Shown here one piece after another: positions 1 through 64,000 of a DNA stretch of 64,000 nucleotides (the first letter of the stretch is position 1; every line of letters starts with the position of its first letter). The DNA lies in assembly GCA_000708835.1 (NCBI GenBank), contig DF237337.1, forward strand, positions 1-64,000, read 5' to 3'. The notes under the pieces are model-generated. The model was given only the letters and a program-made list of their open reading frames with translations, was not told where the DNA came from and made no database searches. The stretch comes from Klebsormidium nitens (Eukaryota > Plantae > Klebsormidiophyceae). The position numbers were made by a program, and so were the translations under genes.

Positions 1-145
1 GATCCAAGCTCTTCCCCCCGGTTCCCCCCGGTACAACCGTCTCCCCCTGGCGCGCGCGCTCATCCAGCTGCTTCTTCTGATCATCCGGCAGGTGCTCAAT
101 GCGCGCCACCTCCTCCTGGCGCTCGCGCGCGCTCGCCTGCTGCAT
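1..145 (-). CDS. Em: Group 1 LEA / Em-like small hydrophilic protein (LEA_5 family), 5' part; runs off the window edge
   Basis: Not in the ORF track. The minus strand from ATG at 145 reads MQQASARERQEEVARIEHLPDDQKKQLDERARQGETVVPGGTGGKSLD. LDERARQGETVVPGGTGGKSL is the Em/LEA5 N-terminal signature. Confidence 0.92.
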   Translation of the reverse strand, partial: MQQASARERQEEVARIEHLPDDQKKQLDERARQGETVVPGGTGGKSLD

Positions 146-229
146 CGTGACAGGTGTCGCGCGGTAGGGTTTACTCCATAAAGACGCGCGCTCGAAGGGC
201 GCGGCGAGGTATGATGGCGGCGGATGGCG

Positions 230-620
230 TGACGTTTGACGTGACGTCTGGCGGGCGGCGCTTCGCAGGGGGGCCAAGCGGAGGGCGGAGAGCATTGTCG
301 CGTGCTCGGCCATCAAGATTGCTTCTGCTGCAGAATTGTTTCGCAAAACGCCTGGAATATCCGCAACCCTTCTCTTCTTCCCTCTTTCGAAAGGTGAAGT
401 TAGAAGCACCTCCGTGACGTATCACGTGAAGGAAGAATTCTCAAAAAGCGCGGCATCAGGTTCAGCCGTTCTGAAATCCCCCTTCCTGCCTTGCACTCTT
501 GTCTCAAAGCTCGGCCGGCCAATCGCAGGTCTTTGGCGCTCTTACTTTCCGTACGATCTTTTCACGTGAAGTCCGGCAAGATCTGCTCGCGTATGCAGGC
601 GGAAAGCAATCGACGTGCAT
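230..620. promoter_or_regulatory. Cluster of ACGT-core elements (G-box, C-box, hybrid) upstream of the Em gene
   Basis: ACGT cores at about 232, 239, 244, 417, 424 (CACGTG 423-428), 564 (CACGTG 563-568) and 613, all within ~480 bp of the Em ATG. Regulatory function is inferred from land-plant Em promoters. Confidence 0.5.
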
Positions 621-1497
621 GTAACACCGGGGCGAAGTTGAGCCGTAGGAAGTGGTCCGCCTAAGTTACCCGGGCGGCCGGAGACACAGCATGGCCGTGC
701 ATGAATCCTTGAGATCATAATGCTACGCAATGTCTCAAACGAGGTCGTTGATCTTAAGATTATTTGCATCTCAGCGGTATGGCCTTCAACTGGCAAAGCC
801 TGCGCCGACTGCAAGCGCATGTCGCTCGACGACATCAGCATGGCCACGGATCGATGACGCCGGCCGCGGCGGCCGGCCGGGCCGTGATCCTATACGTCAT
901 ATGTATGTACGTTGATGCGTGCACATATGTTTGAAACAAGCGCTGCATGGAGACTGTATGTTATGGCGCCCAATAACGGTCATCCACAGCTCGTTGCATG
1001 AGAAGCCTTCAAAGTTTGCATGAAGGCGCGGGATGCGGATCTCACTGAGCGGTACTTTTGGCGCGCGCATCCTGGCCGCGCATCTGCTCGCGCACGCCCT
1101 AATGACCAATCGACCTGTCCGCGTAAATCGATTAATATAGGAGCTAGGGCTACCTGTCAATTCACCCACAACAAGGCCCGGCCGGGTAGGACTGTCATGG
1201 CACAATCTTGCGACTCAGTGCAAGCCAAATCAAATCGGTAGGTCACTCGAGCTCGTTTAGAGATTCTTGATACGACGGTCGGCTTTATTGCAGGCAGACC
1301 GGGCAAGTTGAGTCGGGAGCAATAGAGATTCAACGAGCAAACAAACAGATTGATGCCAGCACGCAGACATCTTGCATGATTGTGCTTTTGAACATGCGGC
1401 TCACCATGTTTCTTTGAGTCACACATCTGTCCGAAACGCTCTTCTTGCTAATCCATAGCAACGGCAATATACGTATCTCTCGACTAACTCCCAATCC

Positions 1498-4400
1498 CTA
1501 ATCATCCCATACGAGCAGCTTCGCGTAAGCTTCTATCAGGGTTTGCAAGTACTCAAATACAATATCCTTCTCGACGATATACTGCATAAGCGCAACGCTC
1601 CGGGCGGCCATGAGCTCCGCCCGCCTATCTTCCCGTATCGCTTTTTTGACTTCGCCCACGAGATTGCTGAAATCCTTTTCTACTCGGACGTAGTGCCGAT
1701 CGGGCTGGAAAAACAGGTCTAGAAACTCTTCGTAATGCGTGTCCTGTTTGAACACGAGCGCGCCCGTAGACAGCAGCAACGCGAACCTTGAGCTGTACGA
1801 GTTACCGTCCACGTCTGGAGAGGAGGAAAGAAATGAATCTTCAATGTTACCCAATTGCGCGATCCGTACTCGAAAAGGCCGAAGAAGCTGAGGAAGCTAT
1901 GAGTGAAGTTTGACGTGGACAAAGAAAATCAGCAGAAATCAGCTCCGGTTGGATTCCATTCGCTTTCAAACCCATCATTTCGTTTACAAAACGTGGACAA
2001 TGTCCAAAAAGAGGGTAAGAAAGTCTTTGGGCGGGATAAAGTTGAGTGCCGAGGTACAGACTGTTCGTGTATTTCTCAAGGCTTCCAAGCTGACAGCATG
2101 TCATACATTTCTGGAAAAGCGTCGCAATTGTTAATGCAAGTTACCTCTTTGAGCGCTTCTGCGGAGGGGACATTTCGACGAAGTACACGCTGGTCAACCT
2201 CTCAGAGTATACGAAGTGCAAAACGCGGTCGCTTCTACTCCCAGGACAAACTGACCGACCCAGTCATCTTTTGAGAGTTTACCCCTTGACGACTTGTAAA
2301 AGTTCTATGGCTGTGATGAGAGAAGCACTCTACAAAAGACGGGGCTGAACAACCCTTGAAACGAAGCGGAAGACTTGCTTGATAGTAACAGAAAGCATAC
2401 AAACTATGGGCGATGCCACTTCCGAACGAAGGACCACTCTAACCCCTCTCGTGTCGTTCGAGGCTGATTAAGTAGTCGGGACATTGCGAAGCTAGACAAA
2501 AGCAGTTCAGCATACCTAGAAGTGACGGCCCCAAACCGTAACAGGGGGAAGACTTGACACTCACCGACCAAGTATTTATGCCGCAAATAATCCTTGGTTT
2601 TGAGCATCTTGTCCTGAAACCCGACCACTTGCTGCATTTGCTCCACCGCCTCCTCCGTACACTGCCCCTCTTGACACTTGCTCAACGTGCAATTCAACAC
2701 GTCCGGATTGTCCTGCGAAATCATTGCTAACAGCGGCCTCGGCTTCACGCGCCAGTTGGACTCCGTGTGCCGGCGCCCGGTGGGGGATCCCCTCCAGAGC
2801 GCCTGGGGGATGCGCGTTTTCCAGGGGTGGTTATGCACGGCCTCGGTTATGTTGAAGGGTTTAGGGCAGTCGGGCTCGGCCATGAAGTCCTCCCAGTGGC
2901 GCGTGCTGAGGCACCGCCAGTACTGCCAACCTGCGGGTTAAGGCAACGGGTTAAGAACGGTTTTCAGGGGTGCGTAAGGACGGCCTCGATTATGTCGAAG
3001 GGTTCGGGGCAGTTGGCTCGGCCATGATAGCCTCCGGGTGCGCCGGTTGAGGCATCGCCGATACTGCCAACCATTGAGTTAAGAGAAGCGGGTTAAGGCA
3101 TTGTCGGGCTCCAAAGAAGGGTGGTTAGCGAGGCATTTAATCGGATCAAGGTGGATGGAATGGGCTATGAAGCCCTTCCTGTGGCGGGGGCTGAGGCCCC
3201 GCCGGTCTGCCAGCCTGAAGGTTACAGAGCCGGGTTAGCGTCGCGAACGAGAGTGATTTGCGGAGTGTTGAACTGATATAGGTGGTTGAATTGGGCCACG
3301 AAAGTCCCCAGTGGCGGGGGCTAAGGCACCGGCAAATGATGATGTTTCAGGTAAGGGATCAAGGGCGATTTGTGGATGGTTTAAAGTGCCTTTTATTGAC
3401 TGTCTCAGGGCAAGTAGGCTGAGGCATCGCCAAAGTGGGTAATTTGCGGGTCACAGAAACGAGATTTGGCGGGGTAGCACCGCAGTCCAAGAATGTTGAG
3501 ACAGGCATCAATTGAAGCACATAATCTAAGCGGAGTTGATAGATGAGTTCAAACTGCAGATTCAGCGAGTGGTTATCATGGACTACTTTAGAGACAGGGT
3601 TGGTTAGCACAGTGGTCCTATGTGGGTTCGAAAAGGGTTAGGGACAGCTTTGGTAAAAGGGCAAGCGAGCAGCTCGGCATAGATCAAGTACGCAATTGTA
3701 TCAACCAAGGCTTTGGTCGCCTACAAAACGCATTTTCTTCTGTCTCGTTTTTCTTAGAATCTTGCGTCTCCGAGAGAATGGGCTTTGCCCCTACGACGCA
3801 ACTGGCTTTCTTTAATGACACTTTCTCATGAGAACACACTTGCCAAGATGTGAACGCTGTTGAAGCAGACAAAGCTTCGGTGGTGTATGCAAAAACGAAG
3901 AAGCAACTCACCGACCCACAACAGATCATAGTTCCTTGGAGTGGAGCAGTAACTGAAGAGCGGCGGCAGCCCCAGTGTGAAGTCCCGCTGCGACATGTTC
4001 GGTTCATCATTCAGATTGACCACCAGATCGAACCTGTGCGGAAGCATTCCAATGCGCTGCATCGCCTTAAGCGCGATCGCCGTCTGATCCATTCTATACC
4101 AGTACGCCCAGTTGTCTTTCTCCTGCTCCGTCTGCACGATCGTCAGGTTGTCCCCGTGCTTGATCACCCGCATCGCAAAGTTGTTGCGCTTCTTGAGCTT
4201 GTCCACTTGCTGGATCGTGAACGTGCGGTTCTCCATGATGTATGGCAACAACTGCTTATCCACCGCATCCTGTATCATTTTCTTCCGCTGCGCGGCGCTC
4301 ATCTCCTTCCGTTCCAGCAGGATCGGATACAGCGGCTTGTCGCTTTTCAAAAGCGTCCGGTCCAATCTTTCCAAGTCCTGCGGGTTGATATCCATCTCCC

Positions 4401-4599
4401 CCAGCCGGATCTTTTCATCCAGCTCAGGAGTGAACCCCGTGCCCCACTCTGTAAAGAGAAACATTTTCCCCAGACATAAGAGGCCCACTGCTATGACTGC
4501 GGCGATGAAGACAGGCAGCTTGGGTTTGGGCGCTCGGGGGGTGGAGACTTTCAGGCCCCCCTTGGCTGCGGCTACTGTCTGGCGTGCACTTGCCTCCAT
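1498..4599 (-). CDS. Glycosyltransferase family 90 (CAP10 / Rumi-like), type II membrane protein, 3 exons
   Basis: Exons about 4599-3912, 2930-2565 and 1814-1498 join in frame at GT-AG junctions. N-terminal signal anchor LPVFIAAVIAVGLLCLG. GT90 motifs: VVNLNDEP, PLFSYC, PW..RIPQALWRGSPTG, HKYLVDVDGNSYSSRFALLLSTGALVFKQ, FFQPDRHYV. Confidence 0.9.
2836..3450. repeat. Tandem degenerate copies of the GT90 intron 1/exon 2 junction
   Basis: The unit cacggcctcggttatgttgaagggtttagggcagtcgggctcggccatgaag...tactgccaacctgcgggttaag (2836-2953) recurs at about 2970-3097, with weaker copies at about 3130-3240, 3290-3340 and 3410-3450. Confidence 0.8.
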
Positions 4600-5144
4600 G
4601 TCTAGTTCCTGAACGACATCCTAAAGAGCTAGAAATCTGCTAGAGAGATGCTAAACTCTCAAGGTAAGTCTTGCAGAAGATCTGCCTCTGGGGCTAGGTT
4701 TGTGCAGACTGTGTGAGCTCAAAACTGGTTCCTCTCGTGTGGGGCTCTTCTTAGAGCTCACCCTAATGAAGACCCTCTCAAAGCCCTATTGTGTACAAAA
4801 CTCAAGCAACCAGAAAGTCAAGATTATACTAGCATGGATTCGCTCCGCACGGCAACACTCTACTTTTACCTGTTGTGAGCGCCTGTCTACTAGACTTTGT
4901 GCTGTGATTGTCACATCTATCAGCTAGCGCCCATCACATTCTCCAATACTTTTTCCAGCCTTGTTCATGAGAAGCAGGTAAGGCGCAGGATAAACGGAAT
5001 GGCACCAAGCAAAAGCTTTGAAAGTTCGCTGCACAGAGTTTGCTCGGCTTGTGCGCCTCAAAGCTCAAGCTTCTAAGGACACATCGCACAGCTTTTGAAA
5101 AGCGCTCCTTGCATCTCACAATCTCGTGTGATTCTTGCGAAGCG

Positions 5145-5175
5145 TACTACTACTACTACTAGTAGTACTACTACT
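5145..5175. repeat. (TAC)n microsatellite with an inverted AGT insert, in the GT90/IPO9 intergenic promoter
   Basis: tactactactactactagtagtactactact. Confidence 0.85.
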
Positions 5176-5599
5176 GCCATTGGCATCCTGTTTGAAAGTG
5201 TTTTCTTGCAGGTCTCACGAGCCCAATCACAAGCCGGAACTTCCGGCGGAAGCTCGCTCTCCAATCTGTGGATGAACCGCAAATCTCGGTTACTAAAACC
5301 ACGTGGTATGACTGGTAAGGAAAGTAGCCAATCAGCGCCTAGAACGGGCCTCGCAAAGTTCGCGCCAAATTAAGCTGGATAAATTTTGCTAAAAACATCC
5401 AAGTTTTCCTCAGGTTGGATTCAAAGGAAGAAAAAGGCCAATGGCACCGATCGTCACAGATACATTGTCATTATTAGTGCGCCAATCCTTCTTTCTCTTG
5501 CCCAGCATCCGCAAGATCTAAACCAGAGCAAGGCCATCGCCCTTGAATCGACAGTTTGGATGGTGCATTCTCCCACAGTTTCTTTCTAACCGTAGTATA

Positions 5600-8500
5600 A
5601 TGGCTAACACTCTAGACACCCCCGACGGGCACGCTTGGCTCCTCCAGTGCTTACAAGGCACGCTGGACGCCAACCCTGCGGTCAGGGTCAGCGCCGAAAC
5701 CGCCCTCAAGCAGGCCGCCGACCAAGCCGGTTTCGGCCCCGCTCTAGTTAAGATCGTCCTGAGCTTTGAAGTCCCTTATGGTCTGCGACAACTAGGTGCT
5801 GTGGTGGTAAAGAAGTACGTCAAGGAACACTGGCAGGACGGGGAGAAAGGATTTGTCGGACCAGTTGTGAGCGATTCGGACAAGGCGGACGTCCGGAGGC
5901 TGCTGCCGGATGGGCTTGCAGACGCGAAGGGGAAGATTCGGACGGCTGTCGGCATGGCGGTTGCGGCCATTGCAAGGATGGACTGGCCGCAGGAGTGGCC
6001 GCAGCTAATGGACGTTCTGGTGACGGGGATCAAGGACCGGGGGAATGTGAACAGAAGTAAGTCTGATCTTTGCGTGGACGTTTGTGCTCACTTTGGCCTG
6101 CGGTGGTACAAAGTGCGCAAAAATCTATTCCCGACGCATCTGATGGACGTTCTGGTGATCAGGACTGCGGATCAATTCAATGTGGAGTAGGAGAGACACG
6201 GTTTGCGGATATTTGTGCTCATGGAGACTTGTGGTGGCATTAAGTAGGTAGATAATATTCAGATAAGTGCGGTGAACCTCTTCAGTTGGATGGGTATTGG
6301 TAGATTGTCTCCACACTGACTGACTATGGCAATGATTGCCGCTGGAAAGCTGGATGTAGTGGTGGTTCTTAGTAAAACCAAACTTGATACAAAATGCTTG
6401 ATAGCAGCCCTGAAAGTTTTCGGCAAAAGTTGCAAAAGCGGTTATGTTTGTTGGCAGGTCCAGCATTGTTCTCAACCGACATCCTTTCCGGCCCATATAA
6501 GTGCGGCAATCTTCCGATGAGAATGCGGCCAGCCATCTGACAATTCACTGTGTTCGGTAGAAGCTAAGAAGACAAAAAGAGGGAACGTCCATGCAGCGAG
6601 TGCCGTGTTTAGCTGCTCTCCTTGTGCCCTCAGGGACCCCTGCGCTGTTCTTCGTTCTGTCTTTCCATCCGCAAATGAATCTGAATCCTGGTTGCATTCT
6701 CAATCGCGCACCTCTCATCCAGGAAGCTCATCTCTTCACCGAAAGTGCTTACAGCTTTTCTTCTCTATCAGTGCAAGGATCCCTGCGCTGCCTCTCCCTC
6801 TTTGCTGGCGACATCGACGATGCTCAGATGCCGCGGGTGATCGCTGTGCTCTTCCCGGAGCTTCTGGCGATCGTCTCAAGCGGGGATGCATACGATCCGT
6901 CCATTCAGAGACGGGCGCTCAGCATCGTGCACAGCTGCATTGCGACACTCGGGCTCATGAGTGGGGTCTATCTGGTGAGGAACTTTTGGGAGCGGTGTGA
7001 ATGGAATAGCAATTCGGTTGCAAGGTTGTGGACTTCAAGGGGACCGATGTGAACTTAAGGACTTCATTACACGATGCAAGAGAAGTGCAAAGTGTGGTTC
7101 AGTCGGTCAGTTTGCGGTCAGTTTTATGACAGGGATGACTGCTTTGCTGACAGATGTGTGTCTCTGGGATGTACAGAAGATGGCTGAAACATTGCAAGTT
7201 GGATCAGATGAGTCTGACAAGCTTTGGGGGGAGAATCATGAGCGTGATCTCAGCCCACGGGGCCTTCAGCTTCTTCAAGTGGCGATTCAGCTGCCTGGCA
7301 AACCCATGCAAACAGTTTGTCTCTATTCAATTCACCCTGAAAGATTTCCAAACGAAAGGCTGAAGACTTGACCCTGAACCTCTGCAGAAAGAGACGCGCG
7401 ATCTGCTGGCCCCCATCATCCCTGCGTGGCTGGACCAGTTTGCGCGCCTTCTGGCGATGCCCCTCGCGGCGGAGGACATGGACAACCTGGGCCTGAAACT
7501 AGAGGTGGGACCTTGTTCTAGGTGTCAGATCCTGAATCTGAGTTTTTGGAAGTGCGCTAGCCCTGTTGACTTTGTTTGCGGGTTAAACATGGGGACAGTT
7601 TACGTTCTTGAAGCTACTTAGTTGATTCTCCTACCAGCTGTTTGAACTGAGTACTTCTGGCGCAATTGTTAAGTGTTGTCGAGTATAAGATAACCCCCTC
7701 CGTATGTGGATAAGAAACCACACAAGTGGTCCATACCTGTTTCATCCCGAATCACCCCCCCTGACCCGCCCGCTAACCCGTTTTCCGCCAGGTCATCAAA
7801 ACGCTCCAGCAGGTCGTCCAGAACTTCGCAAAACTTGCGGTCAGGGACCTGCCACGTGTCCTTGGCGCACTCTGGCAGACGTACGTCAAGGGCGCGGCCG
7901 TGTACGAGCAAATGGTCGTCCTCGGCGAGGGGGATCGTCCGGAGGCGTACGATTCGGACGGGGACGAGCTGAACCTGGAGACGTTCACGGTCCAGCTGTT
8001 CGAGTTCTTGCTCACGATCGTGAGCAATCCGCGGCTCGCGCCGGTGAGGAATTCGGATTGTGGGCTATCAAATCAAGGCTTTGGGCTCACTTTCTTGTGT
8101 GTTTTGCCCTTAAAACTGGTTCACTTTGCTTTGGGCTCTTCGAAACTGAATTGGGCAAAGGGGAAGGAGGGTCAAGTTTACTTAAGAAGCGGGTCTAAGC
8201 CTGACCGGGTTCATAGACCCTGCGGCGTCCTTTCAACACAGACTGTCTCTCCGGTGGTCATGTACTCGTGTCGCGGGGGAATGACACCAACCTGGCGCCC
8301 TTCGTAAAAGAGCTCATGCTTGAGAAGAGGAACGGTCTGTAAGTTGAAGCGACGGAATCTGCTTCCACAGATGCTTGTAGGACCATGAAGGACCTGGTGT
8401 ACTGAAGTCGATAACAACCGATGATGCTCGCCTGGTGCGCGTTTCAATAGTCAGCTCTTGCGACTCAAGCAGTCTAAAGGTTTCAAAGCGCACAACGTTC

Positions 8501-11500
8501 TTTGCAGATGATCGAGGGGAGCATTGGCGAACTGGTGTACTATGCGGTCGGGTACATGCGCATGACGGACGAGCAGACGGAGGCGTGCGCGGCGGACCCG
8601 AACCAGTACGTTGCGGACGAGGAGGAGGAGACCTTCAGTTGCAGAAACTCGGGTGAGGAACCGCCGTGACTCTTTGAAATCAGTCAAGGTCTTTTTGGTA
8701 CTAAGGGTTTAGGCCGATTTCAGGGTTTCAGATAGTCCAATCTGACTCTGTTGGACAGAAGCAGCACGTTACGGACGAGGAAGAGGAGACCTTCGGTTGC
8801 GGAAACTCGGTTGAGGCAACTGCCTTCGGAACGGTTTCAGGTTCTTATGGTTTGAAAGGTCCAAGGTTTGACGGTTTTAGGATTTCAGTTTGTGCTTTTG
8901 TTTCTGCTGAACTTAACAGGTACGTAGAGGAGACGTTCAGCTGCAGTAACTCGGAAAGAAACCGCCGCGGGCCTTTTAAACGATTGTAAGGACTACTTCG
9001 GCGTACAAGATCTGCTTTAGCATTGGTTGAATCTTAACAAGTTGCGAACTACGTCAGCCTAGAAGCCGTACGAGCAGATTGATGGGTTCGCAGTTACTCT
9101 CCAGGGCTAGCTATCCCAGCCGGACTGTCTTGCCCTGTTGAAGAGGCCCACTCCCTCACCTCGACCTCAGATCCCCGCGGAACGTTATACGGACAGAGAA
9201 AAATTGCGCTGTGTCAGGGGGTCTACTTCTGGAGGAGCTCATCGAGTCGTTTGAGGAGCGCGCGCTCGTCGCAATCGCGGGCGCCGCGCAGCAACGGATG
9301 GAAGAAGCTAAGGAGGCCAAGGCGGCGGGCAAGTCCGACTGGTGGAAGGTGAGGCGACGCAAAGTCAACCCTGTTTCGCAATTTAGAATCCTGCACTGCT
9401 TGAGATATCTCAAGCTTGACATTAAGGGAGGAGGGAAGTCAAAGAGGCTTAGGCGTTGGGCAAGTCTGACTGGTAAAAGGTCGGGCAAGGCAAAGCGAGT
9501 TGGGTGCGCCTTGGAAGTGGGCACTTCTTGATGTAGCGCAAGCTGGAGTGAAAGAGCCTTGAGAGCTTCGGAGCGTCCTTGCGAGTTGGAATCGTATGAA
9601 GTGAGAAAGATTGTGAGCAATTTGTGCTGGAGGACAGGGACGAATTGTGTTTATTGGCTCCAACGAAGGGCCCCGCTCTCTTCTTGGCGAAAAAGAGTTG
9701 AAGTCGTTGAGCCGAAGCTAATCTCTGGGCTGCTCGCCAACAAGCCCTTCGAAATAAGCCGAATTCTTGTTTTGCGACTGCAAGCGGCCGTACTGGGGGC
9801 AACAAATCAGATCTGGAATGAGTGGAGTCGAGAAGACTGATGAGCACACTATGTCTAAACAAGAGAAAAGCAAGCGAGGACCTCTGTGGAGCCGGTCGGG
9901 TTGTCTGAAACGATAGAAGACTGTGAAGTAGAAGGGCGGTGAAACCATGTTGCATCAACATTGACGACCTGCGGAAGTTTTCGGCAGATGCGTGAGGCGT
10001 CCATTCTCGCTCTCGGCACCTGCGCCGAGCGCTTCATCGAGTTCCAGCGAGCGGGGGTCTCCACGTTCGACATCCCCGCCTTCCAGGGGGGTCTTTTGCA
10101 TGACGATCTGGGGGGGGGAAACGAGAGCGTGCCGTTCCTGAGGGGGAGGGCCTTGTGGGCGGCCGCAAAATTTGCGGACGCTCTTCCGAAGGAGCAAGCG
10201 GTGCCGTTTCTGCACGCGGCAGTCGGGGCGCTGTCGGAAGGAACGTGAGTAGTCGCTTTTGTATGTCCAAGACTTTTTCCTTTCACCCTTGGGAATTGCT
10301 CAGCTTCATTGGGGACGCCGTTGGACGGAACATGAGTGGTCTCTCTTCTTCCTTGAAGGGTTTTCTTCTACTTCTGAAGAGACCTATTGAGATGTTTTTA
10401 TCTCCTCTAGGCAGCCCATCAATTCGTCTCTCTCTTTTCTCCCTGTAGCGGGATTGCCCTCCTTTCTATCACTTTTGAAATATGCCAAAAGGAAAACGTA
10501 GGAATGCGTTACATTCAGCAAGAACGTCCGCTTTGCCGTGTTTCGTCCACTCTTGCTCTCGAGAAATCGGCTCTCTCGGTCGTCTCATCCGCTTGTGCTC
10601 GCCAGTAAGTGAGCCGCTCCTCGATCTGCTTTCGCGATTTACTCGTTGGCCACAAATTTGCCTGGAAAAGAGAGGACGGAGTAAAGCTTGACGAACTCGA
10701 ATAATACCTTATACTGAGGTCACTGTTGGCTCCCTCGCGCAATTGTGCCCTCATCGCGCCACGTCAGCCCGTTCCTTTGCTATTTGCAATCCAGATTAGT
10801 GGCTGCCCCCCCACCTCCAGACCTGCCCTGTCGAGCACCTTTTATCCTTTTCTGCAGCCCCCCCGCGATCCAGATCAGCGGCTGCCGCGCGCTTGCGCAG
10901 CTGTGTCCGAAACTAGACGCGGACGTCGTCCGGCCCGTGCTGCCGCTCGTCTTTTCCAGCCTAGACGCGCTCCTGAAAGCTGCCACCGAAGAGACGCTGC
11001 ACTTGGTGCTCGAGACTTTGAGCGTGGCCGTCAGAGCAGGTAGGTTATCGCAATCCAGTGTACGATTGTTAATAATTGAAAATGGCGGCTCGTGTTTTAA
11101 TCAATTAGAATTCACGTGAGGTTCTTGAGCGTTCGTAGGTGGTGGGAGCGCCGCTTCCCTGCCAGAGCGCGCTCCCGAAGGGTGCCAGTGAACGGATGCT
11201 GCACCTCGTTCTGCAAGTGCTGTTCAAGGGTGTTCGGGTATACGGCTTTTCGCTTTAGGTTGCGCCCGACTTTCGGAGCTTCTTACCGAAGGCTTCAGAA
11301 GGTTTACGATGATTTGGGTCAGCTGGGGCGTTCCTGGGTAGTAGCTTCCTCATTCCGAAAGTCGTAAGGACTTTTGGGCCTTAATAAGGCGCGGGTAACG
11401 GTGACGCAGACGCTTCAAAGCGAATGCGTCCTATCGCTCGCTGATGTTTGTGATTCTAGATACTTGCATGATGCCCGTTTGGCGGACTCAAAAGGCCCCG

Positions 11501-14500
11501 ACAAGAAGATTTGAATTCTCAGTAGCCTGGATTCAAGCATTGCAGGAACGAGCGCAGCCAGGCGTTGCTCAAAGACCGACGAATGCCCATTGAAGAGCTG
11601 CATACACCGATCAGCAAGTAACGAGCGGAACTTCACAAGAACCGTCTATCTCGCCCCTCCCGATCTCTATTTGAATTCACCCGCCAAACCCCTCCGTTCC
11701 ATCATTCCTACTCTTCTACCCACAGGCAAAAGGGGAACTTTCTGATAACAGTATTCTGCTCTTTACAGTCTTCTCCTGCGCTCATAACACCTGCTCTTCT
11801 CCCAACAGATGGCGCTACCGCGGCCGCGTTTGAGGCCACCATCTCCCCCGCCGTGCTCCACGTCTGGGCCCAGTACGTCACCGACCCGCTTATTTCGGAA
11901 GACGCCCTCGACGTTCTGGAGGCCCTAGCGGAATTTCCGGAGTGCATCCATCCCCTGTTCCTGCGCGTCGTTCCGTCCTTGGCTGGGGTCTTAGCAGCGC
12001 CCGATCAACAACCGCCCGGCCTCGTAGAAGGCGCGCTGGATCTGCTAACACTGCTACTGCAAGTGAGGCGCAATTGTCTCTTATTCTATGTCTCCAGTCA
12101 ACGGTTTGGAGGAGCTTTCCTCACCTTTTAGAGCAATGTCTTTTCCGATCTGCCTTTATCCCTCCTTCAAGCCGTCTCCTCACAATCGCGTCATTTCTGA
12201 TGGTCCGTTTTGATTAAGATGCAGGGAAAGAAAAGAAAATGCTGATCGAGGCCATCAGTGGAATTCCATGGTTGCGTGCAGCGAAAGACCACCCAACTTA
12301 AAACCCCTTTCAACCCCTCGTCTGCAGCGCTCCCCCGCTGACGTCAGCCGGACCGCGTTCGGCCCCTGCTTCGGGGCGACCGCCCGCATCGTGATGACGA
12401 CGGATGACGCGGCGCTGCTGCAGAGCGGGGCGGAATGCCTGGCGGCATTCGTACGGAGCAGCGGAACGGAACTTCTGCAATGGGGACCGGCGAAAGAAGA
12501 AACAATGAAGACGTTGCTAGACGCGACTGGCAGGTAGGGTCAGGCGTTTTATGTTTGGGGTCTCGGTTTTGGCTCTGAGTGGTCCTTTTGGAATATGGAT
12601 TTTGAGTCAAAAGACTGTCCAAAAGTCTGGTTCTAGGGTCCTCGAATTTTGGCGATTTTGACAAGAGACGGATGGCAGGGATCGTGCATCGGAAACGGGA
12701 AAAAGTAGACGATGGGAGCGCTCTTGGTTGGGAGTTCCAGGCAGATGTTGGTTATTATTGTGAGTGTCCTGTGGCAGTCTAGGTGAGATAAGCAGACAAA
12801 GGGACTTCCGATTTAGGAGCGATATAATAAAGACTAACTCTGTGGGCGCTTAGTGGACGGACGGACGATTCCGGCAATTTGAAGCCCAAGGTCTCACCAA
12901 ACCTTGGTTGGAAGAAGGACGACGTTACTGTTGGTGCTGATTGGTCAATCGTACGAGGGATCTAGGTCTGAGACTCCGAACTACCAAAGGTGTACGAAAG
13001 TTGCCCCTGTTCATGCTACTGGTAACCCTGCCGTCAGCCGTGCTGGCTTCTGGACACATAACCAGGTTCTGTACCCGTCAATCTACTAGATTGCTTTACC
13101 AACCACTAATCAGGTCTGATCTCAAGTGGTCCTCATTGTGCCAGGTTGCTAGATCCCCACGCAACTAGTGCGGCGGCCCCCGAACGACTTAACCAGGCTT
13201 AACCAACCCTTAACCTTGGTCTCCTTGTGCCAGGTTGCTAGACCCCCACATGGACAGCAGCGCGTCTCTCTACGTGGGCAATCTCATCACGCAACTAGTG
13301 CGGCGGCTCCCTGGAGATATGGGCCCTCATTCACGCCCTCTGCTGGCGGCCCTCGTCGCGCGCATGCAGTCCTCGCTCATGCCCGCGCTCACCATCTCGC
13401 TCCTCCTCGTTGTCGCGCGCCTTGTGAGAATGCTCACCCGGCCTGTTGACCCGCTATGTATCCTTCCGAAACATATTCCGGGCGACGATCTCGAAGCGCC
13501 GAAACTTCGAAAGCGCGGAGAAAATGAAGTCGCGTTGTTAAAGTCGTAGCTTCTCTCCCGTTAGCTGCCCGCCGTCGACTAAGTCGCTGGAAGCAACCTA
13601 TGTTTTTCGAGCTATCTTTGCTGCCTCTCCCTTGAAGAAGATGTGGGATTATCGCGAAAGCTTCATGAGGTCGAGTTATGCTAAACCCGTCTGCTCGATT
13701 TTTGGGCCAGTTACAGCGCTGAACACAGACAAAGTGCTGCTGCCTTATCCTCACTCCTTACTTTCTTAAAAACGAGAAATTTCTCCTTCCAACATTCAAT
13801 TCCCACCACCTGCGCCTTCCCTTTCGAAAACGCCTCTTCTCATGAGCAGGTTCCACCCTAACCTTAAAACTCTAAAAGTACAACCCCAAAACCCCAAAAC
13901 CCCATTTCGAGGCCTCCTCATGACCTTGATTTCCACCCCCCGAATCTGATGCAGGTCCACATGAGCGCCCCCAACGTGAGCCAGCTGATCGACGCCCTCG
14001 TCTCCCTCCCCGCGCAAGGTTACAGCAACGCGCTCTCTTTCGTCCTCTTCGAATGGACCAAATGGCACGGCGAGATCCAGGGCGCGTACCAAATCAAGGT
14101 TAGCCTAACCGCGCTGGCAACCCTGCTGGCGTCGGGGGATCCCCGGCTGGGCAGCGTGATCGTCCAGGGGGAACAAATTCAGCCGGAGGAAGGGGGGGTG
14201 ATCATGACGCGGTCGCGCGCGAAGCAGGGGGGGCGGCTCGAGCGGTACTCCAACGTCAGCCTGCCTGTCAAGGTGAGCGTGACGTCAGCGGGACGGCCTT
14301 CTGCCTTGGGGTTTGTTCAGTGCTTTGCTGTGTGCTTGAATGGTGGTCTGCGCCTGTTCCCGCTGTCAGGCGGTCTCTGCCGGTTTTCTCATGGAACTCA
14401 GGAAAGATAATAATAAGGTAACCGCACTGGGAACGGGTAGGTTTAGTTTGGTGGTTAGGGTGCGTATGGGTGCGGAGCTGGTATTTGTTTGGGTCAAGCT

Positions 14501-15613
14501 TTTTAGTGTTAGTTGACGCTTAATTTTATAATGGCTTATTGTTATTTCTCTTGAGAATCGTGCTTTTCCCTTTTGGTTAGCGGACTCTCCGACTCTGATG
14601 TTGCGAACCCCATGTTGGCGCTTCCCTATCCCTTTGCATATCAGCCGTCTGACTCAATGGAACTATTGGAACAGGTCGATGGCGGATTCGACGTCGTTGG
14701 TTTCGCGCGAACTTCCTTCCCTAGGATTGACTTCATTGCGAAATCTTAGCTCGTCATGTCCTGGTAATACCAAGGTGCTCTCGAGAAGCTTCGTCGATAT
14801 TTCTTGGAGCCTCTACTTTGAGAGCTTCCACCTTTCGGGGAGAACTTCCTGCGTCGACGTCGGCAGAAGTGTTTTTTCTTGACGATCCCACTTCATCCGC
14901 TGCAGCTCATAGCCATTCTAGCCGACACTCTGACGGAGATGAAGGAGGCTCAAGCGACCGGTGTGGAGGACGTAAGTTCACCTATTCTCCCGTCTACAAG
15001 CAGGGCGTCACTTTGAGCAGTTACAAATTCACTGCCTGTACTGACGATCGGAATGTCCGCTTGAATCGCCGACAATGAAGGATGACTGTTTCATCATTTG
15101 ATCGCTCCTGTCATTCTAGGTAGTCGTAACAAGTGTTTTGGTTTGTCGCCGTTCTGTTGGTGTGAGTTCCCACAAACTGACGAGAATCACTAGGGCAATC
15201 AAAAACCGTTTCCTGTTCCTACACATCCTTCTGAAAAAAAGGAAAAAACAACAGAAACTGCCTTTTGATTTTGCCAGGATGACGAGTGGGAGGAAGCGAG
15301 TGGCGACGAAGACGAAGATGACGAGGCGGGCCCTTCCGGCATCGTCATTTCCGCCGGAACTGGCCGGTCGTCCGTTTTCCAACCCATCGAAGACTTCGCC
15401 AACCTGTTCTCAGAGGACTTCGCCGAGGGAACGTACGTCGAAGATCCTGACGCGAAGAGCGATCCGATCAACAGCGTAAATGTGTCGGAGTACGCGGTCA
15501 AATATCTGAAAGAGTTGGCTAGGAGAGATCAGGTAGGGTTTGCAGCGTGTTGTCAAGGCTTGAACCGGACGCAACAGGAAGCGATACACGCTGCGCTGCA
15601 GACCGGCAGCTAA
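5600..15613 (+). CDS. IPO9: Importin-9 (importin-beta family), 14 exons
   Basis: Exons about 5600-6056, 6772-6974, 7388-7504, 7792-8043, 8508-8652, 9218-9348, 9989-10244, 10858-11039, 11809-12062, 12328-12534, 13234-13423, 13955-14272, 14906-14971, 15278-15613. IBN_N-type N terminus (LQGTLDANPAVRVSAETALKQA...LRQLGAVVVKKYVKEHW), DWPQEWPQL, EQLFEFLLTIV, ADPNQYVADEEE, FVLFEWTKWHGEIQGAYQIKVSLTALA, acidic C terminus EDPDAKSDPINSVN. Confidence 0.95.
8590..8975 (+). repeat. Two degenerate copies of the IPO9 exon 5 donor junction
   Basis: The exon end gcggacgaggaggaggagaccttcagttgcagaaactcgg|gtgaggaaccgcc recurs at about 8765-8825 and 8920-8970. Confidence 0.8.
13095..13310 (+). repeat. Internally deleted copy of the IPO9 exon 11 acceptor junction, just upstream of the real one
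   Basis: tgtgccaggttgctagatccccac-gcaactagtgcggcggc (about 13138-13180) versus the real tgtgccag|gttgctagacccccac...atcacgcaactagtgcggcggc (about 13226-13306). Confidence 0.85.
14424..14494. repeat. G-rich dispersed repeat fragment related to the MITE-like element at 45359-45541
   Basis: Shares the blocks acgggt, tggtggttagggtg and gggtgcggagc in the same order and spacing. Confidence 0.7.
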
Positions 15614-16950
15614 AATGGTATGTGCTGCCAGTCTGCTGATCACGATCCTATATACTCATGGGTGCACCTCGAGTACAAGCTGAATAGTCAACTTCGACCC
15701 TTGTTTTGTCCGCGCTATCAAGTATCTCAAGAAGGAATCACCTGTCCGATTGACAAGGAAACGGAGAGTCGGCAGGTAGCTTACGGAGATAGTGATCATG
15801 GTAGGCGCTTGGGTGCTTGGCTTGCACTTTTTATCCAATCTCTTGCGTCATGCACTGCGAGCAGCTCAGACATTGGATTTGAAGGATCGATGCGACGAAA
15901 CAGTCACTTACATGCTCATTCGCATGTCCAAATATTATAAGCTGTGCATACCAAGTTGCCAGAGATTTGTGCACATGCTTACTAACAGATGTGCAGGTGG
16001 TGCATCGCCTAGCATAAGTAGAGACTCGTATGTCGGAGAACATGCACAACGCCTCTAGCAACAGCGGCAACCTTTGCACGTGGCTCAACATGCAACTTAG
16101 AGCCTAGCTAGAGCAGACTCAGTTTTCCATGCAGCCTTTGACAGTGGCGCCGCATGTATTGTACGGCATACTAGCTTGGGCCATTAGCACGAACATGTGC
16201 GTATACGTTGCCACGAGAGCTTAAGCCGCCGCTCATGCTACTTATAATGTACATGCATATACGGTGACCGGACGCACCAACACGGCGGCTGCAACCTTCA
16301 ACTTAAGTTAGGCTGGCCCCATGTACGCCTTAAATCTACAATCCGACGCAATCATTCGTGTATATTTCAATCAACGCGAATTATCGAGTACATCATGACA
16401 CAAGCTAAATACCCTACACGAACTTCGGAAGTGACCTGGCGTCCTGCCATTGATACTCCCAAGTCAACTCGATCTGATTCATCGTTAGCAAACGACGAGT
16501 GTCGGCCTCATGATTGTGTTCCTTGATCCACGCCAGATAAAGAAGCTATAGCAGATACCAGAAGTGGACATGTTACGTATATGAATGCGCATCAACAATG
16601 ATAACATGTATGGCGTATAATATGGATCGCTTGCAATTATTGCCCGGCCGGCCACTCAGCATTAGCAATCATCAAAGCGGACGGTCTGATCCCGGCGCAC
16701 AATGATATGGAAATGTTTGTCTCGTGTACGGGATCCTCTACCCGCTGCAAGATCAAACATGACAAGAAGCAGGGCCATCTAAAGCTAAGTAGATCTCCGA
16801 AGCTCAGTCGCTGCATGATCTGAACGATGCAGCTGATTTTCTATACCTTCGAATAAGCTTCAAATCATTAAGAGATTGGGAAAGGACTCGATACCTTTTT
16901 GGTGCATTCTACAAGCAATCCTTTGTGAACTTGAGGCTGGCAGCCTATGC

Positions 16951-18507
16951 CTACGACGGCTTCGAATAACTTAACCCCGGAAGTAATACCACATTCCTAA
17001 CCTTCAAACTAGCTCCGCAAAGGAGGGCCTTGATTCCTTGAGCCACCTCCTTCTCTATGTTCATGAAGCGCAGGGTGAGCTCTTTAAACTTAGGCAAGCG
17101 CCCGACCACGCTTGCAAGGAACAAAAGGTCGTCTTGTACGAAGGCCTCAGGCCGATATAGATCCAAACTGCGCAACTTTTGTAGGAGAGCCAGCTTTGGA
17201 ATGTCGTGGAAGTCAAAGGAGCACCGGAGCACCTCCATGCCCCCCATCTGCTCTAATAGTTCTGGCCAGGCGACGTGCGGCATGAGTGGGAGATTGGGAA
17301 GCTCTAAAACACGGAGAGAGGGGCATTGACTGAGCAGTTCTAGCACTCCTTTGGCGGGAATGCTGATTGGGGTGGCGATTGGAAAAGGTTGAGGATACAC
17401 ATCGAAAGATTCAAGAGTACGCGCTATCAGTGGCACACCTAACGTTAGCTGCTGGAGGGAAGTGCAGTGTTGCGCAAGACGGGAGAGGATGACATCTAGG
17501 TGTGGCACTGATATAGATCTGATGTCCAGTTTTGTCAGTTGGGGAAGACCCCTAAACAGGACTAAGAAAGCAGTCTCCGAAAGGCTTTGGTGATCTGGGA
17601 ACCTCAGTGCTTCGATGCTGGGAAAGACGGCGGGGAGTAGGGAGAGGAATTCGGATCGAAGTGAGGGCTGGCGTGGAGGAAGGTCAAAGCTGAGCTCTGT
17701 CATGCTGACCATTGGAGCAATCTTTCGCAAGGCCTTCATGAACTTGGTGTGCTCTATCCGACACGGTCCTGAGAAGGTGAGCTTCTCTAGACCTGTGAAC
17801 TGCCCTAGAGAGCTGACGATTGTCTCAAGAAACGAATGTTCTGGGAGCCCCATGTCAGACAGGTGGAGACTTTTCAGACTACTGAATGATGCGGAGAGGA
17901 TTCTGGTGAGCTCCAACGCAGACTGTGAGCCCCCCGACCGCTGAGGTGGATCACCCGGAAATATTGTTATGCTAGACCAGGCCCTCAAAGTGAGGGGATG
18001 CAGCCTTACCCAGGAGTGCCAGCTATCCGCAAACACCTCAAGTTCATCCACGTAAGGATTCATCTCTAAGGCTCTCTGGAGCAGCTTCATGGATTCAAGG
18101 ATTGGCAAGCGAAACCTTGAATCCCCCTGAAGCACCAGCTTTTTGCTGGCTGCGCGTGCAGCGTCACGCCAATCCTTAGAAACAGCCTTACAAGAGGCCA
18201 TGGTGACGATATCTCCTCCTGCCGCCATTTGAACTATCATCTCCGCCAGCAGGGAGGGAAGCTTGGCAAATGCTTCTATGCTGCAGTCTTTAGCTGCCTG
18301 GGCGTCAGAAGATGCACTGCTTTCCATGCCTGTTTTTCCGCTTGGGCTTCGTAAGCTCCAAGCAGGAAAGAAGCAGCTTCTTCTGTGGTTCCTTTTCCTT
18401 TCTGTTGCAAAGGCTCTCGCTGGTAATCTGCAAACAGCGTGGCTGCTATGATCACCCTTGATACTCAACTGGGGTGAACAGTCCACACGCTCTTTTATTC
18501 TTTGCAT
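16951..18507 (-). CDS. Intronless F-box-like / RNI-like leucine-rich-repeat protein (518-aa ORF; a likely start is the ATG at 18327, MESSASS)
   Basis: Single long ORF. F-box-like segment AFAKLPSLLAEMIVQMAAGGDIVTMASCKAVSKDWRDAA, followed by LRR-like units (LKSLHLSDMGL, LEKLTFSG, LTKLDIRS, LQQLTLG, LRVLELPN, LRSLDLYR). Confidence 0.75.
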   Translation of the reverse strand: MQRIKERVDCSPQLSIKGDHSSHAVCRLPARAFATERKRNHRRSCFFPAWSLRSPSGKTGMESSASSDAQAAKDCSIEAFAKLPSLLAEMIVQMAAGGDIVTMASCKAVSKDWRDAARAASKKLVLQGDSRFRLPILESMKLLQRALEMNPYVDELEVFADSWHSWVRLHPLTLRAWSSITIFPGDPPQRSGGSQSALELTRILSASFSSLKSLHLSDMGLPEHSFLETIVSSLGQFTGLEKLTFSGPCRIEHTKFMKALRKIAPMVSMTELSFDLPPRQPSLRSEFLSLLPAVFPSIEALRFPDHQSLSETAFLVLFRGLPQLTKLDIRSISVPHLDVILSRLAQHCTSLQQLTLGVPLIARTLESFDVYPQPFPIATPISIPAKGVLELLSQCPSLRVLELPNLPLMPHVAWPELLEQMGGMEVLRCSFDFHDIPKLALLQKLRSLDLYRPEAFVQDDLLFLASVVGRLPKFKELTLRFMNIEKEVAQGIKALLCGASLKVRNVVLLPGLSYSKPS

Positions 18508-19696
18508 CAGCAGGATGACAATCTTCGAGTCTTGGAAAGAAACTGTTCAGCTAGACTAGTTTTGAAGGCGCCCCTGGACTAAGAAAACCGCTATTAGACT
18601 ACGGTCCTTCAATGGTCTCGGTTGCTGTCGCGAAGCGCACTCCCTCGACCTTTCTTCCGACCGGTAGTACCCTACACCGGGCACTCGAGTCCAGTTCTTT
18701 ACCTGACAAAATCAGCCCTGGCGGGCCTAAGGCTACCGGTACATCCTCCTGGGCGAAATATTCAGTGGCGCCCGGCCGCCGCGCGTCGTGTTTTCTATAG
18801 TATACCCGCGCAGCCGCAGGCGCTGCCGCCGCCAGCACATGATGCTCAGTGCTGATATTGATATTGATATTGAAATTCTCGTCTAATTAAGAGCCAGCAT
18901 GCGCTCTGGTGCGAGCGCAGATCGAAGCAATGCAAATGTAAAACCCTGGCATAAGCCTTTGCCAGGTCGCCTTAACTGTGCTTTCTGGTTCTAGCTTTGG
19001 TACGCTCAAATTCTAATTTGAATGAGATATTGCCAGTACGATACTTTCCTTGCAATGCGCCATTGATTGCACCAGATTATGAAGGGCTCGATACCTGAAA
19101 ATAGTCCTTCTGTCGAGGTGACCCCCTTTCTAGCTTTAGGAACAACTGAGCGTGCACATGCATGTGACCAACCAGATATTGCCAGTTTCATAGTCGAAAA
19201 CAGTTTCACCACATGGTCAAACAACGATTTCAACACATCATCGGGCCGCAAGGCTCAAGTAGCCAAGACGAGCTGCGCCAACCGTAAATTAGTCTCCCAG
19301 AAAGTTATCTGGCATCTATATAGTACATGCAGGCCGGCCGGCCATCGAAGGAGCTAGACACTGACATGCGAACGTGGCCTTACAATTCCTCGTGGTGAAG
19401 CTTGTGTAGAAAGTGCCAGCCGGGCGTAATCGCGCATAATAGAATCTGAATTGACATGCCCTTGGTGATATTGGAATGCCCCAAGCTCAATTGGGGCAGA
19501 ACGTGCCACAAGTGCGATGATGCTGGTTCAAATGTACTTTTTGAGCGAGCTTAGGCAACCTTGGGCGTCTCAACACGGCATACCCTTTCTTGAGACGGTC
19601 TCAATGCGTTAAAGCGATACCGGAAAAATCAACCTGTTTGACTACTAGCGTTCATCTTTTTTTGAACCAACCCTGAGCCATCAGGGTACTTGGCTG

Positions 19697-22600
19697 TTAT
19701 TGTAGCAAGTCCTGTCCCGGTTGTTCCGATTCTGACGCATCTTTCGGTGATCCTATCCAGAAATACCAGGGAGCGCGGAGGATCGGCACGTATGGTATAC
19801 CGCCTTGACTATTCACCTCGACAACTGCGCATCAAGTAAGGAGTAATCAGAATCTTTCACGCTGGCTAAGATACTGTCAACATTCACTCGTCAGCAACAT
19901 GAGATGTTCTCAGCGTGGATGCAGGACTCTTCCAATCGCTGATTGATTCGGTAAACAAAGATCAGAAACCTTTCGGCCCCCAACTTAATGGAAGTTTTGA
20001 CGCCCTGCACCACCCCTGTATAACTTCAATGAAGAACTCAATGCGTTATTTACCTCCGAACATCAGAATCGAAGTCAGCGGCGCACAGCGCCCCGATCAG
20101 CACACTGCTTTCCTCAAGTATCCCTTTCGTGGCGCTCTTGCTCGAGACAAGGCACCGCCGACACACATAGACTTAATTCCACCGTCGGAGCTGAAGTCCG
20201 GTCTGCTCTGACTCGCACCCCCCCAACTCCACCGTTTGAGCATCATCAGAACAGATGGAGAAGGGACGGCTGGCGTCACTATCCGTCCAGCATCAAAAAG
20301 CAGCTGAAGAGGTACGGCTGACGTCACCTGTGTCCCGATTGTGGTCAAGCTATGCACGCCAGGTTGACGCTGCCCGGGTCCGAAATCAAACAACATCAAA
20401 ACAGGCGGGGAAAAGGCACAACTGACGTCACCTCTTTCCACTTCGTGGTCCAAAGATCGACAAAAACAGGCGGGGAAAGAGGTGCGGCTGACGTCACCTG
20501 TCTCCAGTTTGTGGTCCAGGTACGCGCGCCGCTCCGGCCCCAGGTTGATGTTGTCCAGGTCAAAGATGGCCTGCCAGAACCAGCGCCGGTAGTAGGGATG
20601 CTGCCGCTGCGGGCGGTCGTACTTTCCGGAGACATAAAAGTCGGCGATGCCGAGGAGACCCCCCGGGGCGAGCATGGAGAGGGCGTTGTCAACGGCAGCC
20701 ATGTAGGGGGGGATCACTGGCGAGAGAAACGGGGGGGGGGATTTAAGGTGGTCAGCAGATGAAGGGGGAGGGGGGAGTTGAAAGAATGAAGACGTGTTGA
20801 CGAAAAGTCATTTGCGGAAAAACACAAGGACGAATACAGATGGGAGGAGACTGGATCGAGGATGCTGCAAATATGAAAGGGAATAACAGATGCCCGACAA
20901 AGAGGGTCACAGCTGTCGGGAGAGAGTGAGAAGACTTGTACCCCTTGTCAACATTATCGTGATGAAACCTGAATGTAAATCCGATCGACGCTCTAACGCG
21001 TTATTCAGTGAAGCGGAAAGAAGAAATAGACGTGTACAACCAGCGAAGGGGGTAGATCGTTGGAAAATGTCTGATCGGATGAATTTCGGGGGTTGATCCT
21101 CCGACAAGAACAGGAGATGAAGAGCTGTATTGTCGTTTCGAAGATAAACCCCACGCCCAGCACGCAGTGTGAACGTTTTCATATAAAAGGGTCCCTGCCG
21201 ATTGGTGACTTTCCTTAACGGCTATCTGACGACCATTGAAACCAACAAAATGAGTTTCCTAACATCAACTAGACCCCCTCTCTTTATTCACTCGCTCTAC
21301 AACCATCTTATGGTCAGCCCTACGACCCATGGAAGAAAGAACATACGTTTCAATGTCTTTGTCGGGTAAGCAACAGCAGACAAACAGCGAAGAGTAATAG
21401 CAGACAAACCAGCTTGAATGTAAGGTTCGCTTAGCAGTAGTCAACTCACTTGACAGAGAGTAGGAGAAGGTCACGACAGTCGCCTTGTTGTCTGGTTGGA
21501 ATGTGCATGCGTCGCCCTCCACCACCTCTACGTTGTTCCAGCCCCGCTCTTTGGCCTTTGCCTTCGCAACGTCGCAGAGGGGAGAACACAGATCCACCAC
21601 GTAGATCTGCGTTTTAAAGTTTAGGTTTAATCCTCCTTGTTGTTTCTTAGAGAGCGGCCGTTTTGTTTATTTTCAGCAGGAATGTTGGGTAATCTTGCGG
21701 AGGGCCTAGGACAGGGCATGCAAAGGTTCATGACGGCTGATTATCTAATATCGGAAAAGAGTGGACATACTTACAAAGCTCTAAAACCACAGCGGGGGCC
21801 CCTCTCAGAGACGAGGTAAAGGGGAAAAAAACAGATGGAAAAGAGAGCTATTGAAGGCTTTCGACTGTGCGATTCACCCAACGGCCTTCAGTCAAAGTTT
21901 CAAAACGAAGCCGTACACATTTGAGTTATCATCAGATCATCACAAGTAAGTACACCGAGCTGGCCGTTCATTCCTTGTTAATCCATGGATGCTATAGTAA
22001 GCAGAACCTTGTGTGATGCAATTTTGCTGTCATCTACCGCACAGTTTTCACCTGAGCGCTTCCTTATGAGTGACACACGGCCCGAATGAAAATGGAGGAT
22101 TCTACCTTAGTCATGTCCCTAACTAAGTGGGACCGAAAAGCTGCATCTGTCTTGCATATCAGAGACCAACAGTTCCAGACTTGAGTCGCAGAGGATTGCA
22201 ATGCAGCTTTGAGCTCGACAATATCTAAAACTTGGGAGTTTGTTTGTGACTGGAGGACCTGAAAAAGACAAGCTTTGACACTATTTGCAGTTGAAAGAGT
22301 TCACTTCAGCCCTGCGCATGTCCATTGTTAGATATGTAACTTGTCCTTATTGTGAAAGGCTCACCTTCTCGAATCTGCTCAGGTCAATATAGTCTGCCAT
22401 CATCGCAACATTCTCCCCCGTACCGCCGCCTGCAAATGATGTAAAAAGAGGGCTTCAGCAATTGCCTTAAAGAAGCAGACTAGAAATCAAAGACAGAAGT
22501 GATCCTCCTATAGTTTTTCGAGGAATCTCAAACCTTCAATACCAAGAGCGTCAGGCAGGAGTACTCCACTCCTGAAAGGCACATGCCGTGCATCAACACC

Positions 22601-23489
22601 CATTCACACAGTGGTGCAGCTCAATCCAGAGTGCCTTCCTCATCCTGCAGCAATCGGAGACATCCTGCATAGCAACAACAACGTGGGCTGCCAGCCAAGT
22701 TCACCGGACCGACTCATTTGGTGCTCACAGATTGACCCCATGGATGAACAATGAAGTTTTTGCTCACCCAGATCTACCCAGGACACAGGCCCATCAAAAG
22801 CGGAGAGCTGCTTGGCAAGTTCTTTCAGCATAGGCCGCCGACCGTGCAGGAAGTTGGCTCGGAAGCGATCATCTGGAAGACGGGCACGAACCATGAGAAG
22901 AGTCGGTTCTTAACGAAGTCACAACTCTTCAACTTGATCATGTGAGCGCTCAACGCCCAGAATCCGAGCAGAGACTGGCAAAGATATGCCACAGAATCAA
23001 TCAGACTCCGAGTGTCAGGATTTCTAGGCGTCAGCAGAAGAATGCGACTATAGCAGAAGGCCTGTGCCAGCAGTGCCTTCCAGAGGAGAAGTGGTGGTGC
23101 TCAAAAGTTTCTCAGGAAACTTACAAGCGTGTGCTTGGCGGCCGTAGAAAGCGTCCAGCCTCTCCTGAAATCATAACCACCATACAGTGTCATTGATAGC
23201 TTTGGCTTCACAAATAGGTCCACGTAACGTGAAACGGAAGCATCGCAAAACACTGGCTGAAACAACAAAATAAACAGAATTGAGTCATACACCAAGAGGG
23301 TCTAGAAGTTGCACACCATAATTGCAGATTTGAACACTCTCAAACTCCAGCTGATCTGCAGATGGCAGCTCGTAAATACACAAACAGGCAAGTTTCAATA
23401 TATACTTTGTGTGTGTCGCCCTGCGCCTTCGCAAACCACATCGCCACCAGACACTCCATGTCTGTGTAAATACCCTTCACAAACTCCAT
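19697..23489 (-). CDS. btaB: Stand-alone BtaB-type SAM-dependent N-methyltransferase (N-terminal half of betaine lipid synthase BTA1), 7 exons, about 265 aa
   Basis: Exons about 23489-23406, 23164-23125, 22872-22768, 22429-22365, 21606-21450, 20716-20498 and 19824-19697 total 798 nt in frame. Motifs ERLDAFYGRQAHAYDRFRANFLHGRRPML, SAM motif WVDLGGGTGENV, IYVVDLCSPLC, VEGDACTF, TFSYSLSMIPP, GIADFYVS and NSQGGIPYVPILRAPWYFWIG match the BtaB domain of algal BTA1. Stop follows 17 codons later. Confidence 0.88.
20250..20520 (-). repeat. Three degenerate copies of the btaB exon 6 donor junction
   Basis: CTGGACCACAAACTGGAGACAG|GTGACGTCAGCCGCACCTCTTTCCCCGCCTGTTTT recurs at about 20458-20396, 20350-20300 and 20290-20250. 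Confidence 0.85.
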
Positions 23490-24338
23490 GGCGCCCCAGC
23501 CAATCGACGACAAATAAGTTTTCAGGACTAATAGAAGGAATCTCTTGGCTCTCTTCCCTCCTCCTGAAGGCTGTTCAAAGCTGATACAGATCCGTGAAAG
23601 CGGCTAATACTAACACTGACAGGATCTGCTCATGCAAGCTTTCTCCGGCCAGAAAAGTGTGCAGCTGCAAGCTAGATGATAGATCTGCAATGCTGGCATT
23701 GGGGTTTGTGGCTTGTTTGCGGCCAGAAAGCCCTAATTCAACTTCGAGGTTTAGCCAGGGGTCGCAAGCTGCCAGGCAAATTGGTGAGGAAGCAGAAAAG
23801 CAGGGGGTCCACCGCGAGTGCCCATCCAAATTTTTGCATGCAAGTTCTGGACACCTTGCCCTGCAAAACTGCCAATTTTCCGGGGCGGCATAAGCGGTGG
23901 ACCAGTGCTTTCTGCATTTATCAGCGAATCAAAATGATTAAATAGCAGGGCAAAAATGCAGATTCTACGAACAAAATTGAACAGTTATAAGCAGACAGCA
24001 TCTAATTGGTGGATTCACCAATAGTAGCCAAATCTTCGTCAGCAAGTGGTCATACGTGCGATACCGCGATCCTATAACCTGGCAGTGCGGGTTCTGCTTC
24101 CCCAACCCTCAAGCTGGCAGCTTGCGACCCCTGGGTTTAGCGCTGAGCGGGAGGAGGCGCCAATCTGCACTTTGATTCTGGAACGCTGCATTTGTTTGGC
24201 AGCATCCTCGATTCCTACTATTAGAGACTTTGTGTCAGGTTTTCTGTGCTCATCATATGCGTGGGACGGGACCGGTGCCGGACAGGATTGGCACGAGAAA
24301 AAGAATGAAGCAAGCAAAGACGTTGGTGGCGAGGGACC

Positions 24339-27300
24339 ATGCAGAGAGCGATTGCTTCTCCAAGGAGTGCCACCGTGTGGAACAGAAGGCCTGGCAGATT
24401 TGTTGCAGGCTCCGCGATTGAATCTTTGAGGGCATCGGACGCGATGGTGAGACTTTTTGCCACCACGCCTTTTTCAGCAAGTTGAGGAGGACTCTTCTGA
24501 GAAAAACTTCTGTAAGCGTTCGGCTGCCGCTGGTGTTCTCTAAGTTGGTGAGTAAGTCGAAGAGCTGCCCTGATTGTTTGTTTTGATATGTTTCACTGAT
24601 CACTAGGTGAGACACAACATCGGGATGGTGGTGCATGTGAATTGATAGGTGGCAGTGGCGTTCACCCATTGACGGGCAGCGTAGAGAGATCAGATGTTGC
24701 ATTGGTTTTTCTGAGCCTCAAGTTCAACTGGCTAGAATTTCGTCTCCAGATGTTTGTCGCTGTCGGGTGCTCCGTATGACGTGGTGGAGAGGGATCCCTG
24801 ATTCTTGAATTGGTCCAATCAATGACCATGTCTACAATAGAGAATTGCCCTGGGAAGCTCACAGCCAGACTTTTTAAATACTGCCGAGCTTCTCTGAGGA
24901 CAGGCTTTGCTCTTGATCACTTGATAGGAAAACGTCTTCTTTGAAGAATCACTTCAGAGAAAAGCAAAGAGGTTTCAGATTGGCGAAATAATCAGTTTTT
25001 TATGATCTATAATTTTCCTGCTCCAGGCATCATCCCCCTCCTTAAGACTGCCCCCAGCCCCCCACGAGCTCTATCAACGTGTCCGCAACCACTTTCCCTA
25101 CTTCAACCCAGACAAGAAGAACCCGGTCTTCTTTGAGAACGCTGGGGGCAGCCAGTTGCCCCTCACTGTCATCGAAGCAGTGCGTGAGCACATGCTGGAC
25201 CACTACGTGCAACTAGGGGCGGGATATGAGCTCTCCAATCGGGCGACGAGCACAGTCGATGCGGCGCATGACATCATCAAAGTAAGGATGTTCAATCTTC
25301 AGCTGTGTGTTGGAAACTAGGTACAAATACCTTGCTTTTGGAATCTCCCAGAGTTTTGATAGTTCGGAGCCTCTGAGGTTTTCAGGTTGCCTTTTGCACA
25401 ACTATCAACAAGAGGCTCTCAATCATATCCAACTTCTGATCTGGCACTGTTCAAGAGACACCCTTTTCCACCTCCAGCTGATTCCGCAGTTTGACTCATG
25501 ACCGAACCAGCAAAATCAGGGGACGTTTTCTTTGAAGCTGACCCAGATCTAGGGAACCAAAGGCTTTTTGAGGAATTTTGGGTGGACTTCGATATTGACA
25601 CCAGGGACAACCTTGTCTGGTTGATTCAACGGGTCTGAATTCTGGACCATTGACTTTACCAGCTTCGCTGGAGACCAACCTTCCTGAGCAGACAATATAG
25701 TAGTTCCGTGGACCTCACTATGCTGAATGTAAGGGCTTCAAAATTTCTGTGAAATGAATGATTCTTGCAAGCAAGGATGGTACCATTTGAAGTCACTCGT
25801 TTCATTGGGGCATTCAGTCTTTGAGAGGACCGTTGAATATATGCTACCAAAGGTTGAAGGAAACAACGGCGCGTTGCTTTCTGAATTGTAGCGGGGATCC
25901 AATCGACCAGATTCTGCTGTTCTATGGAACTGCATTCCGTAGGATATCAGAGGTGCGGGGATCATTTTTGGGACCTCGTCACGTTCTATGGCCCCTTCTA
26001 ATTATAACTTCCTTCAAAGGCTACTTCCGAGTTTCGAGTGCAGAAGGAAGCGGGGACAGACTTACACAGACTCCAGCTTTGAGCGGTGTTTGTATCCGCA
26101 ATGTTCGGCTAGCCCCTCGAATCCCAATCAAACGCTGTCGTCTCTAAACTCACTCTACGGAAAATGAGATGTGGATTGAGGCCTCTGCAGATACTTTTCC
26201 ACAAAGGATACGACGCCGCCAGATTTATTGAACGTAAACTCGTCTGAAGCACACAACTCGCTTCCAAACGTTCGTTCTGCTGACGTTTCATTTGTGACAC
26301 TCACGTTCGCTTTTGATTCAACAGTTGTTCTCAGAGAAGCAACTTACGTATCTTCTTGTTCTGCTTCCAAACGACACGCCTCAGGACCCAGTCTGTGGAT
26401 ATGTGCACCCCATACAATCTATAAGGCAAACTTCTAGTCTTCTAAGACAAGTTCTACTTCCCCTGGGTCTGCAGACCTTCCTAAACGTCGGCGAAACGGG
26501 CGAGGTCGTTCTTGCGGGCTCGACGTCCGTACTTCTCGCCTCTGCTGCGGACGCCTACCGACGGTCCGGCGTCATTCGGTCCGGCGACGAGATCATTGTC
26601 CAGGTGACGTGTCACGAAGCGAACGCCGGGCCCTGGGTGCGCCTCGCAGAAGACGTCGGCGCAACTGTGAAATGGTGGGGTGTAAATTCGGAACCCCCGC
26701 ACACGTCGAGCTTCGAGGAGCTGGAGAATCTGCTTACGGACCGGACGAAACTCGTGGCGGTGACACATGTTTCCAACCTTCTGGGGGAGATTCTGGACGT
26801 ACGAAGCGTCGTTCGGACCGTTCGGGAGTCACCGGCGGGGGCGCAGGCGCGCATTGTCGTGGACGGAGTCGCGTACGCGCCGCACCGCGCCGCTGACGTC
26901 AGCGCCTGGGGTGTAGACTGGTACGCATTTTCGGTGTACAAGACGTGGGGGCCCCACGTGGCAGCGCTGTACGGGAGCCACGTGGCGTTCCGGGAGCTTG
27001 AGGGGTTTGGGCCGAACCATTATTGGATCGACGGGGCGGACGTGCCGTACAAGTTCGAGCTGGGGGGTCCGTCGCATGAGGCGTGTGCAGGAATTCTGGG
27101 CTTGGCTCAATATATTAGCGCGGTGGCTCGAGAAAGCATTGGGCTGGAGAGGGGCGCGGAGTGTGGATTTTCAAACGCTGAGGATCCCCAAGGGGTTCGA
27201 TCTTCGGGAGAAACATCTACTAGCGGGCGGGCAGAGCAGGCAAGCAAACGGAACGGGATTGCTCCTTTGAACAGCAATGGTCCAGGGTCGAATGCGGAGG

Positions 27301-27743
27301 AACAGAACGCGCCGAACGGGGTCGACTTGGCATCGGTTGCGGTTGGAAAGTTAGATGTGGCCCGCAAGCGGGGGCTGCTCCGACGATCGGACGTCGAGAC
27401 GTTTTATCGAACGGTCGTCAGAATGGAGCAGGCGCCGCAGGAGAAGCTTCTCAAGTTCCTGCTGTCGAAGCCCGAGCTGACGGTTGTCGGACCTGCCACG
27501 TGGCAGTCGGATGTGCGAGTGCCCACAGTGAGTTTCGTCCACCGGAGCAGGACGTCTGCTGATGTCACTAGGACGCTGCACAAGGCAGGGTTTGCGATGC
27601 GCCATGGGCACATGTATTCGAGACGGTTGTTAGAGTCTCTAAAATACGAAAATGTGGATGATGGAGTCATTAGACTCTCGCTTCTTTACTACAACACTCC
27701 TGAAGAGGTCGACACGTTGATTGGTTACATGGACGACATCTAA
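24339..27743 (+). CDS. Class V PLP-dependent enzyme, cysteine desulfurase-like, VC1184 subfamily; probably 3 exons
   Basis: Exons about 24339-24446 (tentative; Ser/Arg/Ala-rich leader), 25027-25280 and 26475-27743. Motifs VFFENAGGSQLP, YVQLGAGYELS, KLVAVTHVSNLLG, VVDGVAYAPH, PLP-lysine motif FSVYKTWGPH, YKFELGGPSHE, RVPTVSF, RLSLLYYNT. Confidence 0.88.
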
Positions 27744-29377
27744 AAATGAAAGTGAATCTAACCCCTATATGGTTTTTGATAGAAGTATAGGAGGTTTATA
27801 CCATTGTACAGATCGGAACGACATTCGGCGCGGCAATATCTTGTAACATTATAGCGTCTAACTCTAGAGCAGGCTCAGTGAAAGGCGCCCGGGCCCGGCC
27901 GTCCTTAAGGATGAACGATTCACATTCGAGATTAAGTAGGTTGGCAAACCAATGATAGCAATGTGGCTGCAGGACGCGGTATAGCGGGTGTGCTTCAAAT
28001 CCATAGACAGAATGCAGATTGCATTCTTAGTCATGCCATGTCTGAACGCGCGGCAGAAATGTTCCCCAGCCATGGCTTTTCATGCAGCCACAGACGTTTC
28101 CGACTGCGATAACTAAAGACGATGCACGTTAATTGATAATTGAATTGCCAGCTTACTCATACATGCAGTGCATGCCACATGTGTATGTCAGTGACCATGT
28201 GTATGCATATGGTCACGTTCTGAAGCAATGCAATCGCGGTATTCTAAGTAAACGTTAATTGTAGACATTTTCATGACACCACTGTGTATCATTCGACCTA
28301 CTATTGGGACTGCCAGCTAGTTGCATGATTTCCACTGAGTTGAGCTGTCATGTGAATCAAGCGCAATCAGGATACATGCAGATACAATCCTATATAAGCT
28401 TGATCGTGCGTCAATTTGGAGTAATTTATGCTTTTAAACGTGATCAATTTTCCAATTTAGCTCTGCGCATGACTCAGTACCCATGCCTGTATCGCCTGAA
28501 GAGAAGGGTACATGCATGGCTGGTGGGCGCAGCTTACTTCAAAGTTAATCCAGAGGCAGTCGGCCAGCACGCCACGCGCATGCGCGCTTTTGTGCTTATA
28601 AGATCGGTCGGATGCATTGATGACTGGGATTACCTGCCATAGCGTTGCTGATTCTTCATCGGACCCGATTCAATAAGGCGGGGCAATCCCTGGATGCATG
28701 ATAGATGGCTCACAACTTCTGGCTGCAAGCAACCAAGTGTGGTACTGCTCGGAAATCACTACGGTACCTCTCAATATTTACTTATCTGCCTACAGCCTCT
28801 TGTACAGTATCCATTCAGTGTGCTTGCAAGGAGCAGCGCAAGCTTTGTACATCGCATGACATGCGCAGTGGCCGCACTTACAATGCAGACTCTTGTTGCA
28901 AAAACCTACCATAGGAGTGGATGCCCCACTAAATCGTTGCAAGCTTCTCATTGACTTGGCAATTGCAGAACACCTCATTATAAAAACCTGGTAAACGTGT
29001 GCTTACTTTTATCAGTCCGCAGGGAACTCAGGTTTGGTCACCCTAGATCTTATCATTAAACCAGCTCCTGTTTGCGCTCAAAAGAGGAGGAGGTCCCAAC
29101 CTGGTGTTACTACCACACTTCAACCCGCTTTGATCTTCTTAAGCTTTGGTTCCGGTTCTGCAGCAGGGATGGAAGGCAAAAGCTGGCGTCAGAGCAATCG
29201 TGTTCACCGAACTACATGAGTATTTTTCAGGTGGTAATCAGCATTTTGTTCTGAAGGCAGGCCAGTTGCAACGGAAAAGTCGGTTTAGCATCCTCTCATG
29301 AACCCAACACAAGTGTGAAATAGATTGACAGTCTTCTGACAGGATGCTGCTGCCTGGTGCATTTGAACGCGTCATAC

Positions 29378-30054
29378 TCACAAAGCACAAGCATATTTCA
29401 TCATCTTGATCGAAGTGTGGTCCAGCTTACTCGAGATGAGCGGCCGCGGTCTTGTTTTGAAAAGATACTTTTGCCGTATCACCCCCACCACGTCAAACCT
29501 AGTGCTGCCCCCTTCAATTTGCTGACCAGCCGTGGGAGGGAGCTTGATCTTCCGGAGCACAGCAAGCGCTTTCTTCAGGACCACTCTGGAGCCCTCCAAC
29601 TCGTGGTACCCAATCCTTAGAATGGGTTTCTCCTGGAAGTGTGCAGCATCACTTTGGCATCAGCAATGAACGTGCTAGATCTGCTGATAAGTTGCCATGA
29701 TCCAGACTCCGTCAGGTTTTGGTAAGTCCCTGAATAATCTGAAGACAGAGCTTTGCATGACGAAGGAAGCAGCACACAGTCTGGCAAAGACGGGTCAGCT
29801 ACACTTGGTGTCTGAATCTGGAATGAGGGATTTACCTGAGTACAAACACCTTGAAAATTGCACAGCTTATTGTGATGGAAACTGTAGTGAGTTCCTTTTC
29901 CTGCTGTGCTCACCGTGGGTGTCTGACACAGGATTCCTATCCGAAGGTTCTGCATCTCGTTTTTGAATGCCCCCTGGACGTCAATCTCCCCTTGCAGCTC
30001 AATCATTGTCCACTCTGCGCATATACCACACTCACATCGGATGGGGGCCAACAT
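29378..30054 (-). CDS. CTF8: Chromosome transmission fidelity protein 8 (Ctf18-RFC subunit), 2 exons
   Basis: Exons 30054-29914 and 29632-29378. They read MLAPIRCECGICAEWTMIELQGEI...LRIGILC|EKPILRIGYHELEGSRVVLKKALAVL...VVGVIRQKYLFKTRPRPLIS, the plant-type Ctf8 pattern. Confidence 0.92.
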
Positions 30055-30912
30055 GATGCCCTGATTAATCGACCCAGCACTCTTACTACAGTCTCAATAA
30101 CGAGCACGAGGTCCTCATGAAAGCCTAGAAGACCTCGGGCTTTCGAGAAGGGCACATCCGCCCTAAGCGCTGCAATCCGGAGCGACTTCAAGCTCCAATC
30201 ACTCCTACGTGCGCTTCAACTGAGGCCCCTCGGATCTAAAAACCAGAGCTTCTGCCAGAATGGGTCTTCCTCCACAGGCTCCAGCAGTCCAGCCTCCGCC
30301 TCAACGGATTCCAGTACTGGTGCGCCAGCACCAAAATTCTCTCTTGCGATCTTGATCGCTTTGCTTTGAAATTCAGAAGAGATGGCGGGATTCTGTCTGG
30401 TAACTGGGCCACTGGTAACGGCGCTGGAATATCTCAAACTTGACACTGTGAGATTGGTTGAAATCGAATTGAGTGTAATTCTCGGCTCTTGTGTCAAAGT
30501 ATGGGCCGGCTGTATAGAACCGGCGGGCAGTAACGGTTATTTCCGGCTGTCTCCGGCGCGGCTTCTCTTTCATGGAGCTTTTCTTGTCACAGTATCTCTC
30601 TCGTCTGCAATTTGTGTAACGTAGCGCAAACGAAAGACCTGTGCATACAAAGGGCGAGCAGCAAACCTGGATGCAAAGCAAGTGGAGTGAAGATCCTTCT
30701 TGGTTCTTGGGGCTGCCTGAAAAGATTGGAGTACGGAAGACCGCAAGCTCTGGATCCAGGCGTTGCATCAGCGGTAGTGCTGTCGTGTGTGTTTGTTCCT
30801 CGAGAGGGGGTCTGTGTAACACCGGTACTTGGAAAACTCTCCAGAAAGCTGCTCTTTTAGCATTTAGATATAGATAGGATCAGCAGAGGGGGGTTTTCCG
30901 CATCTGTCTTGC

Positions 30913-33900
30913 ATGCTGAACTATTTCTGGGGTAAGGGACCGAAAGGCCCCGAAATGGGGCAGGAAGAGAAGGGTAAAGCAGGGGACAGCGACACTTCTG
31001 TTGGGAGCGGGAGTCCTGCTGCTGATCCGGCAGAGGAGTTAAAGTCTGCGGCAAATGAGGCGTTTAAAGGTATGCACTGTTGACGTTTTCCCAACAGTTG
31101 AGACATCATCGTGTTATTGTCTAAGCTGCGGTAAGATAATGGGGCAATATTATTGATCAATCGAATCTGATTAGTTTTGCTGACGTAATGGCGGGGTAGA
31201 TGGTTGTCAGGAATGGAGGGTTTCCTCTGGTCCTAAGGACAGCTGGCCGTGGGAACAGCCAGCAATTCCTTCCTGATGTGACATGAGTTGCAGACAGCAG
31301 AGGCTGGACATTAATTTTGTGTCTGCCCACTGAATTCTTGTAGTGGATGTGGTCAAAGTTGCGTATTCTCTCCCTAAGGTTGCACAAGGTTAGGGTTTCC
31401 CTTTTGCCGGTTGTTGCTCCTGCTTCCACCTGTTTGAGCAGTGACGTCCTAAGGTTGTGTTGTTCGTCTTTGTTCACCTGGTAAACAGCAAACATGGAGA
31501 AAATGCAAGATTAAAGTCTCAAGATCTTGCGTTTGTCTCAGCAGTAGGAATGTATGTTGAAGGGCTCGACAGTTAGAAACAGAAGAAACCCTCCTAAGCA
31601 TCTCACCAACCTCGCAATCCACTGCAGATCACAAGTTCGCGCACGCGGTTGACTTGTACACACAAGCGCTAGAAATAAGAAGCGACAATGCGATCTTATA
31701 TGCCAACCGCGCGTTTGCACACATAAAGCTGGAAGAGTATGGCAGCGCAGTCGAAGATGCGTCAAAGGCGATCGAGATCGACCCTTTGTACCCAAAGGTA
31801 GGCTTCCTTCTGTCCGTGCCTTGTGACTTATCTTCGTGATACGTGTGATGTCTGCGCTCTTGTGAACATGCTTCGCAACACGTGCAGTTTCTGCGTTGCT
31901 TTGAATGCGCTTCGCCACTGCATTACATCATAATACTTAGGTTTGGGGTTTAGGAAACGTTAGTGTTGGTGGTTCTGAGAGTATCACAAGCAATCTGTGT
32001 GTGGGGGGTAGTGCAAGTTTCTCGAGCAACAGTATTGTATCAGAAGATGCAAACTTCTCGAGCAATGTGAGCAGTCAGCGTCTTCGATGGCCTTCTGTTT
32101 GCAGTAGCGATTCTGTTGTTTTTTCTTACTTCCTGAAGTCCTCGTTTGCAGGGATATTATCGGAGGGGAAGTGCTTATGTAGCGCTGGGCAAGTTCAAGG
32201 ACGCTCTCAAGGACTTTAGACAGGTAAGCGCGGAGCCTGTCAGCTGGTTGGCACTCGGCAAGCCTTTTGATAAGTGGTTCACTGCTTAGCAGTGCATGAT
32301 CAAAAGGAGATTGCTGTCCAAGATCAAGAGGGTGCACTTGTTGTGTTGGACCCTTGGGCTTCGAGTTGGCAGACACACTGACAAAGTAAGTTGTTGGGAT
32401 TCCCTGCTCGGGCAAGTGTCGTTGGAAAGGCAGTCAGAATCAAAACAGCTTTTCGGTTTAGAGGAGCTGAGGCGTAAGGGAAAAGAGATCCAACAATCTG
32501 GAGTCAAGCAAGAAACGAAAGTGCTTGTAAGACTAACGTTACATGAAACATATCACAAGCTCGAGGGTTTGAGAAGAAAAAGAAAGCCACAAACTCCCCA
32601 CCTTGACATCCTTGACTCGTGGCTGCAGGTTGCAAAGATCAGGCCTCGAGACCCCGACGCTCAGAAGAAGCTCAAGGAATGCGAGAAGGCGGTGCAAAAG
32701 CTCCGATTCGAGGAGGCCATCGCGCAGGAGGAGCAAGACCATCCGTCTGTGGCGGAAACGATCGATGTCTCGAGCATGGGTGAGTAACGCATAGTCCAAG
32801 AGGGCAAGATGCAGTTGTAAAGCACAGGAGATGGATCTTTGAAGCGAAGCTGTGAAACTTGCTGGTAATAAGGTGTTAGCTTGTTTGCTGTTGGCGTTGC
32901 CTTGCAACGTACTGGTTGCAGGGGAAGTCGTGTTTTTCTTCTGTCGTCTGTTGTACCGCTTGCGAGGCCTAATTCGTCTTGTACTTTCGTCAATGGGGCA
33001 AACTTAGTCTTCAATTTAGGCTCCTGTTGAAACGCTCGCGAAGCCTGGTGCGTCTTACGCGTCTCTCAAGCGGCCAGATTTTGCTAACGTTTGCCTAGGG
33101 AAGTTCGCTTTTTGGAGCGCAAACGTTTTACCTCACTAAGCGGCGTCCTTGCCTGCCTGGAAAAGCAGGCTGTTTATTGAGCTAAGTAAGCATTCTTGTA
33201 CCGAGGTGTTTTTTTCGAGGTTCTTTGCTTCGAATCAAGATTGCGCATTATGATTTGACACCTTATTATCATCTCGAGTACGCCCGGTAATGACGCATTT
33301 TATTCGTTCTCTGATTGGTCGAAACCCTTTACCATTGACTTCGTTGACTACGAAGACACTTCATTTAAAGCGCACCCCACCCTAGATCGAAGATTAAAAA
33401 AATGGACACCGTCCATCTTTCAATCCAACGGCTTAGAATTATTACCAATTGTATCTATCGCTCCGATTGGCTACGCTAATTAGAACTCGTGTCGGCCGGT
33501 CTCCCCTAACCCACAAGGGTTCATTCTGAAACCCCAGAAAGAAGTGTCAGTTTGAGTGCAAAAATGGACCCCACTCTAGTTTGACACTTGGCCAAAAATC
33601 GGAGCTAATTAGCCAGGTGATCCGGCACGAAAGCCGAGTAAGGTGGCCATTCTCATTCTTGTGTATATTGCAGAAGTGGAGCCTGCCTACGATGGGCCTC
33701 GCTTGGAGGGCGACCAGTTGACCCTCGAGTTCGTCAAGGAGATGTTGGAAACTTTCAAAAAGCAGAAGAAGCTCCATCGAAGGTGAGGGCTTGTTCATTT
33801 ACCACGTTTGCAACAAGAGCGCTCATGGTGCACCTCTACGGGTCAGAAACGACTCGGTGATGAGGCCAGAACGGCCACGGAGACTCACGCCACAGACCGT

Positions 33901-36900
33901 TGGCAATCTTATGTATTCTACACGTCCGATCATTTTTGTTTATCATTCTGGTTTTTGGCAATCTGGCACGGAAGGACCTTCAGTGCAGCATTTCCGTGGG
34001 GATGCCTTTGATTCGATTAGCAAATGTCGCACAAGATCCGCACAGAACACTGACAGCATCTACGATCGGCTTGCGCAGGTACGCGTTCCAGATCCTGCTT
34101 CAGATACGGGAGATGCTGAAAAGCACGCCGACTCTGGTGGACGTCACGATCGCCCCGGGGGCGCACTTTACTGTCTGCGGAGACGTACACGGACAGGTAT
34201 GTCTCCCGATGCACACTGAGCAGTACAGATATCATCTCAATTCCACTGCTTTGTGCTGAGCGATCTTCGTCTTTGTACCGTTCTACAACGTACTCAGGTA
34301 ACTGCGGGGGCCTGACTCTAGAAGTGGGAAGAAAACTCTTCGCGGTTCTACCAGGTTCTGCCGCACGATAAGATCGGCAAGCCTTGGCCGTGCGTCCGGC
34401 CCGATTGTGCTGTCCCTTTGAGGCACACCTCCTGAATTCTTCTAAGCTTTTGAATAGTGTGAGCTCTAGGGCAGGCTTCCTAGAATTCGTTTCCTATCAG
34501 GACCCCCTTAGATCGACGATGGGGTCGTCAGGCCGCTTATTTTGGACCATAGATCAAAGATTCATAGCCAAAGGGCTTCTGAGAACGCCACTGCAAGTCC
34601 ACCTTCTCCTTCCAACGGTTCTGTCGACCCTCCCGTAAATTTCCGACAAAGCTTCTGATCGTCCACGCTTGATCTACTCGCAGTTCTACGACCTCCTTAA
34701 CATCTTCGAACTCGAGGGCCTCCCCAGCCTCGAGAACCCATATCTCTTCAACGGAGACTTCGTGGACCGGGGGTCCTTCTCCGTCGAGGTTATCTTCACG
34801 CTCTTCGCCTTCAAGTGCCTCTACCCCACCGGTAAGTCTTAGCATCCCTTGCTGACGTTCTGTTGGAGTGCGTGGGGAAGGTGCTGATTTCTTTGAGGTC
34901 CATTTGAGATCTGGTCCATTCTGGTCCGTCGAGGTCATCTGCACGCTTTTCGCCTCAAGTGCCTCTACCCCACTGGTGAGCGCTTCCACTGGGCAAAGGG
35001 TTTGTCTTGTTCTTATTTGAGTGCGTGGGCCTGCTTCCCGCTCCGTTCCGGCCCGAGCGGCATCCGCTCCGGTCGGTATCGTTCGGTTCCGATTATTTTT
35101 GGTGAGGTCATCTTCACGCTATCCGCCTTCAAGTGCCTGTACCCCACCGGTGAGCGCTTCCACTTAAGCAAAGGTTTCGTAAAATTCTCGATTGACTGCA
35201 TGAGACCGTTTTTGGGGCCTGTTTGAGATCTGTTTCCGTATCGTTCCGTTCTGTTCCGGTCAAGGTCAGTTGCACGCTCTCTTCCTTCAAGAGCCTTTAC
35301 TCCATTGGTCAGCGCTTCTCGCTGAAGCAAAGGGGTCGTAGTTTCCTCAGTCGCATGCTTGAGACGCTCGGTTGCATGCTTGAGACGCTTCCGGCTCTGT
35401 TTTGGCCCATTGGCTTCGGTCCAAGGCCTTCGGAACCGGCCTACACCTCTCTTTCAAAACAATAGGAGAAGTAGCACTGGAAGCGCTCGCCCCTGAACGT
35501 ACAATCCTGCCCCGCCGCGCAGGCCTGTACTTGTCGCGCGGCAACCACGAGAGCCGCAGCATGAATAAGATCTACGGCTTCGACGGCGAGGTGAAGGCCA
35601 AGTACAGTGACAACATGGCGGAGCTGTTCGCCGAGGTGTTTTGCGCGCTCCCGCTCGCGCACCTGCTCAACAACAAGGTTCTGGTCGTGCATGGGGGCCT
35701 CTTCAGCCAGGACGGGGTCAAGCTGGACGATATTCGCAAGATTGATCGCTTCAGAGAGCCTCCGGATGAAGGTAAGGCGGGCGGTTGTTTGCTTTTGTAA
35801 CTGCTCTCTGTAGGGAGTTTAGGCGGGTGTTTACGGGTTCTTGAGATTGTAGAGCGTCAAAGAAAGGTGACAGGGCGGAGTTAAGCTGGACGACATGCAG
35901 AAGGTTCCCCGCTTCAGAGAGCCACCGGATGAAGGTGAGGCGGCGGGCGGTTGTTTGCTCTTGTGACTGCTCTTGTGGGTTTTGGGGAAGGTTAGGCGCG
36001 CGGTTATCTAGGTTTGTGACTGCTTTTGGCGGGTTCTTGAGTTTGTGGAGCGTCAGAGAAGTGTGACAGGACCTGGTTGAGCTGGACGATATCCGCAAGA
36101 TACACTGCTTCAGAGAGCCTCTGGAAAAGGTGAGGCGGGCGGTTATTTATGCCTGGGGCGGTTATTTATGCCTGTGACAGTTGTTTGCGGGGTGCTTGCC
36201 TATGTGTGGCGTCAGAGAAGGGTGATAGGACGTGGTCAAGCTGGACGACATCCGCAAAAGTGATCGCTTCACGGAGCCCCCCGCTGAAGGTAACGCGGAA
36301 CCGTGCTTGACTGGTTTTGGCTGGTTTTCGATCATCAGAGGAGGATCCGATTGAGCTCGACGATATCCGCAAGACCGACCGTTTCAGGGAGCCCTCGGAT
36401 GAAGGTGAGGCCTTTGCTTTCGACTTTGTTGCTGCGCTTTGCTTCTCAACCCCTTGCTTCGCTCTGCTTTTGGCTTTGTGTAGCCGTCGTGGTTGCAGAG
36501 CGTCGTAGACAGAAAGTTGAGAGTTGTGACCAACCTTTTGCTTGATGTGAGACAATTGCTTGGTCTCCAGTTGCCCTCCTAGCTTCAAACAGGGGAGAAT
36601 CTTTCCAATGACGTTTGCGGTCCGGAAGGATTGCTCAGAGCGGCTTCTGGGTTTCACACAATGTCCAGCGCTTTGCAATCGTGAATGACTGCGATGCAAA
36701 GCGTGAATAAGTTGCCCGCTGTTAAAGTCGCACAGGGTTGAATCTCCGAAACGCGGATCCGACAAGGCCGGCTTGGAATCAAGGCCAAGGGGCCCTGCCT
36801 TTCGGTAAGCCCAGATTCTCAGCCCTTCTGCCCGTCTTTCCAGGCCTGATGTGCGAGCTGCTGTGGAGTGACCCAAAGCCCGGCACCGGTCGCAGCCCGA

Positions 36901-38617
36901 GCAAGCGGGGGGTTGGTGTCGCGTTCGGGGAGGACGTCACCAAGGCGTTCCTGGAGGACAACCGGCTAGGTGAGCGCAAAACGCATTTCCCTTTTTCCTC
37001 TCAGGGAAGAAGCTTTCTGCTTCCTCGAAGACACGAACTGCTGCCATTTGCGGCCGTCGTATTTATGGACAGCTTCGACAGGCTTTCTCACCGTGTGTTT
37101 CTGGTCTTCTTATGGCCAGCAAATTGAGGAGTGGGTATGGTCGTCAGAGGAGCTGCTATGCGCCCGGGTGTGTTCAATTCGACACTTTGAAACTCGGTTG
37201 TGCTGCTGTCTTCATCTTCGCGCCCGGTTTCGGTGCCACTCGGCGACCGCGGTTTGTTGTTGCCAGGTTTGTTTGTGTGCCGGAGCATGCCTGAGCCTGT
37301 TTTTATGTGCGCCCTTGACTCTTCAAGCTGAGCATTGATATCTGTTCGCAGACCTGATTGTGCGATCGCACGAGGTCAAGGAGGAAGGCTACGAGATCGA
37401 GCACGACGGGAAGCTCGTGACCGTCTTTTCCGCGCCCAACTATTGCGACCAGGTGAGCAAGCGCCGCTTTCAAGATACTCGCTAACCTTTACTGGGGGCT
37501 TGGATTTACCATTGGAACAGCGCTGCTGTCACTCGTACTTGTCAACGGCGTCAGTATTTCAACGACTTGGATTCTGCACGACTTCTGAGGAGAGACCCAG
37601 CATCGTAAGATACTGAAAGGACCGGCACGTCATACTCACTTCTTGTCACGCCAGCGGAGCGTCTCAATTATCGTCACGACGAGCCGTTTGGACCTCGAAA
37701 AACAATTCTCTTTTTCGATTCTAAAGGTATCGAGGCCTTCCGGGAGGTTCTAAGTTGGCTTCTGCAGTCTGGTGCATTCGCTGGAGAGGCTACGGTGCTA
37801 CAGTCGTACCCTTTCCGTGTCTGTTGTCATCCCTTTACATTCCTTACCCTCCAATTCTGCAATTTCGTATTAGGCCTGATGCTAGTACAGCCCCTGCGGT
37901 AAGCAAACGAGAGTCTTGTTCAAAATTGGATGCGTTTCAGGCATCTTTCGACTTCATACTGTTTTTGTAAACCTCTTAGTTGGACCCTTCAGTGCAATTC
38001 AGGAGGAGCTACTTTTTGCAGAAAATGATAGTGCCTGGACTTTGGGTTACAAAACCGACTCATAACGGAGAAGTCGTAATTGCACGATCGCCAAACAGAT
38101 GTGGCAGTATTTGAGATCGAAAGCAGAACCGCGACTGGGAATGCGCGTCTAAAGTTCTACGAAGCCTTTCAAGTTCCTCGCTTTCGTTCCTAGTCGCCCG
38201 GAAGATTTGCAAGTTTGCCAACCCTTTGCTGAAAACACCTCGCTCGTTTGTGCAGATGGGCAATAAGGGCGCCTTCATTCGCTTCAAGTCGGACATGAAG
38301 CCGAAATATACGAAGTATTCCGCAGTGGTAGGGACCGGTTCCTTGATTATTTTTGCATGGCTTCTTGTTATCCTGCTTGCATGTGTTGTTCTTTTTCACC
38401 CGATTTGGACCTGCTTTTGGAGCGAACTGCCAAAAACAGGTCAGGGAAGAAGGTTAGCGGCCATGTAGGGGGTCTCAACTTGTCTTCGTCATTTTTCGTC
38501 TTCCAATCTGTGGGTTAAGCTCTGGTTGTGCTGACGTCAAGCTCGTCCCTTGTGCAGCCCCATCCGAACGTGCGGCCAATGGCGTATGCCAACAATTTCT
38601 TGAACTTCCTGTCTTAG
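30913..38617 (+). CDS. PP5: Serine/threonine protein phosphatase 5 (TPR repeats plus PPP catalytic domain), 12 exons
   Basis: Exons about 30913 (or 30955)-31069, 31628-31797, 32152-32223, 32629-32779, 33674-33782, 34079-34196, 34684-34831, 35523-35771, 36844-36969, 37352-37452, 38256-38327, 38558-38617. TPRs ([41 protein letters not shown]); PPP motifs [42 protein letters not shown]; C-terminal [11 protein letters not shown]. Confidence 0.97.
34770..35335 (+). repeat. Tandem copies of the PP5 exon 7 donor junction (real junction plus 3 copies)
   Basis: gaggttatcttcacgctcttcgccttcaagtgcctctaccccaccg|gt recurs at about 34915-34997, 35101-35175 and 35255-35335. Confidence 0.9.
35711..36410 (+). 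repeat. Tandem copies of the PP5 exon 8 3' end and donor (real junction plus 4 copies)
   Basis: gacggggtcaagctggacgatattcgcaagattgatcgcttcagagagcctccggatgaag|gt recurs at 35874-35934, 36070-36129, 36229-36289 and 36339-36404. Confidence 0.92.
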
Positions 38618-40286
38618 CGCTGGGCCCTGCGGGCTTTGCTTAAGCCCCCAAATTTGCGTAGCTCATACCACAGGTTTCGGAAGTCAAAAGTCCTTGGGAG
38701 GAGATCGGGACAGCTCGCAAACCGCTTGCTTGTAAGGCTGTGCCGAGGTAGTTTGGCGCAAGTTGCTCTCTTATTTTGGCTTGTGCGGAAGACCATCTTC
38801 TGACGTTAGGTATTCATTCTTCTGGAAGTTGGGCATGCTCACGAAGTGGAAGCTGTAAGCGTCAGAGCCTAAAGTAGTGAAAGTGAGTCGTTTTTAACGT
38901 GGACTAATTCGATTAAAGATCAGATCGCAACGCGGCCCGTTTGAACCTTCTTTTGGCTCATGTCGAAACGGACTGACACGAACCACCACTGCCCGAGCAT
39001 TCGGTCAACGCCAACTTGACATACTTACATAACATGTCCCCTTTAGAAGCTCGGGCCTAACATGGCAAGTCACTGCATGCCTAGGCGTTCCTGACACATT
39101 GGCTTGTCACCGTCTGGACTGGTGCCATTCCATTCATTCAATTGATTTCGTTGAGTACTTCTCTAGACGGTAAGTTCAAGATTAAGTGACTTGCAACTTT
39201 CTTCAGTGTCTGCCCAACGGGTCCAATGGAGAGTCCGAATCTGCCTATACCGACAGAAACCAAGCTGGCCTAGTCACTAGCTAGTGCCACAAAATCCAAA
39301 CCACGAAACCCATATTCAATCATTGAATCAAAATGGTATGGTAAAGTTGTCATGCATGTCAGCGATTTTTGGATCGATGATATTGAGCTGATGTGTAATT
39401 TGATTGTAGCAGGCCATCCTTGTGATACAGACTCGAGGCCCCACCGCGTCTGGCCTGCCGAATCAATATCCAACTACCCGGGACAGGCCGCCCGATCGAC
39501 TCAAGATCTGCGGATGGTTAACTATAGTTATCTAACTTAATGTGTGCATGATATATCTTGAGCTCATGCCAGCCAGCATATGCGCATGCAGCTCACCAAG
39601 TGCGTCGGATCATCATCAAGCACATGCATATATAACGGTGATCCAATGCAACCAACTCTGACATATCTTTTTGAACGGAAGCAACGGCTACTATATCTCA
39701 TAATCTTCATCAATCGTCCACCTGTCATTCCGTTCCAACAAAGGTCTAAGCCTGTGCATCAATACACGACAATCAGTATCCATCCCATGCAACTCTAGTG
39801 CGTACGGTCAATCAAGCTGGTGTTAGGTTCAAACAAAGTTGACCGGACGTTTGAAATCTCTACTCGCAGATACAGCAAAGAGGCTTGAAGCTAACCCCCT
39901 TCAAACCTGGTGAATAAAGGTATCGCATCTGGGCCTAAGTTCACAAGACATACAGGAACCCTCCGAAAAGCAACAAGCGCTTTATCCACAATTGCGAGCA
40001 AGCGCAACGACCCTTGATATAAAAGCTTCTGCAGTACCTGCCTTCGCATTAAACTGCTCTCCATTCCGTACCAGCCCGGACAGGGCCGCCAGACTAGAAG
40101 CCAACCTCAGACGACTACGAAAGAAGCATCAACCGAGCCTTATTACTTTGCCGAACAAAGGTACTACATCCTGCGTATTACTACTGCTACACAGGAGGGT
40201 CATGCAATGGCAGCCTATTCTACGGCTCAGATTGCAACCTGTGGCAAACGACCACTTCGATCAGCACTAACTTTCAACCTCCCCCG

Positions 40287-42624
40287 CTAATGCGCTTTGC
40301 TTGCTTCTGTTGCAGCCCCCGCCCTCGTCGTGGGCTTCCTCTTCCGCATGACTCTGCTGAACGGCCCGACCGTCGGGTCCGTAATGTAGTTATAGATAAC
40401 CCGCGACCACGACGTGTGGAACGCCAGGTTGTCGTAGAACTCGGGCGCCATCGCCTTGAGCTTGTGCAACCGCGACCCGGGAATGCGCGGGAAGTCGTGG
40501 TGCTCGTTGTGGAAGCCGACGTGCCACAGCAGAAAGTTCAGCGGGCCGTAGTACGAATACGTCTCCTGCCCTTGCAGGAACACGTAGTGCTCCGCAATGA
40601 AGTGCCCCGCCGCCGGGTGGAGCCCACCCCCCAGAAACGAGGCCAGAAGCAGATACGCGATCGGCTTGAACCCCCAGAAGTAGAGCATCGCCAAATCAGC
40701 CACGACGTTGATCGCGAGGTTGCTCAGCTCCCAAACCCCCACCGGTTTCGGGTTAACGAACACGGGGCGGATCGCGTAGAAGAACAGCTGGAGGATCACC
40801 CACACGAGCTTGGACAGCGTGTTGGTGACGTAATGCCCCTCGGCATACGTCGGCACGTCCATGTCGACGCCCTCGATCCCCTGGTACCGGTGATGCTCCA
40901 GGTGGTACTTCTGGAACGTCACCGACATCGGGATGCCGATCGGAATGTTGGCAAACAGCCCGAGGAGCTTGTTGTAGAGCGGGGTTTGGAACGCGAGGTT
41001 GTGGGAGAGCTCGTGGATCGCGAGGAAGAGGTTGTGGTTGAACCACGCGCCGACGGCGTACGCGAACGGGACAAGGAACCACCATGGGGCGTCGCGCATG
41101 AGGTACGCGAGCGCCAGCTGGCCGAGCACGACTGCCGTAACCTGCAAAAGTGAATGGAAGGGTTAAGTCAAGCTCAGGCCGGTTAGGAAATTGCAGGCTA
41201 GAATGTACCTCTGCGGATAAGCTATGCCTGCGCCAGCTGGCCAAGCACGACGGCCGTATGATCTACAGACGTTTACACGCGGGTTGTTTACGCTGCGTTT
41301 GGGTAAGAATGGCCAAAATGCAGGTTAGGAGAGCTTTGTGCGTTGGTTACAAAGGTTTGTATGCAAGTTCGGCAGGTTAGCATGCAGGTTTAAGAGGCTG
41401 AGAGACAGACGGCGAGGTTGTTAGTGAGCTTTACGAGTGCTGTTGAGCCATGATTATTATGATTTGCAGAGGTGGACAAGCGGTTTAGAAAGGTGCCGAC
41501 AGGAAGAAGCTAGCTAGAAATATCAATGCAACTTTTGCAATCAGCCTAGACGCGGGCCAAAACAGCAAACAACAATAAAGGCGCAACAGATCAGTCTGTA
41601 GAAGACAAGACTCAATTGCAGCAGTTGATCCCCCCATTACAAAATACGGGCCTTCACATCAAACTTGACCAACCCTTGGTCGCAGAGAATACAGTAGTCT
41701 GCTGGCTCGACATTTGCAGCAGCAGTTGCCAACTTCTGACAGCGTGATCCAGAAACGCAACCGGGCAAGCTTATCAACTGGTGCAGCATTACAATGTGGA
41801 CATTTAGCAGCCGCAACTTGGACACTAAGCTGCGTATAGTGGCGCAATTTGATCGAGGAAGCTTTTTCTGCTTAACACTAAAGTCACTGGCTCACGCAGA
41901 CGGTCAGTTGAGAGCTCCAGGCCTCCAATTGAAAGGGAACAAAACCCACTGCTCTCTACGGTATCACCCTGTCAATACTTTAAGCTCATAACGCAGCTGC
42001 AACCGAGGGGGCCAGGGAGATAACGAATAGGAGGCAGGTAGGATACACAAACTTACATAGTCGGCCAGAACATATGATTTAGTAGGGAGGGCAAATTTGG
42101 AGCATGTTGCACATTTCAGTTGACAGCCTCAGTGGCGCAAGCAAACGCTGCTTATTTCTGAGTCAGAGCCTCATCAGGAGATTGCTCATCTGAGCCGCGC
42201 AACCGGACCTACATCCTACATGACATTGCTCCAATCTTCAGACGGTGGGCTCATCTGATGTAATTCTGATGATACCTTCGGTTACTTGGTGCTGCTCCCA
42301 AAGTAGACCAAAGGAACCCCGACTGAAGCTCAAGCAATCCTGCCCCTCTGATCAGAGATCTGCAACAAGTTTCAAGCCCCTGAACTAGAAGAGGAGATGA
42401 AGCAGATCGAGCCTCACCTTATAGACCGCATACTCGTCAGGTCCAAACAGCTCCCGCACCTCCGGATGCGCCGCCAAGATCTGTTTCCGCCTCGTTGCGT
42501 GGGGCTCATCCGTTTCCACCCATATGAAGTCAGTCTGCATCCCCTTCGCTGACTTGGCCCCCGCTACCTCTTCCATTTTTGGCGGGAGCTCCGTCACCTT
42601 CCTGCTGTCTCCCCCCTTCCCCAT
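40287..42624 (-). CDS. DES1: Sphingolipid delta-4 desaturase (DES1/DEGS family), 2 exons
   Basis: Exons 42624-42418 and 41141-40287. N-terminal DFIWVETDEPHATRRKQILAAHPEVRELFG; histidine boxes HELSH, HLEHH and HNEHHDFP; GLHPAAGHFIAEHY. Confidence 0.96.
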
Positions 42625-44227
42625 GCTGACCGCAGTCCCTGGGCCCCTCTGAATCAGTGCAACTCTGGCTTCCCTGTCAGCTCACTATCTCAAAGAGTGC
42701 ACCAATCAGAAGATTGCCGCACCGCTGCCAAGCGTTCAAAACCCCCTCCCTTCCTGCTTCCTTTATCAGACGTTTCTGTGGCAGCAACCTACAGGTCTTA
42801 GAACGACGAAGCCCTGATTATGAAAGGGACCGCCCCTCAGTCAGCTCGCTCCTAGGTAATGGCCGCTGGTGCAGGGCAACTTCTCTACCTGGCTGGCTGT
42901 ACTGCTGCTGCCCAGGGTCACAAGCAAGTCACAGCTCTAAAACTTTCAGAGAGACGACCAAATTGTTCGAAATTGAAATTGAGAATTTGAGACCGAGACG
43001 CAACCGTCCGACCCTAGCCTAACCCAAGAACCAACCGTTTTTAACACTCGACGGAACGCTATGTTTACAATGGCTTGATTGCGAGGACAGTGTCAAAGAT
43101 TCCAGCGTCGAAACCTAGGTTCGTAATATAAACCCGTGGGTATTTGTCGGTTTCCATTTTCGAAGCAGGAAACAAATGAACATTCCAAACTAAAACAGAT
43201 TTCATGACGTCACTGATTTTCAAATCTCGACCTGCGCGCGCGGTCAGGTCCAGCCAATTTACTTTCATGGGGGGGTGGAATTCAATATTGCTCCCGGAAG
43301 GAATCGCCGGTCCAGTCAGGTCCAGTCAAAGCGGAGAATATCTATACTTTAACGGCATGCCATGTACTGATTCTAAAGTTCATGCACCCGGTGATCCGTC
43401 CAATCCAATACCAGGGGGGCCAAGAAACGAGATCCAAGCTCGTACGCAACGTGGCGAAACGTGAGCCTCGCTTGACTTAATGTATCTTTCCGCCGGTCTA
43501 ATGTCCGTACAGCCGTACTGCCACGGTGGCAACGGGTCTGTTGCATGCAAGCCGCGCCATGCAATATATGCAAGCCCCGGCCGCGCTGATCGTTGGATAG
43601 GATGCGCGGGGCCGCGGGCGCTCCGCAGTACTGAAGCGGACGTACAGTGGTGCACTTTGACGGTACCATATATAATACCCTACTGTTATAGTGACTATAA
43701 CTTGCCAGGTGAACTCCACTCACACCCATGTGCAGCCAGACGTTGGACCCGCAAACCTTCGATGGCGCGAACGTTTTGTCTCAGGCACGCGCGTCAGAAT
43801 GTGTTGATTACACCGCTACATACATGGAAGCCAGCTCTGCTTCGGTGGTAACCTCCGTCGATATCTTACACGTGAAGTCCGCTTCCCGCCATGATACACA
43901 CGAAGTCTTTTCATGAGAATACCCGTTTTTCCGTGAACGACAGTCCTTCGTTGGTCAAGGAAGCAACCAGTACAACTATATATTGTTGATGCCTCGACCT
44001 TTCCCAAACACCGCGTGTCTACATCAATAGATCATACGTTGAAGTCGCACTTCGACGTACTGGAAGCTAGCACGAAGTGTTCAATGTTCCTCCTATTTTG
44101 CTCCGTTACTGCCCCACGTCGACTAAACCACATGATGTGAGAGCCAAAGTCACACGGGAGTCACACATCGGTACACACTCGTGTCGATCCAACCAACTTA
44201 TTTCATGCATTTCACGGGCCATTAAAG

Positions 44228-47200
44228 CTACGCACTCAACGACCAGATCATGATAAGACCGTCGTCATCCGTCGAGATAAGCTTCCTGGCGTCCGGACTG
44301 AACTTGATGGACCGGACGGTGCCGCTGTGTCCGAAATTCTCGGCCAGGAATTGGCACGCGGGAAATTCCCACAGCCGAATTGCGTGGTCGGACCCAGCGG
44401 TAGCCAGGAGCGCCCCGCTGCAGAATCCAGACAACATTTTTATGACCCTTTTCTTATGAAACTTTTGCAAATGACGGAACAGTGCTGTAGGCGTTTCGAA
44501 GCGAAAGTGTACCTTCGTGATCAAGACTCCGCCTGAGAACATGCGGGATGACGTTAACTGCACGCTTTGACTGGATGCAGTGAGCACGAACCCCTCTGAT
44601 CCTCTTACCGTCGCAGCAGTATTCTACTTTTGAGTTCCGCAAGAAAGATCCTGGAGCCGCAAAAGGGTCTCAGGCACCGAGATCGATATAGATCGTCACG
44701 TTGGCAGCATGATTATTTTGTCACCTTTTTCGTTTGCCGCGTCGTTATCCATCTCGAGATGGCGAAACGTTCGTTACAGAAAAGATGTGACCAATCCAGA
44801 CACACGAGCCGCCTCTGAACATAGTCACCCCTACGCTGGGTCGGCAAGCCCTCCCCTCGTGACGTTGCACGGCGCCAGAGCTGACCTAGCATGACGTCAC
44901 TCTCTCACCTGGCGGAAAACGCAACGCAGGTCGGCTCCCCGGTGTGCGGCTCCGGGATGCGGTGCACCGGCTCCGACTGCCGCAGATCCCAAACCGTCAC
45001 GTGACGGTCCTGGCCGATGGTTACCACTTGGACCTGAAAAGGAAACGAAAAAGAAAAGAGAGAGTGAGTCGATCGATGAAGCGAGTAACGTATTGCACAG
45101 TGCACGAGGTAAATGACACGAAACTGTGAGACGCCGGATGCTTGCGACCAGAAGAACGACAAACACGGATAAGGTTGTTGTTTTTGTCCGCCTTGTTCCA
45201 TGTTGCCGAGTTACTTCGGGTGAGGTGGATTGCGGTGCTGGACATGGTCTCGTGAGGGACAAACTTATGTCTGCGGATCAGCATCGGCTCTTTGGTAAGC
45301 GACCAGTTCACACTCAAAGCAGAGGCACAATGGACGGGTCCAGATCTGTCGCTTCAATAACTCTCGTGTAACCTAAGAGCCGTGTGACCTAAGATAGGCA
45401 CCCGGGGGACGGGTGGGGTTGGTATGGTGGTTAGGGTGGGTTGGGGTGCGGAGCGGGTGTTTACATCGGTTAGGTTTTCAGTTTGAAGTGCCCGGGTAAC
45501 TTGTATCTTAGGTCACACGCCCGTAAGGTCACACAAGAGTTGCCGGTATAGATTGATCCGTCTCGTTCTGAGTAATGGAGGCAAAAGAAAGTGACCGGCA
45601 CTGTCTAATAAGAAACATTATACCGTCCGGGAAAAGCCAGCCAGGTTGGTTATCTGTTCTTCCCGCACCAGAAACTCACCTTATCAGGGTGCACGGCCAT
45701 CCCGTTGATCGCCCCCCCTTTGTGGATTAGGGTCTTGACGCTTCGCTCCGTTCTCAGGTCCCACAGCTGTAGGCTGTGGTCGCGACTGCAAGACAGCACC
45801 TGGGTTCCGCCGCTCATTTCTGCCAGACCGGTTATCCGCGCCTGCGGAAAAGGGACGGATCGGATCAGGCTAAACCGGGGTTCGGCGTGCGGAATACCGG
45901 ACGGGTCAGAGTGGCGAATACTAGCAGAAACGGACGCCGCACGGCTGACGACGGCGCACTTCTTGGGTTCCAGCACAACTGGGTTCTGTCGTAAATTGGA
46001 TATCGATAACCTGATATTCCAACGATCCTGAAACCTTTTATGCGTAGTAATGGAACAAACACTTCCAGAGTTCTCTCGGCGACACATCAACTTCAGTTGG
46101 ACATGCACTCGCAGTCTGCTCGACTTCCTACAATTCGTACGCGCTTCGTAGCAGACTTGGAGGCGCTCGATCATTGCGATCTGGCAGGAACGACTTGCCT
46201 CCGGGCACAACAGCTTGAACTCTTAGCCGCAGGTCTCACCACAATGAGGCTTCAGTACTTTCGGAATGATTGAGACCAATAAAGACTGAGCAACTGAGCC
46301 CGAAGTGTTTGTTGCATGTACCGTTGATATGAGTCCTGAAAGCGGATTTTGCTGTAGCTTCAGAAGCATGTTCACCGATACAACGGGACCGGAACTCTAG
46401 CGCATGACTTCCGTTGGATCCTTCTTCGCCAGGTTTTGCCGGACATTCTCGCACGAGTCTCCTCACCGTGTGCAGCTTCATATGCGCCTTCATCTGCCGC
46501 GTCCGTATATTCCACGTGCGTACCTCCCCGTGCTCTCCCCCGGTCACAATCAGTTCCTTTTCCGGCACCGAAATCAGCGCGGTAACGCCCCCGGGGTGCG
46601 CCTCAGGAATCGCCCATACTAGTTCTCCAGCTGTCGACATTTGGGGGTTTGGGATCAGCGAGGTTTGGGGGTTTGCATGGCACCGGATCTGGCCGTCGGC
46701 CCAGCCGCTGAAGCACGCGCCCGGCGCGAGCGCGACGCAGGTCGCGCCGCCGACGTTCTTGCAGGCACCCTGGAGGGGTTAAGAGCGGGGTTTATTGTTG
46801 CCCGAAAGAGACAAGATACGGCAGGGTCATGGAGGCCTTCTGAACGGTTGCTGATTGCAATCAGTGAACAGCTGCGAGAGAAGTTCCTTAACATTCTGAA
46901 ATGCTGGCGAGACATTCACGAGAGGTTGTAGCAAGGACTTGCGGCTAGTATCAAACGCGGCCGCCCCGCCCTCTATAATTCCAAAACTGATCGCAGAATC
47001 GTGCCATCCGATGGTGGATAATGTATTCTGCGGGAGTAGGTTATTAGTCATGTTCACAAACAAGTGCGCGACGACACCGATAGGGAAGCATACCGTGCCG
47101 TAAGACGAACCACGAATTCTAGAGCAGATCCCAGCCGTAAAGCTAAGCGCATCGCAAAGGCGCGACCGTTCTCTCATGTTGAAGATTGACTAAGGAAGCG

Positions 47201-50200
47201 AAGTACGTGGTCGCTACTCAAAGGTGGTCCCTCACCTTCGCTACGCTTGAGTAGGAGTCGAGGTCCCACAGTCGCACGGATCCGTCGCTTGAGCAACTGC
47301 AGAGCCGAACGGAGAGGCTGAATGTGAGAATTGATGTCGAGAACGCGTGCCTTTGACCGTAACAAGTCCGCTTCGAAGACTCACGAATTACCTGCTCTTT
47401 TCCATTTACTTCAAGGTAAAAATCTTCGTACCCGAAGCCTCATGTGAATTTGCCTAAAATGTCATCCCTTAAAGCCTTCATGTTGTGGATTGTCTAGAAT
47501 GTTATTCCTCAGATTAGCAAAACGTCCAGTCCAGCTTTGTTCAATTGAATCAATCAGTCTCCTTACACAGATATCTCTCTTCATCAGGCGGCAGCACTCA
47601 AAGCAGGGACAGGGGAAAACGTCAGCCGTACCTAGCAAACACGTCAGCCCTGTCCGGAAGGAACGCCGCCCCAGTCACACCCGCGGTGTGGTTCTCGCCA
47701 ATCATCGTTGCCTCTATCTCCGGACGAGTGACGGTGTGAATGTACCCCTCGGCAGTTCCCACCAGCATCAGCCCAGCTGACGTGTCAGTCGCTGAGAGGG
47801 AGGTGACGGAGCCGGCGAACGCCAGCTTGGGCGGGTTGCGGCGGGAAAGGGTCCCAATCTCCACATGGCCTGGAGCAAAAAGATCAAATATATTCAGTAA
47901 CAAAGTACGTATGTGCATTTCGCGAAGAAAGCCCGCTTACTTTGAATGCTTGGCGACTGCAAAGCCTCAGTGCAGCAAACTATCAGCCGCAGCTCTGACC
48001 ACATAAAAGGTTTCGGTGCCACGTCTTCTTCCGGCCTTGCAGATGGCAAGAAACCACCTTCGGTATAAGAATCAATTGTCAACCTGGACTTACTCTTCCG
48101 CGATCCTCGCAGTACCCCAACCCCACTTGCTCTTCTGAAAAGGATGAAGCAGCGAAAACCCTTTGAACCCCCTGTGTGGCTCCACGTTCCTCAGTTCCTC
48201 AAAAGGCGCCAGAGCAACGACTCGAGCTTACCTGAGCCTTTCCGCTGCAGCGTGTTCGCCGCCGTAGCCGCCGTCGAATCTGGTGCGGGTACGACAGTAA
48301 CTGTCCCGTCGCCTCCGCCTACCACGAACTCGGACCAGCGGCCGGCTGCGATGTTGTCCACTACCAGGAGCGTGTTCACACCGCGCGCGCACACGGGCTG
48401 GGTTGTGGACTGCAGCATAGATAGGTTAAAGTCGTGGTTAGAGTCACCGAGTTCCAGGTTGGGAGGACGATATCCCGCGTAGGGGCGCAGATAAAGACTT
48501 CGAAAGCAGGGCGAGCGGGTTGACAGCGAATGAGCACTGAGCTTGTATCGGGTGTTAGCGCTCGCGTGTTAGGAGGGCGCCCAATCGAATGTAGATTGCA
48601 ACTTTCTAGTTTGTCGGCTTATGGGTTATCACAGCAATCAGGAACCGAAAGTTTGTGGTCTGGAAATTAGAGGCAGGCAAAAGGCGATCCCAAAAAGAGA
48701 CCGGGGTTGGCAGGAATGCGATGAACCCAGGATTCGTTCGCAGCTTGTTGACGAGAACTTTTGCGTATCGTTCTCTCCTTGTCCCCAGGGAAGATGCACC
48801 TTGCTGCAACGCCTCTTTCTTATAAGAGCCCGAGCTTAACGAGTCGCTATCGTCGAAGTTTAGTGGAGAAAGACTGACTGGTGAAGTTGAGACATAAGAG
48901 AGGTCAAGGGTATAGATAGGACGTCAGCAGACGCTCACTTGCAACGTCAGCGTGGCGAGACTGAAGCTCGCCACGTCACCCGTGGTCGTCCCGGCGTGGA
49001 GCCATCTTGCGGCTTTAGCGGGCGCAAAAGCGAGCGACACATACTCTCGTACGACCGACCCCGTTGTGCACTTTGCGCTGGTCAAAGTGCCCCGGTTGGG
49101 GTCCAATATCCTGCACAATGGTTGGTTCCGTTTCTCATCCCATATCTTTCGATTGAAGTATAACTGCGTCGATCGGAGCTTTGCTTCCAGGCCGTTCCAA
49201 GAGAAGGTTCCTCGTTTTAAAGTACGATCCCGCACAGCTGTTTCTTGGCTCTTTAAATAACTGACTACTCTATATACCACAGCCGCACAAGTAAGTGCAA
49301 TACGGAAGCTCGCTTGGAACGTCACAAAACGTCTCCGTTCCTGCTTCACCTGAAGTGATACGAAGGCGCACGCGGCTGGCGAAACTTGCGGATCCAGCTT
49401 AATCCGTCCGTGAATGTCGACCAAGGTTTGAACTAGACCAGCTCTCGGTTATTTTTGACACAAGATTTCATCGATTGGAAAGGCACTTACCATGTTAGTA
49501 GAGTTTTGCCTCCAGCCGTGGCCAATCGGTAGCGCCCGGTGTGCCTGCCCTGGCCATCCTCTTCCAACCCGCCCCAAGCAAGGGCCACCGTCGAGACGGG
49601 GTTGGCGGGAACAGACGCCACCTGTCAGAGGAACAGACATGTCATTCCTGGTAGTAAGTTGCTAATTGCTAACGTGGCAGAAGCAAGGTCGGTAACCAGC
49701 TGCCTTCATCCAGGCTGGCCGAACTTTTGCAGGCTAGGAGAAAGTCAAGGAGGCTTTTGTCGGTAAGACTGCCCGATTGGATTGTTTTTCCAAGGCATCG
49801 TTCAGGGTCATGTTGGTGAGCTTTGATGTCGATAAAATCGTGCCAGCTTTACAGACAAAGTGTACACTAGCTAGTACGTGCCAGCGTGAAGAGGACCACC
49901 TCAACAAAGAGCTTGATACAAAGCGACTCACGATGCAGCCGCTGCTTGTATCCCAGACGATCATCTTCCTGTCTCTGTCGTTCCCAACACTTGCCAGCAG
50001 CTTTCCATCGGGGGAGAAGGCGACACACGCAACTCCGAAGTCGTGCTCTGAGAGGCGGAATGCAATCGAGCGCTTGGCGTAGTTCCAGATGAGGAGGTCG
50101 GCGTTCTTGCCGGTCTGGCCGGAGGCGAGGAGTTTGGCATTGGGAGAGAGGGCCAGGCAGGTTATTGGAGCATCGTGGCCATGTAAGAACGACTGCAAGG

Positions 50201-51355
50201 GAGACGGACATAAGCAATTCTGACTAAGGACTTAGGACTTAGAACCTTTCATTATTTTTTCCTGTGAGTGTGCCTGCAGTTAGAGCAGCCATTGGCTTCC
50301 CGTGTGGTAAATACGCTGACCTTAACTCTTTCTTGTCAGTGAAGGGGACAGGGTGCTCTCAGGAGATCAGTTTTGATCGGATCTGAAAGCTGATTAGGTC
50401 AACCGTAAGGATTTTTAATTTGACAGAAAGATGATAGATGGAAGAAGATGGACGATGATGGAAGACGATTTCATTCATGACGATTGAGCTTGTGATAAGT
50501 CTCATTGACTGGGGGCCTCACTCTCCCCTCAGCAACTATGCTTGCAGCTGGAGTCAGGCTCACATTAAGGTGTGGCCAGTGTAACGTACAGGTGACGTAC
50601 AAGAACTCTACAAAGCAATCTTTCATTTCCTTCTCGCAGGCCCCTCTATACCCTCTAGCTCATCAGTAATTCGAGCTGTTCTCCTGGACTAAGAACCGTA
50701 TGTGAAACCGGGTTATCTTTCAAACCAAGCCCGAGAGTGCACCTAGCTGCCCGGACAACCTTATCAGCAACTTGCTATGCTTGACCTTCAAGGACAAGCT
50801 GCATAGATCTTGGCATCCAGTCAGATCCCCGTAAAGGGAGCAGCAGAGAAGTTTGGGCACCTTTTCCCAGACTCTTCAACTAGAGGAGGGGGTAAGGTCA
50901 AGAAAGAGTCCATTGCTGCTCACCTGGTCGGTTGGATTGGTGGTGCTAGCGATGACGATGCAGGCTCCAACTGCATAAGTCATCTCCGCCCCGCTTGGGT
51001 GAAGCTGAAGACCGCTCCTTATTTGGCCACTGCATCAAACACTGAGCTGACACTTTAAAAGCAGGACATTCAGTTGCTTTGCCGGTCCAGCTCCAGCTCG
51101 ATTGAAATGCAGTTACATTCCAGTCGAAGCAAGCTCTTTGCAAAACACGAGCTTACTGCTTCCATTAGATTGGATCGGACAAGATTGCTGGGGCACTCAG
51201 ACAAGAAGTTTACTTTGACCAGCTCTACGTATGTGCTTCCACATAGCGTTCTAAAAGTGGGTTTCCTGGCTACATCGACCAGTGTCTGACCTGAAGCCGG
51301 TCGCATGTTCCAAGGAAAGGCCCCAGGACCCATCAGTCCTGCTGTCCGAACCCAT
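44228..51355 (-). CDS. CFAP52: WD40-repeat cilia/flagella-associated protein, CFAP52/WDR16-like, about 12 exons
   Basis: Exons about 51355-51291, 51029-50924, 50192-49932, 49621-49491, 49110-48939, 48409-48232, 47870-47631, 47297-47237, 46768-46468, 45843-45682, 45031-44909, 44417-44228. The N terminus LSLEHATGFSGQIRSGLQLHPSGAEMTYAVGACIV...QSFLHGH follows the CFAP52 pattern, as do AGTTTGD, SGWADGQIR...AHPGGVTAL and the terminal GHSGTVRSIKFSPD. Ortholog versus paralog is not resolved. Confidence 0.78.
45359..45541. mobile_element. MITE-like non-autonomous element in a CFAP52 intron
   Basis: Imperfect terminal inverted repeats of about 45-50 bp. The left arm aactctcgtgtaacctaagagccgtgtgacctaagata..acccggg matches the reverse complement of the right arm cccgggt..tatcttaggtcacacgcccgtaaggtcacacaagagtt. 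The G-rich interior is related to 14424-14494. No clean target-site duplication was seen. Confidence 0.65.
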
Positions 51356-52032
51356 TCTTTCCACACGTCCCAACAGATTGCCAAACCCTAATCTTTCAAC
51401 CGCCTGTCTATCGCCGCACTTTGAATTGAACGGTTCTTGGCCCTCTTCAATTGTTGCAATAGAAGCTGGGGAGCGAGGACACTGAATCTTCAATGAAGCA
51501 AATGATGGGTAATTTGAGTAGAGGGATCGAGACGACCGTCTCCCTGAACTGAAGTTCTGCGGAAGGAGGAGTGGACGTCCTTGCAGGGCATCGATCGCAA
51601 TTGGCGCTGGTGAGGAGGAAACTCGTGCCCCGAGAGTGCTGGGGGGATCTGAACAAGGCACTCGCTGCCCGGAAGGTAACTTCCGACCACTTCTCAATTA
51701 TTTCTCCCCTCGCAGAATCTCCCGGAGATATGGCCGCCCGGGGTTAAATTGACTCTACGCGCATCCAACCGGGTACTCAGAGCGTTGTTAGGGTTCTGAT
51801 GCTGACTGGACTCTGAGTCTTATCTTGCAATTGCACTGTGCAGCTGTCTTCCGAGTTTCAGGGCTTGGACAACCTCTTTCCACCTTTCCCTTTAAAGAGC
51901 AACATTTCTGGTTGCGGCGCCAAGCAGAGCAAGCGGAAAGGTCTCCTGGAGGCAGCTTCGACTCTCCTCTTCTCGTTCATTCAACCTTAGTGGGACCCTT
52001 AGTGTGAAAAGAGGCGTGAAAGCTGGCGGACG

Positions 52033-55000
52033 ATGAACGCCTCAGCGATCGACCCAGGCCGCGTCCTAGGCTACAAATTTGAGGAGGTGAGTGAAGGTGC
52101 CGAGAATGTACTTGAGAGCTTCACCTTTCATCGAGTGAGGAACTCTCTGCATTTAGGAGTTTGTGTATCTTGAGCGCCTCTCCAATGCTGCAATTTGGAG
52201 TGGAGAAATTTGGTGGTGTGGTTGAAGATTGCAGATTTCAGATTGGACTGAATGTGCAACTGAACGAGAACCATCAGAATGCTGATTACACTGTGTGGTT
52301 GATGCCTGCAGAGCAGCTTTGATTACTCAATAAGGTAAGTCCGGACAAAACTTACATTCACCAATCAAAACGTATGAAAATCAACCCACTGGATGCATGT
52401 ATCTTAGAAGCAACTCTGCGGACATCAGAGCCAAGGAGGTGTGAGCGTAAGGTCTCTTCCCCACCGGGTTGTACATATTGGTAACCTCGTTTAAGTTCTT
52501 GCACGACGGCAGCCCTTTTAACAAGTTGGCAATGTCGGATTACCTAGAGAATACTGCTTGCTGTTAAAGGAAGGATCAGGGATCTCAAAACGGTTCTAAC
52601 ATGGAACATGGGGGACTCGCAGAAGGACTCACTCTTCTCCGGTTTCTCTGACAGGGACGTCATTCTGTATGCACTGGGAATTGGGGCTGCAGCGTTAGAT
52701 CAGACAAACCCTGCCGAGCTTGCGTTTGTCTACGAAGGGGAGTCTGGGAGAAATTTACAGGTGTGTGACAGTGACGTCTAGTGAAGCTGGTGGTTCTCTT
52801 TCACAACCTCTTGCCTTTTGAATTGTAGGATGCAGTCTGGACTAGCTGTGGGTTCTAACCTGGGTCAAGCATCGTTTGCACACTAGAGTAGCTAGTTCAG
52901 TGCGTAATCAGCGAGGCCCCATGAGGCTTCCAGTTGAGATAGTAACCACTGCCTCAAAAGCTTTTTCAGTGATTGCTTATTACTGGTTTTCCTTGGCCAG
53001 GTGCTTCCAACCTTTGGCGTCCTCTTCCCGTCTTCACTGGTCTCAGAGCTTCTGAAGGTACCAGGCTTGCAGTAAGGAGACTGAAACTCTCGAGCACTTC
53101 TAGAGCAGAGACGTCAAGCCAGATGACTGCTTGCAACGCAGGAGGATGCAGCATGTTCCCTGACACTTTCCTTCATGTCTTCGTCCTGTTTACGAGTTGA
53201 AAGAGGATTGAAAGGGAAGGGATCAGGTGTATTAGTCACAAACACTTAAATCCGGAGTTCAAGCTTAACCAGGCGTAGCCAGTCGATAACACTCCACTCC
53301 GCTTATGCAGGTTTGATCCCAAGCTTCTTCTGCATGGCGAGCAGTACCTAGAGGTTCTACGACCCCTTTCGTCAGAAGGCCAGGTAAGCCTGGGCTGAAG
53401 ACCTTTGCAAGGTCAGTAATCTGTGTAAAACATTGTTGGGTTGGATGTCAGCCAATGGAAGCGCCAATTGCTTGGACTCAAATGTAGATGGTCTCGCCCT
53501 GTCGAATTGCTTCTGAACTGGTTGCATGTCCAGGCAGATCATTGTTGAAGGCTGAGTTGCTCATGGCCTTCGGTCTGATGCTTGCCTTTTCAGAACGAAG
53601 ATCGGAACTGGTTTCTTTTGCTGCAGATCAAGAACACGAGTTCCGTGACGGGCCTACATGACAAAGGTGGAAACTCACGGAAGCCAACATCCGATGTCTT
53701 CCAATGAATCTGATCAATTGCTCCTTGTACTGGAGTCTCTTCTTCCTCGTCCATTCCTGCCTTTGAGTTGCGAGTTGGTGTGAGGGAAGCAGACTTGCAG
53801 AAATCCGGAGTAATCCGTAGTAATCCGTAGTAATCCGTAGCATATGCCCCCCAATCGTGCATCATACCCGTCAAGATATTCAAAAGTGTTTTGCAGGCAA
53901 GGCGGCGATGATTGAGGTAGAGACCAGGAGTTGCGACGCCCAAACCGGGCAACTTGTCTGCATTAACAGGTGACGGTTGATTCCCGTGTCTTTTTGCGAT
54001 GCTACAATGTTTTTGGTATTGCCGCTCTCTGCTCTCTTCGCCAATTGGATTTGTCGTGAGCTTCTGGTGCCTACGGTGGATGGACGAACAGAGTTGAAAG
54101 TGATGATTCGTGACATCTATAACGCCGCTGACGCACCCTGTTGGCGCACTCGGCATGCAAGCAGAGTTGTGAAGCAAGCGTCTTTCTGTTTCTTGATGTT
54201 TCTCCATCCGTCTTCTTGATTGTGTCTTTAACGGAGTCCCGGTCGTCAGGATTCCGTTACGGTCGCTTCTCATCGTCTTACGACCGTCGACGGTTCACAG
54301 CAGTCGAATCTGCATGCTCCTTCTCGCACCTGTCGAAAGCATCTGCAGGAATTTGAAACGAAAATATGGTTGCAGATCTACCTGTGTTTTGCGGGGTGCT
54401 GGCGGCTTCAGCTCGCATACCACAAGCCCTTCAACATCTGGGCGTGACAGCAGCACCTCCGCAAAACCCGCTAGGAGTTCCGCTGCTTCAAAGAGCGGCA
54501 GAAAGCCAGACTTGAGCCGCACACCAGACTTTGTGCATGAGGAACGGACTGCGCCTGACCAGGTGAGTAACAATGATCGAAGCTGAGAAAAGTCAGCCGC
54601 ACCCGCATTTTTTTTAAACAAGGACATGAAGTCCGACGCATCGTTTCAGCGTTCGTACAATTGTCAGCCATTACGATCAGGCAGCTCCGTTTGCGTCGAT
54701 CTGCTTCCCTGAACTCGATGTCTCTAAACGAATCTCAACTGCTGTCCAGAGGGCCTACTGATGGAGAACCTCTGGGGAAAGCCGACCAACATGCAGATGC
54801 ACAGGAGTTTTCGAGAACCTTATCCTGATATGAGCGGATCGGCATTTAACTTCTTAGCGCCATGACAGCAATTCGACGGATATCATTTTCTAGTTGTCTT
54901 CTACTGCAGGCGCTTGTGTACCGCCTCTCCGGGGATCACAACCCCTTGCACGCCGACCCCGCGTTTGCGAAGGCTGCAGGGTACGTCTTTTCCGCTCCTG

Positions 55001-56323
55001 CGTCGTTCCTTTCGAGCTACGAAGAGAAAACTAAACACTATCTGCGTGGAGCTGGAGGGCGGAGTTGCTTGGTTGATGCTTGTTTTGGAATTGGTGGGAT
55101 TTTGCCTGGATTGGAAAGTTGCAAGGAAGAACGGAGATTCCTTCTGTGTGAATTGTTTTGACCAATTGACGTAATGGTGTTACCTGTCCTTGTGTTTGCG
55201 TAACTATGCAGTCTTCTCAACCGATTTTACAGTGACTGGTTTCATTTGAAGCCCCAGCCAAATCGTCATCGACCACTTTCAGGACAAGACAATCGGCTGA
55301 CATCCTCCAGATGTCATTTTGGACTTGATTTCGACATTGCAGAATTCATACCCGCTCTTATAGAAGGGAACGTTTTGCATAACCAGGAGTCGGATTAAGT
55401 CCCTGTCTTTCCGAACTGCTAAACGGTGCACACTTTCTTCGTGCAGCTTTCCCCGCCCCATTCTCCACGGCTTGTGCTCCCTGGGCTTCGCCGTCAGGGC
55501 CGTCCTGAAGAAGTGCTGCGGAGACGACGTGTCCCTCTTCAAGAGCGTCCAAGCACGCTTTCTTTTACACGTGTTTCCTGGGGAGACGCTTGTGACAGAA
55601 ATCTGGCAGACCCCGGGCTCTACTAGGTAAGCTTTTCTTGCAGATGTTTTTGAATTCGTTCGAAGTGATTCCGGAATATTCGGTTAAAGTAGCCTCGACA
55701 CGTAGCTGCAAGGATCGCACTTTTAAGAAATGTTGAAGGTGACCTTGAGAAACAAGCGTAAACAAGTAGAATCCCGCCTTCGCAGAAGCAAGCGGCTTCT
55801 GAGGCATCGTTCGCATCTGGGATCTTGTCGCCAAGGTTTCGATACATGCTCGAAGGTGGTAGATGAACTCAATCATGGGTACAGTTATTAGATGTTATTG
55901 CCGCATGGCAAAGTCGACGAAAAGAATATAGAAGCTACAACCAGCGGCCGAACCACCACTCTATTGTGTACGGTCGTAGACTAGCGGTCGATGTCATTCA
56001 GCTGTGATCTGACGTTCAATAGTGGGTAATGATATTGAATGTGAATTGATACAGAGCCTTCTGTCTTGGCACAAACACAGAGGAAAGGGATCAGGCTTGC
56101 AGGTGGACAGGCAATGAGCGGCCAAACATATGCTCCTTCTTTCGTGCTAGAGGGTCTGTTCCAAGTATCCGAGCAATCGAAACAGCGCGCTCCAGACAGG
56201 GCCTTCTCAACACTTTCCTCTTCTGGCCCTTGCAGTTTGACATTCAGAACGTCTGTCAAAGAGAGGCAGAAGCCGGTGCTTTCGGGAACAATCCGCCTGA
56301 ATCTGGCGCATTCTCGCATCTGA
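52033..56323 (+). CDS. ECH2: Peroxisomal 2-enoyl-CoA hydratase 2 (double hot-dog / MaoC), 11 exons
   Basis: Exons about 52033-52086, 52312-52334, 52655-52760, 53001-53071, 53311-53383, 53627-53666, 53897-53969, 54376-54562, 54911-54981, 55448-55626, 56237-56323. Motifs RDVILYALGIG, VLPTF, FDPKLLLHGEQYL, DKGKAA, LRGAGGF, hydratase-2 motif YRLSGDHNPLHADP, PILHGLCSLG, VFPGETL. C-terminal SRI is PTS1-like. Confidence 0.95.
53801..53840. repeat. 10-bp tandem repeat (TAATCCGTAG) x4 in an ECH2 intron
   Basis: aaatccggag taatccgtag taatccgtag taatccgtag. Confidence 0.9.
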
Positions 56324-58049
56324 CAATTGGAAGAACTCAGTACAGTGTCGTAGTTGGTTGTGGCCTTTCACTGGTCTGTACACTAAATGTTGCGTAATTG
56401 GTGCGACTACCTACTTTGGCATGGTTGAGACGCGCATCAACCCTGAGCTACCGACACCAAGCCCTGATCCGGACCGTTATACAGCTTCTTCACAAGCAGG
56501 ACTCAGCTCATGGTCCAAACTGTCAGGGAGGACTCCAATAACGCCGAGTAGTAAACTTAGAACAAGCTCGATCACGGAATAACCAGTGCTTTGGAGGTTA
56601 CAAGCATAGCAGTCCATTGAACGATGAACTCTCCAAGTATTGTTATTCGCCGTTGACGTTATTCTTGTCGCACGCGGTCGATTGTCATGAACGTATTAGT
56701 ACGTACTATGCTGGCGCAATCCTGCACCCGGGCAGTGCCCACATGTGTCACAGTGTGAAACCTTTCAAATTGTGTAGGCCCGGGCCCGCCGGCGCGCACC
56801 AAACTTACAGCAAGCGCGTTATATGATCTCTAGTTCGACTCAGTATAAGCTGCTGCGGTGCATTGTGCAGCTGAGACAAGCGCGCCGGCGCATGAATATT
56901 GCATGACTCCCTGCACATATTGGAAGCCGCGTTAAGGCGCAGGCTTTAAGTCTCTTCTTGGAGTGTAAGTTCGGGTAATGATGCAGATTGTCACTTAAGT
57001 TTCAGTACGTACGTTACAGGACAACATTGGCCGTTCCCCGATATCAAGCTTCGCATGCTCATCATGTTGCCAGTTGACACGAATGGTTGTGGCCGGGCTT
57101 GCAAAGCATGCATGGCGACTTGAACTTTAGTACGGTAAGGACTCACATCAACCGATACTAAGGCCGCGGACGTACTTTTGATATGCAATCGTTCCTAGGC
57201 TGCCAGTGGCGAGCTCGAGTGTTAAGACTCGAGTGTTAATACTGACATTCAATAAAACTTAACGCGGGCCGCGCGGCTTAGACATGCATAGCTGCTTAAT
57301 TATCCGTTATAGACATCAATTAATCCCATGCAGTTTGACGACGTAGTGATGATTCTGAGCTTAGTCTCACCATATTTAGGCAGATATTTGGGAGTGTAGA
57401 GCAACACGTATAACACACAAGTAAAGTGCTCTCGACGAGCTGTATGCAAGCTGCAATCAGGCCGCGCTCAGGAGATGCTCCGGTCAGCGAGTAGAGTTGG
57501 AATGAAAGGCTCTCATTTCAGAACAGCTGATTAGCGTTCCCGTTTAGCATCTGCGCTCCATCCCACTGAACGCCTGCAACTCGCTTGGAACTCTTTGGGA
57601 ACAAAAAACGTCTAGGCGAGAAACCCAGATATACTGATGTTTTCTGGCGTGCGGCTTCTGGGAACGAATTTTAAACGCACCCTTCAAAACATACTGCGCG
57701 TGCTTATTTGCCCTGGTTGGAAGCAGAAAGACCCAGATCCACTCCTCCCCGGGGAGTGGGGCTCTGCGCTCAATCATTTTTCTGATACAGAACCGCGGCA
57801 ATATCGCGCTTATCCTGTAAGACCTTAGCTACTAGCGCCTGCTAATTGAAGTCGGTCCGGGCCTGCTGAAGACTGAGACACTTCCAACCGGCTCAAACCA
57901 TTCCGAGTAGTACGATCCTACTGCTGGCCACCCGTTATACGGTGGAAGTTTGCTGAGTGCCGTCGCGCTTCGGGCGCGCGGCTTGGCGGCTCGCGGCACG
58001 GCGGCCGCGCTGTCTTCATTTCCCTGCGCAGCCGCTTCCGCTTTAGCTT

Positions 58050-58800
58050 TCGAGCTCCTCTTAGGCTACACGAAGCTGCACCTGAGTACACGTCACGCGT
58101 TGCCATCGTTGCTCGGCTTAGCCAGGGTCCTCCTGATGAAGTGAAAAGAAAGTAGCATGCCTGTCCCGTAGAATCCGCTTGTACGTGGACCGAAAATCAA
58201 GAAGTTCCAGGACACCAGGGTTCAGGTCGTGTTGGCTTGAAATTTAACCCCGGCACCGCGATCTGGTACTGTTCTGCTCGAGGTGGCGAAACGTAACTGT
58301 ACCTGGACGTGTGTAAGTAACACACTGATCAGATGAGCATCTGGGCAAAGAAGCCAAGAAGCCTTCTTCGCTGGTCAAAAATGAGGCAATCTGTGCCCGT
58401 CATCTGACGAAAGATGGTGGCCAAGCAAACTCAACTCGATCGGGTTGGGTCAGACGCGTCTCATATATCTGCGGCGTCGTGAGTTGGGAAGTAGGCTGCT
58501 GCCGACTGGCAATTAGCTTGCGCACCATTGCCTGGTTCTACGCCGTCTGTGATTCAATGTACGCCCAGATTTGTGGCTTTAAAGCACCGAATCTAAATGA
58601 GGCAAAACAAGACCAATCGGCGTCAGAAGCCGGGCTCTTAGCATCGAGAGTCGGAATCAGCCGACGAGAGCTTGTGAAACCGTGACCTTGGTTGATTTTG
58701 GGTCTGATCGCTTTTAAGAGAATTTGTCCCGTCAATTCTCACTGTAACCTTGAACGCGAAGAGGTGTTTGAGACAGTGCTCACGACGGAGATCTCCCAGA
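58050..58800 (+). pseudogene. Decayed coding segment of unknown family, copy A
   Basis: Aligns by eye with about 62900-63660. Shared peptide remnants IWYCSARGG, KKPSSLV and LTKDGGQAN..WVRRVSYICGV are broken by stops and frameshifts. Confidence 0.45.
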
Positions 58801-61739
58801 GGACACCTCACAGCATCAGGTGACACTAGTGGAAACACATAATGCATCAAAGCTGCAGCGACAAGTGAGGAGTACGTGGCAGGTAGCCAACTTACATAAG
58901 CTCCGCATTATCACGGCCGCTCGCCGGCGGGGGCCTTTCCATGTCACCAGATTCTGAACGGACCGGCTTGGCGCCTTCATACGGCCGCTTCGAGTTCGAT
59001 TCTTGCCGGGGCGATCGTAAGCGAGCCGGGACTTTCGTGGCCTTAAGCTTCCCGAAACACTTCCTTAGCTTATGCCTCCCGGGGCGACCGCTGAAAGTTG
59101 CTGAACGGGAAATTTAGAGGCGTATATCGATGGGATTACAGGAACCTGGTCCAGAAGGATCTGTCGGAAGTTCCATCTTCCGTACTTGGATTCTGAGAGT
59201 AAGGAGAGTCCCTGGCGTGTTACAGGGACAGAATCTCAAGGCAGGCCTTTACGTCTCCAAGCCGGCCTCTTGCGAAGCCAACAATTCTTTCTTTTGGGCC
59301 GAGAAAAGGGTACTCCAGCCAAACGTTCGACAAGCGAAGCCGATGATGCTGACGAGCTCAAGGTTCATGAAACTGGTACCATAACAACTTCGAGGCGATA
59401 AGCGATGGGCGAACGATTCTGATCATCAAGGGCTTTAAATTTGTCCAAGTTGAAAGGTGCAACCACGAAGGTCACAAGAGGCGCGAGTTTGGCGCTTGAG
59501 GCATGCCCACGGTTGCGTATCAAATTTGTTGGCGTCGTTCTAGCTTTCTTCCTGGAGAAACTCCATGCGATGTCAGCTCATCACAGCCTGTTCTCAGTCA
59601 AGTGTCAAGCTTACTCTATTAGGCACGTTTCAAAACGGATTTCAGTCCCCTTGTGTTCCTACACTCACTTCGGAATGCGCATATGAAACTGGGATCAAGT
59701 GTCCTGTAGCCGCTCGCAATGCGACAAAAATAAAGCCGCCCAGCTTAATTCGCCCACTCATATTTTGAGGTCTATTTGATCAGCGCAAAGTTACATCAAA
59801 GCCCATAAAAGATAACAAGACGTCTTGCGACAGAAGCCTGTCGCGGTCTCTTTCCTGAACCTGGAAAAGCTGCTGATCGAGAGTCATTCAACGTTAAAGC
59901 TTATTTCTGACGCCAACGACGTCACTGAAGACGTCATCGATCAGACATTTAAGAACACAGCTCGCCCAGATACCGAAAGGCAGCGGACTTGCTGATCAAA
60001 GTCCCACTGACAGACTGCCCAGAAGAGAGATACTGTGTGTGATTAGCTTCGCGCCGAAAAGAAGCGTCGAGAAACCCAGTGAGATTGAGGGACAGCGCCG
60101 TTTGCAACGTACCATGGCAGCCTTCCAGATTGCGACGGGTGATGATTTCTGAGGTTTTGACAGTGGCCCTGGCTTCCGGACCGTCCGACAGGCCTTCAAA
60201 AGAGAAGCCCTCTTTCCACTGCACGCTCAAGTTACTTTCTATTACTTTAAAAAGTAGAAAGCGAGCTTGCAGCTCCTTTTCTGGTTTGAAATTGAGCAGC
60301 ACGGGCGTAAAAGACTGCTCGCTGTTGGTTCTAGAACCATGCTTATAGATAGTCTGGCACAGCGTACTACTAGGTCAGTCATCAACCAACGGCGACAACG
60401 TACAAACCCCTCTACGTGATCCAAACGGACTAGATGCCAGCCGTTCTATGACCAGAGGTCTTTTCGAATCCTAAGTATCAACGTGGCGTCAGATCCGGCC
60501 AACTTCATGTGGCAAGGTGCCAGTTTCTGAGGGTATCATAGCCACAACCGAATGCTTCGCAAAACGCAGTTGAGTAGATTGGCGGCGCGAGTACAGGTAG
60601 ATCCATAATTTGCCTCGATTGCGTAACCGCTAGTGCTTCGAAGCTGACTGGCTTCAAATATCAAGTCCGTAGGGATCTTCCAAAGCTACCTGTTCTAGCT
60701 CGGCACGCACCATCGCATCTCAATAGGCGCGGCGATCAGGATTAGTTTCTAGGTCCTTCATGCTGATGAGAATCCGGCTTCAGAGAAGGATAGTAAGAAG
60801 GGCCCAAAACCATGGATCAGCTCCGAGACCCAATCGGCCGGGTCCTGGCGGGTATATCAGTGAACCCCACCAACAATCATCGATCTTCAGTGCCTTCCAG
60901 GAGACGCATGTAAAAAGACTCGTTGCGGAATTTTTGGCGCTGCGGCGCCACTCTTATGGTTAGAAGCTAGCCACGAAGAACTTGCGTATCGTTATTCTGA
61001 TTTTTGGCATATACAGCCGAGTATGCGATGATAAACGAATCAGAAAGTTCGTGGGGAAATTGCTTCGTAAACGCGGAAAGACCTGGCGGAGTTAGAAAGG
61101 CTCGATTCACGATGCGAGGCTCTCGAAAGGACGAAAACGACGAGGTCCGATGCCTTTACTAGCATTACGGCAAGGACGGCTCGGGTCAACGCTGTGTCCT
61201 ATCATACGCGTCTGGTGGCCGGGTTCTGCTTCCTCTGTCAAGCGACGGCGAGCGGAAAAGGTCGAAGGTGGACAGATGTCACAGGGTGGCATAGCTAGGA
61301 AACAGGCAGCCATGAAGGCTTCGTCGAAGATTTCGAAATTTTTGGCAAAGGAGTCGCCAGCTCGTGAAGTTTACAATTTGAGTGGCGGCAAGATTGAGAT
61401 TGTTGTTCTTGACGCTTGACGACGTGGCCTCGGCCTGCGCATAAGACCATCTCTGAGCAGTGCAAACACGGCCCACTTGATGGCCGCCTCTTCATCGGCA
61501 CTTATCTCCCCAGATATACAAAGTCCGCAGAGCAAAAAGAGAGACATTAAAGGATTCTACCGCATCCCTGTTGGGCTGAACTTTGGGGCAATCAGATCCA
61601 TAGATGGAGGAGCCTAGTATGCTCATCGGTCATACCGGAGAGCTGGGCGCATCTTCCAAATGTTGCTACGTCTCCAAATTTGTTTGTCGAGAGATCAACA
61701 AAGCGGAAGCCGATGCTGTCACCTCAGGAGGTTAGAAGA

Positions 61740-61866
61740 GCGCCCCGACGACGTTTGAAAATCAGAGCAAGCGCTCCGGGAGACGGTTTTGAAAACTGAA
61801 TAGCGCCCCAGGAAGTGGTTCCATCTCAGAAATGCGTCCCGGGAGACGGTTCCCGGGTGACAAACG
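61740..61866. repeat. Degenerate minisatellite of about 31-32 bp, 4 units
   Basis: gcgccccgacgacgtttgaaaatcagagcaa / gcgctccgggagacggttttgaaaactgaata / gcgccccaggaagtggttccatctcagaaat / gcgtcccgggagacggttcccgggtgacaaac. Confidence 0.7.
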
Positions 61867-62899
61867 CGCCGCGCCTCGGTAGCCAATCTGGTACGTATGC
61901 GCAAACAAAGAGTTTTGGCTGCTATCGAGGGTGTCTAACGGACTTCAGTGTCACGTTAGCAGATGGGTACCCGGCCTTTAACCTCGTTCCGAGGCTGTTT
62001 ACAGCCCAATCCTGGTTAGTGGCCCTCGATCCAATTTCTAACTAGCCCATAAGGAGCCCAAAAGCTTCCATGGTTGAGGGCGGAAAATTCCTGTTGGAGG
62101 CTGCCAGCGAAGGGGCGCGGGACGCACCTGCGGGGACGCGGCCGCGTGCTCCCGCGCGCGCTTTGTATCTTCGCAGCGCTATGCGCAGATTCTGGACCGC
62201 TTGTTCGCAGACTTCTCAGGCCCTCGCGTTTGTAATGAGCGGGTGCGAGGGCCAATGAATGAGGCTCGACGTGAAGCATTCCACACCAAGGGAAGACCCA
62301 AAACCAGATGAATGTCCGGAAGCCTTCTGAGAATCTATTTCCTACTCCTTGTTTCTTAGTCTCAAAAGTGCAGTAAGAGCCAAATAGGTGAGTCGATTTG
62401 CTAGCAGCTCAGTTCGCCGCGACGTTTATTGGTAGTAGCAGCTAAGAGTGCACCACCAGACTAGAAGCTCTACTCATGGCCCTTGAAGGATTGAAGCGAA
62501 ACATTTGATAAGGCAGGTATTTTTCACGATCTCACCACCCGCTTTGGTCAACGTACAGGCAAAACAGACCGAGGCAGACGATTCAAGTGCAGTTACATAC
62601 GACATTCAATTGGAAGCTTTACTGCTAGGATAGAGGCCGCGCCCCTGATACTCGGGTCTGCCGCATGTACGCAGACTGCTGTGCGCAAAGTACTGGATAC
62701 GATCGTGCAGGCACGCCGGAAGATCAAGCTCCGAAATCTTGTTTCTGCATTATGAGGCGTCTATCACTCAACATTCCAAATCAAGTTGTTGCCAGCTGAT
62801 TGGATCAAACATCATTGCCGTTGCAGAGCAGCACTCACTTTACAACCTGACCCACGAAGCAAAAAGCTCCCCAGGACCCACGTTGAGAATCTACTGCTC

Positions 62900-63660
62900 C
62901 GACCCTTTACGAAGCTATTGGATATCAAGTGTCATTGATCGGATTAGCATCGCCGGAAATTCTCGTCATGGAGGGAAAGGATTCTTTCCGTCTCCCAGTA
63001 AGGTCGACGCTTATACGTACACCAGAGAGGAGTGCACCAGGCCGTCATCAGGTTAACGGTATGTTTGACACGGAAGCCCACTGAGATCTTGTGGTGTTCG
63101 GCTTGAGGTGGCTTAACATTCTGCGCCGGGACACTGTAACAAACAGAAGAATAAGGCAGGGAATGGACCTTCGGGCGGAAGGTTGAAGAGGCCTTCTTCG
63201 CTGGTCGAAGTTAGGCCAGCAGTTTTTTTTCCAAAATCACTCGTTTGACAGAGGATGATGGCCCGGCAAATTATGCTCATACTCGTTGAGTCAGGCGCGT
63301 CCCATGTTTCTGCGGCGTCAAGAGCTTGAAGGACGTTGCTGTCGCTGCCACTTGGCATTGAGCTTGTGCATCACTGCCTCTTTGACACAATTTAGGTACC
63401 GAGCCATGAGGCGAAGCTCAGTTTGGAGGACTATAAGAGTCGAAGTTCTCAGCCGGCAACCTAGTTGGCTGATATCTTACCGGCTATGGGCTGCATTAGG
63501 TTGGCAAGTACGACGTTCAGAGCTGCTTCCGCTTCCTAGTCTACAAAAAGCGCCGTGTTCTTACAAACATAAAGGGTGGACTTGCTCTCGTGAAGCCTCG
63601 TGGTTCCATCTTGATGACACAAACATTGCCGAGACAGCGGTGAAAACGGAGACACCTACA
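62900..63660 (+). pseudogene. Decayed coding segment of unknown family, copy B
   Basis: Homologous to about 58050-58800. Remnants ILWCSA*GG, KRPSSLV and LTEDDGPAN..*VRRVPCFCGV. Confidence 0.45.
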
Positions 63661-63679
63661 TGATCGAGGTACGACAACG

Positions 63680-63706
63680 TTCTTCTTCTTCTTCTTCTTC
63701 TTCTTC
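63680..63706. repeat. (TTC)9 microsatellite
   Basis: ttcttcttcttcttcttcttcttcttc. Confidence 0.95.
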
Positions 63707-64000
63707 CTCTCTCGTGCAATCCCAATCAGCGGAAATGCACCAACGTACCGTTCCCCAACTTCGGAGTTGCGATATAACCACGGACAGAGGGTTCCACGTC
63801 ACATGCTCTGAAGCTCCAGTCAAGCCCACAATGAGATTTCCCTTCAGAAATTGGCTTCGGATCGTGAGGCGTGCTGACGGCGGAGTATCAACTCCAACGG
63901 TCATCAGTCTGCTTTCATTGCCAACGATAAGACAGACTTACAATGCGGACACAAGATTACACTAAAGTCGGAGTCCTGTGCCGGCCTTTGAGACATTCAG

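Follow-up and report, generated by a model that had tools for sequence, protein, structure and literature searches.

A gene of Klebsormidium nitens that appears to encode the methyltransferase BtaB on its own raises the question of what such a protein would do in a eukaryote, and whether its partner BtaA is encoded as a separate gene. DGTS is a phosphorus-free membrane lipid, and bacterial BtaB, of the type found in the btaA-btaB operons of Rhodobacter sphaeroides, is an S-adenosylmethionine:diacylglycerylhomoserine N-methyltransferase. Eukaryotic DGTS synthesis is ascribed to the single bifunctional enzyme BTA1, and separate BtaA and BtaB proteins are considered a prokaryotic trait (PMC10685587, PMC8752610). 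In the BTA1 of green algae and non-seed plants, the BtaB half is N-terminal and the BtaA/DUF3419 half C-terminal (type B), and the enzymes from Chlamydomonas and Chlorella kessleri have been characterised (PMC8752610). Our literature search found no published description of a stand-alone eukaryotic BtaB or of BTA1 paralogues, nor a published report of DGTS in Klebsormidium. The sequence-only reading of the locus had proposed a eukaryotic BtaB ending at the BtaB/BtaA boundary and had left two explanations side by side, a gene fission and a BtaB-only paralogue.

Gene structure and transcripts

As read from the sequence, the gene occupies the minus strand with seven exons (CDS 23489..19697), and its 798-nt CDS encodes 265 aa ending in IPYVPILRAPWYFWIGSPKDASESEQPGQDLLQ, followed by a TAA stop at 19699-19697 (Table 1). 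All six introns were confirmed at their predicted positions by contigs from four public runs, representing four studies and two organism labels, and the six joints read CT..AC on the plus strand, corresponding to GT..AG on the gene strand. The runs had been labelled 'RNA?' by guess, and it is the splice joints that show their RNA origin. Single spliced contigs of 1176-1212 nt from runs X9 and X17 start at about 23671/23633 and end at 19465/19463. The contig 3' ends agree within 3 nt (19463-19465) across three contigs from three studies, and contigs as such are no proof of a poly(A) site. Depth falls to zero from 18674 to 19421, beyond which lies the next gene's own contig. We also looked for what would speak against a stand-alone gene according to the sequence-only reading, namely transcripts running from exon 6 or 7 into a BtaA exon, or no expression at all. 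Spliced contigs were present in the four public runs, and none of them left exon 6 or 7 for further coding exons, whether of BtaA or otherwise.

The public protein record GAQ87922.1 (P0167, 265 aa), which served as our full-length sequence, matches all seven exons and is identical to the exon-by-exon translation. Its annotation names no more than a SAM methyltransferase of generic type from Klebsormidium nitens. The seven-exon gene of about 265 aa with its C-terminus, as proposed earlier, thus agrees with the sequence, the spliced contigs and this record. Low-depth contigs cover parts of intron 6.

Table 1. Positions of the stand-alone BtaB gene and its parts on the 64 kb stretch
Feature	Position	Strand	Evidence or remark
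Transcription unit	19463..23671	-	spliced contigs, runs X9 and X17; spliced mRNA about 1.2 kb
5' UTR	about 23671-23490	-	
Exon 1, coding part (aa 1-28), ATG at 23489, N-terminal helix as in BTA1	23406..23489	-	sequence; joint 23164/23406; tblastn of GAQ87922.1
Exon 2 (aa 29-41), ERLDAFYGRQAHA	23125..23164	-	joints 23164/23406 and 22872/23125 in four runs
Exon 3 (aa 42-77), closes with the opening part of SAM motif I (WVDLG)	22768..22872	-	joints; tblastn 100% identity
Exon 4 (aa 77-98), finishes motif I, GGTGENV	22365..22429	-	joints 22429/22768 and 21606/22365
Exon 5 (aa 99-151), VVDLC acidic loop, EGDAC, FSYSLS	21450..21606	-	joints; Pfam Methyltransf_25/11 on exon 5 alone
Exon 6 (aa 151-224), BtaB-specific region ADFYVSGKYD..RQH..RWFW..FD.D.I.LGPERR.YL	20498..20716	-	72-aa query search
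Two degenerate copies of exon 6 end plus splice donor, inside intron 6	20307-20360 (85%), 20411-20464 (65%)	-	repeat search, family D1; reference copy 20477-20530
Exon 7, coding part (aa 224-265), IPYVPILRAPWYFWIG, then 17-aa tail and TAA	19697..19824	-	joint 19824/20498
3' UTR	19696 to about 19463	-	about 230 nt past stop

We searched the window, that is, the whole 64 kb stretch of DNA analysed, by tblastn with the BtaA halves of one algal BTA1, Sphagnum BTA1 and K. nitens' own BTA1, and found no BtaA/DUF3419 sequence (best E 1.2-2.1, chance level). The BtaB halves of the BTA1 probes matched the exons of the stand-alone gene with E down to 1e-31. Pfam detected no DUF3419 in the 265-aa product, and BtaB and BtaA are therefore not combined in one polypeptide. 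The two earlier claims, that the window lacks BtaA-like sequence and that the protein is a stand-alone eukaryotic BtaB stopping at the domain boundary, were upheld by these searches together with the transcript end.

The fused BTA1 of the same genome

Elsewhere in the K. nitens genome, a search with a Sphagnum BtaA query located a full-length fused BTA1 (P0330, contig DF238167.1) of 683 aa, containing both a methyltransferase and DUF3419 (381 bits) and annotated as 'betaine lipid synthase [Klebsormidium nitens]'. Its BtaB half is apparently intact, and its DUF3419 half would give the organism a BtaA that makes the substrate for BtaB. A BTA1 fragment from JGI metagenome data (P0005) is about 90% identical to it, suggesting that a related Klebsormidium probably keeps BTA1 too. 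The stand-alone protein is collinear with BTA1 from residue 1 and shares the N-terminal helix, the SAM motifs and the C-terminal IPYVP..W.G motif, but it lacks the linker and the BtaA/DUF3419 half and ends 17 aa past the BtaB domain. Where fused BTA1 continues from IPYVPILRAPWYFWIG into the linker and FPPTFLYS.SWEDP, the stand-alone protein has only its 17-aa tail. Two intron positions are common to both K. nitens genes, whereas the stand-alone gene has four extra introns and a separate locus.

No K. nitens protein consisting of BtaA alone turned up among the 120 relatives closest to a streptophyte BtaA domain. When eight BtaA domains were used for a profile search, the listed matches were dominated by chlorophytes and K. 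nitens was not among them; the short DUF3419-only matches in that search were cut fused BTA1 proteins. Likewise, the Chara protein annotated 'DUF3419 only' (P0335) is a 5'-truncated fused BTA1 and no BtaA-only gene. A word search with the exon 6 region, taken within its 206-aa ORF, gave two proteins; one of them, P0002, is the N-terminal part of a fused BTA1 that gene calling had truncated, and DUF3419 follows directly after it.

Gene fission, in which an ancestral BTA1 was split into BtaB and BtaA genes to give a two-gene DGTS pathway as in bacteria, would account for a protein that stops exactly at the BtaB/BtaA linker and for a window without BtaA. It fails because K. nitens has the complete fused BTA1 on DF238167.1; the probable BTA1 of a related Klebsormidium and the lack of a K. 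nitens stand-alone BtaA among those 120 relatives also speak against it, and we regard it as scarcely credible. The genome search that the sequence-only reading had suggested thus removed one of its two alternatives, the fission, and left the BtaB-only paralogue standing.

Conservation and ancestry of the stand-alone protein

Pfam assigned the 265-aa protein to Methyltransf_25 (45 bits against a cut-off of 27); Methyltransf_23, Methyltransf_11 and Ubie likewise exceeded their cut-offs, and the alignment showed SAM motif I (VDLGGGTGENV), the acidic loop VVDLC and EGDAC to be all present. The protein is 60% identical to residues 5-258 of Sphagnum BTA1 over 255 aa, 63% identical to the BtaB half of K. 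nitens BTA1 and 57-64% identical to the BtaB halves of 30 other green BTA1 proteins, in collinear alignments. Identity to the bacterial proteins P0134 and P0148, whose genes directly follow DUF3419 genes in compact operons, is 36-39% over the full length; the P0134 loci also adjoin PhoX and PhnJ. With exon 6 as a 72-aa query, a search of 1.84 billion proteins gave only 290 matches, and those of full length have DUF3419 following the matched region. Single-exon Pfam/NCBIfam searches returned just generic methyltransferase matches on exon 5 and no family-specific one, and an ESM Atlas feature search with exon 6 gave short generic methyltransferase clusters only.

At every one of the 31 invariant and the 38 nearly invariant columns in an alignment of 26 family members, the stand-alone protein has the conserved residue, also in the C-terminal BtaB-specific region outside the SAM-binding core. 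Adding fragments and the fern BtaB halves, which have decayed, still leaves 15 invariant columns. The AlphaFold model (pLDDT 90, pTM 0.87) has a class I methyltransferase fold. Of the 50 solved structures listed as matches, the bacterial phosphatidylethanolamine N-methyltransferase 8ys9 gave the highest query TM-score (0.61; target TM 0.76). This enzyme, PmtA, is also of class I and methylates a lipid head-group amine three times, but at only 20% identity, and without the N-terminal helices and C-terminal beta hairpin specific to BtaB, it is a functional analogue rather than a member of the same family. By its sequence and model, the K. nitens product is a class I SAM-dependent methyltransferase and a full-length homologue of bacterial BtaB.

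An orthologue occurs on a metagenome contig of a related Klebsormidium (L005), and the reading frame is intact in both species. Over 244 codons, the pair shows pN of 0.097 and pS of 0.606, with dN/dS of about 0.08 and synonymous sites near saturation; by this measure, the gene is evidently under strong purifying selection in Klebsormidium. Stand-alone BtaB genes of a comparable kind exist in other streptophytes. L005 and three further loci (L010, L011, L013) each have a SAM-motif exon and each end 7-25 aa past the IPYVP..W.G motif, and no BtaA was found downstream of them within the 3-10 kb examined. A transcript of the hornwort Nothoceros (P0029) terminates likewise just past the BtaB domain. 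At the fern Adiantum locus, only the last two exons of a stand-alone copy were found.

Fused streptophyte BTA1 domains, including that of K. nitens BTA1, form a clade in the maximum-likelihood tree of BtaB domains that we built as the earlier reading had proposed (support 99/91), and the K. nitens stand-alone protein falls outside it. The land-plant stand-alone genes form a clade of their own (97/97) with a stem length of 0.56 and with signature residues such as DDHFRARF and RQHGY.TRWFW. The trees do not join them with the Klebsormidium group in a resolved clade. The K. nitens stand-alone branch is moderately long (0.44, versus 0.1-0.33 for most streptophyte BTA1 domains). This full-length tree was built without L005, L010, L011 and L013, which entered the analysis as single-exon translations. 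A tree of the SAM-binding-region exon (110 columns) conflicts with it and is too weak to place the stand-alone protein. By maximum likelihood, the preferred history is an old duplication that preceded the divergence of Klebsormidium and land plants, whereas the AU test, in which a topology pairing the protein with K. nitens BTA1 as sisters was not rejected (p = 0.30), allows a duplication within the Klebsormidium lineage followed by faster change.

The K. nitens protein resembles bacterial BtaB as a stand-alone methyltransferase of about 190-280 aa with invariant residues in common, but its gene is eukaryotic, has introns and adjoins no btaA. In the tree, it is nested in the green-lineage BTA1 radiation and not with bacteria; therefore, the stand-alone state is secondary, arising by loss from the fused form or by its partial duplication, and was not kept from the bacterial arrangement.

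A possible role in trans with BTA1

As the best explanation, which we hold with moderate confidence, we propose a BtaB-only paralogue of BTA1 that methylates DGTS precursors in trans. The protein would catalyse SAM-dependent N-methylation of the homoserine head group, on diacylglycerylhomoserine or its mono-/dimethyl intermediates, to yield DGTS, with the lipid produced by the BtaA half of BTA1 as its substrate. This may provide extra capacity for methylation, open to regulation of its own, which we propose because each BtaA reaction calls for three methyl transfers. The pattern of conservation points to unchanged chemistry and against a new reaction. Ferns, which are reported to make DGTS, may lend the action in trans some indirect support. 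The BtaB half of fern BTA1 has decayed (GGGTG to GDGSE, VVDLC to VVN-C, EGDAC lost), its Pfam methyltransferase scores are below threshold, and Adiantum has the partial stand-alone copy, of which the two exons leave the fern argument incomplete.

Two other accounts of the paralogue were weighed. The gene could be a non-catalytic or decaying partial duplicate of BTA1, transcribed but without an enzymatic role, or with the sole task of binding or regulating BTA1; in favour of this, it copies just part of a larger gene, and exon-end debris is duplicated in its intron 6. This account is hard to reconcile with the low dN/dS at near-saturated synonymous sites, the frame kept intact in two species, the retained SAM-binding and family-invariant residues and the spliced transcripts from four studies, and we think it very improbable. 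Together with the confident methyltransferase model, the same observations agree with the initial view that the gene is no pseudogene. More serious, if still considerably less probable than the role in DGTS synthesis, is neofunctionalisation, with the BtaB fold acting on a different amine (another amino lipid, a lyso form or a soluble homoserine/amino-acid derivative) outside DGTS synthesis. Long-kept gene duplicates often take on a new role, the identity to any BTA1 domain is only about 60-64%, the protein lies outside the fused-BTA1 clade, and the land-plant stand-alone genes have their long stem and own signatures. Moreover, with the BtaB half of the coexisting BTA1 looking intact, it is not evident why a further DGHS methyltransferase would be required, and the moderately long K. 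nitens branch could mean a changed substrate. However, every residue invariant from bacterial BtaB to plant BTA1 is kept, the C-terminal BtaB-specific region included, and fern BTA1, seemingly devoid of its own methyltransferase residues in plants reported to contain DGTS, calls for a BtaB in trans.

Returning to methylation in trans, we can extend this reading, as a tentative and rather doubtful scenario, to an ancient streptophyte lineage of stand-alone BtaB in Klebsormidium, hornworts, ferns and others. Its members would work in trans with BTA1 and, in ferns, might have wholly replaced the N-methylation by BTA1 so that its methyltransferase half decays, or else might methylate a different head group.

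A conserved, expressed BtaB-only gene beside BTA1 suggests that streptophytes can encode the methylation step separately, which may bear on the balance and regulation of DGTS synthesis, for example, under phosphate shortage. For predicting DGTS capacity from genomes, counting DUF3419 or BTA1 alone would miss stand-alone BtaB, and a fern BTA1 whose methyltransferase half has decayed might wrongly be judged sufficient for DGTS. Such a separate methyltransferase may also be relevant for engineering DGTS into seed plants.

Gene model and transcripts

Reading of the minus-strand sequence gave a gene of seven exons with GT..AG introns, in which a CDS of 798 nt encodes a protein of 265 aa ending in ...IPYVPILRAPWYFWIGSPKDASESEQPGQDLLQ and a stop codon. 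Transcript contigs from four public runs, which belong to four studies and bear two organism labels, were placed over 18300-23900, and 6/6 exon joints fell exactly at the predicted positions. That the runs are RNA is a guess, but the spliced forms must derive from RNA. The public record GAQ87922.1 (P0167, 265 aa), used as a full-length reference where exon-wise references had served before, matches 7/7 exons and is identical to our exon-by-exon reading. The gene at 19697-23489 proposed in the sequence-only reading is thus borne out by the sequence, the six contig joints and this record, which is already public under a generic name only, 'S-adenosyl-L-methionine-dependent methyltransferases [Klebsormidium nitens]'.

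Coding exons of the window gene
Feature	Position	Strand	Evidence
Exon 1 (coding)	23489-23406	minus	sequence reading + contig joints
Exon 2	23164-23125	minus	sequence reading + contig joints
Exon 3	22872-22768	minus	sequence reading + contig joints
Exon 4	22429-22365	minus	sequence reading + contig joints
Exon 5	21606-21450	minus	sequence reading + contig joints
Exon 6	20716-20498	minus	sequence reading + contig joints
Exon 7 (coding)	19824-19697	minus	sequence reading + contig joints

The spliced contigs, each a single one of 1176-1212 nt, ran from about 23671/23633 to 19465/19463, and in three studies their 3' ends lay within 3 nt of one another, contigs as such having no power to prove a poly(A) site. 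Depth was zero over 18674-19421, and the downstream gene, a minus-strand ORF of 518 aa (16951-18507), was transcribed on its own contigs of ~1.9 kb extending to about 18580-18590. The transcript evidence therefore agrees with the proposed 3' end. For the downstream ORF, previously called an F-box gene, Pfam yielded no F-box domain at E <= 0.01 and a sub-threshold LRR_4 match alone.

Within intron 6, the end of exon 6 is repeated (window 20307-20530) in two extra copies of 85% and 65% identity; the unit joins the terminal ~30 nt of exon 6 to the splice donor and ~20 intronic nt (CAG followed by GTGACGTCAGCC..., including TGACGTCA), and parts of the intron are covered by low-depth contigs. In intron 4, a contig of depth ~3 covers 22007-22242 in two runs and extends at 22007 by 121-255 nt absent from the window (…ATTGTGAATGCTATTGACCTGGTTGTCAAT); a minor transcript (alternative, antisense or chimeric) or a repeat located elsewhere could account for it.

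Family identity and the missing BtaA half

Single exons matched generic class I methyltransferases alone in Pfam and NCBIfam, and the full-length protein exceeded the Pfam cut-offs for Methyltransf_25, Methyltransf_23, Methyltransf_11 and Ubie_methyltran, with DUF3419 absent. A search of 1.84 billion representative proteins with the 72 aa of exon 6 returned 290 relatives and no more; those of full length (about 600-860 aa) have the match at residues ~160-240 and DUF3419 after it, which identifies them as type B BTA1. Residues 5-258 of Sphagnum BTA1 share 60% identity with the window protein over 255 aa, and 30 further BTA1 proteins of the green lineage are 57-64% identical to it in their BtaB halves. 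Two short homologues, P0134 and P0148, are 36-39% identical over the full length; their genes directly follow DUF3419 genes in compact prokaryote-style operons, with PhoX and PhnJ also adjoining the P0134 loci, and represent bacterial btaA-btaB.

All 31 invariant columns of a 26-member alignment are kept in the window protein, including the SAM motifs VDLGGGTGENV, VVDLC and EGDAC and the BtaB-specific C-terminal region. Its AlphaFold model, a confident one (pLDDT 90.2, pTM 0.87), has a class I fold; the 50 structural matches listed include no BtaB structure, and the highest query TM-score among them (0.61) belongs to a functional analogue, bacterial phosphatidylethanolamine N-methyltransferase.

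Fused BTA1 proteins continue from the motif IPYVP..W.G through a linker of 25-45 aa into FPPTFLYS.SWEDP, whereas the window protein has 17 residues and a stop after the motif. In tblastn against the 64-kb window, BtaA halves from three sources (an algal BTA1 of an ENA assembly, Sphagnum BTA1 and K. nitens' own BTA1) gave chance-level matches alone (best E 1.2-2.1), as the reported absence of BtaA-like sequence had implied, while BtaB halves matched the window exons with E down to 1e-31.

Relation to the fused BTA1 of K. nitens

The BtaA half of Sphagnum BTA1 retrieved P0330, a protein of 683 aa annotated as 'betaine lipid synthase [Klebsormidium nitens]'. P0330 carries methyltransferase and DUF3419 domains, and its gene lies on another contig, DF238167.1. 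The window protein shares 63% identity with the BtaB half of P0330, in which the family-invariant residues are kept. K. nitens thus has a complete BTA1 and a separate BtaB-only gene. Of the two origins suggested earlier, fission into a two-gene pathway is contradicted by P0330, and the BtaB-only paralogue stands.

The BtaB half of the BTA1 gene comprises three exons, and both of its intron positions (after about aa 41 and 150 of the window protein) recur in the window gene alongside four more introns. The two shared positions point to duplication at the DNA level rather than a retrocopy. At the position of window intron 6 (after ...LE), the K. nitens BTA1 gene (L009, 4299-8989) has no intron, and BTA1 fragments of a related Klebsormidium and of other streptophytes continue into one; K. 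nitens BTA1 seems to have lost it.

The phylogeny proposed earlier, built by maximum likelihood from 49 BtaB domains, placed the window protein within the streptophyte clade (98/94) and outside the clade that unites 24 BtaB domains of fused streptophyte BTA1, K. nitens BTA1 included (99/91). A sister placement with K. nitens BTA1 was not rejected by an AU test (p = 0.30), and the evidence favours an old duplication without proving it. In a related Klebsormidium, metagenome contig L005 bears an orthologue with 7/7 exons and its own stop 11 aa past the domain, with no BtaA within 10 kb. Between the two genes, pN was 0.097 and pS 0.606 (244 codons, summed per exon), a dN/dS of about 0.08 that is rough as synonymous sites are near saturation. 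The window gene is clearly under purifying selection, which, with its spliced transcripts and invariant residues, supports the earlier argument against a pseudogene.

Proposed function and other stand-alone BtaB genes

Eukaryotic DGTS synthesis is ascribed to the fused enzyme BTA1, with BtaA and BtaB as two proteins regarded as prokaryotic (PMC10685587, PMC8752610); the searchable literature yielded no mention of BtaB-only paralogues and no report of DGTS in Klebsormidium. Judged by conservation, the best-supported reading is that the window protein would still use SAM to N-methylate the homoserine head group, acting in trans on diacylglycerylhomoserine or partly methylated forms supplied by the BtaA half of BTA1. 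The main rival, a changed substrate, would suit a protein that coexists with an intact BTA1 and lies outside the BTA1 clade, but the complete retention of family-invariant residues speaks against it.

Fern BTA1 proteins (P0292 from Ceratopteris, P0082 from Adiantum, P0291, P0321 and P0322) have a decayed BtaB half beside a still strong DUF3419 half. This BtaB half has lost the first ~40 conserved residues as well as EGDAC, with GDGSE or GDGSD in place of GGGTG and VVN-C in place of VVDLC; the branch is very long, at 1.13 substitutions per site, and Pfam methyltransferase scores fall short of the threshold. Since DGTS has been reported in ferns, a trans-acting methyltransferase would be needed there, and the methylation step may depend on another enzyme. 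The argument is incomplete in that the stand-alone-type locus of Adiantum yielded its last two exons alone, within the 37 kb available.

Several exon-sized matches to exon 6 were closer to a stand-alone Adiantum protein than to any BTA1. Stand-alone genes occur in ~40% GC assemblies, a hornwort-like contig and Adiantum (L010, L011/L012, L013 and L002), with the signature residues DDHFRARF, RQHGY.TRWFW and LLKVPYYIWLG. The loci L010, L011/L012 and L013 each have a SAM-motif exon (VWVDLGGGTGQNV or GGGTAENV, then VVDIC) and a stop codon 7-25 aa beyond IPYVP..W.G, with no BtaA within the 3-10 kb available downstream; a transcript of the hornwort Nothoceros aenigmaticus (P0029), close to L013, ends in the same way. 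In a tree of the C-terminal region, which gives no branching order among its three groups, eight such sequences form a well-supported clade (97/97), distinct from both the two Klebsormidium sequences (94/95) and the domains of fused BTA1 (80/88). Two more stand-alone-looking BtaB-like transcripts, P0033 (269 aa, L003) and P0036 (234 aa, L004), nest with trebouxiophyte BTA1 of Coccomyxa and Myrmecia (99/90). Their position suggests an independent origin in chlorophytes, and BtaB-only genes may thus have had more than one origin among green algae.
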